DNA from: Mobula birostris
Lineage: Eukaryota
Assembly: GCF_030028105.1 (NCBI RefSeq)
Contig: NC_092399.1
Span: 32,508,881 to 32,572,880, forward strand
Reading direction: 5' to 3'
Length of the DNA stretch: 64,000 nucleotides
Shown: piece after piece, positions 1 to 64,000 of the stretch
How the letters are laid out: each line of letters opens with the position of its first letter
Position numbering within the stretch: the first letter of the stretch is position 1
Notes under the pieces: model-generated
Told to the model about the DNA's origin: nothing
The model's database searches: none
What the model saw: only the letters and a program-made list of their open reading frames with translations
Position numbers and translations under genes: made by a program

Positions 1-619
1 GATCATTCTGTGGGGTAGCCACAAAATCACAAAGCATCCATTCACAAGAACTCATTAACCAAAAAAAAACTTGTATGTCTTCATTTAATTGAAGTCATCA
101 TGTAAATAAATCAACTCCTCCCTGTAAGTTGCTGATCCTAGGCATGCTATGATGCATCCCAAATGCATTAGACTTCCAAAATACTTGAGAAAAGTTCTAC
201 AGTAATTTGCTAAATAAGCAGAGTGAAACTTTTTTTAAAAAATGAAAGCTTAGAAGTAGTGAACAGTATTTGAAGGATTTATTTTGGGGTCAAGATAAGT
301 AGTAATAAGACCACTCTGGGATTATTTTTAACTTCCTATTCCTTCTCATTTATATCCGTAATGATAGTTGGTAGGGGAAGTTACCTGGATTGTTCATAAA
401 CCTGGTAAATTGATTCATTATTGTTAGGGAAAGTGAGAACTGGGTGCCGAATAAAGTGCTACAGAGAAGGTGCAGTGCAGGCAGACAGTAAGCTTCAAGG
501 CCATAATGAGGTAGACTGTGAGGTCAAGAGTCCATTTAATAATACCAAGGCTGCAAGAAATGTAGATACCCCACTGTGTGGAGGATGGTTTCCAATTGTG
601 TGAACTGTATATTGCAGTG

Positions 620-1985
620 TCGAGCACAGCAGTTGCCGTACCAACCTGTGATGCACCCGTATAGGATGCTTTCTATAATGCGTCAGTTAAAAAGTTGTGA
701 CATTGAAAGTGAGCAAAGTGGATAAATGTGAGGTTATCCACTTTGGTGGCAAAAACAGGAAGGCAGTTTACTATCTGAATGGTGTCAAGTTAAGAAAAGG
801 GGAAGTACAACGAGATCTGGGTGTCCTTGTTCATCAGTCACATGAAAGTAAGCATGCAGGTACAGCAGACAGTGAAGAAAGCTAATGGCATGTTGGCCTT
901 CATAACAAGGGAGTTGAGTACAGGAGCAAAGAGGTCCTTCTGTGGTTGTACAAGGCCCTGGCGAGACCCCACCTGGAGTATTGTGTGCAGTTTTGGTCTC
1001 CAAATTTGAGGAAGGACATTCTTTCTATGAAGGGAGTGCAGCGTAGGTTCACTGGGTTAATTCCAGGGATGGCGGAAATATCATCTGTTGAAAGATTGGA
1101 GCAACTGGGCTTGTATACACTGGAATTTAGAAGGATGAGAGGGGATCTGATTGAAACATATAAGATTATTAAGGGATTGGACACGCTAGAGGCAGGAAAC
1201 ATGTTCCCAATGTTGGGGGAGTCCGGAACTAGAGGCCACAGTTTAAGAATAAGGGGTAGACCATTTAGAACGGAGTTGAGGAAAAAATTTTTCACACAGA
1301 GGGTTGTGGATCTGTGGAATGCTCTGCCTCAGAAGGCAGTGGAGGCCAATTCTCTGGATTCTTTCAAGAAAGAGTTAGATAGAGCTCTTAAAGATAGCAG
1401 AGTCAAGGGATATGGGGAGAAGGCAGGAAAAGGGTACTGATTGTGGATGATCAGCCATGATCACAGTGAAATGGCAGCGCTGGCTCGAAGGGCAGAATGG
1501 CCTACTCCTGCACCTATTGTCTATTGACATGCCAAATTTCTTTAGCCTCCCGAGAAAACAGAGGCACTGGTGCACTTTTTTGATTGTGGAAGACCCTTAG
1601 AAACTTGAGGTTTTCAACACTCTCAACCACAGTACTTTTGATGTAAACAGCAGCTTGTACTCCAACCCATTTCCCCACCTCCTGAAGTTAATGGCCAGCT
1701 ATTTTGTTTTGCTGACGTTGACAGAAAGGTTGTTATCGTGATGCCATGCTGCAACTCTTTCTTGTATTCCAACGCATCTACTACATTGTAGATGGAGTTA
1801 CAGCAGAATCTGGCTACAGAGCCTGACTCTACAGGGGCTGGAATAGGGGGCTGAGGGTGCAGCCTTGTGGGGCACCAGTTTTGAGAATAATCATTGTGGA
1901 GCTTTGCTGCCTATCCTTACTGATTACAGTCTGCTGGTCAGGAAATCAATTATCCAATTGCAGAAAGTGGTGTTGAGTGCTGATC
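620..1985 (-). mobile_element. Degraded Rex1/Babar-like LINE fragment, split by the CR1 at 718-1526
   Basis: 620-717 and 1527-1985 resemble the reverse-strand RT 3' region of the Rex1-like copies at 21320-24470 and 28465-30165. Confidence 0.6.
718..1526 (+). mobile_element. CR1 LINE, 5'-truncated, young copy
   Basis: Translates to KCEVIHFGGKN, ARPHLEYCVQFWSP and FFTQRVVDLWNALP (CR1 RT C-terminus); the 3' UTR ends cctactcctgcacctattgtctattg, nearly identical to 13470-14272. Confidence 0.92.
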
Positions 1986-2067
1986 AACTCTATTATTTTA
2001 CCATCTGGCTGTACTAGAACTTGTTTTAGACCATGGTGCTTTCCTGGATGAGGTTTGTTTACTATCA

Positions 2068-2610
2068 TAGCAGAGAAATGAGCCATTCGACCCAACTCGA
2101 CCATGCCAACCTAGGTGCTTCTTCAAGCCGGTCACATTTGGCCCATTTCCCTCTAAACCTGTTCATTTACCTGTTTAAATGCCTTTTAAACGTTATAATA
2201 ATTATCCCTGCCACTACAACTACTTCTTGCAGCTTGTTCTGTATGCCCCGCAACCTTTGTGTAGAAGCTTGCCCCTAGGGTCACCTTTAAATATTTCTCC
2301 CCTTACTTTAAAACTATGCCCTCTAGTTTTTCAACTCCACTATCCTGGGAAAAATTAAGTGGCCATCCACCTTATTTATGCCCCTCATGATTTTGTATAC
2401 ATGTACAAGGTTACCACTTGGACTCCTTCACAACCTCTGAATCCCAACATATTCAGTATCTCCTTTAACTCAAATTCTCCGGTCCAGGCAATATCCTTGT
2501 GAATCTTTAACTGCACCCTCTCTGACTTAGTCACAATCTTGATGTGATTGGCCATTAACCAAAACTGTACACAGTTCTTCAAGTGTGGTCCAACTACTGT
2601 CTTGTGCAAA
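2068..2610 (-). mobile_element. Old CR1 3' fragment
   Basis: ORF 2385-2609 HKTVVGPHLKNCVQFW is a degenerate RPHLEYCVQFW motif; CR1-type 3' UTR follows. Confidence 0.75.
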
Positions 2611-4280
2611 TGTTATGTGACATCTTGCCATGTTACAGTGGTACAAGACATTGGTCAATGAACTCAGTACTGTCATGTCCATAGGTTTGTTGCATGGATG
2701 AGCTCCTTTCTCTGATGGAACCCTCATGCTCTGATGTACCATGTGGAAGGATTCTTGCAAATCATCTTTGTGAAACTTCATGAATAATGGTTATTAAAAG
2801 AGAATATGAATTTGGGTTTCCTGATTCAACTTTCATTTGAGAGTGTGCCCATTCTCCAAAACTTCAGCAACTGGCTCATTTGAAAATTATATTGAGATGT
2901 ATTGTTTTAGGAAATGGGAAACTTGTCATTGCTCTAAGTTTAGGATGAGGTTCATCTTTGTAAGCAGAGCTTTACTTAGCATCTATGAATGTACTTCGGA
3001 ATGCGTGTCAGTACTGTGCAGAAAATCTTTTACTTGTATACAATCTAGAATAAGACTGTTTCACATGACAGTATTGGATCAATGCAAAGAAAGTTTTAAT
3101 ATTTATTCTGTGCTGTTTAAAGTCACTAAAATGAAGATAACTCTACCCCTTTAGCCTGAATTTGCAAGCAGGTTTAATATAATTCTTTACAAACCTGAGA
3201 ATACAAAGTTAAACTTCTTGTATGTATGGGGAAACAACTCATTTTACTTGGATGAAGTGATGTGAAAGTCAGTGTTCTATCTGTACCCCACAGTGGTGTA
3301 TCCTATCTAACAGTGTGTGATGGTGATGGTGCTGGACGAGGAAGTCTTCATATAATTTAGAAATTATAAGAGTAATGATTTGGTCAGATCTATCCTGCGT
3401 AATGTTGCTTGTCAGCCTGGTGTGAGGCAAAAACAAGTATAAGATTACACAGTATTTGCAGCTTAGCATCCAGACTACAATCCCAGAGTTCATGGTCCAT
3501 GTGAGCCACATCCTATCTCTATCTTTTCTATTCCTATCAACACTTCATTTCTTTCTCTCTTCTGTATTTAATTAGATTTCTCCTAATTGCTTCTAAGTTA
3601 ATTGCCTCAATTTTTTAAAGTTATTCTTTCATTTGGGATATGAGAATTTCTGGCAAAGTATTTTCTCCTGTTCATATAGTAAAAAGAAAGGATAAACTAC
3701 TCTCTACAGTTTGTCTGTTGATTGGTACCAGCACCTGAGTAAATGGAGTTATTTGCCTTTTTTGGCATGTGTAATATTATAACTTGACACTATTAGTATT
3801 TCTGAGATTTAGCCTACATTCACAGCAATAATTACTTGAATTTAAGAAAGTAGGAATTCCTGGATATCCAAAGTAAGGAGATCTGCATCTTAAATAAAGA
3901 AATACCTACCCACATATAGATTTCTGTTATTTCAGATTTATTGTAATATCTTTTGTTTTATAATGTGCCGGGGTTTTTTTTCTATTTTAGTAATGTTTCA
4001 AAAAAAATGGCTTCATACCACATTCACAGTTGATTTGTATTTGGACTAAATGTGTAACATGTATTGGCTGTACATATCATATTTCATAAATCCAGATTTT
4101 AAATGAGCTCAATGTTTATATTAAACTTCTACGTAATCAAATTAAAATAGATACATCCATCAAACTCTAGTAATGGAGACTAATGAGTACTATAATGTCT
4201 AGAAATAGCATTCAATTTAATCGCAATATTTTTATACAAGGAAAATACGCTAACTTTTGGTCTGTATCACTTTGTCATAG

Positions 4281-4409
4281 AATGTTCAACCATCATGGAG
4301 AAGAGGTGAAGCAAGTAAAATTCCCAGCCATTGGCAATTATACCAGTGCATTGGCAGAAGGATCCCTAAACCTCTTTGGTGACCGAGTCATTAAGCTTGG
4401 CACCAACAT
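4281..4409 (+). CDS. OSCP1: OSCP1 internal coding exon (upstream exons lie outside the window)
   Basis: tttgtcatag|A ATG TTC ... AAC AT|gtaagt; encodes MFNHHGEEVKQVKFPAIGNYTSALAEGSLNLFGDRVIKLGTNM, matching vertebrate OSCP1 (EGSFELYGDRVLKLGTNM). Confidence 0.93.
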
Positions 4410-5186
4410 GTAAGTATGCTCTGTCTGTTCTCTGAGGATTGTAAATAGATTCAGGGGAAGTCCATTGTATTGGGGAAAGACCCCTGGCTTGTTGTGGTTT
4501 ATATATGTCCAAGAACTGAACTGCAAACCCCTCATGACCTGTCAATTCTGGCTGTAATCCAAACTTAATGAGTTCCTGTAAGGTATTTGTCACTGTTGCA
4601 GCATGAGAATGTGTCTGAGGATGTGATTTGACATCTTAAGAAGAGAGCAGAGTAAATAACCAAAATAGCTTATTCCTAAATAAATGACTTTCAACAATGC
4701 TTGGTGTGGTCTGTAGATCAAAACGTAATGATGTTCATAGAAATGTACTGCACCATGTTTCCATGAAATCTATCAAAGCAAGTAGTTTGGGTTCAGCAGC
4801 AAATCTAGGAAATTGTGAAACAGTTGTCTATTTGAATATTAATTATTAAGGGAAGAACAGAGATGGTAATTGCTGCCAGACCCCTATACCGTCTATTAGC
4901 ATAGCTTAATTGTAAGATCTTCTTTGTGCTATGATCACGCTGATATTTTATACTGTTTGTTACTGAATTCTATTCATTCAAGAAAATAAAACATATGGAA
5001 ATAGCAGTGCCCTACCTGCAATTCATAGTCAGCGGGCCCAGGATATGTTATTTGTCCAATTGTCCTAAGGAGTTGATTGGTTGCTACCTGCTTCCCAAGA
5101 TATTTGAGCTAAAAAGAACTTGTTATTGTTGATGTTCCATTAAGTGTCTATTTATTAATATTTGTATCTTGTCTATATTGCCACAG

Positions 5187-5256
5187 GTACAGTGTTTCTC
5201 GGCCTGTGGAAACCCACATGATGGGGACAATGAAGAGCTCAGCTGTCCGTACGAAG
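5187..5256 (+). CDS. OSCP1: OSCP1 coding exon
   Basis: ccacag|G TAC ... ACG AAG|gtcagt; encodes YSVSRPVETHMMGTMKSSAVRTK; phase-compatible with both neighbours. Confidence 0.92.
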
Positions 5257-5536
5257 GTCAGTGGTGTCCCTCAAGCCTGGCTGCCTTGATTCTATTGGTT
5301 GTTTCCAATTTTTATTTATTTCCCTTTTGTTTTTTTATATATTTTATAGTGAGCAAAATGTTCTCTTTTTCTGATGCTGACTGATCTTCTATTCACTTCC
5401 AGATTTGCAGTTTATACTTTTTCATCTCAGCATTATTTTAATATGTTCCTACAGATTGTCTGTAGCCAATGCTGTATAAGGGTACCCTGGAAGAACCAAT
5501 CGTTTTGTGTATTCTCTGTTTCTCTCTTTACTGATA

Positions 5537-6115
5537 TAGAACACAGAACATGAAACAGTACAGATCAGGAACAATGTCTCAGCCCACAATGTTGTGCTGA
5601 AGCTACTAAGAAACTAGTCAAAGTAGTAATTAAAAGCTATTCCCTTTTGCCTTCATAAATCCATATCCCTTCATTTTCTGCAAATGCATGTGCTTATCTA
5701 AGAGCCCCTTAATTTTCCCCTAATGCTTTGGGCTCCACCATCTCCCCAAGCAGTACATGCCAGGCACCCACCACTCTGTTTTTTAAAAAAACTCCTTTGA
5801 GTTTACCCCCCCCAATCTTAAACGTATGCCCTCTGATATTGGGCATTTCAACCCAAAATATATTGGCTGTCTACTCTTATCTATACCCCTCATAATATTT
5901 TATAAATTTCTATTAGGTTGCCCCTTAGCATCTGCCACTTCAGAGAAAGCAATCCAAATTTGTCCAACTTCTCATCATAGCACATGTCCTTTAATCCAGG
6001 CGGCATCCAAGTAAACCTCTTCTGTACCCTCTCCAAAGCCTCTGTATCCTTAATATAATCAAGCAGCTAGAATTGAATGCAGCCTTACCAAAGTTTTATA
6101 AAGCTGCAACATAAT
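5537..6115 (-). mobile_element. Old CR1 3' fragment in OSCP1 intron
   Basis: Reverse CR1 tail (atagaacacagaacatgaaacagtacag) followed by degenerate RT C-terminal sequence. Confidence 0.7.
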
Positions 6116-6379
6116 TCATTACCTTGATAAATAATGAATGAAGGGTCTTGGCCCAAAATGTCAACTTGTTTGTTACTCTCCATAGATGCTGCCTGACTCT
6201 AGCTCTTTTGTGTGTTGCTTAATTCCCCGCAACCGCAGATCTCTTGGGTCTTTGAGTTATGTCCTATACACAACCTCCACTATTCCACCAACATGTGCAG
6301 CCACTTGGACACAGAATCCCTCTGTATGTCAACATTATTAAGGGTTCTGCCATCAATTGTATCGTCCCTTTACATCTGT

Positions 6380-6988
6380 AGTGGTGAAAAAGGCGTCTAA
6401 CATGCTAGCCTTCATCAGTCAAGGCATTGAGTATAGGACTTGGCTCATTATTTTGCGGTTGTATAAGCTGTCAGTGATGCCATACTTGGGGTACTATTGG
6501 GATGTGGTTAAACTGAAAAGCGTGCTGAGAAGATTTACAGGGACTTTGCCAGGACTAGAAGGCCTGAGTTATAGGGAGAGGTTGGCCAGGTTAGGTCTTT
6601 ATTCCCTGGAATGTAAGAGAATGAGGGATGACCTTAGACAAGTGTTTAAAATTATGAGAGGCAGAGATCAGGTGGATAGTAGCAGTTTTTCCCCCAGGAT
6701 AAGGGAGACCAAAAGTAGGGGACATAGGTTTGGGGTGAAAAGGGAAAGATTTTAAAGTCTCCTGGGTGGGAACTTTCTCATACAGAGTATATGGAATGAG
6801 CTGCAATGAAAGTTGATGAGGCAGATACAATCATATCATTTAAGAAGCTCTTGGATAGGTACATGAAGGGATGGGCTCGGAGGGATATGGGCTGAACACA
6901 GGAAATTGGGACTAACATATTGGACACTGTGGATGGATTGGGTAAGCTGTAGGGCCTGTGCCTCTGTTGTATTGCTGTGCCTCTATAA
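6380..6988 (+). mobile_element. Old CR1 3' fragment in OSCP1 intron
   Basis: ORF 6357-6755 KKASNMLAFISQGIEYR...LSYRERLARLGLYSLE; CR1-type 3' UTR. Confidence 0.85.
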
Positions 6989-7309
6989 CTGGAGAAAGAA
7001 GGATAGATTACCACAAAAGTAACAAACAGATGGTTTAAAAATGCAAGAACAGGATGAGGAAAAGAAATTTGCAAAAAGATAAGTCAATAAAAATATATAG
7101 TAGTGTATAAGAGGATGGTCAGAGCAGCGTGGGCTTTTGAAAGCTGGTAACTGCATTACAGTGAGGGAGCTGGTGGTGGAGAACTGTACTTGTAGTAGTT
7201 ACTGCTAGTGATATGGTCATTGCTACAGTTTGGGAACTAAATACAGATTGGATGACTCCCTTGCAGAATACCTTTGTTCAGTCTATGAAAATAACCCTTA
7301 TTTTACTAT

Positions 7310-7460
7310 TGCCTGTCACTAATTCTCTATCACACTCTCACTCTGACTTCTGTCTTTGTCTCCAATGAAGTGTGTCTTAGGTTCAGAAAAAGTACATCTT
7401 TCAACTTGCCACATTACAGTCCTTAGCATTCAACATTGAATTTGATGAGTTGAACTAATG
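7310..7460 (+). mobile_element. Highly degraded Penelope-like GIY-YIG 3' fragment
   Basis: Weak similarity to the HSHSD...LIFRLGSLQPDGMNIDF-coding sequence at 24563-24726. Confidence 0.4.
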
Positions 7461-7932
7461 GACCATTCAGTTTGGTATTTCACGTTTACAGCATTCACCT
7501 TTATTAAACTGTGTCTCTACCTCTTATTTACTATTTCATTCACCTCTTTCTTTTTATACTGTACCTCTTCCTGACTCTTATTCCCCAGGCTTTATTGCTC
7601 AGCACCCCCAGCATAATCACCCACATGTGCTACTCCGTCTCTCTCTATTTCCGGCCCAACAGAGGTCTTAATTTTTGTGTACTCCATCCTATGTGCCTAC
7701 TATATCACCCAATTTTCCACTTTCTCAGCAACTTAACCTTGTTTCATTTCTAATTCTCATGGAAAAAACACTGATCTGAAACATTAACACCTTTTCTGTC
7801 CACTGAGTATTTACAGTATGTTGTATTTTGTTTCCATCCCTGGATTAGCTCTGGACAGTGCTGACCTGTACCTAACATTTTACTGTTTTTTGCGCTGTAT
7901 TTTTGACACTTGCTGCTGGATCTTCATTCTAG

Positions 7933-8072
7933 GAGGATGCTGCACCTAATCCACTGGCAAAGGAGGAGCTAAATCTTCTCGCACGGCTAATGGGAGGTCT
8001 TGATGTTAAGAAACCTTTGGGCAGTGAGTCAGGATTTCGCCTAAATCTGTTTGGCACAGACGAGGAGGAAGA
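7933..8072 (+). CDS. OSCP1: OSCP1 coding exon
   Basis: ttctag|GAG GAT ... GAA GA|gtaagt; encodes EDAAPNPLAKEELNLLARLMGGLDVKKPLGSESGFRLNLFGTDEEE, a highly conserved OSCP1 block. Confidence 0.96.
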
Positions 8073-8651
8073 GTAAGTTAACAATGCCAACTTTGAGGTT
8101 GCTTCTTTCAAAGGAGTGAGATTCATAATCACATATCCACTCTTGACAACATACATCCGTCCATCCACCACACACACCCATGTATTACATACCCATCATC
8201 AACAGCATGAGAAGAGACTGGCAAGTAGAACAGCATAATTTCTTTAGTAGTGTAGTTGGTTTTCAGCATGATGATAAAGTAGCAGGAGTAGAGGGGAGTT
8301 GAATAGTTTCCATCTGAAAAAAAATATTGTGGGGTTTTGAATTCTCTGTCTGAGAGAGTGATAGAAGCTTGCTTTAAGGTACCTGGAGGAGTAAGGGAGT
8401 TGTCGTAATTTACAAACCTGTCTGCTGAAAACTGGAAGGCGGCTTTCATCTATGTACCTCGTTCGTTTGTTTGGTATGGACATGGTGGACCATGCCATAA
8501 ACTCCCATGACTCTCTGATAGTACCTTGCATTTCCTAGTGGCTACCTGAAGGAGCAACACTGCAGAAGCACTGCATGTGTTTAATATCTTAAGGTTTACT
8601 TCTTCCAAAGAAGCCTCAGCAAGTTCAGTTTTGACCTGTTTTGTGTTACAG

Positions 8652-8712
8652 CCATACAGCAACCATAAGGCCTCCAGAACTTTCTGAAGTTGTCAACATA
8701 CAGGCTATCAAG
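8652..8712 (+). CDS. OSCP1: OSCP1 coding exon
   Basis: gttacag|C CAT ... ATC AAG|gtgagc; encodes (D)HTATIRPPELSEVVNIQAIK, compare human RPEELSYEVINIQATQ; phases fit. Confidence 0.9.
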
Positions 8713-9505
8713 GTGAGCAGGATGTTATTTGCAGCATTGTTCCTGTTTTGTGCTTGGATCTGAGGTTATCCTCCTGGCTTTTCTCGCCCAATATGCTAAT
8801 TGATGTATATACCCAAGGGCACCAGTGCACATTATTAGCTCATTTAAACAGCACATGGTCCTATTTGTCATTTGGGGGGAGGGACAAGGGGCTGTCATAC
8901 TGAGGAGGAATTCCTTCTTTCAGGTGGTTGTGATTCTTTGGAATTCTCTCCTTCCAGAATATGGGTGTTGAGACACCAAGGCCAAAGCTGATTAAACTCA
9001 GAGACACCATGGATTTTGGATAGAGAAGTAGAGCTGAACCTAATGATCAGAGCGACTGTGATTTTATCAGCAGGCTTGAGGAGATTCCTCCTACTGCTGT
9101 TTCTAATATTCTTATACAGTCCTGTACTATCTTGTCCTGTTCGCTGACAGGAGTTACTAAACAGTAATTATGAGTATGGAACTTCTGCCAGATTGTGCTC
9201 TGTCCTGACAGTGGTGGTGTTTTGCTGTTTCCCTATTGATGATTCAGAGAGAGAAGTCTGCTTAACAACAAGCCCGGTCTCTCTAACAATACTACACAGT
9301 TTGCAATGCATTTACCCTCTCAGTCTTTCACAGATCTAGGTTTATTTCCTTTTACAAAGGAAAAAAAAAATCTAGATCTGAATGGCTGAGTGGGTAAACG
9401 TTGGTCAGGCTGCGCGTTTCCCCCACTGACTGGGCTGACCTGTGAATGGCTGATCAGGTTGTGTGTTCTCTCGCTGACTAGGCTGTGTGCTCCTCTTCTT
9501 TCCAG

Positions 9506-9625
9506 GACCAGCAACAGCATGAAGAGTTAGTTCGAATTATGGGCGAGTTCTGTGAGCAGGAGCAGCAGCCCAGACAGAGCTGCAGCAAAGGAGATGACCT
9601 TCTGGCTATGATGGACAACTTGTGA
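9506..9625 (+). CDS. OSCP1: OSCP1 last coding exon
   Basis: cttctttccag|GAC ... TTG TGA; encodes DQQQHEELVRIMGEFCEQEQQPRQSCSKGDDLLAMMDNL*, matching the OSCP1 C-terminus SKGDDLLAMMDEL*. Confidence 0.96.
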   Translation, partial: DQQQHEELVRIMGEFCEQEQQPRQSCSKGDDLLAMMDNL

Positions 9626-10566
9626 CCTCCTAGTGAGCATCTATAACATTGCAGGCTCTTCCCTGTGACTTTTCATCAGCACAACATCCAGCTCTGGCTC
9701 ATTGGCTTTTAAAACACAGAATATTATTTTTATTAATGGCTCACTTGATTTCTGTATCAAGAGATGAACTTCTGTTCTGTACAGCTTTGTGCACCTTTGG
9801 ACAGTTTCATCTACTTACATTCACCGTGTATATAGTAAATATTAATGAGCCTGACTGTAAGCGTACTCGCCAATGTCTTTGACCCTCGAAACCTGGACTG
9901 ACGATGGTAAAGCAATGGGGAAAGGTTCACAAAATGAAGTGGCAAGATGGAGATAAATGATTTGACTTAATTTTGAATTCCTGGAGAGACATTTGTATTT
10001 ATTCTAGAGTCCACAGCTGTGCATTTCAAGTTGCACTCACTCATGACTAGTCCTGTGGTGGATTAAGCATCCATTTGGGGGGAATGACTGGAACAGCATA
10101 AAAACTGAGATGGATGGTTGGCCAGTATGTCACGCCATTGAAACCGGTCAGTGTTGGTTATAATGTGATCAGCTTGGCATCAGGGTGTGTGTGGTACTAG
10201 CATCACAGTATTTCCTGCAATAGAACCATAGTACACTGAAATTGTTTCTGACTATGGGGTGTGTGGCAGAGAGATCACTGGGTCATACTGTGAAAATGTA
10301 CAAGTGATTATATGAAAATACTAGCATTTTTCTTGAACAGCTCTGATTTGTAAAACTTTGATTCTATTCAAAATGTTCAAAGGCAGAGATTTCTGACCTC
10401 TGCATCTTTAATTTCTGAAGCCCAGTTATTAATATTAAATGTTTTTAAGATTGCTTTAAACAATGACAACTTTATTAAATAATTACGTTCAAACTGAGTG
10501 AAAGCTTTATTTATGTAACGCTGGTCTTGAGCATTTTTTTGTCTATTAGAACACAGAATGCCAAGA

Positions 10567-10572
10567 AATAAA
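10567..10572 (+). terminator. OSCP1: Candidate OSCP1 polyadenylation signal (AATAAA; ATTAAA alternatives near 10434 and 10474)
   Basis: First AATAAA I found after the stop; U/GU-rich sequence follows at about 10605-10640. Confidence 0.4.
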
Positions 10573-12226
10573 GGAAGGCTGGGAGGAAAGTGTGAAGGGC
10601 AACGTCTGTGATGGTTTGCTTTTCAATTTTGTTTTTGTCCTTTCAAACCTATACGCTGCTAGAAATCTTGAAATGAATATACAAGATGCAGGAAATACTC
10701 AGCTAGTCAAGCAGCAAATGTTTCTCTCCACAGGTGCTGCCTGAATTGCTGAGTGTGAACTGCATTTTCTGCTTTCAGAACAGAAGATATGGTAGTTAAA
10801 AAAGAAAGAATGTGGTAGGATTTCAAATGAAAAGAAAGAGTCTGCTCCAAGAGTTGTAAAAGTGGAATAATTAATCAAAGTTACCGGAGCAATGGTGGAA
10901 ACCTCAATTAAAATTAAACATTATCTAGAGTTGTTGAACTTGCTGTTGATTTAGGGCTATTGCTGCTTCATGGAAATGAGACAAAGATTAAGATGAGATG
11001 GAGAATTAAAGAGTCTCCACTCACCACTTCCTCAGAATCTCTAAACTTATCCAGTCTTCAATCTTAAATATTTACCTAATTTTGATTGTTAGAGAAAGGG
11101 TCTTCAATGTGAAAATGTTTCCATCTTCACAGACTCTGGTCAACCTCAGATTCTGTTCTGAGGTATATTGATTTTCGAAATGGTTTTAACTAGTTATTTT
11201 AGAATCTGGCCGCCGTTGGCCAGACCAGCTCCTGTTGTTCATTATCTTCCCTTTGAAGAGGTAGTAGTCTTCCAGCTTCTGAACCACTACAGTCCTTTGG
11301 GTGAAGGTGGTCATACAGTGATGTTGGGTCAGGAGTTCCTAGTTATGGACTTTTGGATGATGATGAAGGATCTCCAATATAGTTCCATATCAAGATGTGT
11401 GACTTGGGGTGCAATCTGCAGGAAGTGGTATAGTGATATCTCTATGTACGGTATCCGAGGGCCTTGACCTTGGTGAGATCATTGATTTGAGAGATACTAG
11501 CAAAGCAAGTTTGTTACTTTGTCCTGAACTTTGAGTGTTGGAGCTTTACTCATCAATGCAAGTGAAGAGAAGTTAATAGAGAAAATAATGGGGGACAGGA
11601 TTAGTGATCATTTGGAATGACAGGGTCCAATCAGATGGTCAACAGGACTGCCTCAGTGGCAAATCCTGTCTGACTAACCTGACTGTGTTTTCTTAAAAGA
11701 TAACCAAGTGTATCAGAAAATGTCACAGAGCTTCTTATCGACATGCCTGAACACAATGTTAAGACGGAGATTTACAGGCTGAATTGAGGCGGTGAAGTCC
11801 GGCATATCCAAGCGGTAGTACCCGTTGTTCGGATGGGAATTTAAACACCAGGCCAGATTGAAGAGGTCAGGGTGTCAAGGGTGTCAATTCAGATCACTGC
11901 TCAAAACAGCATAACCGGTTGATCGAATGGAGAGTTAAGCACTGGGCCAGATTGAAAAGGTCAGGGTGTTGAGGCCCACAGCGACGTATGGGCTGGTTCA
12001 GATCATTGTTCAGTGACATTTACTCAGCTCTGCACTGAACAATGGGATTCTTATTGCGGACTTCAAAAACACTATTTGCTTGTGGTTACTGTTTGCATGA
12101 TGTTTTTTTTATTGCCTATTGGGTGTTCAGTCTACTGTTTTATAGGTGATTTTAATCTTTTTTATGGGCATGATGTGGTTTTATTCTCTGCACATGGGTG
12201 TTAGACAGTCTTTTTAAAGAAATATA

Positions 12227-12608
12227 CAAGGGGTGATTTATAAGTTTGTGGCCTAAGGTAGAAGGAGTCAATTTTAGAAAACCTAGCACATTTATTTTTC
12301 AACGTAGTCCCCTCCTACATTTATACACTTAGTCCAGTGGTCGTGGAGCATACGGATCCCTTCTTTGTAGAAGTCGGCATCTTGGACCTCTAGAGGTGGT
12401 CCATAGCAGGGGTGATTGATAAGTTTGTGGCCTAAGGTAACCATATAACCATGTAACAATTACAGCACGGAAACAGGCCATCCCGGTAGAAAGAGATGAG
12501 TTATTGACTTCAAACATTCTGCATAATCACTCAGAGTTGAACTGCACATGAATGTAACAGGAGCTGTATAACTTATCTCCTTCTCCCTTAGGCCACAAAC
12601 TTATCAAT
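12227..12608 (-). mobile_element. Non-autonomous mariner derivative
   Basis: TA followed by TIR caaggggtgatttataagtttgtggcctaagg; inverted copy at about 12580-12608; the reverse strand encodes the mariner transposase C-terminus DADFYKEGIRMLHDHWTKCINVGGDYVEK*. Confidence 0.85.
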
Positions 12609-12609
12609 A

Positions 12610-14345
12610 GTTCTGTCGTTGGCAAATTTATAGATGGTGCTTGATCTGTGCCTCGCCACACAATCGTGGGTATAGAGATTAGGACAGTGGGCTAAGCACG
12701 CATCCTTGAGGTACACCAATGTTGATTTTTAGCGAGGAGATGTTATTTTGGATCTGCACATACAGTGGTCTCCCAGTGAGCAAGCCAAAGATTCATTTGT
12801 AGAGGGAGGTACAGAGGCCCAGGTTTTGGAGCTTGTTGGTTAGAATTGAGGATGTGTTCAACGCTGAGCTGTAGTCAATGAACAGCAGCCTGACTTAGGT
12901 TACTGCAATTGTCCGGGTGATCCAAGGCCGAGTGGAGAGTCAGTGAAATTGCATTCGTTGTAAACCTATTAAGACACATCTGGATAGCAGTAACAGGATT
13001 GGATTTATGAAGGGGAAATGGTGCTTGACTAATCTTCTGGAATTTTTTGAGGATGTAACTACAAAAATGGACAAGGGAGAGCCAGTGGATGTGGTGTACC
13101 TGGACTTTCAGAAAGCCTTTGATAGAGTCCCACATAGGAGATTAGTGGGTAAAATTAGGGCACATGGTATTGGGGGCAGAGTACTGACATGGATTGAAAA
13201 TTGGCTGGCTGACAGAAAACAAACAGTAGCGATTAATGGGTCCCTTTCGGAATGGCAGGCGGTGACCAGTGGGGTACCACAGGGTTCAGTGCTGGGACCG
13301 CAGCTGTTTACAATATATATTAATGATTTAGATAAGGGAATTAAAAGTAACATTAGCAAATTTGCCAATGACACAAAGCTGGGTGGCAGTGTGAAATGTG
13401 AGGAGGATGTTATGAGAATGCAGGGTGACTTGGACAGGCTGGGTGAGTGGGCAGGTGCAGTTTAATGTGGATAAATGTGAGGTTATCCACTTTGCTGGTA
13501 AGAACAGGAAGGCAGATTATTATCTAAATGGTGTCAAGTTAGGAAAAGGGGAAGCACAACAAGATCTAGGTGTTCTTGTACATCAGTCACTGAAAGCAAG
13601 TATGCAAGTACAGCAGGCAGTGAAGAAAGCTAATGGCATGCTGGCCTTCATAACAAGGGGAATTGAGTACAAGAGCAAAGAGGTCCTTCTGCAGCTGTAC
13701 AGGGCCCTGGTGAGACCATACCCGGAGTACTGTGTGCAGTTTTGGTCTCCAAATTTGAGGAAGGATATTCTTGCTATTGAGGGAGTGCAGCGTAGGTTCA
13801 CAAGGTTAATTCCCGGGATGGCGGGACTGTCATATGTCGAAAGATTGGAGCGACTGGGCTTGTATACTCTGGAATTTAGAAGGCTGAGAGGGGATCTTAT
13901 TGAAACATATAAGATTATTAAGGGATTGGACACGCTGCAGGCAGGAAGCATGTTCCCACTGATGGGTGAGTCCAGAACCAGAGGCCACAGTTTAAGAATA
14001 AGGGGTAGGCCATTTATAATGGAGTTGAGGAAAAACTTCTTCACCCAGAGAGTGGTGGATATATGGAATTCTCTGCCCCAGAAGGCTGTGGAGGCCAAGT
14101 CTCTGGATGCTTTCAAGAAAGAGATGGATAGAGCTCTTAAAGATAGCGGAATCAAAGGTTATGGGGATAAAGCAGGAACTGGATACTGATTGTGGATGAT
14201 CAGCCATGATCACAGTGATGGCAGAGCTGGCTCGAAGGGCCGAATGGCCTACTCCTGCACCTATTGTCTATTATGGCAACAGGAAAATTGAAAATGGCCC
14301 AGGTCCTTGCTTAGGCAGGAGTTGATTCTAGCCATGACCAACCCA
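12610..14345 (-). mobile_element. Rex1/Babar-like RT fragment interrupted by the CR1 at 12970-14272
   Basis: Reverse frames give LTLHSALDHPDNCSN and related Rex1 RT motifs; the sequence resumes after the CR1 tail. Confidence 0.7.
12970..14272 (+). mobile_element. CR1 LINE, 5'-truncated RT domain plus 3' UTR, frameshifted
   Basis: ORFs 13007-13465 (VYLDFQKAFD, GVPQGSVLGP, KFANDTKL) and 13425-14189; same tail as 718-1526. Confidence 0.95.
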
Positions 14346-14639
14346 CACTTATTGAAGAGACCTGATGGCATGAACATCAATTCCTCGAACTTCCGGTAAT
14401 CCCCCTCCCCCGTTACCATTTCCCATCTTCTTTTCCCTTGGAAATCTGGAGATGCTGGAAATCTGAACAACATACCCTGCTGAAGGATTTCACTGTACTC
14501 TTTACCTAGATGCTGTTCGGCCTGCTGAGTTCCCCCATCATTTTGTGTGTATTGTCACATTAATCCAGTAAAGTTTACAGTGAGAGATGCTGCCCTGCAA
14601 TCTAGCTCTGTATAACACTGGGATTTCTGCCAGGGTTCC

Positions 14640-15070
14640 TTTGGGGGGAGGGGGGTCCGGATAAAGCACCACTGGGTGAGCGAGGCACTGGTCAGCCAGT
14701 TGGGCTGAGGAGAGGATGGCCACAGTCGGCCCTCCCGGCTGCAGTACTCCCTTCGCTCGCACGGCGGCGCAGCTACCCCGCCGGAAGGGAAGGGGCCGTG
14801 ACCAACGAGTCGGGCCTGCTGCTGCTGGCCGATGAACCGAAGCGTTAGTCATACTTTATTGATCCCGGGGTAAATTGGTTGGTGAAACACCGGTAAGTTC
14901 AGGTACGGCAGGGTGATCTGGTGTTTGTTGCTCGGGGTGCACCGCCATGACAGGCCTCTCAGTCTCGGGTTGAGGGATTCCAGTCACCGCCTTCGCGGTT
15001 AAACCTTCCCCGGTAGTTGAGAAACTAAATCCTGAGAGGTTTATCATTACCACTGCGGTGTGGTAAAAAG
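14640..15070 (+). promoter_or_regulatory. LSM10: CpG-island promoter and non-coding exon 1 of LSM10 (donor CG|gtaagt at 14892/14893)
   Basis: Locally GC- and CpG-rich unique sequence, ETS-like ccggaag at 14781 and a consensus splice donor, about 2.5 kb upstream of the LSM10 acceptor. TSS not determinable. Confidence 0.75.
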
Positions 15071-15544
15071 TACCGTAATTAACTATGCGTTTGTATCGTA
15101 TTTTCTACAACGTACATTTCAGAAATTAACCTTTGTGAACTGAAAACAAAATATTGAGGCGCAAACTGTTTCTGAATGGTAGGGATGGAGAAGTTGGCAG
15201 ACCCGTGGATCAAATGAGTCAGCATGAGATTGCAGAAGTTACCTCATTTCTACATGCCATGTTGTTGAGCAGCAAGCTAATATATTAGATGAGATGTTGG
15301 CAGTACATTTATGTAGGCTTTGATAACAAAAGTCCACATAAACAATTAAATTCAGTGTATTATCACTCAGCTGTACACATGAATACTGCCAAACAAAGGT
15401 GCACAATACAGTACATTTAACTCACACACAACACATAAAGTAATATTGCCACAAATATATTAACAAATGAAAAGTGCATTTTCAATAAAAAGTTTAAAAA
15501 GTAAACGGTATGTTGCAATTTACCTTGATGCTACACTAGTAAAC

Positions 15545-16770
15545 CAGAGACCTGAAATCAGAATCAGGTTTATTTTCACAGACATATGTCATGAAATTTG
15601 TTGTTCTGTGGCAGCAGTACAGTGCAATTCACAAAAAATACTATAAATTACACAAGAAAATATAAAAAGTTAAATAATGCAAAAGGAGAGCAAAATACCG
15701 TGGTGGTTCATGGGTTCAGAAATCTGATGGTGGAGGGGAAGAAACTTTTTCTAGAATGTTGAGTGTGTGTTGAGGCTATCGTACCTCCTCTTTGACACAG
15801 CATTGAGAAGGGGGGGCTGTCCTGGTAGTGACAGTTCTTCATCTTGAGATTCAGCCTTTTGAAGGTGTTCTTGATGGTGGGGAGTCTAGTGCCTATGATG
15901 GAGCTGGTTGAGTTTACAATCCTGTACAGCCTGGATAAACATCAAAGACAATTTCAAATTGTTGCCCCCCCCCATGTTTATCTCTGATGAGATAGAGCTT
16001 TTGTTACGACAAGGCCCTGCCCCAAGCCTTTTGTCAAGAACAGTGCTTCCCACCTTGCAGTCAACCTCCAGTAAGATCAAGGAATTGATTGTGGGCTTGT
16101 GGAGGGGGAAGTTGAAGGAGCACCCACCAGTCCTCATTAAAGGATCAACAGTGAGCAGTTTCAAATTCCTGGGTGTCAACATCTCTGAAGATTAATCCTG
16201 GGCTGATCATATTGATGCAGTTACAAAGAAGGCACAATAGTGGCTATATTTCATCAAGAGTTTGAGGAGACTTGGTATGTCACTGAAGACTCTTGCCGAT
16301 GTCTACAGATGGACCATGGAGAGCATTCCAATGGGTTGCATCAATGTCTGGTATGGAGGGGGCACTATCAGAAAAAGACTGCACAAAGTTCCAAGCTCAG
16401 CCAGCATCGATGATGTCTTCACAAGGTGATGCCTCAATAAGGTGGCTTCTGTCATTGAGGACCCCCATCACCCGGGACACACGCTCTTCTCATTGTACCG
16501 TCAAGAAGGAAGCACACAAGCCTGAAGACAGACACTCAATGTTTAGGAACAGCTTCTCCTCTTTAATCAGATATCTGAATGGACAATGAATCCATGTACA
16601 TTACCTCACTTTTTTTTCTATTTATTGCTCTCTATTCACACTACTAATTTATATATTTGTTTTCTTAGTGTAATTTATAGATATTTTAAATTATGTGTTG
16701 CAATGTACTGCTGCCACAATACAACATATTTCATGACATACACCAGTGATGTTAAACCTGATTCCATTTC
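15545..16770. mobile_element. Rex1-like 3' fragments in both orientations within the LSM10 intron
   Basis: KIKELIVGLWRGK...VSSFKFLGVNISED on +; tails gttaaacctgattc (+) and gaatcaggtttatt (-). Confidence 0.7.
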
Positions 16771-16852
16771 TGGTGGCTGAGTTGAAGAAGCTGTTCCCCT
16801 GCGCCATCAGGAGATGCTTTTGAAGCGGATGATTGCAGCACTGCAAAGAAGA

Positions 16853-17080
16853 GAAAACCTGCAGATGCTGTAAATCCAAGCAACACACACAAAATGCTGG
16901 AGGAACTCAGCAGGCCAGGCAGTGTCTATGGGAAGAAAGTACAGTTGATGTTTCGGCCCGAAACAAAGAGATTTTCTCTTGTTTGTGTGGAAGCGTTTCA
17001 GCCCAAAACATCAACCGTACTTTTTTCCACAGATGCTGCCTGGCCTGCAGAGTTCCTCCAGCATTTTGTGTGTGGCTGCA
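16853..17080. repeat. Penelope-derived palindromic (fold-back) element
   Basis: About 90-bp inverted arms (cacacaaaatgctggaggaactc.../...gagttcctccagcattttgtgtg) related to the Penelope termini near 25070-25155. Confidence 0.8.
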
Positions 17081-17534
17081 ACATTGATTGTGGCATTTCG
17101 CCTTGCTTCTGCACAAGGCAGAGGATTTTCAAGCCCATTGATTTCAGTAAGAAGTGTAGGGTTCTGAAAAAGGGTTTTGATTTAAAATGCTGATTCTGTT
17201 TCTTTTTACCCAGGTGCTGCATGACCCAATGGATGTGTCTAGTATTTTCTTATTTTATTTCTGATTTCAGCATCTGCAGTTTTTTTGATTTCCACTAACT
17301 CTCTGAAGTGACCTATGAAGAACAATGTCTGGAGCTACCACTGCCTGTCTGTCAATCCTTATCAGGAGGCAATGATACTAGCTCCTTGTCTCTAGTTGTT
17401 ACCTACCAGCTCTGTTTATAATTAATGATCTACCTGTATTTTCCTTTCAGATTCTAATGTAGCTGTATCACAGAAATCTGGTTGTTGAACTTGATCTTTG
17501 ACCTTCCTTAAGCTGATTGTATCAAGTGGGTATC

Positions 17535-17900
17535 ATGTCGATAAGCCACTCCATTAAAGAGCGAACAATCGCAGAGAACAGCCTCATCATCCTTCTCCAG
17601 GGGATACATGGCCACGTTACGACAGTGGAGCTGAGAGATGAGAGCTCTGTGAGAGGACGGATCATTAATGTTGATGCATTTATGAATATCCGTCTTTCTG
17701 AGGTGTTGTACACTGACAGGGGAGGCAGGAGCTCGAAACTGGATGACTTCTTCGTCACGGGCAGAAACGTACGTTACGTTCACATTCCGGATAAGATCAA
17801 CATCACTGACACCATTAATAGTCAACTGCAGAAGATTCACCAGGTGCGGAATTTTGGTGGGAAAGATCGAGGAAGAAAGGAATTTCCATCAAGAAAATAA
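17535..17900 (+). CDS. LSM10: U7 snRNA-associated Sm-like protein LSm10 (121 aa, single coding exon; acceptor at 17450/17451)
   Basis: [23 protein letters not shown]...[10 protein letters not shown]...[14 protein letters not shown] matches LSM10; ttcctttcag acceptor upstream; synteny with OSCP1. Confidence 0.98.
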
Positions 17901-18819
17901 TTGTGTGCTGATCACAGAGAGGCAGAGTTCGGTTTCGAGGGATGAGGGCTGGCTCATGCACAGAGAGGGGTCGAGTGCTGCTGTGATCAGGGGTGTTTGA
18001 GCTGTATCAGGGTGGAAAAAGCAAGACTAAGTGATGTGTGGCAGAGGGAAAGGTGCTGACTGAATGGACGCAGTTAGTGGAAAAATGTTTGGTATGTTGT
18101 GACATTGATGAGGAGACTCGCACTTCTGAACTGATTCAGTGTGGCTGATTCTTCATGCATCTGAAAAGTCAGTGAAAATTCCGTGCTACAGTGCGTGAGT
18201 ATGTTGCATTGCTGAATCTGCCCTCTTCTGATGTATTGAATGACATTGCCAATGGAGTTCTATAGTTCATGTAGACACTACTGGAACTGGTGTTCTGAAT
18301 AACAGTTACGGCCATCAGTACCAAAAACATCATTCACTCTGGGATAGTGTATTGTGGAGAATTCCTGCTGCATTGATACCATTCCAAAAGATTTCATTCT
18401 GCATGAAATATTTTTGGATATCTCTGTGAGATGTGCCTTGTTTGTTAGTCTTTTCTTATGTATAGTTTAGTAAATTTTATTGCGTTTCTTCATTTTTCCT
18501 AAAATGCCTGCAAGAAAATGAACCTCAAGATAGTATATGATAACGTATACTTTAATAATAAATTTACTTTGAACCTTTGAAATATAAATGAATATCCTTT
18601 CTTTCATATTGACAGGTGTTTCTGTATTAATTCCCAGTAAGTAATTGAAACTTGAGAAAAGTTGGTCAGTGCTGTCATCCAGGCAGTTTCTGTCTCTATT
18701 GCACTTGCTCGAGTAAGCGGGGTTCTTTGTGCATGTCACTTTATTCACTGGCAAGAGCATGTGGCAGTGACAAATACAAGGATCAAATGCTTTCTGTATT
18801 CTCAACCATCTGTGTTCAT

Positions 18820-19220
18820 AGAAATAGAACATTACCACACAGTACAGGACATTCTGCCCATGACGTTGTGCCAACCTTTTAACCGACCCTAAGATAAATC
18901 TAAACCTTCCCTCCTATATAACTCTGTTAATTATCCAGTTATTTGGCTATTGCTGAATAGGTGGGTTGCTGAGCAGTGTGCCTCATTGGGCTGGAAAGGT
19001 CTGTATCTCAAAATAAAATAACCCTCCATTTTTCTGTCAAACATGTGCATATGTAGGAGTTTCTTAAATGCCCCTAATGTAGCTGCCTTTCCCACCGAAC
19101 CTGGCAGGGCGTTCCATGCACCCACTACTCTCTGTAAAGAACTTAAGTCTGGCATTCTCCCTATCATTTCCTCAAATCACCTTAAAGTTATGCCCCCTTG
19201 TATTAGCCATTTCCGCCTTG
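18820..19220 (-). mobile_element. CR1 3' fragment with a SINE-tail insertion
   Basis: ORF 18931-19167 QRVVGAWNALPGSVGKAATLGAFKKLL; reverse CR1 tail atagaaatagaacatt. Confidence 0.75.
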
Positions 19221-19240
19221 TTCAATGGAACACTGACGTA

Positions 19241-20795
19241 CACGCAGTGGCCACTTTATTAGGTACAGCTGCTTGTTAACACAAATAGCTAATCAGCCAA
19301 TCACGTGGCAGCAACTCACTACGTAAAAGCATATAAACGTCATCAAGAGGTTCAGTTGGAGGGATTTGCCAGTTGGCGCTTGGAACTGATTGAGGGTTGC
19401 TGACATCGTAGAAGACAGTTGCGGGCAGGAAGAGGGTGGGTAAAGATGTCAGGAAGTGACAGAGGACAGGTAGTGTAGTAGGAGTAAAAAGTCATGTATT
19501 AGATGTGGTGGAAAACATGATTGTGGTAATGTGGAGAAGGCATTAGGCAAAAATGTAGCAATTATGTAGGGGAATATAACTTTGCTTATGCAATGTGTCC
19601 TGTAGATAAGGAAACTGGAAAAGCAGTGTGGGTGAAAATGAGTATATCAGAAAGTACAGAAAACTGTGTCAATGGCACCAGGATACAGATAGATTAAAGT
19701 TAGTGTAAAGAATTAGTTGATTGTTAACAACCTAAAATTTGTTACTGTCATGGTAGATGGGGTAAATTGTACAGTACAAACTAAAAGTAGGACAAAAAAA
19801 TAAAATTATGTTAAAAGCTGCAGAAAAGCATCTAGAGATAAAAGACAACTGCAGAAGTTATTAATGATTGCCTTCCAAGGAGGAGTAAATAATTGCAATT
19901 CAAAGGAGGGTTGATAATGGTCTTTCTAATCTTACAACGGAATGATAGAAGTTTGTTAGCTAATGGTCAAGAATTTAAGAAATTTGTTGAAGATTTACTA
20001 AATAAACCTGATGTTATATGTTTATAAGAAACCTCATTGAAATCTTGTCTAAGTTTTAAGAAACAAGGTTACGTGATCAGAAAATGGTAATGGAGGAGAT
20101 GTGGTTACCTTTATCAAAAATGGGATAGTACATAGAGTTTTGGAAATTGGAGATGTTTATGAGTTATTTGTGGTTGGAATTTGGGGATAATTTTTGAAAG
20201 GTTAACACCAGATATCTTTTGGGTGGGAATGGGAAAAATGAGGTCAGGTGGAGTGGGGATTTCAATGCTGGTAGTAGTATGTGGATTTGTAGTGACATAC
20301 ATGTAAATAGGATGATGGTGGAAGACTTTCTGGTGTTTAGTCTGCTGGAATAATGCTCAGTAGGAGGCGGTAATGCATCTTATTTTGGTCTGCCAACCAC
20401 CATTTAAAAATTACTAGAAGAAGAAAATGAGTTTTGGTGGTTGTTCAAACCAAACATCAGAATAGGGAAGAAAGGTGATCCAAGTGACCTTGATGGTGGA
20501 ATGATCGTTGCTGTCACACGGAGTGATTTGTGTATCTCAGACTGCTGGTCTCCTGGCATTTTCACATGCAACAGTCTTCTAGGGTTTACAGAGAAGGGTG
20601 CAAAACAAAAAGAATCCAGTGTGCAGCAGCTTGGTGAGTGATAACGCCTTCTTAATGAGAGAGGTCAGAGGAGAATGGCCAGACCGGTTCAAGCTGACTG
20701 GAATGAGACAGTAACTCAAATAACCACGTGTTACTACAGCAGCAGAAGACTACATTGGGTTCCCCCCTTGTATCTAACAAATTGGCTACTGAGTG
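19241..20795 (+). mobile_element. Non-autonomous Tc1-like element interrupted by a 1.1-kb insert
   Basis: TA-flanked TIRs cacgcagtggccactttattaggtac and gtatctaacaaattggctactgagtg; N-terminal Tc1 remnant GKKGDPSDLDGGMIVA. Confidence 0.8.
19359..20440 (+). mobile_element. Old I/Nimb-clade LINE fragment (ORF1 end plus APE start)
   Basis: About 19960-20060 reads ANGQEFKKFVEDLLNKPDVICL*ET, resembling I/Nimb endonuclease N-termini; Cys-rich remnants upstream. Confidence 0.55.
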
Positions 20796-21319
20796 TATAT
20801 AGCTTGCACTTACTGTAGTGTTGTGCCTACCCTCCATTAAAATCACACCCGTGCAGACACATTTCAGTGTTATAAAGGTGAATTATGTGAATAAACTTCA
20901 CCTTAATTTCACTGTTTCAGATTGCTCCCAATACCTCCTCTACAACATAAAATGTCCTGGCAAGAGCCCATTTGCGGCAAGACAGCACCTCATGTTTGTT
21001 ACATGCAAGATTTTCATTCCTCTACCGTATGTTCTGAAATCCTGTTACAGGTCCTGAAAATTCCACAGTCATTGCAGCTCCATACTAAAAACTCGCAGTC
21101 GTTTTCTCTTCTGAATAGAATGATCACACTGATCCCTCAATCAGAGAACACAGAGTGGTAGGTGCTGATTCCAGGCATTTACCAATCTGTGTAAAGAAAA
21201 CCTTATGCAGAAGCACCTTTAAACTTTCTCCTTCTCACCTGAAGCTCCACCATTGACGACCCCAAGCCTGGCTGTGAAAGGAGGAGGATTGGGCAAACAG
21301 CTAGCAACCCCATCCCTTT

Positions 21320-24300
21320 TAATCAGAATCAGGTTTAATATCACCGGCATATGTCGTGAAATTTGTTAACTTAGCAGCAGCAGTACACTGCTAATATCAG
21401 GGAAGAATAAGTAAATCAATTACAGTAAGTGCATGTACTGTATATGTGTGTGTGTATGTATATGTATATACATTATATATTGGTGCAATAACAAATAATA
21501 AAAGTGAGGTAGTGTTCATGGGTTCAGTGTCCATTTGGCAAGAGGGGAAGAAGCTGTTCTTAAATTGCTGAATGTGTGCTTTCAGGCTTCTGTATCTCCT
21601 TCCTGAATGAGAAAAGGGCATGTCCTGGGTGATGGGGGTCCTTATTGATGGACAATGTCTTTCTGAGGCACCGCTCCTTGAAGAAATCTTGGATACTATG
21701 GAGGCTAGTACCCAAGATGGAGCTGACTAATTTTACAACTTTCTGTAGCTTCTTTTGATCCTCCAGACAGTGATGCAGCCTGTCAGAATGCTTTCCACAG
21801 TACATCTGTAGAGTGTCTTAGGTGATGAACCAAATCTCCTCAAAATCCTAATTCTTGCCTTTTTTACAGCTGTATCAATATGTTAGGACCAGGTCTGGTC
21901 CTCAGAGATCTTGACACCCAGGAACTTGAAATTGCTCACTCTCTCCACTTCTGATCCCTCTATGAGGATTGGTTCTACCCTTTCTAAAGTACACAATCAG
22001 CTCTTTGGTCTTACTGACGATGAGTGCGAGGCTGTTGCTGCAACACCACTCAACTGGCTGGTATATCTCGCTCCTGTACGCCCTCTCATCTCCATCTGAG
22101 ATTCTGCCATCAATAGCTGTATTGTCAACAAATTTATTGATCGCATTTGAGCTATGCCTAGCCACATAGTCGTGGGTATAGAGAGCGTAGAGCAGTGGTC
22201 TAAGCACACACCCCTGACGTGCACCAGTGTTGATCGTTTAGTGAGGAGGATATGTTATCACCAATTCACACAGATTGTGGCCTTCTGGTTAGGAAGTCGA
22301 GGATCCAATTGCAGAGGGATGTATGGAGACCCAGGTTCAGTAGCTTATTGATTGGGACTGTAGGATTGATTGATGGTGTTAAACGCTGAGCTATAGTCAA
22401 CGAACAGCATCTTGACATAGGTGTTAGTATTGTCCAGGTTATTTAAGGCCGTGTGAAGACTCATTGATTTTGTGTCTGCCATAGACCTATTGTGATGATA
22501 GGCAAATTGCAGTGGGTCCAGTTTCTTGTTGGGCAGGGGTTGATTCTGACTATGACCAACTTCTCAAAGTATTTTATCACCATAGATGTAAGTGCTACTG
22601 GACAATAGTCATAAAAGGCAGTTCGCACGACTCTTCTTGGGCACTGGTAAGTTGTTGCCCTTTTGAAGCAGGTGGGAACTTCTGACTGTAGCAATGAGAG
22701 GTTTAAAATGTCCTTGAATACACCCACCTGTTGGTTGGCACAAGTTTTCTGAGCCTTACCAGGTACTCCATCTGGGCCTGCCACCTTACGACAGACAACC
22801 TGATGTCAGCCTCCAAGGCAGAGATCACAGGGTCACTGGGTGCAGCAGGGATCTTCACAGCTGTAGTTAAATTCTCCATTTCAACGTGGACATAGAAGAC
22901 ATTGAGCTTGGCTGGTAGTGAAACATCACTGTCATTCATGCTATTGGGTTTTGCTTTGTAAGAAGTAATGTCCTGCAAACCCTTCCAGAGTTGACATGCA
23001 TCCAGTGTTGCCTCCAACCTCGCTAGGAATTGCTTCTTCACTCTTGAAATAGAGCTCCACAAGTCACACCTGGTTTTCTGGTACAGGCCTGTGTCACCAG
23101 ACTTGAATGCCACAGATCTAGCCCTCAGCAGACGATAAACCTCCGGGTTCATCCACGGCTTTTAGTTTGGGAATGTACAAGTTTTCATAGGCAGATACAC
23201 ATCACACAGGTTTTAATGAAGTCGATAACAACTGTGGCATACTCATCCAGATTCAAAGATGAATCCCTGAATACAGTTCAGTCCACTGATTCAAAGCAGT
23301 CCTACAAGCGCTCCTGTGGTTCCCTTGTCCATTTCTTCTTGGTCCTCACTATTGGTGTTGCAGTCTTCAGTCTCTGCCTATAATCAGGGAGTAGAAGTAC
23401 AGCCAGGTGATCAGACTTCCAGAAGTGAGTGTGGAATAGCACCGTAGGCATTCTTGATCTTAGTGTAACAGTGGTCCAGTGTGATGTTTCCTCTGGTACA
23501 AGTGATTTGTTGATGATAAATGTTTAACATAGAAACATAGAAAACCCTATAGCACAATACAGGCCCTTCAGCCCACAATGCTGTGTCGAACACGTACTTT
23601 AGAAATTACCAACGGTTACCCATAGCCCTCTATTTTTCTAAGCTCTTAAAAGATCCTATTGTATCTGCCTCCACCACCGTCGCCGGCAGCGCATTCCCAT
23701 TCGTGACCTTTTTCAAGACGACCTGGTTAAAATCCCCCAAAATGATGGCGAAGGCGTCAGGGTGCGTTGTTTCGTGCACGTTGATCACATCGCTCAGATC
23801 TAGAGCCTGTTGGATGCCGGCTTGAGGTGGAATGCCGCTATCAGAAAGATGACTGAAATCTCCACGGCAGGTAAAACGGACGGCACTTAATTGCCAGATG
23901 TTCCAGGTCTGGTGAACAAAATTGGGACGTCGCCGACACATTGGTCCACCACGAGGAGTTGGTCGTGCGCTTTGAGAGACTCGACAGTCCTATCGTGAGT
24001 GTCTAGTGAGTTGCGTCCCGTACCGAAGGGGTTAACCGGGATTCTGTCAAGCGGAGGACGCTGCCCTAGTGTCATATGCAGCACCCTAGTCGTTTTTATT
24101 TAGCAGCGGCTGTACGACGGTTTGCCTGCAAGATAGTCAGTAACGCTAGTCGAAAGCCTCGGTTTTTAAAACGCACGCAGCCCCGTTTCCGACGAGGTGT
24201 TCGAGCGAGGATCTCACCGCCCACAGTCCTATTCCCGTCAGCGATTCCCATTCAATCGCCTTAAAACATCTTTATTAACTGTCAGATCTCAATGCAGTTG

Positions 24301-24470
24301 TGACTCTCGGCTGAAAAGCGAATATTTAATCGCATCCATTGCTCCGCCACGAACTCCCCTTTTTGAAGGCGCCCCGGAAGGAAAAACGGAAGTTGCAAAA
24401 ACCCAGAATTACAGTACAGAAACATCAACAGAAGCTTCAAGGAATCTTCGTCTGGAAAACACCTAAGGGT
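21320..24470 (-). mobile_element. Near full-length degraded Rex1/Babar LINE (APE + RT)
   Basis: Reverse ORFs: HPDAFAIILGDFNQ and TLDHCYT (APE); AGPDGVPG, DYCPVALTS, LRPLLYALYTHD, KFVDNT (RT); tail cctgattctgatt. Confidence 0.92.
23527..23700 (-). mobile_element. CR1 3' tail inserted in the Rex1 endonuclease region
   Basis: aacatagaaacatagaaa tail; encodes NALPATVVEADTIGSFK in reverse. Confidence 0.8.
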
Positions 24471-24562
24471 AACTTGCATAACTGGCCCAGGGAGAGAGAG
24501 GACTCTGGCGAGCTGCTGTCAGTGGCCTATGCCCCAGCAGGGGTGATGGGTTTAACTAAATC

Positions 24563-25158
24563 ATCATTTTAATTCCACGTCCCATTCCCATTCTGACATG
24601 TCTATCCACGGCCTCCTCTACTGTAAAGATGAAGCCACACTCAGGTTGGAGGAACAACACCTTATATTCCGTCTGGGTAGCCTCCAACCTGATGGCATGA
24701 ACATCGACTTCTCTAACTTCCGCTAATGCCCCACCTCCCCCTCGTACCCCATCCGTTATTTATTTATATACACATTCTTTCTCTCTCCCTCTTTTTTCCC
24801 CCTCTGTCCCTCTGACTATACCCCTTGCCCATACTCCGGGCTTCTCCCCTCCCTCTTGTCTTTCTCCCTGGACCTCCTGTCCCATGACCCTCTCATATCC
24901 CTTTTGCCAATCACCTGTCCAGCTCTTGGCTCCATCCCTCCCCCTCCTGTCTTCTCCTATCATTTTGGATCTCCCCCTCCCCCTCCCACTTTCAAATCTC
25001 TTACTAACTCTTCCTTCAGTTAGCCCTGACAAAGGGTCTGGGCCCGAGACATCGACTGCACCTCTTCCTGGAGATGCTGCCTGGCCTGCTGCGTTCACCA
25101 GCAACTTTGATGTGTGTTGCTTGAATTTCCAGCATCTGCAGATTTCTTCATGTTTGCT
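24563..25158 (+). mobile_element. Penelope-like element 3' portion (GIY-YIG C-terminus plus pseudo-LTR)
   Basis: HFNSTSHSHSDMSIHGLLYCKDEATLRLEEQHLIFRLGSLQPDGMNIDFSNFR*; pyrimidine-rich tail; degenerate hammerhead near 25020-25058; possible TSD gtttaact. Confidence 0.88.
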
Positions 25159-25919
25159 GTTTAACTGTGTCTCTCACTTTGAACCAATACCCTCTAGCAT
25201 TTGACCTTTCCACCCTGGGGAAAAGACTATGGCAATGAAATTTGAAAGTGAAGCAGAAGTGGAGTATATATTGAAATTCCCCTATTCCAAGGTGCGAGTT
25301 TGATTCCATTTTAGTCATCCCCACCTAATTATTTAATTTTCTTCAATTTGTCATTAAATCAGTTTCTGCACTATCATATGTCTGGCAGCCCAACATCCTG
25401 GCCAGTCCTTCCCAATTTCATGCTTAACAGCTACTTTATTCTCTGATGAAAAGGTGATTGACATGAAACCATCAAAGCCGTTTTCAGTCTCTTCCTCACA
25501 TGGTGAAATTTTCCAGCGTTTTCATATTTTTTTTTGATTTTGTAATCGTCATTTAACTTTAAGAAACTTCAGGCAAATGTTTGTACACAGTGTTAGGTGT
25601 TAATGTTGAATGTTGATTCAGCAGCTGGCTGTAGAATAGTGTGAAGACAGTTGTGGAGTGCTCACTGATTGATGTAGAGGAATTTTAGTTGAGAAGTCAG
25701 CAAATGAAACCAGATGTTTAACTGAAGTCAGGCTTTACAAATAATTTTGTACATAATGCCCTTTTAGGTGAATGCTATTTATTTTAAAAGATCTCATCAC
25801 TTATACGCAGCATTGTCTTATAAAAAGGACATTGCAATGCCCTCGTGGATACAATTGTACATAATATATCCGGTGCATGCCAGCATCTATGTATGCTCGG
25901 CGGTCCAGCCATTTACTTA

Positions 25920-26110
25920 TCAAGATACAGCACAGAAGAGGCCCTTCTAGCCACTCTGCCCAGAAAACCCCAATTTAACCCTAGCCTATTCACAGGACAA
26001 CTTACAATGACCAATTAACCTACGAAACCTTGGACTGTGGGAGGAAACCCACGTGGTCACGGGGAGAACGGACAAACTCCGTACTGACAGCAGCGGCAAT
26101 TGAACCCTGG
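25920..26110 (-). mobile_element. tRNA-derived SINE
   Basis: Reverse copy of the family at 49603-49880 (B box ggttcaatt). Confidence 0.75.
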
Positions 26111-26188
26111 TCACCTGGGATTAGTCTAGAAACACATAAAAATTGCTGGTGAATGCAGCAGGCCAGGCAGCATCTCTAGGAAGAGGAA

Positions 26189-26227
26189 CAGTCGACATTT
26201 CGGGCCCAGACCCTTCGTCAGGACTAA
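26189..26227 (-). ncRNA. Minimal type I hammerhead ribozyme motif of Penelope element
   Basis: Reverse strand: agtc CTGACGA a ggg..ccc GAAA t GTC gact. Confidence 0.7.
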
Positions 26228-26780
26228 CTGAAGGAAGAATTAGTAAGAGATTTGAAAGTGGGAGGGGGAGGGGGAGATCCAAAATGATAGGAGAAGACAG
26301 GAGGGGGAGGGATGGAGCCAAGAGCTGAACAGGTGATTGGCAAAAGGGATACGAGAGGATCATGGGACAGGAGGCCCAGGGAGAAGGAAAAGGGGGGCGG
26401 AACCCAGAGGAGGAAAAACACCTTATATTCCGTCTGGGTAGCCTCCAACCTGATGGCATGAACATTGACTTCTCTAACTTCCGCTAATGTCCCACCTCCC
26501 CCTCGTACCCCATCCGTAATTTATTTATATACACACATTCTTTTTTTCTCTCTTTCTTTTTTCTCCCTCTGTCCCTCTGACTATACCCCTTGCCCATCCT
26601 CTGGGTTTTCCCCCCCCCCCCCACTTTTCCTTCTCCCTGGGCCTCTTGTCCTCTCATATCCCTTTTGCCAATCACCTGTCCAGCTCTTGGCTCCATCCCT
26701 CCCCCTCCTGTCGTCTCCTATCATTTTGGATCTCCCCCTCCCCCTCCAACTTTCAAATCCCTTACTAGCTCTTCTTTCAG

Positions 26781-26819
26781 TTAGTCCTGACGAAGGGTCT
26801 CAGCCTGAAACATCGACTG
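26781..26819 (+). ncRNA. Minimal type I hammerhead ribozyme motif of Penelope element
   Basis: agtc CTGACGA agggtctcagcct GAAA c ATC gact. Confidence 0.65.
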
Positions 26820-28464
26820 TACCTCTTCCTAGAGATGCTGCCTGCTGCTGCATTCACCAGCAACTTTGATGTGTGTTGCTTGAATTTCCAGCACCTGCAG
26901 ATTTCCTCGTGTTTGCGGGATTAGTCTATAGATTGCTTAAATTAATCATTGGCTCAATGAACATCTTTTTTTAAAAAAAGCCACAGATTCTGGAAATCTG
27001 AGATAGAAACGGAAATGCTAAGTTGGGCAGCGTCTGTGGAAAGAAAAACAGTGAATGACCTGGACCAATTCTCCCCTCCCCTCTCCTTTCAGCAATTCAA
27101 TGAGTTCACCTTCTTTATGACTCTTTCTATCCCCACCAAACTCTCCCTGTCTTACAACACTTCCCCATACAACCATGGAAGATTCAGCGTCCGTCCTTTC
27201 ACTTCTCCCCACCAACCAGGCACCCAGTCTTTACAGCTGAAGTAGTGATACACTTGCCCTCCTTCTGCTGCAGTAATTTGGTGTTCACATATAGCCTCCT
27301 CTACAATGGATACACCAAATGCATATTAGATGATTTCTCTCTTGCAACCCTGTATTCAAGTTCCTGCTACTTAAAATCCTCATCGCACTCGCGCTTTGAT
27401 CTCTCAGCCTGTGGTTTCCTGCACTGTTACAATGAGTCCCATTGCAAACTTGAGGAAGAGCATCTCATCTTCGGACTGTCACATGAACTCATTGGTCTCG
27501 CACTGTTAGACACTTTCCACCCATCAACTCCCCCATTTGTTTTGCCTCTGTAAATGAACTTATTTTCCCTCATCCCACCTCTGACACGTCACACTTGAAA
27601 AGTTAGCTGTTTCTCTGTCCACAGATGCTGCCTGCCCTGCTAAGTGTTTCCAACACTTTCTCTTTTTATTAATCTTCTGAAGCTAGCTAAGATGATAGGA
27701 AAATTAAAAATTTTATTTCAACTTGCTGTGGATGAAACCATTGGAATAAAGTTGGCATTTGCGAATTGCCTGCCTCCTAACTAGAGGGGTAAAATACAAG
27801 AAAAGGCAAGAAGGCAAGTGTTGGCATCAGTGTGGAGAGAGACAGCGGGAGAGGAGAACACATGAGAAAATCAGCTACAGTTGTAAATGAAATGTACACA
27901 TATTGTACTGATGACACCATCCTACACGCTGAAGCTCCCAGTGCTCCTTCAGTTATATTTGTTCTTGACAAATCATTCTATGCCAAATGCACCTCTTCAG
28001 AATAATCCCACCAATGCCATCTTCCTTCTTCAGCATTCCAGAGACCCTGAACTGTTCTTCAATCATCCCCATCACCAATCTTCACCTGCCCTTTTACCCC
28101 ATAACAGACTGACCTCAGTTGTTTCTACTTCCTTCAGATTAAAATTTTGTTCAGAATATAAAACTCCAAATGCTTGTCATTAAGCTTATGTCTTATTCTC
28201 ACTATAAGCCTTCTGTCCTCAGAAAAACTGATAGATACTCATGATAAGCTTGAGGAGCCTCATCTATTAGATATTTTACAATACTATACGACAAGTAGCA
28301 AGTGAGAGCGAGATCTTTGCAGAGTAAGTGCCACTTAAAACCAACAAAAGTTGTATTTGAGCCAATAAAAAGAAGTGAGGTGTGTGCTGAGTGGCCATTG
28401 TGTGAGTGAACAGGCTTTGGCTCAAGAAGCTTAGGCGAGAAGAGACGAAGGCTCAAGGTAAGTT

Positions 28465-30165
28465 TCTGAATCGGGTTTAATATCACTGGCATGTGACAGG
28501 AAATTAATTGTTTTGCGGCAGCAGTACAGTGCAATACATAATAAAAAAAAGTTACTGCTTTCTGCACACGTGCACACAGCTGACACTATTTAAAAACTAT
28601 TTGGCGACGGTGTCCTACCCTGATTAAGTGGCATCGCGTCCCAAATCAACAAAAGCAATCTCATCTATTTTCTCATTTAGTTTTATTTTTCTCCAGTTGA
28701 ATCAAATAAACAGCTGCCCTGATTAAATGATGGCCCAATTAACCAGAATGTAAAAATATATATATATAAAGAGCAAAAAAATGTGAGGTAGGATCATTGT
28801 CCGTTCTGAGATCTGATGGTGGAGGGGAAGAAGCTACTCCTAAAATGTGGAGTGTGTGCCTTCAGGGTTGTGATCCTGCTCTTGATGGTGGCAGTGCGAA
28901 GAGGGCATGTCCTGGGTGATGGAGGTCCTTAATGATGGATGACACTTTCTGATGGAACTGGCTGAGTTTGCAACCTTCTGCAGTTTCTTTCCTATCTTGT
29001 GCAGTCGCCCCTCCACACCAGACAGTGATACAATCAGTTAGAATGCTCTCTGTGATACATCTCTAGAAATTTGGTAGAGTCTTTGATGATACACCAAATC
29101 TCCTCAAACTCCTAATGAAATATAGCTGTGTCATGCCGTCTTTGTAATTGGATTTTCAGAGATGTTAACACCCTGGAGCTTGAAATTTCTCACTCTTTCC
29201 ACTGCTGGTGTGTGATCCCTCAACTTCCCCTTCCTGAAGCCCACAATCAATTCCTCGGTCTTTCTGACATTCAGTACAAGGTTGTTGTTGTGACACCACT
29301 TAATCAGCTGATCTATCTCACTCCGGTATGGGTTCTCATCACCATGTGAGATTCTGCCAACAACAACTGTGTGCCATTTATAGATGTGTTTGAGCTGTGC
29401 CGAGCCGTGCAGTCGTGGGTGTGCAGAGAGAAGAGCAGTGAGCTCAGCATGCATCCTTGAGTTGCAACAGTGTTGACAGTCAGCAAGGAGGTGTTACTTC
29501 CGATCTGCACTGAGGTCTCCCAGTGAGGAAATCAAGGATCCAGCTGCAGAGAGAGGTACAGGGGCTCAGGTTTTGAAGCTTGTTGATTAGTACTCAGGGT
29601 GTGATGGTGTTTCACTCTGAACTATAACCAATGAACAGCAGCCTGATGTAGGTATTGCTGTTGACAAGTTGGTCTAAGGCCAAGTGGGAGAGCCAATGAG
29701 ATAGCATCTGCTGTAGACCTATTGTGGCCTTAGACAAATTGAAATGGGTCCGGGTCCTTGCTTATTCAGGAGTTGATTCTATCCATGACCATCCTCTCAA
29801 AGCACTTCACAGTACATGCGAGTGCAACTGGATATAGTTGTTGAGGCAGTTCACCCTGCTTTTCTTGGGCAGTGGTGTGATTGATGCTCTTTTGAAGCAG
29901 GTCGCAACCTCCGACTGCAGCAGTGAGAAATTGAAGATGTCCTTGAACACTCCCTCCAGCTGGTTGGCACAGTTTTTCAATGCTCTACCAGCTCCACCAT
30001 CAACGCCTGACACCTTGAGAGGGATCACCCTTTTGAAAGGTGTTCTGACCACGGCCTCCAAGTCAGAGACCACAGGGTCACCAAGCACTTCAGGGATCTG
30101 CACAGGTGTAGCTTAATCTCCTTTTCCAGGCATGCATAAAAGGTGTTGAGCTCCCAGGTGCCAGG
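28465..30165 (-). mobile_element. Degraded Rex1/Babar LINE RT fragment
   Basis: RALKNCANQLEGVFKDIFNFSL, TQGCMLSSLLFSLHTHDC, LNVRKTEELIVGFRK. Confidence 0.88.
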
Positions 30166-30169
30166 GCGA

Positions 30170-32225
30170 GGGATGTCTCAGAGCGGCTTGACAGCATTCT
30201 AGAGGGGCAGGGTGATCAGCTGGAAGTTGTGGTACATATTGGTACCAATGACATAGGTAGAAAAGGGGATGAGGTCCTGAAGAGAGAATGTAGGTAGTAA
30301 GGTAAAAAATTGAAAAGCAGGATCTCAAAGGAAGTAATCTCTCGATTGCTGTTTTTGCCATGCACCAGTGAGAGTAAGAATAGGATGATTTGGCAGATGA
30401 ATGTGTGACTAAGGAATTGGTGCAGTAGGCAGGGTTTTGGATTTCTGGATCATTGGATCTCTTCTGGAGAAGGCATGACTTCTACAAAAAGGACGGGTTA
30501 TTCCTAAGCAACATACACAAAATGCTAGAGGAATTCAGCAGGTCGGGCAGCATTTATGGTAAAGTGTAAAGTTTCAAGCCTGGACCATTCTTCTGGACTG
30601 GAAAGGAAGGGGGAAGATGCCAGAATAAAAAGGTGAGGGGAGGGGAAGTAGGTCATACTGAACTTGAGGGGGACCAATGTCCTTTTGGGCAGATTAGCTA
30701 GAACTGTCGGGGAGGGTTTAAACTAACCTGGCAGTGGATTAGGAACTTGAGTGATTGGGCAGAAGATGGGGCGATTGGTACACAGGAAGATGCAGTGTGT
30801 AGTTTATAAAGGGATAAGAATTTAATTCTGGTAACATGGAGGCAAAATAGAAAAGAGTGATGAATACAGGACTGAAAGTGTTACATTTGAATGCACACAG
30901 TACATGGAATAAAGCTGATCTTGGAATGCACTTAGAGACTGGCAGGTGTGACAATATGGACATCACTGAGTTGTGGCTGAAAGATCATAATTGAGAGCAT
31001 AACTGTATCAACAGGACAAGCAGGTAGGCAGAGGGGTGAGGTGTCTCTGGTGGTAATAAATTAAATCATTAGAAAGAGGTAACATGGGATCAAAAGGTGT
31101 AGAATTCTTGTAGGTAGAGTTAAGAAGGTGCAAGGGTAAAAGGTCCCTGAGGAAACCGGAGCACACGGAGGAAACCCACGTGGTCTCAGAGAGAATGTGT
31201 ACAGTCCTCACTGGCAGCGGCGGGAATCGAACCCGGATCGCTGGGCTGTAAGGTGACCACTGCACTGCCGTGCCACCCCAAAAGGGGGGCCATTTCCAGT
31301 TGGCTGCTAGTGGCTAGTTGTATTCCACAGGGGTTTGTGTTGGGACTGCTCCTTTTCATTTTATATGTCAATGATTTGGACGATGGAATTGATGGCCAGG
31401 CTTGCAGATAGTGCAAAGATAGGTGGAGAGGCAGGTTATTTTGAGGAAGCATGGAATCTGCAGAAGGGAAATGAGTAAAAAGGTGGCAGATGGAATATAA
31501 TGTAGGGAAGTGTGTGGTCATGCACTTTGGTAAAAAGAATAAAAGCATAGACTATAATGGGGAGAAAATTCAAAACTCAGAGGTGCAAAGGGACTTGGGA
31601 GTCTTAGTGCAGGATTTCCTAAATGTTAACTTGCAGGCTGAGTCGGAGGTAAGGGAAGCAAATGCAATGTTAGCACTCATTTCAAGTGGACTAGAATATA
31701 AACACAAGGATGTAACGCTGAGGCTTTATAAGGCATTCCCTGTCGAATGGGTGGGTTTTCTCTGGGTGCTCCAGTTTTATCCCACAGTCCGAAGTTGTAC
31801 CGGTTAGTAGGTTAAATGATTATTGTAAGTTAACCTGTGATAGGTTGGGGTTAAATCGGAGGTTGTCAAGGTTGCTGGGTGGCGTGGCTCGAAGGGCAAG
31901 AGGGGCATATATTCTGCACTGTGTTTCTAAATAAATGAAGTATTTCCTGTGGTGGGAGAGTCTACGACTAGAGGGCACAGCCACAGAATACAAAGATGTC
32001 CCTTTAGAACAGAGATGAGGAGGAATTTCTTTAGCCTGTGGGTGTGACTCCTGTGGAGGCCAAGTCATTGGGTACATTTAAAATGGAGGTTGATAGGTTC
32101 TTGATTAGTACGAGTGTCAAATGTTATGGGGAGAAGGCGGGAGAATGGGGTTGAGGGGGATAAAACGATGGAACTGTGGAACAAACTCAATAGGCTGAAT
32201 GGCCCAATTCTGCTCCTATGTCTTG
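30170..32225 (+). mobile_element. Fragmented long CR1 (ORF1 end, APE, RT, 3' UTR) with Penelope and SINE insertions
   Basis: LKVLHLNA and DITELWL (APE); PQGFVLGLLLF and MEYNVGKCVVMHFG (RT); SINE pieces at 31147-31280 (-) and 31735-31935 (+). Confidence 0.8.
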
Positions 32226-34058
32226 GGGTTTAAGTTTAAACTATTTTCTGGACAGGAGCTGTTGTTTTTGAATCTCACTTTTATGCACATGACATTATTT
32301 TCACTTACCTGTTGCTTTGCATTGCAACATCAGAGTGTCAGGCTGCCCCCAGCATATCCTTAGGCGTATTGGTTGCTAATGCAAATGATGCATTTCATTG
32401 TATGTTAACATGGACATGTGATAAATAAATCTGAATCATCACAATCACACACCTCCCCTTCCCATGCAGTACGGTTTTTATACAGTTCTGATGAAATGTC
32501 TGTGTGCAGTATTAGCTCGGATTCTTCCCCTGCAAGTGCTAGGCAACCTGATCTGCATTTCAAGTTTATTGTCGTTCAACCACATGTATACAGCTAAGTG
32601 AAACATCGTTGCTCTAGGCTGAGTGCAGAACACAGTACATTACATACAGCATTCATAATTATGATTCAGCATACATAATCACAAAATAATACTAGCACAA
32701 GTGCCTGAGTGGCAAGGCCTGAACATTGACATAAAGTTGGAGGTGCACCTTTAAAGGTTACGAAGGTACATTTAATGTCAGAGAAATGTATACAATATAC
32801 ATCCTGAAATTCTTTTTCTTTGCAAACATCCACGAAAACAGAGGAGTGCCCCAAAGAATGACAGTTAAATGTTAGAACCCCAGCTACCCCCTCCCACACG
32901 TAAGCAGCAGCAGCAAAGCAATGACTCCCTCTCCCCCACCAGCAAAAAAAAGCATCGGCACCTCCCATCGAGCACTCAAGCATGCAGCAAAGCATCAATA
33001 ATGACACAGACTTGCAGTACCCCAAAGACTACTCATTCACCCAGAATTCGACATACCACCGGCTCTCCCTCTCTCCCTAATAAGGGAGAAAGAGGCATCC
33101 CCGTAAGTTGGTATAACGTGATTAGCACTATTATAATAAAGTACAGTTATTATCGAAGTATGTATGTAGTGTACATCCCTGGAATTTGTCTTATCCACAG
33201 ACAGTCACAAAGCAAAGGACCCAACCCGTTCAAAGAAAAGCATCAAACATCAACCCCCCCCCTCCACCGCGCAAAAAAGATCACACAAACAGCAACAAAA
33301 AATAAGCGAGTGAAAATGCTAAATGTAAGACACAAAATCAAAAGGCACGTTTCAGCTCTGTTCAGCTCAGCGTTCATTACCTGCAGTCTGCCCCGGTTCA
33401 AAAATCACCCAAAAAGTAATAATGAGCTAGAACTAGAGACTGAGCACATCATAAAGTCCAAATCTACAACCCGTGTCGATTGAACCTTGCTCTGTCACGA
33501 TCCGCCGAGAGAGAGAAAAGTCACTGGAACGTAAGGACCTTCAGGAACCGCGCCATGCGCAGACGCCTTCTCCGACAGTGGCGAGCAAGAGGCTGGTAAA
33601 CGGTGCTAATTAGAAAGCAGCAGCAGTAAAAGCTGAAAAGTGGCTAGCGCAAGATGAGAGTGGAGGGGGGCGTGCAGGGGCACAGCAGGACCGTCAGGAC
33701 AGGATGTACATGTGTGCTGGGTGGCAGCGGGGTTTTAAGGGGTCTAACAGCACTTCTTATTTATTTAAGAGATTGCCAGCCTCTGCACAGAGTTGCTCTT
33801 GTAGAACAATCCTCACATGTTCACAGTCTGATCGACACTGTCATCCCAGCATTCCAGGTCCAGCCAGGAGCCGCTCCTTGCTGTTGTTCACCACCCCCTG
33901 CTGCGGAATGAAATGTCACTATCAGGAGCACGAGTTCAGCTTGGCTACTCTTTGCATTGCCTTGCCTTATTGCCCAATCCAATTTCAGCAGTGTATAGTT
34001 ACATTTAAATGGGTGGAATATGGAGATACTGAACACATTCTTCACTTAAAACAAACAA

Positions 34059-34228
34059 GACAAAATCTGCAGATGCTGGAAATCCAAGCAACACACACAA
34101 AATGCCGAAGGAACTCAGCATCTGTGGAACAGAATAAACAGTCGATGTTTTGGGCCGAGACATCGACTCTTTACTCTTTTCCGTAGGTGCTGCCTGGCCT
34201 GCTGAGTTCCTCCAGCATTTTGTGTGTG
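34059..34228. repeat. Penelope-derived fold-back element
   Basis: Same inverted arms as 16853-17080. Confidence 0.75.
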
Positions 34229-34614
34229 ATTCTTCACTTATAATATGCTTTCTCTCTCAATGCCAAAGAAATTACTGTGACATCGTAGGAATTATTTGCA
34301 GCAAGCAGTGATGGAATTTCTTCCATTGCCTCTAAGATGCCCTTCAAAGTCTGCTATTTTACCATACTTTTAGTTACCTTTTGTAAAACATTCTTATGAC
34401 TGGGTGTCAAATATTGATAATGTTCCTGTGAAATGATGCGTTTTTCCCTGAGAAGTGATGTGTAAATGTACGCAGTTATTGAACTGAACAGGGTCAATGA
34501 GTAGTCGTCAAGGGTTGTTGGAAGTGCGGGAAGGGAATAATGTGGATTAATAGTCAGAGATTCTCTTCTCAAAATGATGGAGTGAACAAAATTTTGGCCA
34601 GGATTTTCCATTGC

Positions 34615-34850
34615 CCGGTATTTCAAGATACAGCGCAGTAACAAGCCCGTACCACCCAATTGCACACATGTCCAGTTAACTCACTAAGTTGTACACCTTT
34701 GGAATGTGGGAGGAAACTGGAGCACCCAGAGGAAGCACACGTGGCCAACGGGAACGCATATGAACTGCTTACTGACAGCGATGGGAAATGAACCCGAGCC
34801 ACTGGTGCTGTAATAGTGTTACGCTAAACCGTACATTATCGTGCCACCCC
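34615..34850 (-). mobile_element. tRNA-derived SINE
   Basis: Reverse head ggggtggcacgataatgtacggtttagcg; body shared with 49603-49880. Confidence 0.75.
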
Positions 34851-35010
34851 CAAAATGCCAGCTTCTGTCCGGTCATTTTGGACCTTGTTTATCTCAGACC
34901 TGATTCCATCAAGTTAAAGGTGCATTGGGACAGACACCAAAGATATGAACCCTCGATACAGGACACATCTTGGTTGCCCATGCCGGGTCATTACTGCCTT
35001 AAAGGCAATC

Positions 35011-35504
35011 GTTTCATCCCCAGCAGCTGCGTAACAGAGGACTCTCTGATCTATGGGCTGTTCCCGGGGACGCACACGGAGACCAACATCCGGTGCTGCT
35101 GGCAGATCATCAACTCGGTGAAAGACGCTCCTTGGTCGGCCCGAAACTTGATGATCTACCAGCACATGGAGATGTCCGTGGGAGAATGCTGCTGACTGGC
35201 GCATTCGCGGCTGCAGGAGTACGTGTTGAGGGACGCACTGAAACTCGGTGCAGCCACCGCAAGGGCCCGGTGGGGAAGGACCACAGTTTAGAGCTCTTCT
35301 CCCGCGGGAGTGGGAGGGGTCGGGTGGCAGGGAGTATACCCCTCAACAATGGTGTGGTAAGGTGAACCAACAGATTGCCACGTGGGTGGCCAAAAGTATG
35401 GATATGTAGGGACCATAAGGGAAACGTATGTAAAGGATTGAGAGTCATTGAATGGTTTATTGTATATAATTTTATTTTTGAATAAAGTATATTTTGAAAT
35501 AAAA
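35011..35504 (+). mobile_element. 5'-truncated Tx1/L1-clade LINE with 10-bp TSD
   Basis: FIPSSCVTEDSLIYGLFPGTHTETNIRCCWQIINSVKDA...LQEYVLRDALKLG; AATAAA plus A-tail; TSD aaaggcaatc at 35001-35010 and 35505-35514. Confidence 0.9.
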
Positions 35505-35768
35505 AAAGGCAATCAAATGGCCTACACACCATAATTCCTCAGCCTTTCTTCAAACAAGGTTTTCATATATATCTGTAGGTAGGTTTCCTTTAAATAGCAT
35601 CATGGAACGCAGCTGAAGGGAAAGTACAAGGCTTCGGTGGGTAACAGTACACAGGGACAGCGAAAGTCATTCAACAGATCAATGATCTGCACTTGCTGCC
35701 TTAGCTCTTTGTTTCTTGATCATTTAACTAATAAATATGGGCACCTTTGACCTTGGTGAAGTAGGGAT

Positions 35769-36286
35769 GGGGTGTATGGGGTGTCTAGGCAGGGGTCGCA
35801 CCTCTGGTGGGGGGGCCTGCTGTGCCCTTTTTCAGGGCAGCTCGTCTACCTTTGGTCCCCACCTGGCGCTCAGCTCTCACCTGTGGCTCCAAGTAGCTGT
35901 AACACGCGCAGCGGCCACACCCCAGTAAACCGTCTCGGCAGACATGCCAAACCAGGTGAGGGTAGCCGATGGGTCTTCGACCCTTGGTGAGGTAGGGGAT
36001 CTGTCCGTCCCAGCGTGTGAAGTCTGGCCCTGGCAGATGGAGTGGAAAAGACCAATTAATGGTCCAACGGTCAAGAAGGCAGGCCAGCAAGTGTCATAGA
36101 GCGCTAACAGCAAGACAAGGCACTTAGACGTCCTGGTCATCCGCTGCAAGAGGTGGTGATCTCTTTAAACTCACCCAGCAGAAGGCAAAGGCAAACCACT
36201 GCTCTAACCTGCCAAGTACGATTTCCCAATATGTCAGAGCGGCGTGGAGGGAAATCGTCCGCCAGCTGGAAATTCCAGATACGACC
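35769..36286 (+). mobile_element. Non-autonomous RTE-related element, copy 1
   Basis: Close match to 46641-47151 (-); contains the RTE/Bov-A-like motif gaaggcaaaggcaaaccact; no pol III boxes seen. Confidence 0.8.
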
Positions 36287-37024
36287 CTCGCACTTTATGG
36301 TCCTATTGACCACAATGCTCCTTTAAACTGTCTATAATGGTGAATGAATTAGTTAAATCAAACCAGAAAATTTCAACATTTAATCACTTGGGTTATTTTA
36401 CCATGATGTCATAAACAAAATGACATTTTTACAGATATCTTTCTCCTGCTTTGAGATCTTGGAGCTGTATTTTTCTCTGGCATTTAGTGCTGCTGTTAAA
36501 TCATGAATTCTTAATTTTTCCAATAGAAGCTTAAATTTCACTTCACTGAATTTCCTCGGCCACACTGGATCTCTGACAAACCCTTCATCGTGCACCCACG
36601 AAATCGATGTTCTGCTTCAATCACTCCTGCGTAAGCCGTGGAAGGAGCACATCAGTTCCCAGACTGCCCAACCAGCCACTCCATCAGGCTCCTCCAGCCT
36701 TTCCGTTGAAGAGTCCACCTTTCACCTCGGGATCCAGAAAACCAGAGTGGAGGCAAAACCTGCGACCCCCAGGGGCTTCCAGCAAAGAAGTGAGTCGCCC
36801 CTTCCCTTTGTGCACTCGTGCACTGGGCCACGTGGTGGCTCCAAAGTCATAAATGTTGAAAATAACGAACAGCACAACGTACATCAGAGAACAGAAAGAG
36901 ATTAGCTTTATTTGTCACAGGCACATTGAAATATGCAATTAAATGCATTATTTGTGTCAAATCAAATCAGCAAGGGCTGTGCTGGACAGTGCACAAATGT
37001 TATCACGCTTCTGGCACCAACATA

Positions 37025-37745
37025 ATTATAATAAATTCTTCATTGATCCCGAGTGAGAAATTATTTTGCTACAGCAGCAACATTTAAAAACACACTTAGC
37101 AGTGTTCAGACTTAACTAGTAATAAAGTACAGAATAATAATACTCAATAATAATGTACCAAATGATAAAACAGAGACTATTGTACTATGATGTGTGTTCT
37201 CCTGTTGCACAGAGATGAACTGCTGTATATGCTTATTGCATTTGGTAGGAAAGATTTTCTGTAACGATACTTGTGGCAGCGGAGCTGAATAAGCCTGTTC
37301 GAAAGGGTGCTCCGCTGCTTCTTCAGTAGGTCACGGAGAGGATGTGCCAGATTGTCCATAATGGATAACAGTTTATTTAGTGACCTCCTCCCCACCACTA
37401 ACTCAAAAGAGTCTGGGTTGTAGCCAAGGACAGATCCAGCCTTTTTGATGAGTTTCTTTAGTCTTTTTGCATTACCAGCACCAATGCTGCTCCCCCAACA
37501 TAAAGCTGCAAAAGAAGACTGCACTCGTTACCACAGACTGGTAAAAGATCTCCAACATCCTGCTGCATACATTGAAGGATCTCGTCTTCCTTAGAGTCTG
37601 CTCATCTGCTTCTTGTAAAGAGCCTTGGTGTTGGTTTTCCGCTCAATTCTGTTGACAAGGTGAATATCCAAGTGAGTTCCTCCACCAGCGCAACTTCTTC
37701 TCCCAGAAAGTATAAGGACTCGTCAGTCCTCTTCCTCCTAAGATC
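37025..37745 (-). mobile_element. Rex1-like LINE 3' fragment
   Basis: ORF 37177-37524 FAALCWGSSI...IMDNLAHPL...RYRKSFLPNAISIYS. Confidence 0.8.
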
Positions 37746-37969
37746 AATCACATAGCAGGCCCAGCACTCACTAACCCTAACCTGTGCATCTTCAGAATGT
37801 GGGAGGAAACCAGAGCCCCCAGAGGAAGCCCAGTGGTCACGGAGAGAATGTACGAACTCCTTACAGACAGCGGAGGGATTGAACCCCAGTCTTACAGCTG
37901 GCACTGTATTGACATTACTCTAACTGCTCCACTGCTGTGCCAGTGGGAATGGACATCATTGTATAGTTA

Positions 37970-40900
37970 GCAGTTGCCGAGATCGAGTGTAGAGGCCCAC
38001 TGAAGAGAAGCTTGGGGAAACTCCCAACCCTCTCTGCAGGTGCTTGTTGGTTTTCCTCTACGGCAGTCATGGGGAACTCATAAAGTGCGAAGAGCCAGAG
38101 AAGCCTGGGCAGAATGCCGTATTGGTACAGCCAGGTCTTGAATTTACCGGGAAGTCTGGATTTGTCGATCTTCTTCAGCCATTCGTCTGTCTGATTCACA
38201 GCATTGGTGACATTGGCCCCATCTGTCAGTGACACATTAAACCACTTCCCCAAACATTTTATCAGGTTATCTTCAATGGAAGGGATGACCTCACCCTGAA
38301 CTTGGAGGCTAAACTTGCTAGTAACTTTGCTGTTTCTGATCACCGTGCACCTGGACTTCTTGGCCTTGAAGGACATCCTCGTCCAAGTGGTTACATTACC
38401 CAGGGTTTCCAATACCCATCTTGCTTGGTCATGTGACACAGTTGTTCTAGTGATCTCGTCCATGAACCCTCGTAGAGCCGGCTGAACAATGCCTGACTCT
38501 AGTGTCGGGTCGGGGGTTACATCTTCTGCTGCAGATGATAGGAGGTTCATTCCCATAATAAATAGGATGGGGGAGATGGTGCACCCTGTCGAAATCCCCT
38601 TCTGGAGGTCCTGCCAACTAGTTGTGAAATGAGCTGCTGTAAATCTGAGTTTGAATCCTCCTAGGTAGCTGGTGATCATGTCTCAAATAGTCACTGGGAT
38701 GTGGTAGTGGTCGAGTCCTTCTAGGATAAGGTCATGTGGAATAGACCCGTAGGCATTCGCGAGGTCTAACCAGACAACTGTTAGGTCGCCTTTTTTCTGC
38801 TTGGCCTCACAGATCAAATGGCTAATCATTGAGGTGTATTCCAGACACCCCGAAAAGCCCGGAATACCGCCTTTCTGGATGGATGTGTTGATATAGCGGT
38901 TCTGCATCATGTAAGAAGTCAGCCTTCTTGCGAGCACAGAAAAGAAAATCTTACATTCCACATCCAGGAGAAAAATTGTCCTAAACTGGGCAATTGTGGA
39001 AGAAGCCTCTCCCTTTGGAATAAAGCATCCTTCTGCCAATTTTCAACTTGATGGAATAGTACCTTTGGCCCAGATCTTTCTCATGACCTTCCACAGCCTC
39101 CCAAGAAGTTTTGAGCATTTCTTATACACCTTATAAGGTATGGTGCTTGGACGCGGGGCAGCTGATGCTTTAGCTTTCCGGATGATGTCCTGGATTTCCT
39201 GCCATGTAGGCTCCTTCACATTCAGCTCAATTGATGGATTTTCCGGTCTACGCACAGCCCGATTGGTTCCTGGTCCCTGGCCCCTCCGTGGGTCACTGTG
39301 TGCCTCCCGCAGGAACTCCTCTCCCTCTGGCTTCGAGCTGGATAGCATACCAGATTTTTGTTGGCCCAGAAGAGTCCTGGTGAAGCTGAATGGATCTCTC
39401 ACAAACTGCGCTCGCCTTTTCTCTTTCTTCCTTCTTTGCTGTCGCAGATGTTCCGCCCTCCGGAGTTTGCACAGCTTTTCCCGCAGAATACTGGTTAAGT
39501 CCTTGATGCCTTCTTTTTCAGCTGGTGAGCTGGTTTTAAACCTCTTCTTGAGTGCCTTTAATTCGCCTCTCAAGCAACGAATCTCTGTTTCTCTCCTATC
39601 TGGTTGCCGCAGTAACTCCATCTGGCTTCTCCGCCCCACTGGGCCAAATCGTTCCTTAGCCAGATTTTACGCTATGGCTGTGAGTGAGTCGATCTTTCTG
39701 TCTACTGGACCCGCTAAGGCAACTTCCAGGATGCCGTCTAGATCATCATCGAACTGCATCCAGGCGATGTTGTCTGACGATCTAGGCCAATTGATCCTGT
39801 CTTTCCCTGATGAATGGATCGGGGTAGCTGAAGAGGAACTCACTTGGTCTGTTGTTCGGTGCTGAGGCGACTCAAGTGCGGAGAGATCTTCAGCTCTGTG
39901 GGGTGCTTCCTGGCTGGAATTCTCCTGCGTCTCACCGGACACTAAGTCTGTGTGCTGCACTTGGGTCACCATTGATCCACATCTAGACTTGCTCTGGTGT
40001 ATCTTGAGCCCTCTGATGTTTTTGCAGACTTTCCCGCAATGACACCTTACTGTGAATTCCTCTCCGGTCAGTGTTGTTTGCTTTAGCTTCCTTGTAGTCG
40101 TGTTTCCTGTCCTGGCCGTTGCCGGTATGACAGTCCTGTTGAGTCTCTCATCCTCCCCCACCTCTCGGGAGACTCTGGGGGTATTGCTGTTCGTGTTCAG
40201 TTGTAGCTTGAGTGGTGCCCTCTTGTGAGTGCTGTCCACAAGGTTGCTAGCCTTGTGAGCCCGTGCCAGTCTTTCCTGGAGGTCAGCTGTCTCTCCAGTG
40301 TCACCAACCTTCCTCGGTTGCCATCCAGTCTTTCCTGGAAGCCACTGGTACAAACCAGAGATTACTTGTTACATACACCTGTGAGGGTGCATTCTCCAGT
40401 TACCTTATAAGGTAACCGTAGTCTTCAGCCAGGAGCAGATGTCATCAGGTGGTTCCCAACCTTCACCGAGTGTTTCGACCCTTAACCACGACACTCTCCA
40501 GTTGGTGGGCCGGCAGTGGTGGCCAAATCACTGCCCATCTGCTCCTGGCTTTCAGCTCCCCTCCTCTCGCCTACTCCAAATCCAACAAGAAGCTCGTTCT
40601 GCCTCTTCCCCCATCCTACGAGCTGCTTGTTTTTTGCTCCTATCGTCCAGGCCCAGATCTGACAACAACCGCCACGCTGATTTGGCTGGGAAACCTCTGC
40701 AGCTGATCTCCACAGGGAACAACCATGCCTGCCATCCCTTGTCTTTACACTCCTGCACTAAGGGCTGGTACTTCAAGGCCCTCTCTCGTGGGCCTCTTCC
40801 CATCCCTCCTCCCACGGCACAGTCAGCTCAACCAGAATTACTTTCCTGCCTTCGGTTGACCACAGTACAATGTCCGGGCGTAGGGTTGTGTACACCACAT

Positions 40901-41345
40901 CCGGGAACTGCAACCTCCTTCCCACATTGACCCTCATCTCCCAGGACCTGGCCGTTAGCAGCAGATTGGGCTTTGGTTGTTTGGTTACGAAAGGCCTGGC
41001 TCCCTCTTTGATGAAGGTGATGGCCTTCCTCAAATCTGTGCCAGCCGTCCTCTTCTTGCATCTCTCCCGCTGTAGTGCGTCAGCAAGAGCCAGAAGCACC
41101 TTATCATGGCGCCACCTATACCGTCCTTGAGTTAGAGCTGTTTTACACCCGGACAGTATATGAGCCAGTGTCCCCTTTTGACCACAGAGCTTACAGTTCG
41201 GGTCCTCTCTCATCCCCCATGTGTACAGATGTAATGGTAAAGGAAGGGTGTCATACACGGATCGCAAGAGGAAGGAAATACGGAAGGGCTCCAGTCTCCA
41301 TAACTCTGCCCATGAGATCTTGCACTTGGGCAGATCCCATTTTGT
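37970..41345 (-). mobile_element. HERO-like (R2 superfamily, restriction-like endonuclease) non-LTR retrotransposon, permuted order, inactivated
   Basis: N-terminal zinc finger CHCGKVCKNIRGLKIHQSKSRC; RT motifs QFRTIFLLDVECKIFF, QKGGIPGFSGCLE, WLDLANAYGSIPH, GCTISP, FMDEIT; zinc knuckle CKLCGQKGTLAHILSGC, RWRHD, RPDIV, ILVELTVPWEE. Several stops and frameshifts. Confidence 0.88.
40427..40550 (-). ncRNA. Predicted non-circularly permuted hammerhead ribozyme; predicted cleavage after GUC between 40490 and 40489
   Basis: Intact CUGAUGA (40448-40442), GAAA (40476-40473) and GUC cores with complementary stems I (GUGGUU/AACCAC), II (GGCCC/GGGUC) and III (GAGUG/CACUC), enclosed by a perfect 15-bp stem. 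Confidence 0.75.
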
Positions 41346-41398
41346 TAAGTTACCGTATAAGTTACTGTATTTCCCAGCTAATAATTTCTTTTGTAACA

Positions 41399-41587
41399 GA
41401 CACACAAAATGCTGGAGTAACCCAGCAGGTCAGGCAGCATCTATGAAGAGGAATAAAGAGTTGGCTTTTCAGGGTGAGACCCTTGATGAAGAACCACAGA
41501 TTCTGCCTGACCTGCTGAGTTCCTCCAGCATTTTGTGTGTGTTACTCTTAGATTTTCAGCATCTGCAGTTTCTCTTGTGTTTGTTAA
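41399..41587. repeat. Penelope-derived fold-back element
   Basis: Inverted arms cacacaaaatgctggag and ctccagcattttgtgtg. Confidence 0.75.
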
Positions 41588-41619
41588 ACACTTTTTCTTT
41601 TGGGTTTAGCTTTGTTGTT

Positions 41620-41842
41620 GAGACCCGGCTGGGGGAGTTCGAATCCAGCCGGCTCCCCTGCACGCTTTCCATCCGTGCTGGGTTACGAGCTGGTGATCTC
41701 TTTGGAAACTCACCCAGCAGAAGGCAATGGTAAACCACTGCTGTAAATTGCCTCATACGCGGTTCCCCACTACGTCAGAGAGGCGTGGTGGGAAATCGTC
41801 CACTAACCGGAGAAACTCCAGATGCGAAGTACCTTTCCTTTT
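41620..41842 (+). mobile_element. SINE with tRNA-like B box and RTE-related body
   Basis: gagttcgaatcc B box; the body from tggtgatctcttt onward is shared with the 3' part of 35769-36286. Confidence 0.7.
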
Positions 41843-43230
41843 GTTGTTGAGGAGTATGCATTTGTAAGAACTTTACTTCTTTAAAAAGAATCATAGAGTT
41901 TGTAATATGAGGTCAGACAGATCATTGTTTTAAGTCCAATTCAAAGTTGGGCACCTGAAACAAGTACGGGTCTGTACTGGAAGATCAACCCAGATTCCCT
42001 GAACACAAGGGACGGCTGGGCAGCTGGGGCAAAATCAGACTGCCGGAGAAACTCAACAGCTCAGGCAACATCTGTGGAGGCAAAAGGATGATCAGTGTGT
42101 TGGGTTGGAACCCTGTATCAGGCTGAGTACAAGGAGGTGGGTGGGAGGGTAGAGGTAGGAGCTAGCAGGTGATAGGTGTAACCAGGTGAGGAAGAAGATG
42201 ATGGCCAGATGGAGTTAGTTGTGGGGGGGAGAGGGAGGGTCGGTTGGGTGATGGGGTGGGGGGGGGCGATATGATAAGTGGAAACTCAGGGAGCTGCAGA
42301 TGCTGAATCTTTTAAATATGGAAGGTGGTAGGTGGAACCAGCTAAGGGAGGGATGGGAACAGATGGAACCAGAAGGCGTTATGAGTGGGTGACAGGAGGT
42401 TGGAACCACTGGTGGAAGGAGAGGCTAGCCACAAAATCCTGGGAACTACTGTGACTGCTCTCCTGAGATGAACAGGTGCCCGCCTCACCACCCCCAGGCT
42501 TGGGGGCACGGGTACGCAATATTTTTTTTCTTTCTTTCTGCCTCCTTTACCCAGGCCATTTCACAAGGCCGTTTTACAGATCGCCTGAGTTGCTTTGAGC
42601 CATTTAAGAGTTAACAGAAGTTCTGCCGCAGCTGATGTTCCCAGTGTTTCTTGCCTTTACAGCGTGAGGTCTGCTCAGTTCAGACCAGATACACACACAT
42701 GCCCAAGTAGCAGAGATCATGAGGTCCATGCCAAGTTCTTGACTTGATTGATGAATACGTACATACACAGAATCCCCAGACAGGCTAATAACATACAATT
42801 TATGTAACTGTTTGATCTAGGTGCTGCTCATTATAGTCAATAATACTGTATGGAGACAGTGATGGGGGCAAAAGCTCTCAACAACAATTAGTAACTTTAT
42901 TGGTTGCTATATAATTTGAGTAAAAATCTTTCTGGGTATCCATTCTAACCTGATCCAACTTGAAAAAAGCTGCCCTTCGCATAATTATTTAGAGCTGAGA
43001 ATTAATATAATATACATGCCAGAGAAAATGGCGCCTTGCTCCAGTGTGTCTATCATACCCATACATTACCATGGTTATGATACTAGCAACTGAGTTCAAA
43101 TCCCATCACAGGATGTTTGAATACTTAAATTCAGTTTATACGAGCTGGTAAAAGTGACCTTAAAGTGGCCTTAAGTGATCTTGAAAGAGATTAATTCTAC
43201 CTTTGTTTTACCAATTTATTCCATTCCTTA

Positions 43231-43442
43231 ACCTTCCTTCTACCCTCCTTTTCCCCCAACATGGCAAACTTCACCCATAGGAACCTTCCTTCTACCCTCC
43301 TTTTCCCCCAACATGGCGAACTTCACCCATAGGAATCTTCTTTCTAACCTCCTTTTCCCCCAACATGGCAAACTTCACCCATAGGAATCTTCTTTCTAAC
43401 CTCCTTTTCCCCCAACATAGCGAACTTCACCCATAGGAATCT
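43231..43442 (+). repeat. Minisatellite, 4 x 52 bp
   Basis: Unit accttccttctaccctccttttcccccaacatggcaaacttcacccatagga starting at 43231, 43283, 43335 and 43387. Confidence 0.95.
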
Positions 43443-44915
43443 TTATCTGTACAATTTGATTAGATGCCACTCATGAACTCAAGGATGGAGTGGGTTGCAA
43501 GGATAGGATGAAACCAGTGTGGGGACCGAAGATGGGGGACTGGCTGACAGCAAGGCCAATGTAGTTGCTGTCCCTGGCTGTTAACAGCTTAATTTTACAA
43601 ATGTGGCTGGTTGTTTTGGCAGGATTGCCCACATTTGTCTTCTTTCAATAAATAAAATAATATTTTACCTGTCCAAGAGCAAGAAGCCAGAAATCCGAAA
43701 AAAGAACAAGAAATTCTCAGCAGATCAAACAGCATCTGGGGTAAGGAGTTGATCTTTCACCAGACTAGAAGGAGTAAGAAATTAAACAGGTTCAAACTGG
43801 AGAGGGGTGCAAAGAACACAGAAGAGAAGTTCACTGATCGGGTGGAAACCGGGTGATATTTAACCTTATCTTGAATCTACACAGACAGAGCTAATCCATT
43901 TCAATTCTATGAATGTATTTGGCATTGATTTTGTTTTTCTTTCATGTTGTGGGCTTCACTGGGAACCCTAGTTACCAAGAGAAGGTGAAAGTGGGTTCTT
44001 ATTCTAAATTACTGCAATTTATTTAAGAGGAAACTTGGGAATTAATTGTGTTGGTATAGGACTGCAATTATACACAGATAGAATCAGTGGCAACAGGAGG
44101 TTTCCTAAAGGGAATTAGTCAATCATTTTGACAGCCTGACAATTCCATGGAGCAAAAAGCGATCTGCTGGAGGAACTCAGCATCTGGAAGAAGAAAGGAA
44201 TTGTCAACGTTTCAGGTTGAAAGCTGGCATTGGGATATTTTTCTACACAGGCAACAGTATTGCTGCTGAAAGCAGGTGGTGAACACATGTTAAGAGCATT
44301 CATGAACAAATGAAATGTGAAATATCATAAGAGGAAGAATAGCCACATATTTCAGTTTCTAGAATGAATCTTCCAGAGTTTGATTTCAGATTATACATAT
44401 CATTCATTTTTGTGGAGAAATATTGTTTAATATTATACTTTGCCTAATTTACCACTGTGATATGCAGTTAAATATCAAAAAAAAACTTCCTGAATTCTTT
44501 TTTTAAATCTGGCTAGTAGAAGGGGACAATTATGAATCCACACATTCCAACCTTTCATTCTTCAATCAAAAGAAGCACAAGGTGTACATCATCAGCCTGA
44601 GTCTTTTAATTACTCTGAAAAGTGTTGAGTTCAGTTCAGCTACAGAAAAAAATGGCTTTGAGTATTCTTCAACCTAATTCAAGGAAGTGGGGAGTGCAAT
44701 AACATCTATGCTGGATCACCTGAGTGTCAAGAAAGGTAATATTGACCACAGACTTATTTTCTGCTCATCACTGATGAATGTTGGCAAGTTGTTAGCAGTT
44801 AGACAATGACTCTTTACAGTTATAAGTTGGTGTTCAAAGTTCAAAGTAAATTGATTATCAAAGCATGTATGTATCACCATATACTCCCCTAACGCTCTTG
44901 CAGGTATTCACAGTA

Positions 44916-45410
44916 AGACCATAAGATATAGGAGCAGACGTAGGCCATTCAGCCCATTGAGTCTGCTCCGTCATTCAATCATGGGCTGATCCAATTCTTC
45001 CAGTCATCCCCACTCCCCAATCTTCTCCCCATACCCTTTGATGCCCTGGCCAATCAAGAACCTATCTATCTCTGTCTTAAATGCACCCAATGACTTGGCT
45101 TCCACAGCCGCTCGTGGCAACAAACTCCACAGATTTACCACCCTCTGACTAAAGTAATTTCTCTGCATCTCTGTTCTAAATGGATGTCCTTCAATCCTGA
45201 AGTCGTGCCCTCTTGTCCTAGACTCCCCTACCATGGGAAATAACTTTGCCATATCTAATCTGTTCAGGACTTTTAACATTCAGAATGTTTTCATGAGATC
45301 CCCCCTCATTCTCCTAAACTCCAGGGAATACAGCCCAAGAGCTGCCAGACGTTCCTCATATGGTAACCCTTTCCTTCCTGGAATCATTCTCGTGAACCTT
45401 CTTTGAACCC
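44916..45410 (-). mobile_element. CR1 3' fragment inserted in a Rex1-type tail element
   Basis: ORF 45004-45279 GESRTRGHDFRIEG...YFSQRVVNLWSLLP. Confidence 0.9.
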
Positions 45411-45769
45411 TGTAGAACAAAGAAATACAATAGAATCAATGAAAAACTACACACAAGGACTGACAAGCAACCAATGTGCAAAGAAGACAAGCTGTGTAAA
45501 TACAAAATATAACAAATACTGAGAGTAAATGAATGAGTAAATAAATAATACCGAGAACATGAGTCACAGGGACCTGAGGCTCCCATACCTTCTTCCTGAA
45601 TACAGCAGTGAGAAGAGAGCATGGCCTGGATGGTTCACTACATTGAGCATCTGTGAAAATAAAGTTGTTTTCTAAGGAATATTTCTTTGTCAAAGCCAGA
45701 CTTGTTAATCAGAATCTCCTTGCTCAGCTGCCACACAGTTATTGGCTTCTTCCAAGAAAGGAAGGACTT

Positions 45770-46172
45770 GTTTATATACACACATTCTTTTTCTCTCTCT
45801 CCTTTTTCTCCCTCTGTCCCTCTCACTATACCCCTTGCCCATCCTCTGGACTTTTTCGCCCCTCCCCCTTTGATCTTTCTCCCTGGGCCTCCTGTCTCAT
45901 GATCCTCTCATATCCCTTTTGCCAATCACCTGTCCAGCTCTTGGCTCCATCCCTCCCCCTCCTGTCTTCTCCTATCATTTCGGATCTCTCCCTCCCCCTC
46001 CCACTTTCAAATCTCTTACTAACTCTTCCTTCAGTTAGTCATGACGAAGGGTCTTGGCTCGAAACGTCAACTGTACCTCTTCCTAGAGATGCTGCCTGGC
46101 CTGCTGCGTTCACCAGCAACTTTGATGTGTGTTGCTTGAAATTCCAGCATCTGCAGATTTCCTCGTGTTTGT
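45770..46172 (+). mobile_element. Penelope-like pseudo-LTR fragment
   Basis: Near-identical to 24760-25158; hammerhead remnant gtc ATGACGA...GAAACGTC at about 46035-46073. Confidence 0.88.
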
Positions 46173-46640
46173 GTTCCTTATTTTTGAGTGAGTTAATCTA
46201 GGCAGATATTTAATCTGTACCTCAGAGTATTTTAGATTGTGCTGGACAAAGGAATATTGCAAAAATTTGCCAGGAATTGTTCAACTGTCAGTCAAAAGAT
46301 GAACATGACCAAAACAATATAAAAACGCTAAAATCTAATCATCTTTTTAACTAATACATTGTACTACACGAATGAGATTACTTCCCGACTACTTTTCTAA
46401 TTACAAATACCACTCTATTACCTTCTTGCCAATTTCTCCCCATTTCTTAGAGCCCTTTGCCTTCATTAGGGCTTTGTTCCACATTTAATAGAGATTACTG
46501 TCTACCTACTTAATCCAAGGATCCATTGTTTATGTGGAGCTGAGAGATTAAAGCATTTATGACAGTCAAAGTGCGATCCTCTTTAACCCAACAGCCATGT
46601 ACATGAACTATTAGGCAAAGAAAAGTCCATCTTTTTCACC

Positions 46641-47151
46641 CTCGTCGTCGTTAGGTCGCGTCTGGAATTTCCAGTTGGTGGACGATTTCCCTCCACGCCG
46701 CTCTGACATATTGGGAAATCGTACTTGGCAGGTTACAGCCATGGTTTGCCTTTGCCTTCTGCCGGGTGAGTTTAAAGAGATCACCACCTCTTGCAGCGGA
46801 TGACCATGGTGCCTTGTCTTGCTCTTAGTGCTCACCAATGCCTGCTGGCCTGCCTTCTTGACCATTGGACCATCAATCGGTCTCCTCCGCTCAATCTGCC
46901 ATGGCCAGACTTCACACGCTGGGACGGACAGATCCCCTACCTCACCGAGGGTCAAAGACCCGTCGGCTACTCTCACCTGGTTTGGCCCGTCTGCCGAGAC
47001 GGTTACCAGGGTGTGGCCACTGCGCGTGTTACAGCTACAGTTGAGAGCTGAGCACCAGGTGGGGATCAAGGGTGGACGAGCTGCCCTGAAAAGAGCACGG
47101 CAGGCCCCCCCACCAGAGGTGCTACCCCTGCCTAGACACCCCATACACCCC
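46641..47151 (-). mobile_element. Non-autonomous RTE-related element, copy 2
   Basis: Reverse complement of the 35769-36286 family; same 5' start GGGGTGTATGGGG; short (acg)n tail. Confidence 0.8.
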
Positions 47152-49602
47152 AGCAGTCACCTATTCACCAAACCACCATCAGGGAGATGCTACAAATCCA
47201 TTACCACCAGGACTACACATTACCTCCAAAGTTTCTTTCCGGTAGCTCTCCAGCTTCTTAACAGAACTCACTCAGGTGGAATACTCTAACTGTTCCTGCT
47301 CAACATCAGTTAAACGGTCTTTACTGACCTCCTTGTTCTGTCAATAATTATCTCGTCTGTTCATACGTTCACGCTTTTTAAAATTTGATTATTGACATTT
47401 GCACTAATTCATGGCTGTTTGCACTATTGTTTTGTAAATTGTTTGTTGCTATTGTGTTGTCTGTTATGGTTCTGTCCTGTGTTTTATGTTTTGTGCCGAA
47501 CCACAATCAATTCTGGTATGTTCCATGATCTGGCAATAAAGTGATTCTGATCTTGGGAGAAGGTTCTAGAGAATGTGACCAGATGCAAAGTCACAATTTT
47601 TTTCACATGCACACAATGTTGCTGGCATTGTGTAGGTAGACATCATTGATAAGGAAACAGAATAGGATTATTTTTTTTCTCTTTCCAGATAGCAGGCACA
47701 GGGATCGGTGTCAGGGCCCCAGCTGTTCTCAAAACACCTATAGTAATTAGTTGGATGAGGAAACTAAATACAGGTGGGATGTAAGTAGTGAGGAGGATGT
47801 AGAAGTTCCAATGTGAGTTGGACAAGTTGGATAAATTGGGCAAATATATCGCAGGTGAAGTACAATATTAGGTCCTCCGTTTTGGTTCAAAAAAACAGAA
47901 CTGCAGATTACTGTCCCAAAGGTGATAGACTGGGACAGAGGAAGTTGCAACAGGAAAATCAGGTATCCTTGTGTACAGGTGCATGAAAGCATCTATTCAG
48001 ATGAAACATGAAGCTCATATGCTTGTGGCAGGAGTTTACATTTACATTTACATCATTTATTATTGTAATTTGTCCTTTACTGTGCATATTGTCTTGTTTG
48101 TTAATTATTGTACTGTCTTGCACTGTTTTGTGGACTTTATGTAGTCCCATGTAGGTCTGAAGTCTAGTGTAATTTTGTGTTGTTTCACGTAGTCTAGTGT
48201 GGTTTTGTGTTGTTTCATGTAGCACCATGGTCCTGGAGGAACGTTGTTTCGTTTTTACTGTGTACTGTACCAGCAGCTTATGGTCAAAATGACAATAAAA
48301 GCGACTTGACTTGACTTGACATACGGTCAAGGACATGGCGATGCCTCAAAAAGGTGGCTCGGGTCGTTAAGGACCCCCATTACCCAGGACCCGCTCTCTT
48401 CGTATTACTACCACCAGGGAACAGGTACAGGAGCTGAAGGTACACACTCAATGTTTTAAGAACAGCTTCTTCCCCTCCACCATCAGATTTCTGAATGGGC
48501 AATGAACCGACCCATGACACTACCTTCCTCTCTTTGCGCTACTTATTTAATATTTTATATGCATTAAAATGTCTTATTGTAATTTATAGTATATTTTATG
48601 TATTGCCACAAAACAGATTTCATGCCATGTGCCTGTGATTCCGATTCGGAATCACACTGTGATGCGGCTGCACAGGGCCATGATGAATGCCCATTCAGAT
48701 GTTTGTCTGCAGTTTGAATGCTTTCATTTGGGGAGGGACTCACTTGCCATGGAGGGAGGGCAAGGGAAGTGTGCTGGACAGATTCCTCGGATAACACAAA
48801 CACGAGAAAACCTGTAGATGCCAGATGCCTGCAGTGTGTGTTCCTCGCATAGCAGTGTTGGTGTATGTGGACAGACTGGGTTCATTAGGCTTATATTTAT
48901 TGGTGTTAGTGAGGGGAATTACATGGTATACGTACTATAAAATTCCAGTTGGAGTACCTGGCTGGAGAGTCCCAGGGTTGTAGCATATGGGGATAAGACA
49001 GACAGACATAGGAGCAGAATTAGGTCATTTGGCCCATCAAGTCTGCTCTACTATTCCCAAATAGCTGATTTATTATCTGTCTTAGCCCCATTCTCCTGCC
49101 TTCTCCCCATAACCTTTTACCTCCTCAATAATCAGGAACCTATCATCCTCCACTTTAAATCACTTAACACTCTCTAAAAAAAAACCTGCCTCTGACATCC
49201 TCCTCTACACTTTCCATTCATCTTAAAAGTATGCCCTCTTGTATTAGCTATGCCACTCTAGAAAAGGGTCTGCTCTATCTGTGTCTTTTGTACACCTAGA
49301 ATATAGAACATAGAACAGTAGTCCCTTCGGCCCACGTTGTGCCGACTCTAAGATCAATCTTACCCTTCCCTCCCATATAGCTCTCCTGTCATCCATAAGC
49401 CACTTTTATCAAATCTCCATTCATCGTCCTTCACTCCAAAGAGAAAAGCCCTAGGTCAGTAGTTTACCATCTTCACCGAGAGGCACTGATTGAGGAATTG
49501 GGAATAATTACAATACTTCCTCATCCACTTAGAATGGAGATCAGGTTAAATCTGTCCACCCTGATATGTTATTTTCTCTCCCTGTCTGTTTCCAGATAAC
49601 AG

Positions 49603-49880
49603 GGGTGGCACTGTAGCGTAGTGGCTAGCACATTGCTTTACAGTACCAGAGACCCCGGTTCAATTCCCACTTCTGCCTGTAAGGAGTTTGTATGTTCTCC
49701 TCGTGACCACGTGGGTTTCCTCCCACAGTCCAAAGGTGTACTGGTCGGTAGGTGAATCGGTTGTTATAAATTGTCCTGTGATTAGGCTGGGATTAAATGG
49801 GGGGGTTTGCTGGGCAGTGCAGCTCGAGGGGCCGGGAGGACCTACTCCCAACTGTATTTCAATAAGTAAATCAATAAACT
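49603..49880 (+). mobile_element. tRNA-derived SINE, near full length
   Basis: A box tagcgtagtgg, B box ggttcaattcc, 3' A-rich taaa repeats; relatives at 37750-37950 (-), 59765-60070 (+) and 60940-61235 (-). Confidence 0.85.
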
Positions 49881-52172
49881 TTGAACCACAGCCAACCCAA
49901 ATTTACCCTTGGAGAGATATCCCCGTTTCCACCCCCCCCCCCCCCCCCCCGCAGCATAGCAAGCTACTTGCCTCCCTTCCGGATGCGATCGAGGATCTTG
50001 GTCCTGAAATTTTACCTCTGTTTCCCTTTGTGCAGACTCACCCTGATTCTCTGAGTATTAGTGTGTTTCCTTTCAGATTTGAAGCACCTGCCGATTATTT
50101 TTTTTAAATTTTGACCTTATATCAGGACAGGCCTGATCTGATACAAAAAAGAAAATCCAGTTCTCTGAAATTGTTGGATTCAATATTGTCCCAAGAGGTG
50201 GCAGCAGCTTTGAAGAAATATGAGATCCTTTTCCTCAAGTTTATGCTTAGCCTGGTTGGATGGTTCAGGAGCCCAAAAGTAGAAAAGTTGGAGTGAGAGT
50301 GGTTTGAGGAATTGACAAGTGGAAGCTCCCAGTAAATCTCACACACTGAGTGGAAGTGTTTCAAAGTGGTCACTCAATACACATTTGATATTATTGTCAA
50401 AGTTACTTCAACCATTACCCAGCACGACCCTTTGCTAAGAGAAATTGGTCCTTCCTACATATAACCTCAGGGAAATCTCTCCATAGACCTCTATTCCAAA
50501 GAAAACAACTCCATATAACTAAAATCTTTACTAGACTCACAGATTCAGGCTCGGATTTATTTTTTAAATAAAGCTCACAATAGAATGCATTATTTGCGTT
50601 AGCCGCCAACACAGCTAGGGTTGTGCTGGGGGCAACCCACAAGTGTTGGCAGCGTAACATACCCAGCATGCTTGACAAAGCCACTCTGAACAGAACAACA
50701 AAGCAAAACAATCCCCCTTCCTTCCCCTCACCCAGCCGCACGCACAGTCAGTCCTCGAACCGCAGAGCAGTCCTCTAGTCTCCAGTCTTTGGCCATCAGG
50801 CTTTCACTTCTTGGCTTCCGCTCAATGTCCAGGCTCTGATTTTCAGTATCCCCCAGACGGGCCGATGATGGGACCCCAAACTCCAGGTACCCCGACTGAC
50901 AGGCTCCTGGGTCTCCTTGTACCTCCTGCTCGCAGGGACCCTTCCAATCCTGGGACCCACCGACCTGGGACAGCCTGACCTCCTCAGATGTTCTTTGTCA
51001 CCCGGCCACGTCACTGGCCTTTGAGTGTGAAGTGGAGTCCTGGACCCCTTCATCCATGTCCACATCAGAGAACTGAGACTGGCCAAGTCGAGTAGAAACA
51101 GAACCAGCCACTCTATATGCAGTCAACTCATGGCAGCCAAAGTCATGTAGGAACTTCCTCATTATAACACAGGCAGTAAACTCCACAGATAGCAGGTATG
51201 GGATATGTTTTGACCTTGCTGCCAACGTGCATTGTTGACAAGGGAGTTCAACCACCTGGAAGTCCTAAACCAGCTCCATTCCTAAGACAGCAGGTTAACT
51301 GATGTGGAAATATTCCACCAGACCTGAGACATGGGGCCCCAGAAAGAAGCAGACCACACAGCACCTCTCCACGAGAATGGCCCCTGTATGGTGCCAGAGC
51401 ATCCCAGGGTCAACTGGAAGCATCAAAGTGCATTTGACATTAGGGACAAATATCATTTTGCTGGATGGAAATGGAAGAATCTAATGTGATGGGTGTGATT
51501 TGTACAATGTTAAACAGGCACCAGCTTGCGGCTTTACAGGCAACATTGACTCCATTTTAGAGGCACTGTGTACTGTAGGAAGAGCGATGACCCCCCCCCC
51601 TTAGTACTATGTATTGACCTGTTTTCTGCACATGCGCTGTTGGCTATGGATGCGCTTTGCTCTCTCCCTTATTGCAAGGTGAATACACCAGTTAAAGCCA
51701 TCTCCCACGTGCGTGCTTTTGTTTAATTGATATTTAGTTGTGTACATACTCAACAAATTGGCAACGAGTATGAACCCAAATGCCAGAGAATATCATGAAC
51801 TGCACTGACAGTTACGGGACGAAACAGCGAGAGTTAAACAGCACGAGAAGGCCGTCAACAGACGCCAACAAACGTGTGAGTAACAGTGAGTGACGCACTG
51901 AATTTAAAGTGAAAATAATGTGGCACTGGCTTCAGTCGGGAAAGTTGACGAATTTGATAGCACTAATGAAGGTTGAGAGTTGTATATCGAGAGGGTAGAA
52001 CCGTATTGTAACATGAACAATGTGGAGGAGCAAAAGGGAGTCCCCATGTTTCTTAACTCAATAGGCCCAAGAATGTACAGTTTCTTACGCAACTTAGTAG
52101 CCCCTGAAAAGCCGGCAAGCAAGGCATTCAACAAAATTGTTACAATTTTACAAAATCACTTGTGCCCTAAAC

Positions 52173-53374
52173 CAGAAGTCCCCAACCTTTTTTTGCAACG
52201 CGGACCGGTTTCTTATTGACAATACTCTTGCGGACCGGCCGACGGGTCGGGGGGGGGGTGTGGTTAGGGTTGCCGACGGACAAGAGTAGCAGTCGATTAC
52301 GTTGTGTTTACCCCGAGAAAGACCACAATGACCATGAAGCCTTACGCGGGCACCAGTGCACATGCATGACTTGCGTATGTGTGTACGTGCCGATTTTTTT
52401 CTACAAATCGTTTTTGGCGTTCTGTTCGGGGGGTAGGAGTGTTAATCACGACCGGAATATAGGTGATAAGTGGCTAATACACTCAATTTCGTTTCTAAAA
52501 GGGTTTATCTAATGAGTTTAATATTAAACACAGCGCATATTTTCCTCGCATGAATATAATGATACGTCAATTATCAGGGGAGCTTGAAGTAAGTGTTGAA
52601 CGAACTTCCAGTAGAATTGGTAGAGGCAGGTTCGATATTATCATTTAAAGAAAAATTGGATGGGTATATGGACAGGAAAGGAACGGAGGGTTATGGACTG
52701 AGTGCAGGTCGTTGGGACTAGGTGAGAGTAGCGTTCGGCGCGGACTAGAAGGGCCGAGATCGCCTGTTTTCCATGCTGTAATTGTTATATGGTTACATAA
52801 GTCAGTTATAAGTCAATAGCATCATAACATTTTAAGTAACATTTGGATATTAAACACACAGCACTAATTTTCTCCATATGAACATATAAAATCACTGCAA
52901 CACACCAATATCACTGAATCAGTGGGAGCCCTGGGCTTGTTTCCCTGCAACAAGACGGTCCTATCGAGGGGTGATGGGAGACAGCGATACTTGAAGGGTG
53001 TTCCTTATGTCCAGTCTATTCCACAATTTAGTTCTCGTTGCATTCATTGCAGAGATATGCTAGAAATGGAAGCAAAGTTTTCAGTGCTTTCGTGGCTATC
53101 TCAGGATATTCAGCCTTGACTTTGATCCGGAATGCAGGCAGAGATGTTATGTCAAACATACTTTTCAGCCCGCCGTCATTTGCAAGCTCGAGGAGTTGAT
53201 CTTTTTCCCGCGCTGACGTGGATGACGCGCGGGTAATGACCTCGCATGCGTAATGGCTCAACAGTGGGCGTGACAGAGAATGAGGAAAGGTGCAGCTGAC
53301 TCCATCGCCAAATCATATCGTCTCCTCGCGGCCCGGTAGCACATGCTTTGCAGCCCGGTGGTTGGGGACCGCTG
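52173..53374 (-). mobile_element. Non-autonomous Charlie/Buster-type hAT inserted in Gypsy gag
   Basis: TIRs cagaagtccccaacc and ggttggggaccgctg; 8-bp TSD ccctaaac/ccctagac; transposase C-terminus AEYPEIATKALKTLLPF on - strand. Confidence 0.93.
52585..52797 (+). mobile_element. CR1 3' end inside the hAT element
   Basis: NELPVELVEAGSILSFKEKLDGYMDRKGTEGYG plus tail ctgtaattgttatatggtta. Confidence 0.85.
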
Positions 53375-56300
53375 CCCTAGACCACTGGTAATAGCTGAGA
53401 ATGTAGATTTTACAAAAGGAACCGGTCAAAGGATGAAAGCATGAATACATTGCAGAACAGCGCAAACTTTCCCAGTACTGTGACTTTAGAGATGGACTTT
53501 CTGATGCATTAAGGGACAGGCTTATATGTGGCATGCATAATCAAAGCACTCAAAAGAGGCTGCTGTCCGAAAGAGGCCTAAACTTAGAATGGGCATTGAC
53601 CATTGCAGTATCATTACAGACTGCAGCAAGGGATGCAGCAGAACTATGGAAATTGAGGTTAGAATATGAAATGCACAAAATTTTCCTGAATTGTGCAAAA
53701 AGCTAAAAATGTTATCGATGTGGCAAATCCTCCCATGATGCAAATGACTGTTGGTTCAAAGAAAAAGTCTGAAGAAAGTGTCACAAACAAAATCACATAG
53801 AAGGAGTGTGCAAGGCAGACAAAACTGAGCAAAAAGTCTCAAACGCAAAACAAAGCAAATGCATTAAGTTACCAGATGTAAAGCGGAATCAGACAACATA
53901 GAGTCTGACAAAGGTGAACTGTCATGCCTAGAACTGCAAATTATTACTGAAGCAGTAATATGAATCACAATAGATGTGTCTGGTGTGAAACTGAAAATGG
54001 AGACGGATACAGGGTCAGCCTTGTCTGTAAATCCAGAGGCTGACTACAACAGACTGCTTTCTAAGATACCATTTGAGGAGACCTCAGTGATGCTAAAGAC
54101 TTACACAGGTGAAAAAGTGTCCCACAAGACAAACTGAAAGTGAAGGTAGTCTGTGGAGGCCAAACACAGCAGTTAGAGCTTTATATATTGAAAAGTGGAG
54201 GGCCAGCACTTTCCGGATGTGAATGGTTGAGAAAAATCCAACTAGACTGGCTCTCAATCAACGCTCTCAGTGTGGCATCAACAGGCAACGGCAGCCCAAA
54301 TGGTAGCACTAACTGTCACAGCTGCTTAATGCTCATGAGAAGGTGTTTGAGACGAGAATAGGTAAACAGATTGAAGAATTGGCCAAAAGCTGTTCAGAAT
54401 GCCAAAAAGTTCAAAATGTACCCCCGTAGGATCATTACACCATGGCAAAGAGTGGCCGTCTTCACCATGGCAAAGAGTACACATTGACTTTGCTGGGCCA
54501 TTCATGGACTCCATGTTCCTGATTGCTGTGGATGCTTATTCGAAGTGGCCGGAGGTTAATACTAATGAAACCAACCACGTCAGCAAGGACGGTCTCCGCC
54601 CTGAGGACTACCTTTGCCAGAAACGGCTTCCCAGAACAAATTGTGAGTGACGACGGACCACAATACACATCAGTAGAATCAGACCATTCATGAAGAAAAA
54701 AGGCATCAGACATTTCAAGACAGCTTCTCACCGCCGTGCAACAAATGGGATAGCTGAAAGGTTTATCTAAACCTTCAGGAATTCCATTAAAATGATGGAC
54801 GAGGAGGACATTTCTGTACAGCACAAGGTGGACAACTTCCTTTTCATGTATTGGGACTCGGTTCATGCGACGACAAATCAAACACCTGCAATACTGTTCA
54901 TGAGCAGGAATCTGAGATCTCGCGTAGACCTCCTGAAACCAGAATTCCCGGGGGAAGTACAGAATAAACAGTTCAGCCAGTTGCCAACTGAAACAGCAAG
55001 GAGCTTCGAGATTAGACAGGAGCTCGTAGCGTGGGATTACCGAGTAGACAAGCAGACACCTGGTAAGATAGCTACGAGAAATGGACCAGTGATGTACACA
55101 GTGGATGTTGGAGATCAGACATGGAGACTGGGTGCTCAACTGAAGAACACAGCTGAGTCAATTGCATCCAACAAGACAGATACATTACAGTCGCTGGACT
55201 TACCTCTCACTGATGGTCATGTCACTGACGGCAACAGGACACTGGAAACCGAGAATGTTGTCTTAGACAAGAGAGCTACGAAACCTGATGTCACTCCACA
55301 GGCCCAGAGGCATTACCCTGAAAGAAACAGAGCACCATCCAAAAGGATGAAACTTTAGAATAGTGAAGTTAGTTATGGACCATTATTGTGAAAGCATGTT
55401 TATTTGGAATATGGTTTATGTAAAGGAAATTGTATGTTTTGTACATATACAGTTTTATGTTGTATTAATCTAAAGGGGGGGAGTATAATGTATGGATCTA
55501 TTTCTTATAGAGCAATGACACCCCCTTAGCACTACATATTGATCTGTTGTCTACACATGCGCTATTGTCTACGCATGTGCATTGCCCTCTCTCTCTCTCT
55601 CGTTGCAATGTGGATACGCCAGTTAAAGCCATCTCCCATGTGTGTGCTGTTATTTAATTGCTATGTAGTTGGGCACATACACAACACACAGGACACATTG
55701 TGAAAATCCAGCTACGTTGCAGCATTGTATACAATAGACCAGATATTAGTCTGACAGTGATATTCACTCCGCTGTGCTGGTGTAAGGGTTGGAAGGAATG
55801 CTATGTGAGGTGATGGCAAAGGTCTGGTGATGGAACTTCATGGGCAAAACCAGGTCAGAATCTGTAAGCTCAATTATATCAATTAATTTTGACTCATGTT
55901 TCATATCTTTAAACCATGCAGCAAACATGAAACAACAATACTGAAAGGATTCTTCAGAACAAGTACTGGATGATGGATATGGATCAACGCCAGAACCCTT
56001 TTCTAAGGCCTTATTGCAATTAAAGCTAACTGGTTTTGTTAATAAAGTTACTTCCTAGAGTTACTTCTGCCGTTACTCAGCATGACTTCACCTCCTGATG
56101 GGTGAATCAGGAGTTGCGTATCCATAACTTAACTGTTTTCTTCTGAAATGATTACAGGCCTAACTTGTCCAACCATTCCTCATACAACAATCTTTTCATT
56201 CCAGGTATCAGTCAGGTACACCTTTTCCAAACTGTTTCCAACATATTTATACTGTTCCTTAAATAAGGATATCAATGTTATACACAGTATTCCAGATACT

Positions 56301-56578
56301 ATCCCACCATTATCCAACAGAACTGAAACATGATCTCCCTATTTTTTTGTACTCAAGGGAGGCAGGTGTTATGTTCTTTATACGTATTGTGGGTTACTAA
56401 GAACAAACCATATTCTGGAAGAATTAAAACTAGAACTTTTATTTACAACAGTAAACAGCAATCACATTTTATCAGACAAGTTTCTCGATCATTCTGTCAT
56501 TTCTGTGCATGCTCCGAACTCTGTCCAATCACGTCCTAACATGTGACATGTGATATCACCACAGCAGGGAACAAAAAA

Positions 56579-56579
<1 letters not shown>

Positions 56580-56637
<58 letters not shown>
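56580..56637. repeat. Compound microsatellite (TG)n(AG)n
   Basis: Directly visible. Confidence 0.98.
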
Positions 56638-56889
56638 GGAATAAAGGATTCAGAGAGAGTACGGTATACAAAGAATGAGTGGAAGTGAGTGAAAAGATGT
56701 CCAAGAGAGAAATAGAGCATATAACAAGAGAGAGAGAGATAGAAAGGGGGGAAAGCAAAGAGATAGTGGGAGAGTTACACAGAGATGCAGAGGAGGGGTG
56801 AAAGACAGAGGAGAGAAAAGGCAGTAGAAAGGCTCTACTCCTCATTCAAAGTCCAGCGACATGGATGGGCGATGAAGAACATTCTCAGT

Positions 56890-57280
56890 CCAGGCCTCTG
56901 CTCCATGGTCGGAGGCCAGTGACCACAAGCAAAAGGCCCCGAGGGCCCACCGGCTGGTGCGCCCAGAGTTCGGGCTCCCACCATCCGTTGGTCCAAGGGT
57001 GGATACTGAAGATCAGAGCCCGACGGTCAATCAGCGGTTTGGAAACAGAAGCCGGGAGACCGGAGGAGTGTGGGTGGATAGAGCGGAGGAGGGGGGCTTG
57101 TTTTATTGCATGTTGTGTTCTGTGCTGTCTGCCAAGCACTGTAGGCATGCTACATTGGCACTGGAATGTGTGGCAACACTTGCAGGCTGTCGCCAACACA
57201 TCCCTGTTGGCTGTTAATACGAAAAATGCATTTCACTCTAAGTTTCAATATACATGTGATAAATATGTCAATCTAAATCT
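56890..57280 (+). repeat. Unclassified dispersed repeat; related reverse copy at about 50545-50900
   Basis: Shared GC-rich head and a gggcatgct...aatgcattt...tgataaata-type tail also found on SINEs at 59940-60070. Confidence 0.55.
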
Positions 57281-58084
57281 AACTAGTAAAGTTATTATTA
57301 ACGGAAACTGAAGTTAAAATATAACGAAAGGATGACGAGGAGGATTCTGTTAACATTTTTGGCAGTAGGAGCTCGACTGAAGTGGATGGACACTTTGGTG
57401 AACTGTTATGCAACAACAGTAGCAGTGAGAATCTTCCATACAAATGTCACCTGTACAGCAAATATTCAGCAGTTTTTGAAAATGACTTGTTAACACACTG
57501 AGTAATGGAAGAAAGACATTAATTATCCGGGTCGAAAGCCCTCAAGTAAATGGCAAACCATCTGCACAGAAATGGGAAGAATGCTCTAATGAGCATCATG
57601 GAAATTATGTGAGTATGTAACTCCTTCTCTTCAGCAATACTGCTTGGATTAATTCTCAGCACTTTCAAAATGTTGTGGACTAATGTGACTTGTGTGCACT
57701 AATTCTGCCAGCTGCATGCTGAAGCTCTTCTGTGTTTTGAAAGAATTGAGAAAATAGCTGGAGGTTTGATTGTGTGTTATTAGCAATTAAAACTAACACC
57801 TATTGATAAATACTGCTGAAAATGGAAAAGCACTGAGAACTGAACAAAAAAGAAAATAAAAGAAAAATGGGAAGTATCTTGAACTTAAAGCTTTGATGAA
57901 ATCTATGAGGTTATAAATAAGGTACCCAGAAACTGGATGATTGCTAAGTAGGGTTGTTAACATGTGCATGCTAATCAGGGTAGAGCTCAGGTACTCCTCT
58001 ACAGTGCAACTGTGCTATGACAGATTGCGCAAGTCCTGGCAATAATACTTAAATTTAGTGCAGCCCATACTTAAAAGAGGAGCT

Positions 58085-58415
58085 GTGGACAGGATGTTTC
58101 CTATGGTGGGAGAGTCTAGGACCAGAGGGCGCAGCCTCAGAATAGAGGGACATCCCTTTAGAACAGAGATGGGGAAGAATTTATTTAGCTAGAGTGTGGT
58201 GAATCTGTGGAATTCATTGCCATAGGTGGCTGTGGAGACAAAGTCATTGGGTATATTTAAAGCATAGATTGATAGATACGTTCTTGATAAGAAGAGGCGT
58301 CAAAGGTCTTGGAGAGAAAGCAGGAAATGGGGCTGAGAGGGATAATAAATCAGCCATGATGGAATGATGGAGCAGACTCGATGGGCCGAATGGCTTAATT
58401 TGGCCCTATGTCTTG
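58085..58415 (+). mobile_element. CR1 3' fragment
   Basis: RMFPMVGESRTRGRSLRIEGHPFRTEMGKNLF plus 3' UTR. Confidence 0.88.
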
Positions 58416-58942
58416 TGCTTCACTGGCCTACTTTCTTGCACTAACTTTTGTGATTTCTAATCCTTAGTGGGCACTCTCCCTTAAACCACATAATCTCTGC
58501 ACTTCTTGTTTTTTTCAAACATCTCTTTATTGCTTTTACAGAATGAAACGAAAGCACATTAGATCATCCATAGGTTTGACACAGGGGGATTAAAGGGCAG
58601 GCCGTCTGCTCCACTGCCCATGACCTAGCCGTCATCATGAATGAGTTGGAGTGGAGAAGGAACGTCCTCCATACCGGGGTTGCCAGGTGGCCACTAGCAG
58701 CCAACATCAAGAGGAGCAGATAGAACGAGGGATCTGAACTTTCAGATGCAGAGGCTTCACATTGGGGCACGGCAGAAACTGCTGACACCATCTGAAAAGA
58801 TACATCTTGATAGGTGATCTTCACTCCTCATCTGTGCTGTCTTCAGCTATAACAATCAATCCCCCCCTCCCACCCCCGGAGTAGTTCTTCATTGTTTCTA
58901 TTGTGTTTCTTGTCTTTATTGTGATTGCCTGCAAGAAAGCTC

Positions 58943-59490
58943 ACCTCTGTCCCAGGATACTGACAGACTTTTACCGCTGTATCATTGAGAGCATACTCAC
59001 CAAGTGCATCTCAGTGTGGTATGGCAATTGTCCCGTATCGGGCCGCAAAGCATTCCAGCGGGTGGTGAAAACTGCCTAGCAGATTATCGGCACCCAGTTG
59101 CCCTCCATTGAGAACATCTGCCACAAACGCTGCCTGGGCAGGGCGAAAAGCATTATCAAGGATGCATCTCACCCTGGACTTTTTACTCTTCTCCCATCCA
59201 GTAGGCGCTACAGGAGCCTCCGCTCCTGCACCAGCAGGCTCAGGAAGAGCTTCTTCCCCGAGGCTGTGACCCTGCTGAACCTCACATCACAGCGCTAAGC
59301 AGTATTGCACCCATATTGTACTGTCTCAGTACTTTTATATTTGTGTGCTGTAGCACTTACTTTTTATTCACGGTTATTTTGTAAATAATACTATTCTTTT
59401 GCACTTTGGGTCAGATGCTAACTGCATTTCATTGGCTTTGTACCTGTACTTGGCACAATGACAAAAAAGTTGAATCTAATCTAAGCTAAT
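58943..59490 (+). mobile_element. Rex1-like 3' fragment
   Basis: FYRCIIESILT...LPSSRRYRSLRSCTSRLRKSFFPEAV; tail gaatctaatctaa. Confidence 0.85.
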
Positions 59491-62217
59491 CTAAAAGGAA
59501 TCTCAGGGTTGTATGTGGTGAGATATACTGTATGTACTTTGATAATAAATTTACTTTAAACTTTGAACTATTACATCGGCCATATCATCGTGGGGCTTTC
59601 AAAATATTATTTCCCATTGTCTTCCTGGATAAAATCACCATACACTAGTACTTTGCCCAGTATGAAAGGACCTTTCCATAACCACAGATTCACCTGACTG
59701 GATGAGATCTCCTCTCCCTGATACTCTGTGGCACTATATACTCTACAGAGGGCTGGCTCAGTAAAGGGCAGCATGGTAAGCATAGGATTAAGGCAGTACT
59801 TTACAGTGCTAGCTGTAAGATTGGGTTCGATTCCCACCGCTGTCTATATGGTGCATGTACGTTCTCCCTGTGGCCACATGGGCTTCTTCTGGGAGCTCTG
59901 ATTTGATTCCACATTCCAAAAACGTACAGTGAATTGAAGGCATGCAATGCTGGCACCAGAAGCATGGTGATACTTGTGGGCTGCCCAGCACAATCCTCAC
60001 TGTTCTGATTTTACGCAAATAATGCATGTCACTCTATGCATGCACATGCGACAAATAAAGCTAATCTTAATCTATATTAATCTGCATGTCAGATCAGTTG
60101 AAGAGATATAGCCAGTCTTAGCAATAACATGGATCTGTGGTTCGAAGGACACCATTAGCCCAGATACCGTCTAAGCAGTTAGAGATCAGAAAGCTATCTA
60201 GTGATTTGGTTTGGAACAGGGAGAAATATCTCACAAAACCTCACAGTTATCACGGGAACAAATAAATATCCTATTTACCAGATAAGGAGCCAAGTATGAA
60301 AAGCAATTGGAAACCGAAGAGACTGTAGATGCTGGAATCTGGAGCAACAAAATACTGGAAGAACTTAATGGGTCGAGTAGCATCTTTAGGGTGGGACATT
60401 GAAACCCTGCTTTAGAACCCTGCTGAACTGCAAAGTTCCTCCAGTAGATTGCTTGTTACAAGAAACAATTAGTTATTTACAGGAAAATGTGATATTAATG
60501 CAGAGACTGATCTTGCACTTGGACGATCAATTCCCCTTTAGTGCAAGTGAGTGCTGGCATGTCACGTATGTGCTAGATTTAATGTCCTTGTGCAGGAAGC
60601 ACAGAGTATCTAATGTATGCATGCACACTTTTAACGGTGACCCTGAGGCTTTTAGTAAGTTTCCACAATACAAGTAGTTTATTTACAATTGCAACCACAG
60701 GAATGGAGCTCGTTGGAAGCTGTTCTACCTAAATGTTTGATCAACCCTATTTGGCAAGTGTTGTCATGGTGAATAATCATAAAGCTCTATTTGACCCATA
60801 TTCTTACAGTTCCCTCATTACTGAAGCTGCTATGTAGTTAAAACTTACAAAGGAAAGCAAATGTCATTGAAAAAAAAAGCCTGCATTATTAATCAGGCTA
60901 CTTAAGATCTTGCTGTTAATCTAAGTGCAAGTTTAAGATTAAAGATTAGCTTTATTTGTCACCCGTACCCTGTACATCAAAACATACAATGAAATGTATC
61001 GCTTGGGTCAAATCAAATCAGCAAAGACTGTGCTGAGCAGCTTGCAAGTGCTACCTCACTTCCAGTGCCACAAGTCGCTAACCTTAACCATAGGAGGAAT
61101 GGAGGAAACCAGAGCACCCAGAGGAAACTCACGCAGTCATGGGGAGAACGTATAAACTCCGAGAAAAACATTGGTAAGAATCAACCCCCAAGCTTACAGC
61201 CATCATTGTAAATCATTGAGCTAACCGCAACGCAAAACCTAACACTTCAGGATTATTCACGATTAATAGTAAGCATGAAGTCCTGCTTTGTTGTTAAGTT
61301 TGAGTTGCTTATGTATAGTTTACAGATGATTTAAATGTTAATCGTGAGATAAACACGAAGGTGGTTGCAAATAAAAAAGCAGATAAAAACGTGAATGCAT
61401 CAACATTTTTATGAATTGATAAATTTTGGAAGGAAAAATAAGGAAATAAAATTGAATAGTATAATTTTAAGGGGAATACTACATTATAATCTGAAATTCA
61501 TTTTGAGAAGGAAGTTCAGTTGAAAACTAGCGTTCTGAACTTAATTGACATAATAAAAGTACGATGAGGTTAAATAGGCTCAGAAAAACTGGAAAATTAC
61601 ATTAAAATCTTTGCCAATCAATGAAAATGATAAACCTTTAAAGAAACATTTCATTATAGTCAGCAACTGTAAATTTTACTGAAAAATAAGAACTTCAGAA
61701 GAAATGTCTATGACTACAGGGTAATACAGGGACTAAAATCAGTGCCCAGTTGAAAGAATTTTGGAAACCATGACATATAACCAAAATTGTAAACATAAAT
61801 TGGAAGATTTAAAGTAGCTGTGAAAGAAGTACTTTAGAAAGGATTTTCAGAATCACTGCAAGTATATAAGAAGAAATAGAGTACAAATGTAAGACTGAGT
61901 TTCTCAGAAGCAAGAGAAGTTATTATGGTAAATAAATAAGTGACTGGGGAATTAAAGAATTATTTTGCATTTGACTTTATTGTAAAATAAAGGGGAAAGG
62001 AAAATTAAGAGCCCATAACAATGAGGAAAAGCCAAAAAAATTCCTGCCCATGATAGGCAGTAGCCTGAGATCTAGGAGTGGTAGATACATGAGTGGTGAT
62101 CTTCCTACGTTCCAGACCAACATCAGCAGATTAGAAGAAAACAAGTACAAAATTCCTGCTCCAGAAAGCAGAGAGAAATAACAAAATAAAGGCCTGGACT
62201 TTTCATCAGGAGGCAAG

Positions 62218-62369
62218 AATTCATATCCCTTTATAACAGTTGAAGAATTAATATCACATCCTTGAAAAGATCAGGAGTAAAAAGCTACATTAATTCATAT
62301 CCCTTTATAACTGTTGAAGAATTAATATTCACATACTTGAATAGATCAGGAGCAAAAACTACATTAATT
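62218..62369 (+). repeat. Local tandem duplication, 2 x about 75 bp
   Basis: aattcatatccctttataac...ctacattaatt occurs twice with a few differences. Confidence 0.85.
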
Positions 62370-62634
62370 GTGAAGGCTAGTTGTAAAAATGCCATTGTTT
62401 CACTGATGACCTTCAGGGAAGGAAATGTGCTATTTTTTTACCTACTTACCCTAGCCCACCTTTGATCCTTGACACTCCAGTGTGCTCCACTTGAAGCAGC
62501 AATTTGTTCAGGTGGCAATTAGAAATGTATAACTAATACTAGCCTCATCAGTGTTACCCACATGCCAGAAATGATCGCAGACCAGATACCCTTCCTGAAA
62601 ATACTAGATTTCATTGTTATGGATATAAATCCTA

Positions 62635-63125
62635 AAGGCTTTGGAGCACCTTGACGATAGCAATACTTGTGTCTGATTGCTGTTTATCGCTTACAGCTTG
62701 GCATTTAACACCATTACTCCCTCACTGCTAATCAACAGGCTTCAAAATCTGGGCCTCTGTATCTCCTTCCACAACTGGATCCTTTACTTTCTCATCGGGA
62801 GCCCACAGTTAGGGTGGGATGGTAATAACATCCCCTCCTCAATAATAATGATCACAGGTGCACGTCAAGGATGTGGGCTTAGCCCACTACTCCACTTCCT
62901 TTCCACTCATGAGTGTGTGGCTAGGCGCAGCTTGAATGTCATCAAAAATTTTCTGATGACACCAGTGCTGTCGGCAAAATCTCAGAAGGGGATGAGGAAA
63001 TGTACAGGAGTGAGATAGATCTGTTGGTTGAGTAGAGTCACAACAACAACCTTGCACTCAATGTCAGCACAACCAAGGAAGTGATTGTGGACTTCAGGAA
63101 GAGGAAGTCAAAAAACGCACACACC
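62635..63125 (+). mobile_element. Rex1-like RT fragment
   Basis: LFIAYSLAFNTITPS...GARQGCGLSPLL. Confidence 0.85.
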
Positions 63126-64000
63126 AGAAAAAGCTCTGCTTTAGTACATTCAGTGCTGAGACTGACAAAATTTTGAAGAATAATAAGACTAGAAGAAATG
63201 GACATTAGATGGTAGGCATAATTAAGTAGACCAGTAGTCTCTAGGGACCATACAACCTCGTCCCGTTTCCACTTTTTGTGTTTTAGACCTTAAGACACAG
63301 AAGCAGAATCAGACCACTTAGCCAATCGAGTCTACTCTGCAGGGTCTGTTGTTTATTGCTTGTTACTTGTTTATTGTTAACTGAAGACAAAGTGTTCTCC
63401 TGTAGGGAATAACTAAATGTGGTCGAAGGTATCATGTATAATTGCAACTGAATTGCAGTCTTCCGGAGGGTCTAGGAAGTATAATCAGCACTCCATTAAT
63501 TTGAGTGATGACTTAGATATGACAATGGGGAATTTTCCTTTGATATGGGTAAGCAAGTGCATCAGAAGATAAAAATTAATGGCAGGAGTAAAATGATTTG
63601 GCTTTTCAAACCTGCTCCGCCATTTATCATGATCATGGCTGAGCTTCTATATCAACATCATTTTTCTGCTCTACCTGTGCGTTTTCTCTGTAAGCAAATT
63701 TCTTCTCATCTCAGTCCTAAATAGCCCCATGCTTTATTCTGGGACAATGATCATTATTCTAGATTCTTCGACCATCTTCCCAGCCTGTCAAACCCAAGTG
63801 TATTGGTACAAGGCAAGGAAAGAGAGAGGGGAATGGTATTATTACCAAGCATCTAACAACAGTAAAATGTCAGGTTTATATTTAACAAAGTACATGGTAA
63901 ATAATGTCTTCTGCCTGTAGCTCAGTTCCATAAAGTGTATGCAGCATCATTCATTCAAATTAGTCAATTACTACTTTCTCTTGGCATATAATGAGCCCAT

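What the first reader, a model, noticed from the sequence alone, without database searches (positions are those of the whole stretch)
37970..41345. HERO copy inserted as a permuted near-unit-length monomer: possible circular or concatemeric RNA template
Seen: on the minus strand the copy starts inside the C-terminal region (TKWDLPK at 41345), runs through zinc knuckle, RLE and stop, crosses the ribozyme junction, then runs through the N-terminal zinc finger and RT and ends in the thumb (GLYTRSRQL, about 37970). No part is present twice; the stretch linking thumb to TKW is absent. The immediate flanks read tagtta (37964-37969) and taagtta (41346-41352), a possible TSD with one indel, which would mean a single insertion event. 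Established: ordinary TPRT gives copies with an intact 3' end and 5' truncation. Inference: reverse transcription of a ribozyme-generated circular RNA, or of a read-through tandem transcript primed internally, as proposed for retrozymes and Penelope elements.
Basis: partly seen in the sequence, partly recalled or inferred. Interest (0 to 1): 0.85.

Follow-up and report, generated by a model that had tools for sequence, protein, structure and literature searches.

The report
Head-to-tail HERO retrotransposon remnant
A dead copy of a HERO-type jumping gene sits here as the tail of one unit joined to the front of the next, which turns out to be this lineage's normal head-to-tail layout and not a sign of a circular RNA; only its missing rear end is unusual.

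Summary
On the minus strand, 41345-37970 reads C-terminal part (zinc knuckle, RLE, stop), 3' UTR, 5' UTR, N-terminal zinc finger, RT, thumb. A 79%-identical metagenome relative (L001) has the canonical order and supplies the 346 nt missing here. Nothing is present twice.

The 3'-end/5'-end junction (about 40359/40358) is not special to this locus. In metagenome relatives, 7 of 7 assessable 5' ends are directly preceded by a HERO 3' end, and 3' ends are fixed. First-stage notes on other DNA of this genome describe the same partial-tandem layout; I could not check them. Adjacent units can be of separate origin: L003's two are 68% alike, L006's 90%. No circle is needed, and no evidence points to one.

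The odd feature is the 3' end inside the thumb. The flanks resemble each other: an anchored 7-nt duplication with one indel occurs in 161 of 40000 random site pairs (chosen post hoc).

My reading:
- about 0.42: one target-primed event on a linear, junction-spanning template that started at an internal or broken RNA end
- about 0.30: normal head-to-tail pair plus later deletion
- about 0.07: circular RNA

The orthologous empty site was not obtainable.

The parts
41346..41365 (-). Upstream flank GTAACTTATAC-G-GTAACTTA. The last 7 nt (41352-41346, TAACTTA) are the candidate target-site duplication. The flank loosely resembles the element's own 3' UTR hairpin region.
40552..41345 (-). Upstream partial unit, coding part: end of linker (TKWDLPK), CCHC zinc knuckle 41195-41145, RLE motifs 40880-40809, stop 40554-40552. 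One 1-nt deletion near 40783 shifts the frame.
   Evidence: read-laying table 4 shows other copies with an extra T at 40780/40781
40359..40551 (-). 3' UTR of the upstream unit. Conserved pseudoknotted block with hammerhead-like motifs 40548-40429 (GUC 40492-40490, GAAA within 40481-40468, CUGAUGA 40448-40442). Covarying hairpin 40417-40398. Tail ending about 40359.
   Evidence: no Rfam hit
40358..40359 (-). Head-to-tail junction between the 3' end of one unit and the 5' end of the next (uncertain by about 5 nt).
   Evidence: alignment A2: terminal copies L003 copy 2 and L002/L004 lose homology here, while window, L001 and the L003 junction run on into the 5' UTR
37970..40358 (-). Downstream partial unit: 5' UTR, likely start ATG 40324-40322 (out of frame here), zinc finger 40044-39979, RT (active-site box reads FMDE at 38466-38455, where five of the six full-length relatives fetched read FMDD or YMDD and one VDDM), thumb ending GLYTRSRQL 37997-37971. 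Three in-frame stops and several frameshifts.
37957..37969 (-). Downstream flank TAACTATACAATG. The first 6 nt (37969-37964) are the candidate duplication. The first 9 nt match upstream TAACTTATAC with one indel.
37760..37942 (-). tRNA-headed SINE that starts 27 nt past the HERO end. It is not part of HERO and limits how far HERO could extend.
   Evidence: (alignment with three other copies in the window)
41393..41590 (.). Very abundant palindromic MITE-like repeat 52 nt upstream of the HERO start. Not part of HERO.

Best explanation
This is an old, inactive copy of an R2-superfamily (HERO-type, RLE-bearing) LINE. It consists of two partial units joined head to tail: the last ~987 nt of one unit (41345->40359) and the first ~2,389 nt of the next (40358->37970).

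Head-to-tail joining is the normal state of this lineage, so the junction needs no circular RNA.

Most likely the whole piece entered this site in one target-primed reverse transcription event on linear RNA:
- cDNA synthesis began at an internal or broken RNA end in the thumb-coding region, not at the usual fixed 3' end.
- It ran to that unit's 5' end.
- It then continued into the 3' end of the preceding unit. That unit was either on the same read-through transcript of a head-to-tail array or on a second RNA reached by a template jump.
- It stopped at TKW, an ordinary 5' truncation.

Shown: order, boundaries, missing 346 nt, conserved junction, fixed 3' ends in relatives, flank similarity.
Inferred: that the template was RNA, that it was linear, and that the 3' truncation dates from the insertion.
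For: Canonical order and the missing 346 nt are given by L001.

The junction is conserved. Window, L001 and L003 align through the 3' UTR block, hairpin, tail and 5' UTR. Of 8 5' ends seen in 29 metagenome loci, 7 are assessable, and all 7 are directly preceded by a HERO 3' end: L001, L003 copy 2, L006, L009, L010, L012, L016. L003 copy 1 is cut by the contig start.

Flank relation:
- Best local match of the 20-nt flanks is reached by 421 of 20000 random site pairs.
- An anchored 7-12 nt duplication with at most 1 edit occurs in 161 of 40000 pairs.
- The first 9 nt of the downstream flank occur in the upstream 20 nt (at most 1 edit) in 148 of 40000 pairs.
- Both occur together in 13 of 40000 pairs.

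The two halves are equally distant from L001: 79.5% over 2377 nt and 78.2% over 794 nt.

R2 proteins jump from a finished cDNA to the 3' end of further RNA molecules and give head-to-tail repeats (PMC11371274, passages read). The full-length relative P0028 is closest to R2 proteins among solved structures. Internal initiation of reverse transcription on a junction-spanning RNA is documented for Penelope-like elements (PMC11167929, main text part 1 read).
Against: - The flank statistics were chosen after seeing the data.
- AACT in the downstream flank also matches what follows the breakpoint in L001.
- The only relative with both flanks of a composite (L009) shows no duplication.
- Relatives have fixed 3' ends, so a start inside the coding region would be a rare accident. 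Old copies often lose parts by deletion, and this one is old, with stops, frameshifts and FMDE in the RT box.
- Later insertions lie 27 and 52 nt from its ends.
- No RNA data and no empty site were available.
Confidence: 0.42

Rival explanations
1. Ordinary head-to-tail pair plus later loss. The locus first held a 5'-truncated unit followed by a unit with a normal 3' end. That pair arose either in one event or by a second HERO landing at the first one's 3' end. A later deletion then removed the last ~1.33 kb of the downstream unit, and perhaps some flank. The flank similarity is chance.
For: - Fixed 3' ends in relatives.
- Adjacent units of separate origin in L003 (68% alike in every 150-nt window) and L006 (ends 90% alike with unbroken ORF matches) show that pairs are built from separate copies.
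- Non-LTR tail-to-head and tail-to-internal tandems by repeated insertion are documented in Drosophila (PMC5932611, passages).
- The copy is old and sits among later insertions.
- The near-unit length is only a mild coincidence. By my own estimate, about 9-18% of outcomes would look like this for independent break points.
Against: The right end of the deletion would have to fall at, or within a few bases of, the original 3' flank to leave the flank match (161 of 40000 and 148 of 40000 random pairs). A microhomology deletion at AACT predicts CTGCAACTTATAC, which differs from the observed CTGCTAACTATAC by two indels.
Confidence: 0.3
2. Circular RNA template. A ribozyme-cut, ligated unit-length circle was reverse transcribed from the thumb, round through the junction, to TKW.
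For: - Length below one unit, with nothing present twice.
- A conserved structured block with hammerhead-like motifs and a GUC or GUU triplet in the 3' UTR, whose helices covary.
- Retrozyme and PLE precedents (bioRxiv 10.64898/2026.07.22.740005, abstract; PMC7761336, search listing only).
Against: - No Rfam ribozyme family matches in the window or in 8 relatives' loci.
- The strand order is not that of any natural hammerhead type, and cleavage is untested.
- The junction is explained without a circle.
- Relatives have fixed 3' ends and divergent neighbours.
- Head-to-tail pairs also occur in relatives where my pattern search found no such block (L009, L010, L012, L016, a weak negative).
Confidence: 0.07
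3. DNA-level origin. A unit-length DNA circle excised from a head-to-tail array, or a stray cDNA fragment, was linearised between thumb and TKW and captured at a chromosome break.
For: It predicts a permuted copy slightly shorter than one unit, as seen (3,376 of about 3,722 nt). Arrays that could shed circles exist in relatives (L003, L006).
Against: End joining gives no regular target duplication. There is no direct evidence, and reports of such events are rare (my recollection, not checked).
Confidence: 0.07
4. Assembly error. Reads from different HERO copies were joined.
For: HERO is highly repeated in the runs laid, and I could not verify the two flank joins.
Against: The internal junction is conserved in independent assemblies of relatives. 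The insert is only 3.4 kb. Unique-looking flanks are matched without any difference by contigs of the likely source sample at 37595-37745 and 41812-42500 (X1 records 1 and 8), though that sample is not independent support.
Confidence: 0.04

Closest known systems
Penelope-like elements: partial tandems with pseudo-LTRs, hammerhead motifs and internal initiation of reverse transcription (PMC11167929, main text part 1 read; PMC4209133, abstract in search listing)
   Same: Units stand head to tail or as a partial upstream unit plus a full unit. A hammerhead-type motif lies in the repeated terminal region. The template must span the unit junction.
   Different: The protein here is R2-like: N-terminal zinc finger, LINE-type RT, CCHC knuckle and a PD-(D/E)xK-type RLE. 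PLEs have a telomerase-like RT with a GIY-YIG nuclease. The hammerhead-like strands here are in a non-canonical order and match no Rfam model. This locus ends inside the coding region, not at a fixed 'tail'.
R2 retrotransposon: template jumping and head-to-tail products (PMC11371274, passages)
   Same: Same protein superfamily. cDNA can continue from the 5' end of one RNA onto the 3' end of another, which gives tail-to-head joins.
   Different: R2 is specific for 28S rDNA, uses an HDV-like ribozyme at its 5' end, and is not reported there as regularly head to tail in genomes. In this HERO lineage every assessable 5' end has a 3' end before it.
Tandem dimers of non-LTR elements by repeated insertion at one site (PMC5932611, passages)
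   Same: [quoted passage not shown] Neighbours may be independent copies, as in L003 and L006.
   Different: Those tandems are occasional and often carry a target duplication in the join. Here the join is precise, conserved across diverged families, and found at all assessable 5' ends.
Retrozymes, circular RNAs with hammerhead ribozymes (bioRxiv 10.64898/2026.07.22.740005, abstract; PMC7761336, listing)
   Same: Tandem units with hammerhead-type motifs, and a proposed rolling-circle or circular RNA intermediate.
   Different: Retrozymes are short and non-coding. This is an autonomous LINE, and no circular RNA or cleavage has been shown.

Membership tests
R2-superfamily (RLE-bearing) non-LTR retrotransposon | Single ORF with N-terminal zinc finger, RT, then C-terminal CCHC knuckle and PD-(D/E)xK-type endonuclease | tested here: met
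   All parts are found by homology to full-length relatives, though in permuted order and broken. Pfam RVT_1 and zf-RVT hits on the window's pieces fall below the curated cut-offs (27.4 and 23.6 against 29.6; 25.8 against 27.5). RVT_1 is above cut-off in the relatives P0028 and L001. The nearest solved structures to P0028 are R2 proteins.
HERO clade | RT groups with reference HERO elements (Repbase) in a phylogeny | not tested
No reference HERO sequences were at hand.
HERO clade | Mostly non-specific insertion, some families in microsatellites (PMC4640811, passage) | tested here: inconclusive
   Relatives have varied 3' flanks, but every assessable 5' end abuts another HERO 3' end (7 of 7). 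L002/L004 sit in a minisatellite.
Hammerhead ribozyme | Core CUGANGA and GAAA, a cleavage triplet NUH, and three helices in one of the circularly permuted orders (types I-III) | tested here: not met
   The motifs and helices I and III are present and covary. However, the strands are ordered cleavage strand, GAAA strand, CUGAUGA strand, and stem II is replaced by a three-helix junction. No hammerhead model of Rfam matches, even at E up to 10. The core definition is recalled, not taken from a call.
Hammerhead ribozyme | Self-cleavage | not testable with these tools
   Needs an in vitro transcription and cleavage assay.
Circular-RNA-templated retroelement (retrozyme-like) | Circular RNA intermediate; genomic copies with scattered, permuted ends | tested here: not met
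   Ends in relatives are fixed, not scattered. The existence of a circular RNA could not be tested because no RNA data were reachable.
Penelope-like element | Telomerase-like RT with GIY-YIG endonuclease | tested here: not met
   The protein is R2-like with an RLE. Only the genomic layout resembles PLEs.

The most novel reading that the evidence does not exclude
This RLE-bearing LINE lineage copies itself from RNA that spans unit junctions: read-through transcripts of head-to-tail arrays, processed by a rearranged hammerhead-like ribozyme and possibly circularised. On this reading the locus is a direct product of reverse transcription that went round such a template from an internal start. That would be a Penelope/retrozyme-like way of replication arising independently in the R2 superfamily.
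Probability: 0.1. Interest if true: 0.85.

Novelty: new variant of a known kind. Interest (0 to 1): 0.45.

Why it matters
The locus itself is a decayed remnant. Following it up showed that a whole HERO-type lineage regularly has a HERO 3' end directly before each 5' end. The lineage spans this genome and at least five diverged groups in marine and other metagenome contigs. In the nearer relatives, a strongly conserved, covarying RNA block with hammerhead-like motifs lies just before the junction. This layout is known for Penelope-like elements. My text searches did not find it described for RLE-bearing LINEs:
- HERO, non-LTR, restriction-like endonuclease, ribozyme
- 'HERO clade', tandem
- hammerhead ribozyme, HERO, LINE, retrotransposon, which gave 0 papers

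These searches cover open-access text only. Supplements and Repbase Reports were not visible. If the 3' truncation here dates from the insertion, the locus shows that this R2-like enzyme can start on an internal or broken RNA end. That bears on how R2-type proteins choose templates, a current question for their use in gene insertion.

Tried and rejected
Things that led nowhere:
- Rfam at gathering threshold on the window and on 8 loci, and at E up to 10 on 40250-40700. There were no ribozyme matches. The only two hits, sR10 at E 6.9 and SOX2OT at E 2.1, are at chance level.
- Read laying. All four runs were Logan contigs. The tables were filled by a hugely abundant repeat at 41416-41599, so copy ends and the orthologous site could not be read. 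Summed depth is 4-25 times higher (by run) in bin 40312-40495 than in bins 37920-40311, and lowest in 40128-40311 in all four runs. This fits a fixed 3' end near 40360 with frequent 5' truncation. The tool warns that contig depth cannot rank parts, so I do not rely on it.
- Viral contigs held no relative.
- The N-terminal piece found only 64-66% identical proteins, so no same-family copies came from the protein database.
- A search for a paralogous empty site in the window found nothing beyond 8-14 nt chance matches.

Readings I rejected:
- HERO homology continuing to about 37918 (MMSIPTGTAVEQ against LQLPxxSxVEE in tblastn). That stretch is the head of a SINE shared with three other copies in the window.
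- HERO starting at 41354 (G of 'GNLTKW' against the conserved QGxWTRW). L001 matches only 3 of the 9 nt before 41345.
- The palindrome 40417-40398 as a copy of the target site. It is a hairpin whose arms covary among relatives. The resemblance of the upstream flank to it is modest (32 of 3000 random 40-mers score as well).
- The end of L003 copy 1 being a terminal repeat that belongs to copy 2. Identity stays at 62-78% in every 150-nt window.
- Different ages of the two halves. Identity to L001 is 79.5% against 78.2%, and indels are 11 in 2377 nt against 1 in 794 nt, which is no significant difference. The list of private differences (38 of the 41 shown lie in the 5' part) is truncated to 41 of 301, so I did not use it.

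One search repeated it with a faster method.
Full report
WHAT IS THERE

On the minus strand the ORF list and sequence show the following order:
- a C-terminal piece: TKWDLPK at 41345-41325, CCHC knuckle at 41195-41145, RLE motifs RPDIVLW and ELTVPWE at 40880-40809, stop at 40554-40552
- about 190 nt of 3' UTR
- a short 5' UTR
- an N-terminal zinc finger (40044-39979), then RT and thumb, ending at GLYTRSRQL (37997-37971)

A search of 1.84 billion representative proteins with the RT/thumb piece gave 1750 hits at E up to 0.001. Among them are full-length proteins of about 1,100 aa with the canonical order zinc finger, RT, linker, CCHC, RLE. tblastn of these on the window maps P0028 aa 48-731 to 40038->37924 and aa 848-1104 to 41321->40576. 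The order is therefore permuted and about 116 aa are absent. P0028 is closest to R2 proteins among solved structures.

THE BEST YARDSTICK: L001

A scan of metagenome contigs with the C-terminal piece returned 29 loci. L001 (3,829 nt) is about 79% identical in DNA and has the canonical order:
- window 40516->37965 equals L001 1-2556
- L001 2557-2902 (346 nt) has no counterpart in the window
- window 41345->40428 equals L001 2903-3822

Base-level comparison places the window's HERO start exactly at 41345 and its end after ...CAACTGC at 37970.

Two tempting extensions were rejected. The stretch past 37970 is flank, then a SINE that starts at 37942. The 9 nt before 41345 do not match L001.

The copy is 3,376 nt of a unit of about 3,722 nt. 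L001's unit is 3,733 nt, measured from its 92-nt end repeat. Nothing is present twice, and the window holds no other HERO copy.

THE JUNCTION IS THE LINEAGE'S NORM

Aligning the window's junction with L001, L002, L003 and L004 gave three results:
- The 3' UTR block 40548-40429 is highly conserved.
- The palindrome 40417-40398 is a hairpin whose arms change in step between relatives. It is RNA structure, not a target copy.
- Terminal copies (L003 copy 2, L002/L004) keep homology for about 40 nt past the hairpin and then run into unrelated DNA. The window, L001 and the internal L003 junction run on into the 5' UTR.

The unit boundary is therefore near 40359/40358.

In tblastn of P0028 on all 29 loci, eight 5' ends (match starting at aa 46 or earlier) appear in seven loci. 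One, L003 copy 1, is cut by the contig start. In the other seven a HERO 3' end lies directly upstream:
- L001
- L003 copy 2
- L006
- L009, which carries 1,680-nt direct repeats 99.94% alike
- L010
- L012
- L016

L009, L010 and L012 are three separate copies of one family. They have three different downstream flanks, the same last base and the same precise junction.

First-stage notes on other pieces of this genome report HERO copies with direct repeats of 100 bp, 137 bp and about 180 bp, two of them described as repeats of the copy's own 3' end, and a Penelope-like partial tandem. I could not inspect those loci.

HOW ARE JUNCTIONS MADE?

Neighbours are not always products of one template. L003's two full units, both with unbroken ORF matches, are only 62-78% alike in every 150-nt window. 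L006's overlapping ends are 90% alike. At least some pairs therefore come from separately templated copies. Two routes would give this: insertion aimed at a resident 3' end, or a jump of the RT from the 5' end of one RNA to the 3' end of another. R2 proteins make such jumps readily (PMC11371274, passages). Tail-to-head tandems by repeated insertion are known for other LINEs (PMC5932611, passages). A read-through transcript of an existing pair would give the same picture. None of these routes needs a circle.

THE 'RIBOZYME'

No Rfam family matches in the window or in eight relatives' loci. The block is nevertheless a real conserved RNA. It recurs in L007 and L023, whose proteins are only 46% and 54% identical to the window's C-terminal piece.

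In seven sequences the helices keep pairing through changes on both sides:
- GGCAGTG/CACTGCC becomes GGCCGGA/TCCGGTC or GGCTGGG/CCCAGTC
- GGCCC/GGGTC becomes GGCAC/GTGCC or GGCGC/GCGCC
- GAGTGT/ACACTC becomes GGACGT/ACGTCC

The block contains CUGAUGA, GAAA and a GUC or GUU triplet, with stems that look like hammerhead stems I and III. The three strands, however, stand in an order that is not a circular permutation of the natural one, and stem II is replaced by a three-helix junction. Whether it cleaves is unknown.

Head-to-tail pairs also occur in relatives where my simple pattern search found no such block (L009, L010, L012, L016). That is a weak negative.

THE REAL ODDITY: THE 3' END IN THE THUMB

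Relatives end at a fixed 3' end, so this copy either started wrongly or lost about 1.33 kb later.

Evidence from the flanks:
- Upstream is ...ACA GTAACTTATAC G GTAACTTA | HERO.
- Downstream is HERO | TAACTATAC AATG...
- The downstream flank matches TAACTTATAC over 10 nt with one indel (421 of 20000).
- Statistics anchored at the boundaries are rarer. A 7-12 nt duplication with at most one edit occurs in 161 of 40000 pairs. The first 9 downstream bases occur within the upstream 20 in 148 of 40000. Both occur together in 13 of 40000.
- If one TAACTTA is removed, the site reads as a perfect 11-nt unit repeated twice.

Caveats on the flank evidence:
- The tests were designed after I had seen the data.
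- AACT also matches the next HERO bases in L001.
- L009's composite shows no duplication.
- The site itself is repetitive.

Other relevant points:
- The halves are equally distant from L001, so there is no sign of two ages or two families.
- The near-unit length is only a mild coincidence.
- The copy is old. It has three in-frame stops, several frameshifts, and FMDE where five of the six full-length relatives fetched read FMDD or YMDD in the RT box.
- Later insertions lie 27 and 52 nt from its ends.

VERDICT

- About 0.42: one target-primed event on linear, junction-spanning RNA that began at an internal or broken end in the thumb region.
- About 0.30: a normal pair followed by deletion.
- About 0.07: circular RNA.
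- About 0.07: capture of circular or fragmentary DNA.
- About 0.04: assembly error.
- The remainder: other origins.

The decisive evidence is the orthologous empty site and a census of copy ends in this genome.

NOVELTY

Head-to-tail LINE pairs, template jumping and Penelope-type partial tandems are all known. A lineage of RLE-bearing LINEs in which every assessable 5' end abuts a 3' end, with a rearranged hammerhead-like RNA beside the junction, did not turn up in my text searches. Those searches cover open-access text only. Supplements and Repbase Reports, which may describe HERO termini, were not visible.

The scan had already flagged this layout on other DNA of the same genome. For this locus the interest is moderate. 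Its headline claim, a circular template, is not supported. The junction is ordinary for the family, and the unusual 3' end remains unresolved.

Noticed in passing
window 40429-40548 (minus strand); L001 3682-3829, L002 8318-8466, L003 3404-3552 and 7127-7274, L007 1440-1580, L023 1422-1562: Conserved pseudoknotted RNA block in the HERO 3' UTR with CUGAUGA, GAAA and a GUC or GUU triplet. Helices covary across seven sequences, but the strand order is not that of any natural hammerhead type, and no Rfam family matches. Other first-stage notes flag the same motif.
   Followed up: partly
L003 85-3610 and 3611-7340: Two full-length HERO units with unbroken ORF matches stand head to tail, yet are only 62-78% alike in every 150-nt window. 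They are neighbours of separate origin, which suggests insertion aimed at a resident 3' end or jumps between different RNAs.
   Followed up: partly
L009 3327-5006 and 7692-9371; L010, L012: A distant HERO family has 1,680-nt direct repeats (99.94% alike), made of its own 3' part flanking the 5' part. Three separate copies share a precise junction and a fixed 3' end but have different flanks.
   Followed up: partly
L002 4303-6212 and 8715-10624; L004 2360-2560: A 5'-truncated HERO copy lies between 1.9-kb direct repeats 98.9% alike and is embedded in a minisatellite with a unit of about 60 nt. This could be a higher-order repeat or a very long duplication. It is unexplained.
   Followed up: no
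window 41346-41385 against 40398-40432 (minus strand): The upstream flank resembles the element's own hairpin region (CTTATA-GGTAACT and neighbours). 32 of 3000 random 40-mers score as well. It may be a target preference or chance.
   Followed up: partly
window 41393-41590: A palindromic MITE-like repeat with by far the highest summed contig depth in all four runs laid. Related pieces lie at about 16850-17075, 34050-34230, 30507-30560, 25061-25156 and 46076-46172.
   Followed up: no
window 37177-37524 (minus strand): A 115-aa ORF that, from memory, looks like the C-terminal tail of another LINE's ORF2. It sits downstream of the SINE at 37760-37942. I ran no search on it.
   Followed up: no
window 13070-13345 (plus strand): Weak RT-like tblastn match to HERO relatives (E 3e-5 to 7e-5, 20-26% identity). 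Probably a different retroelement remnant.
   Followed up: no
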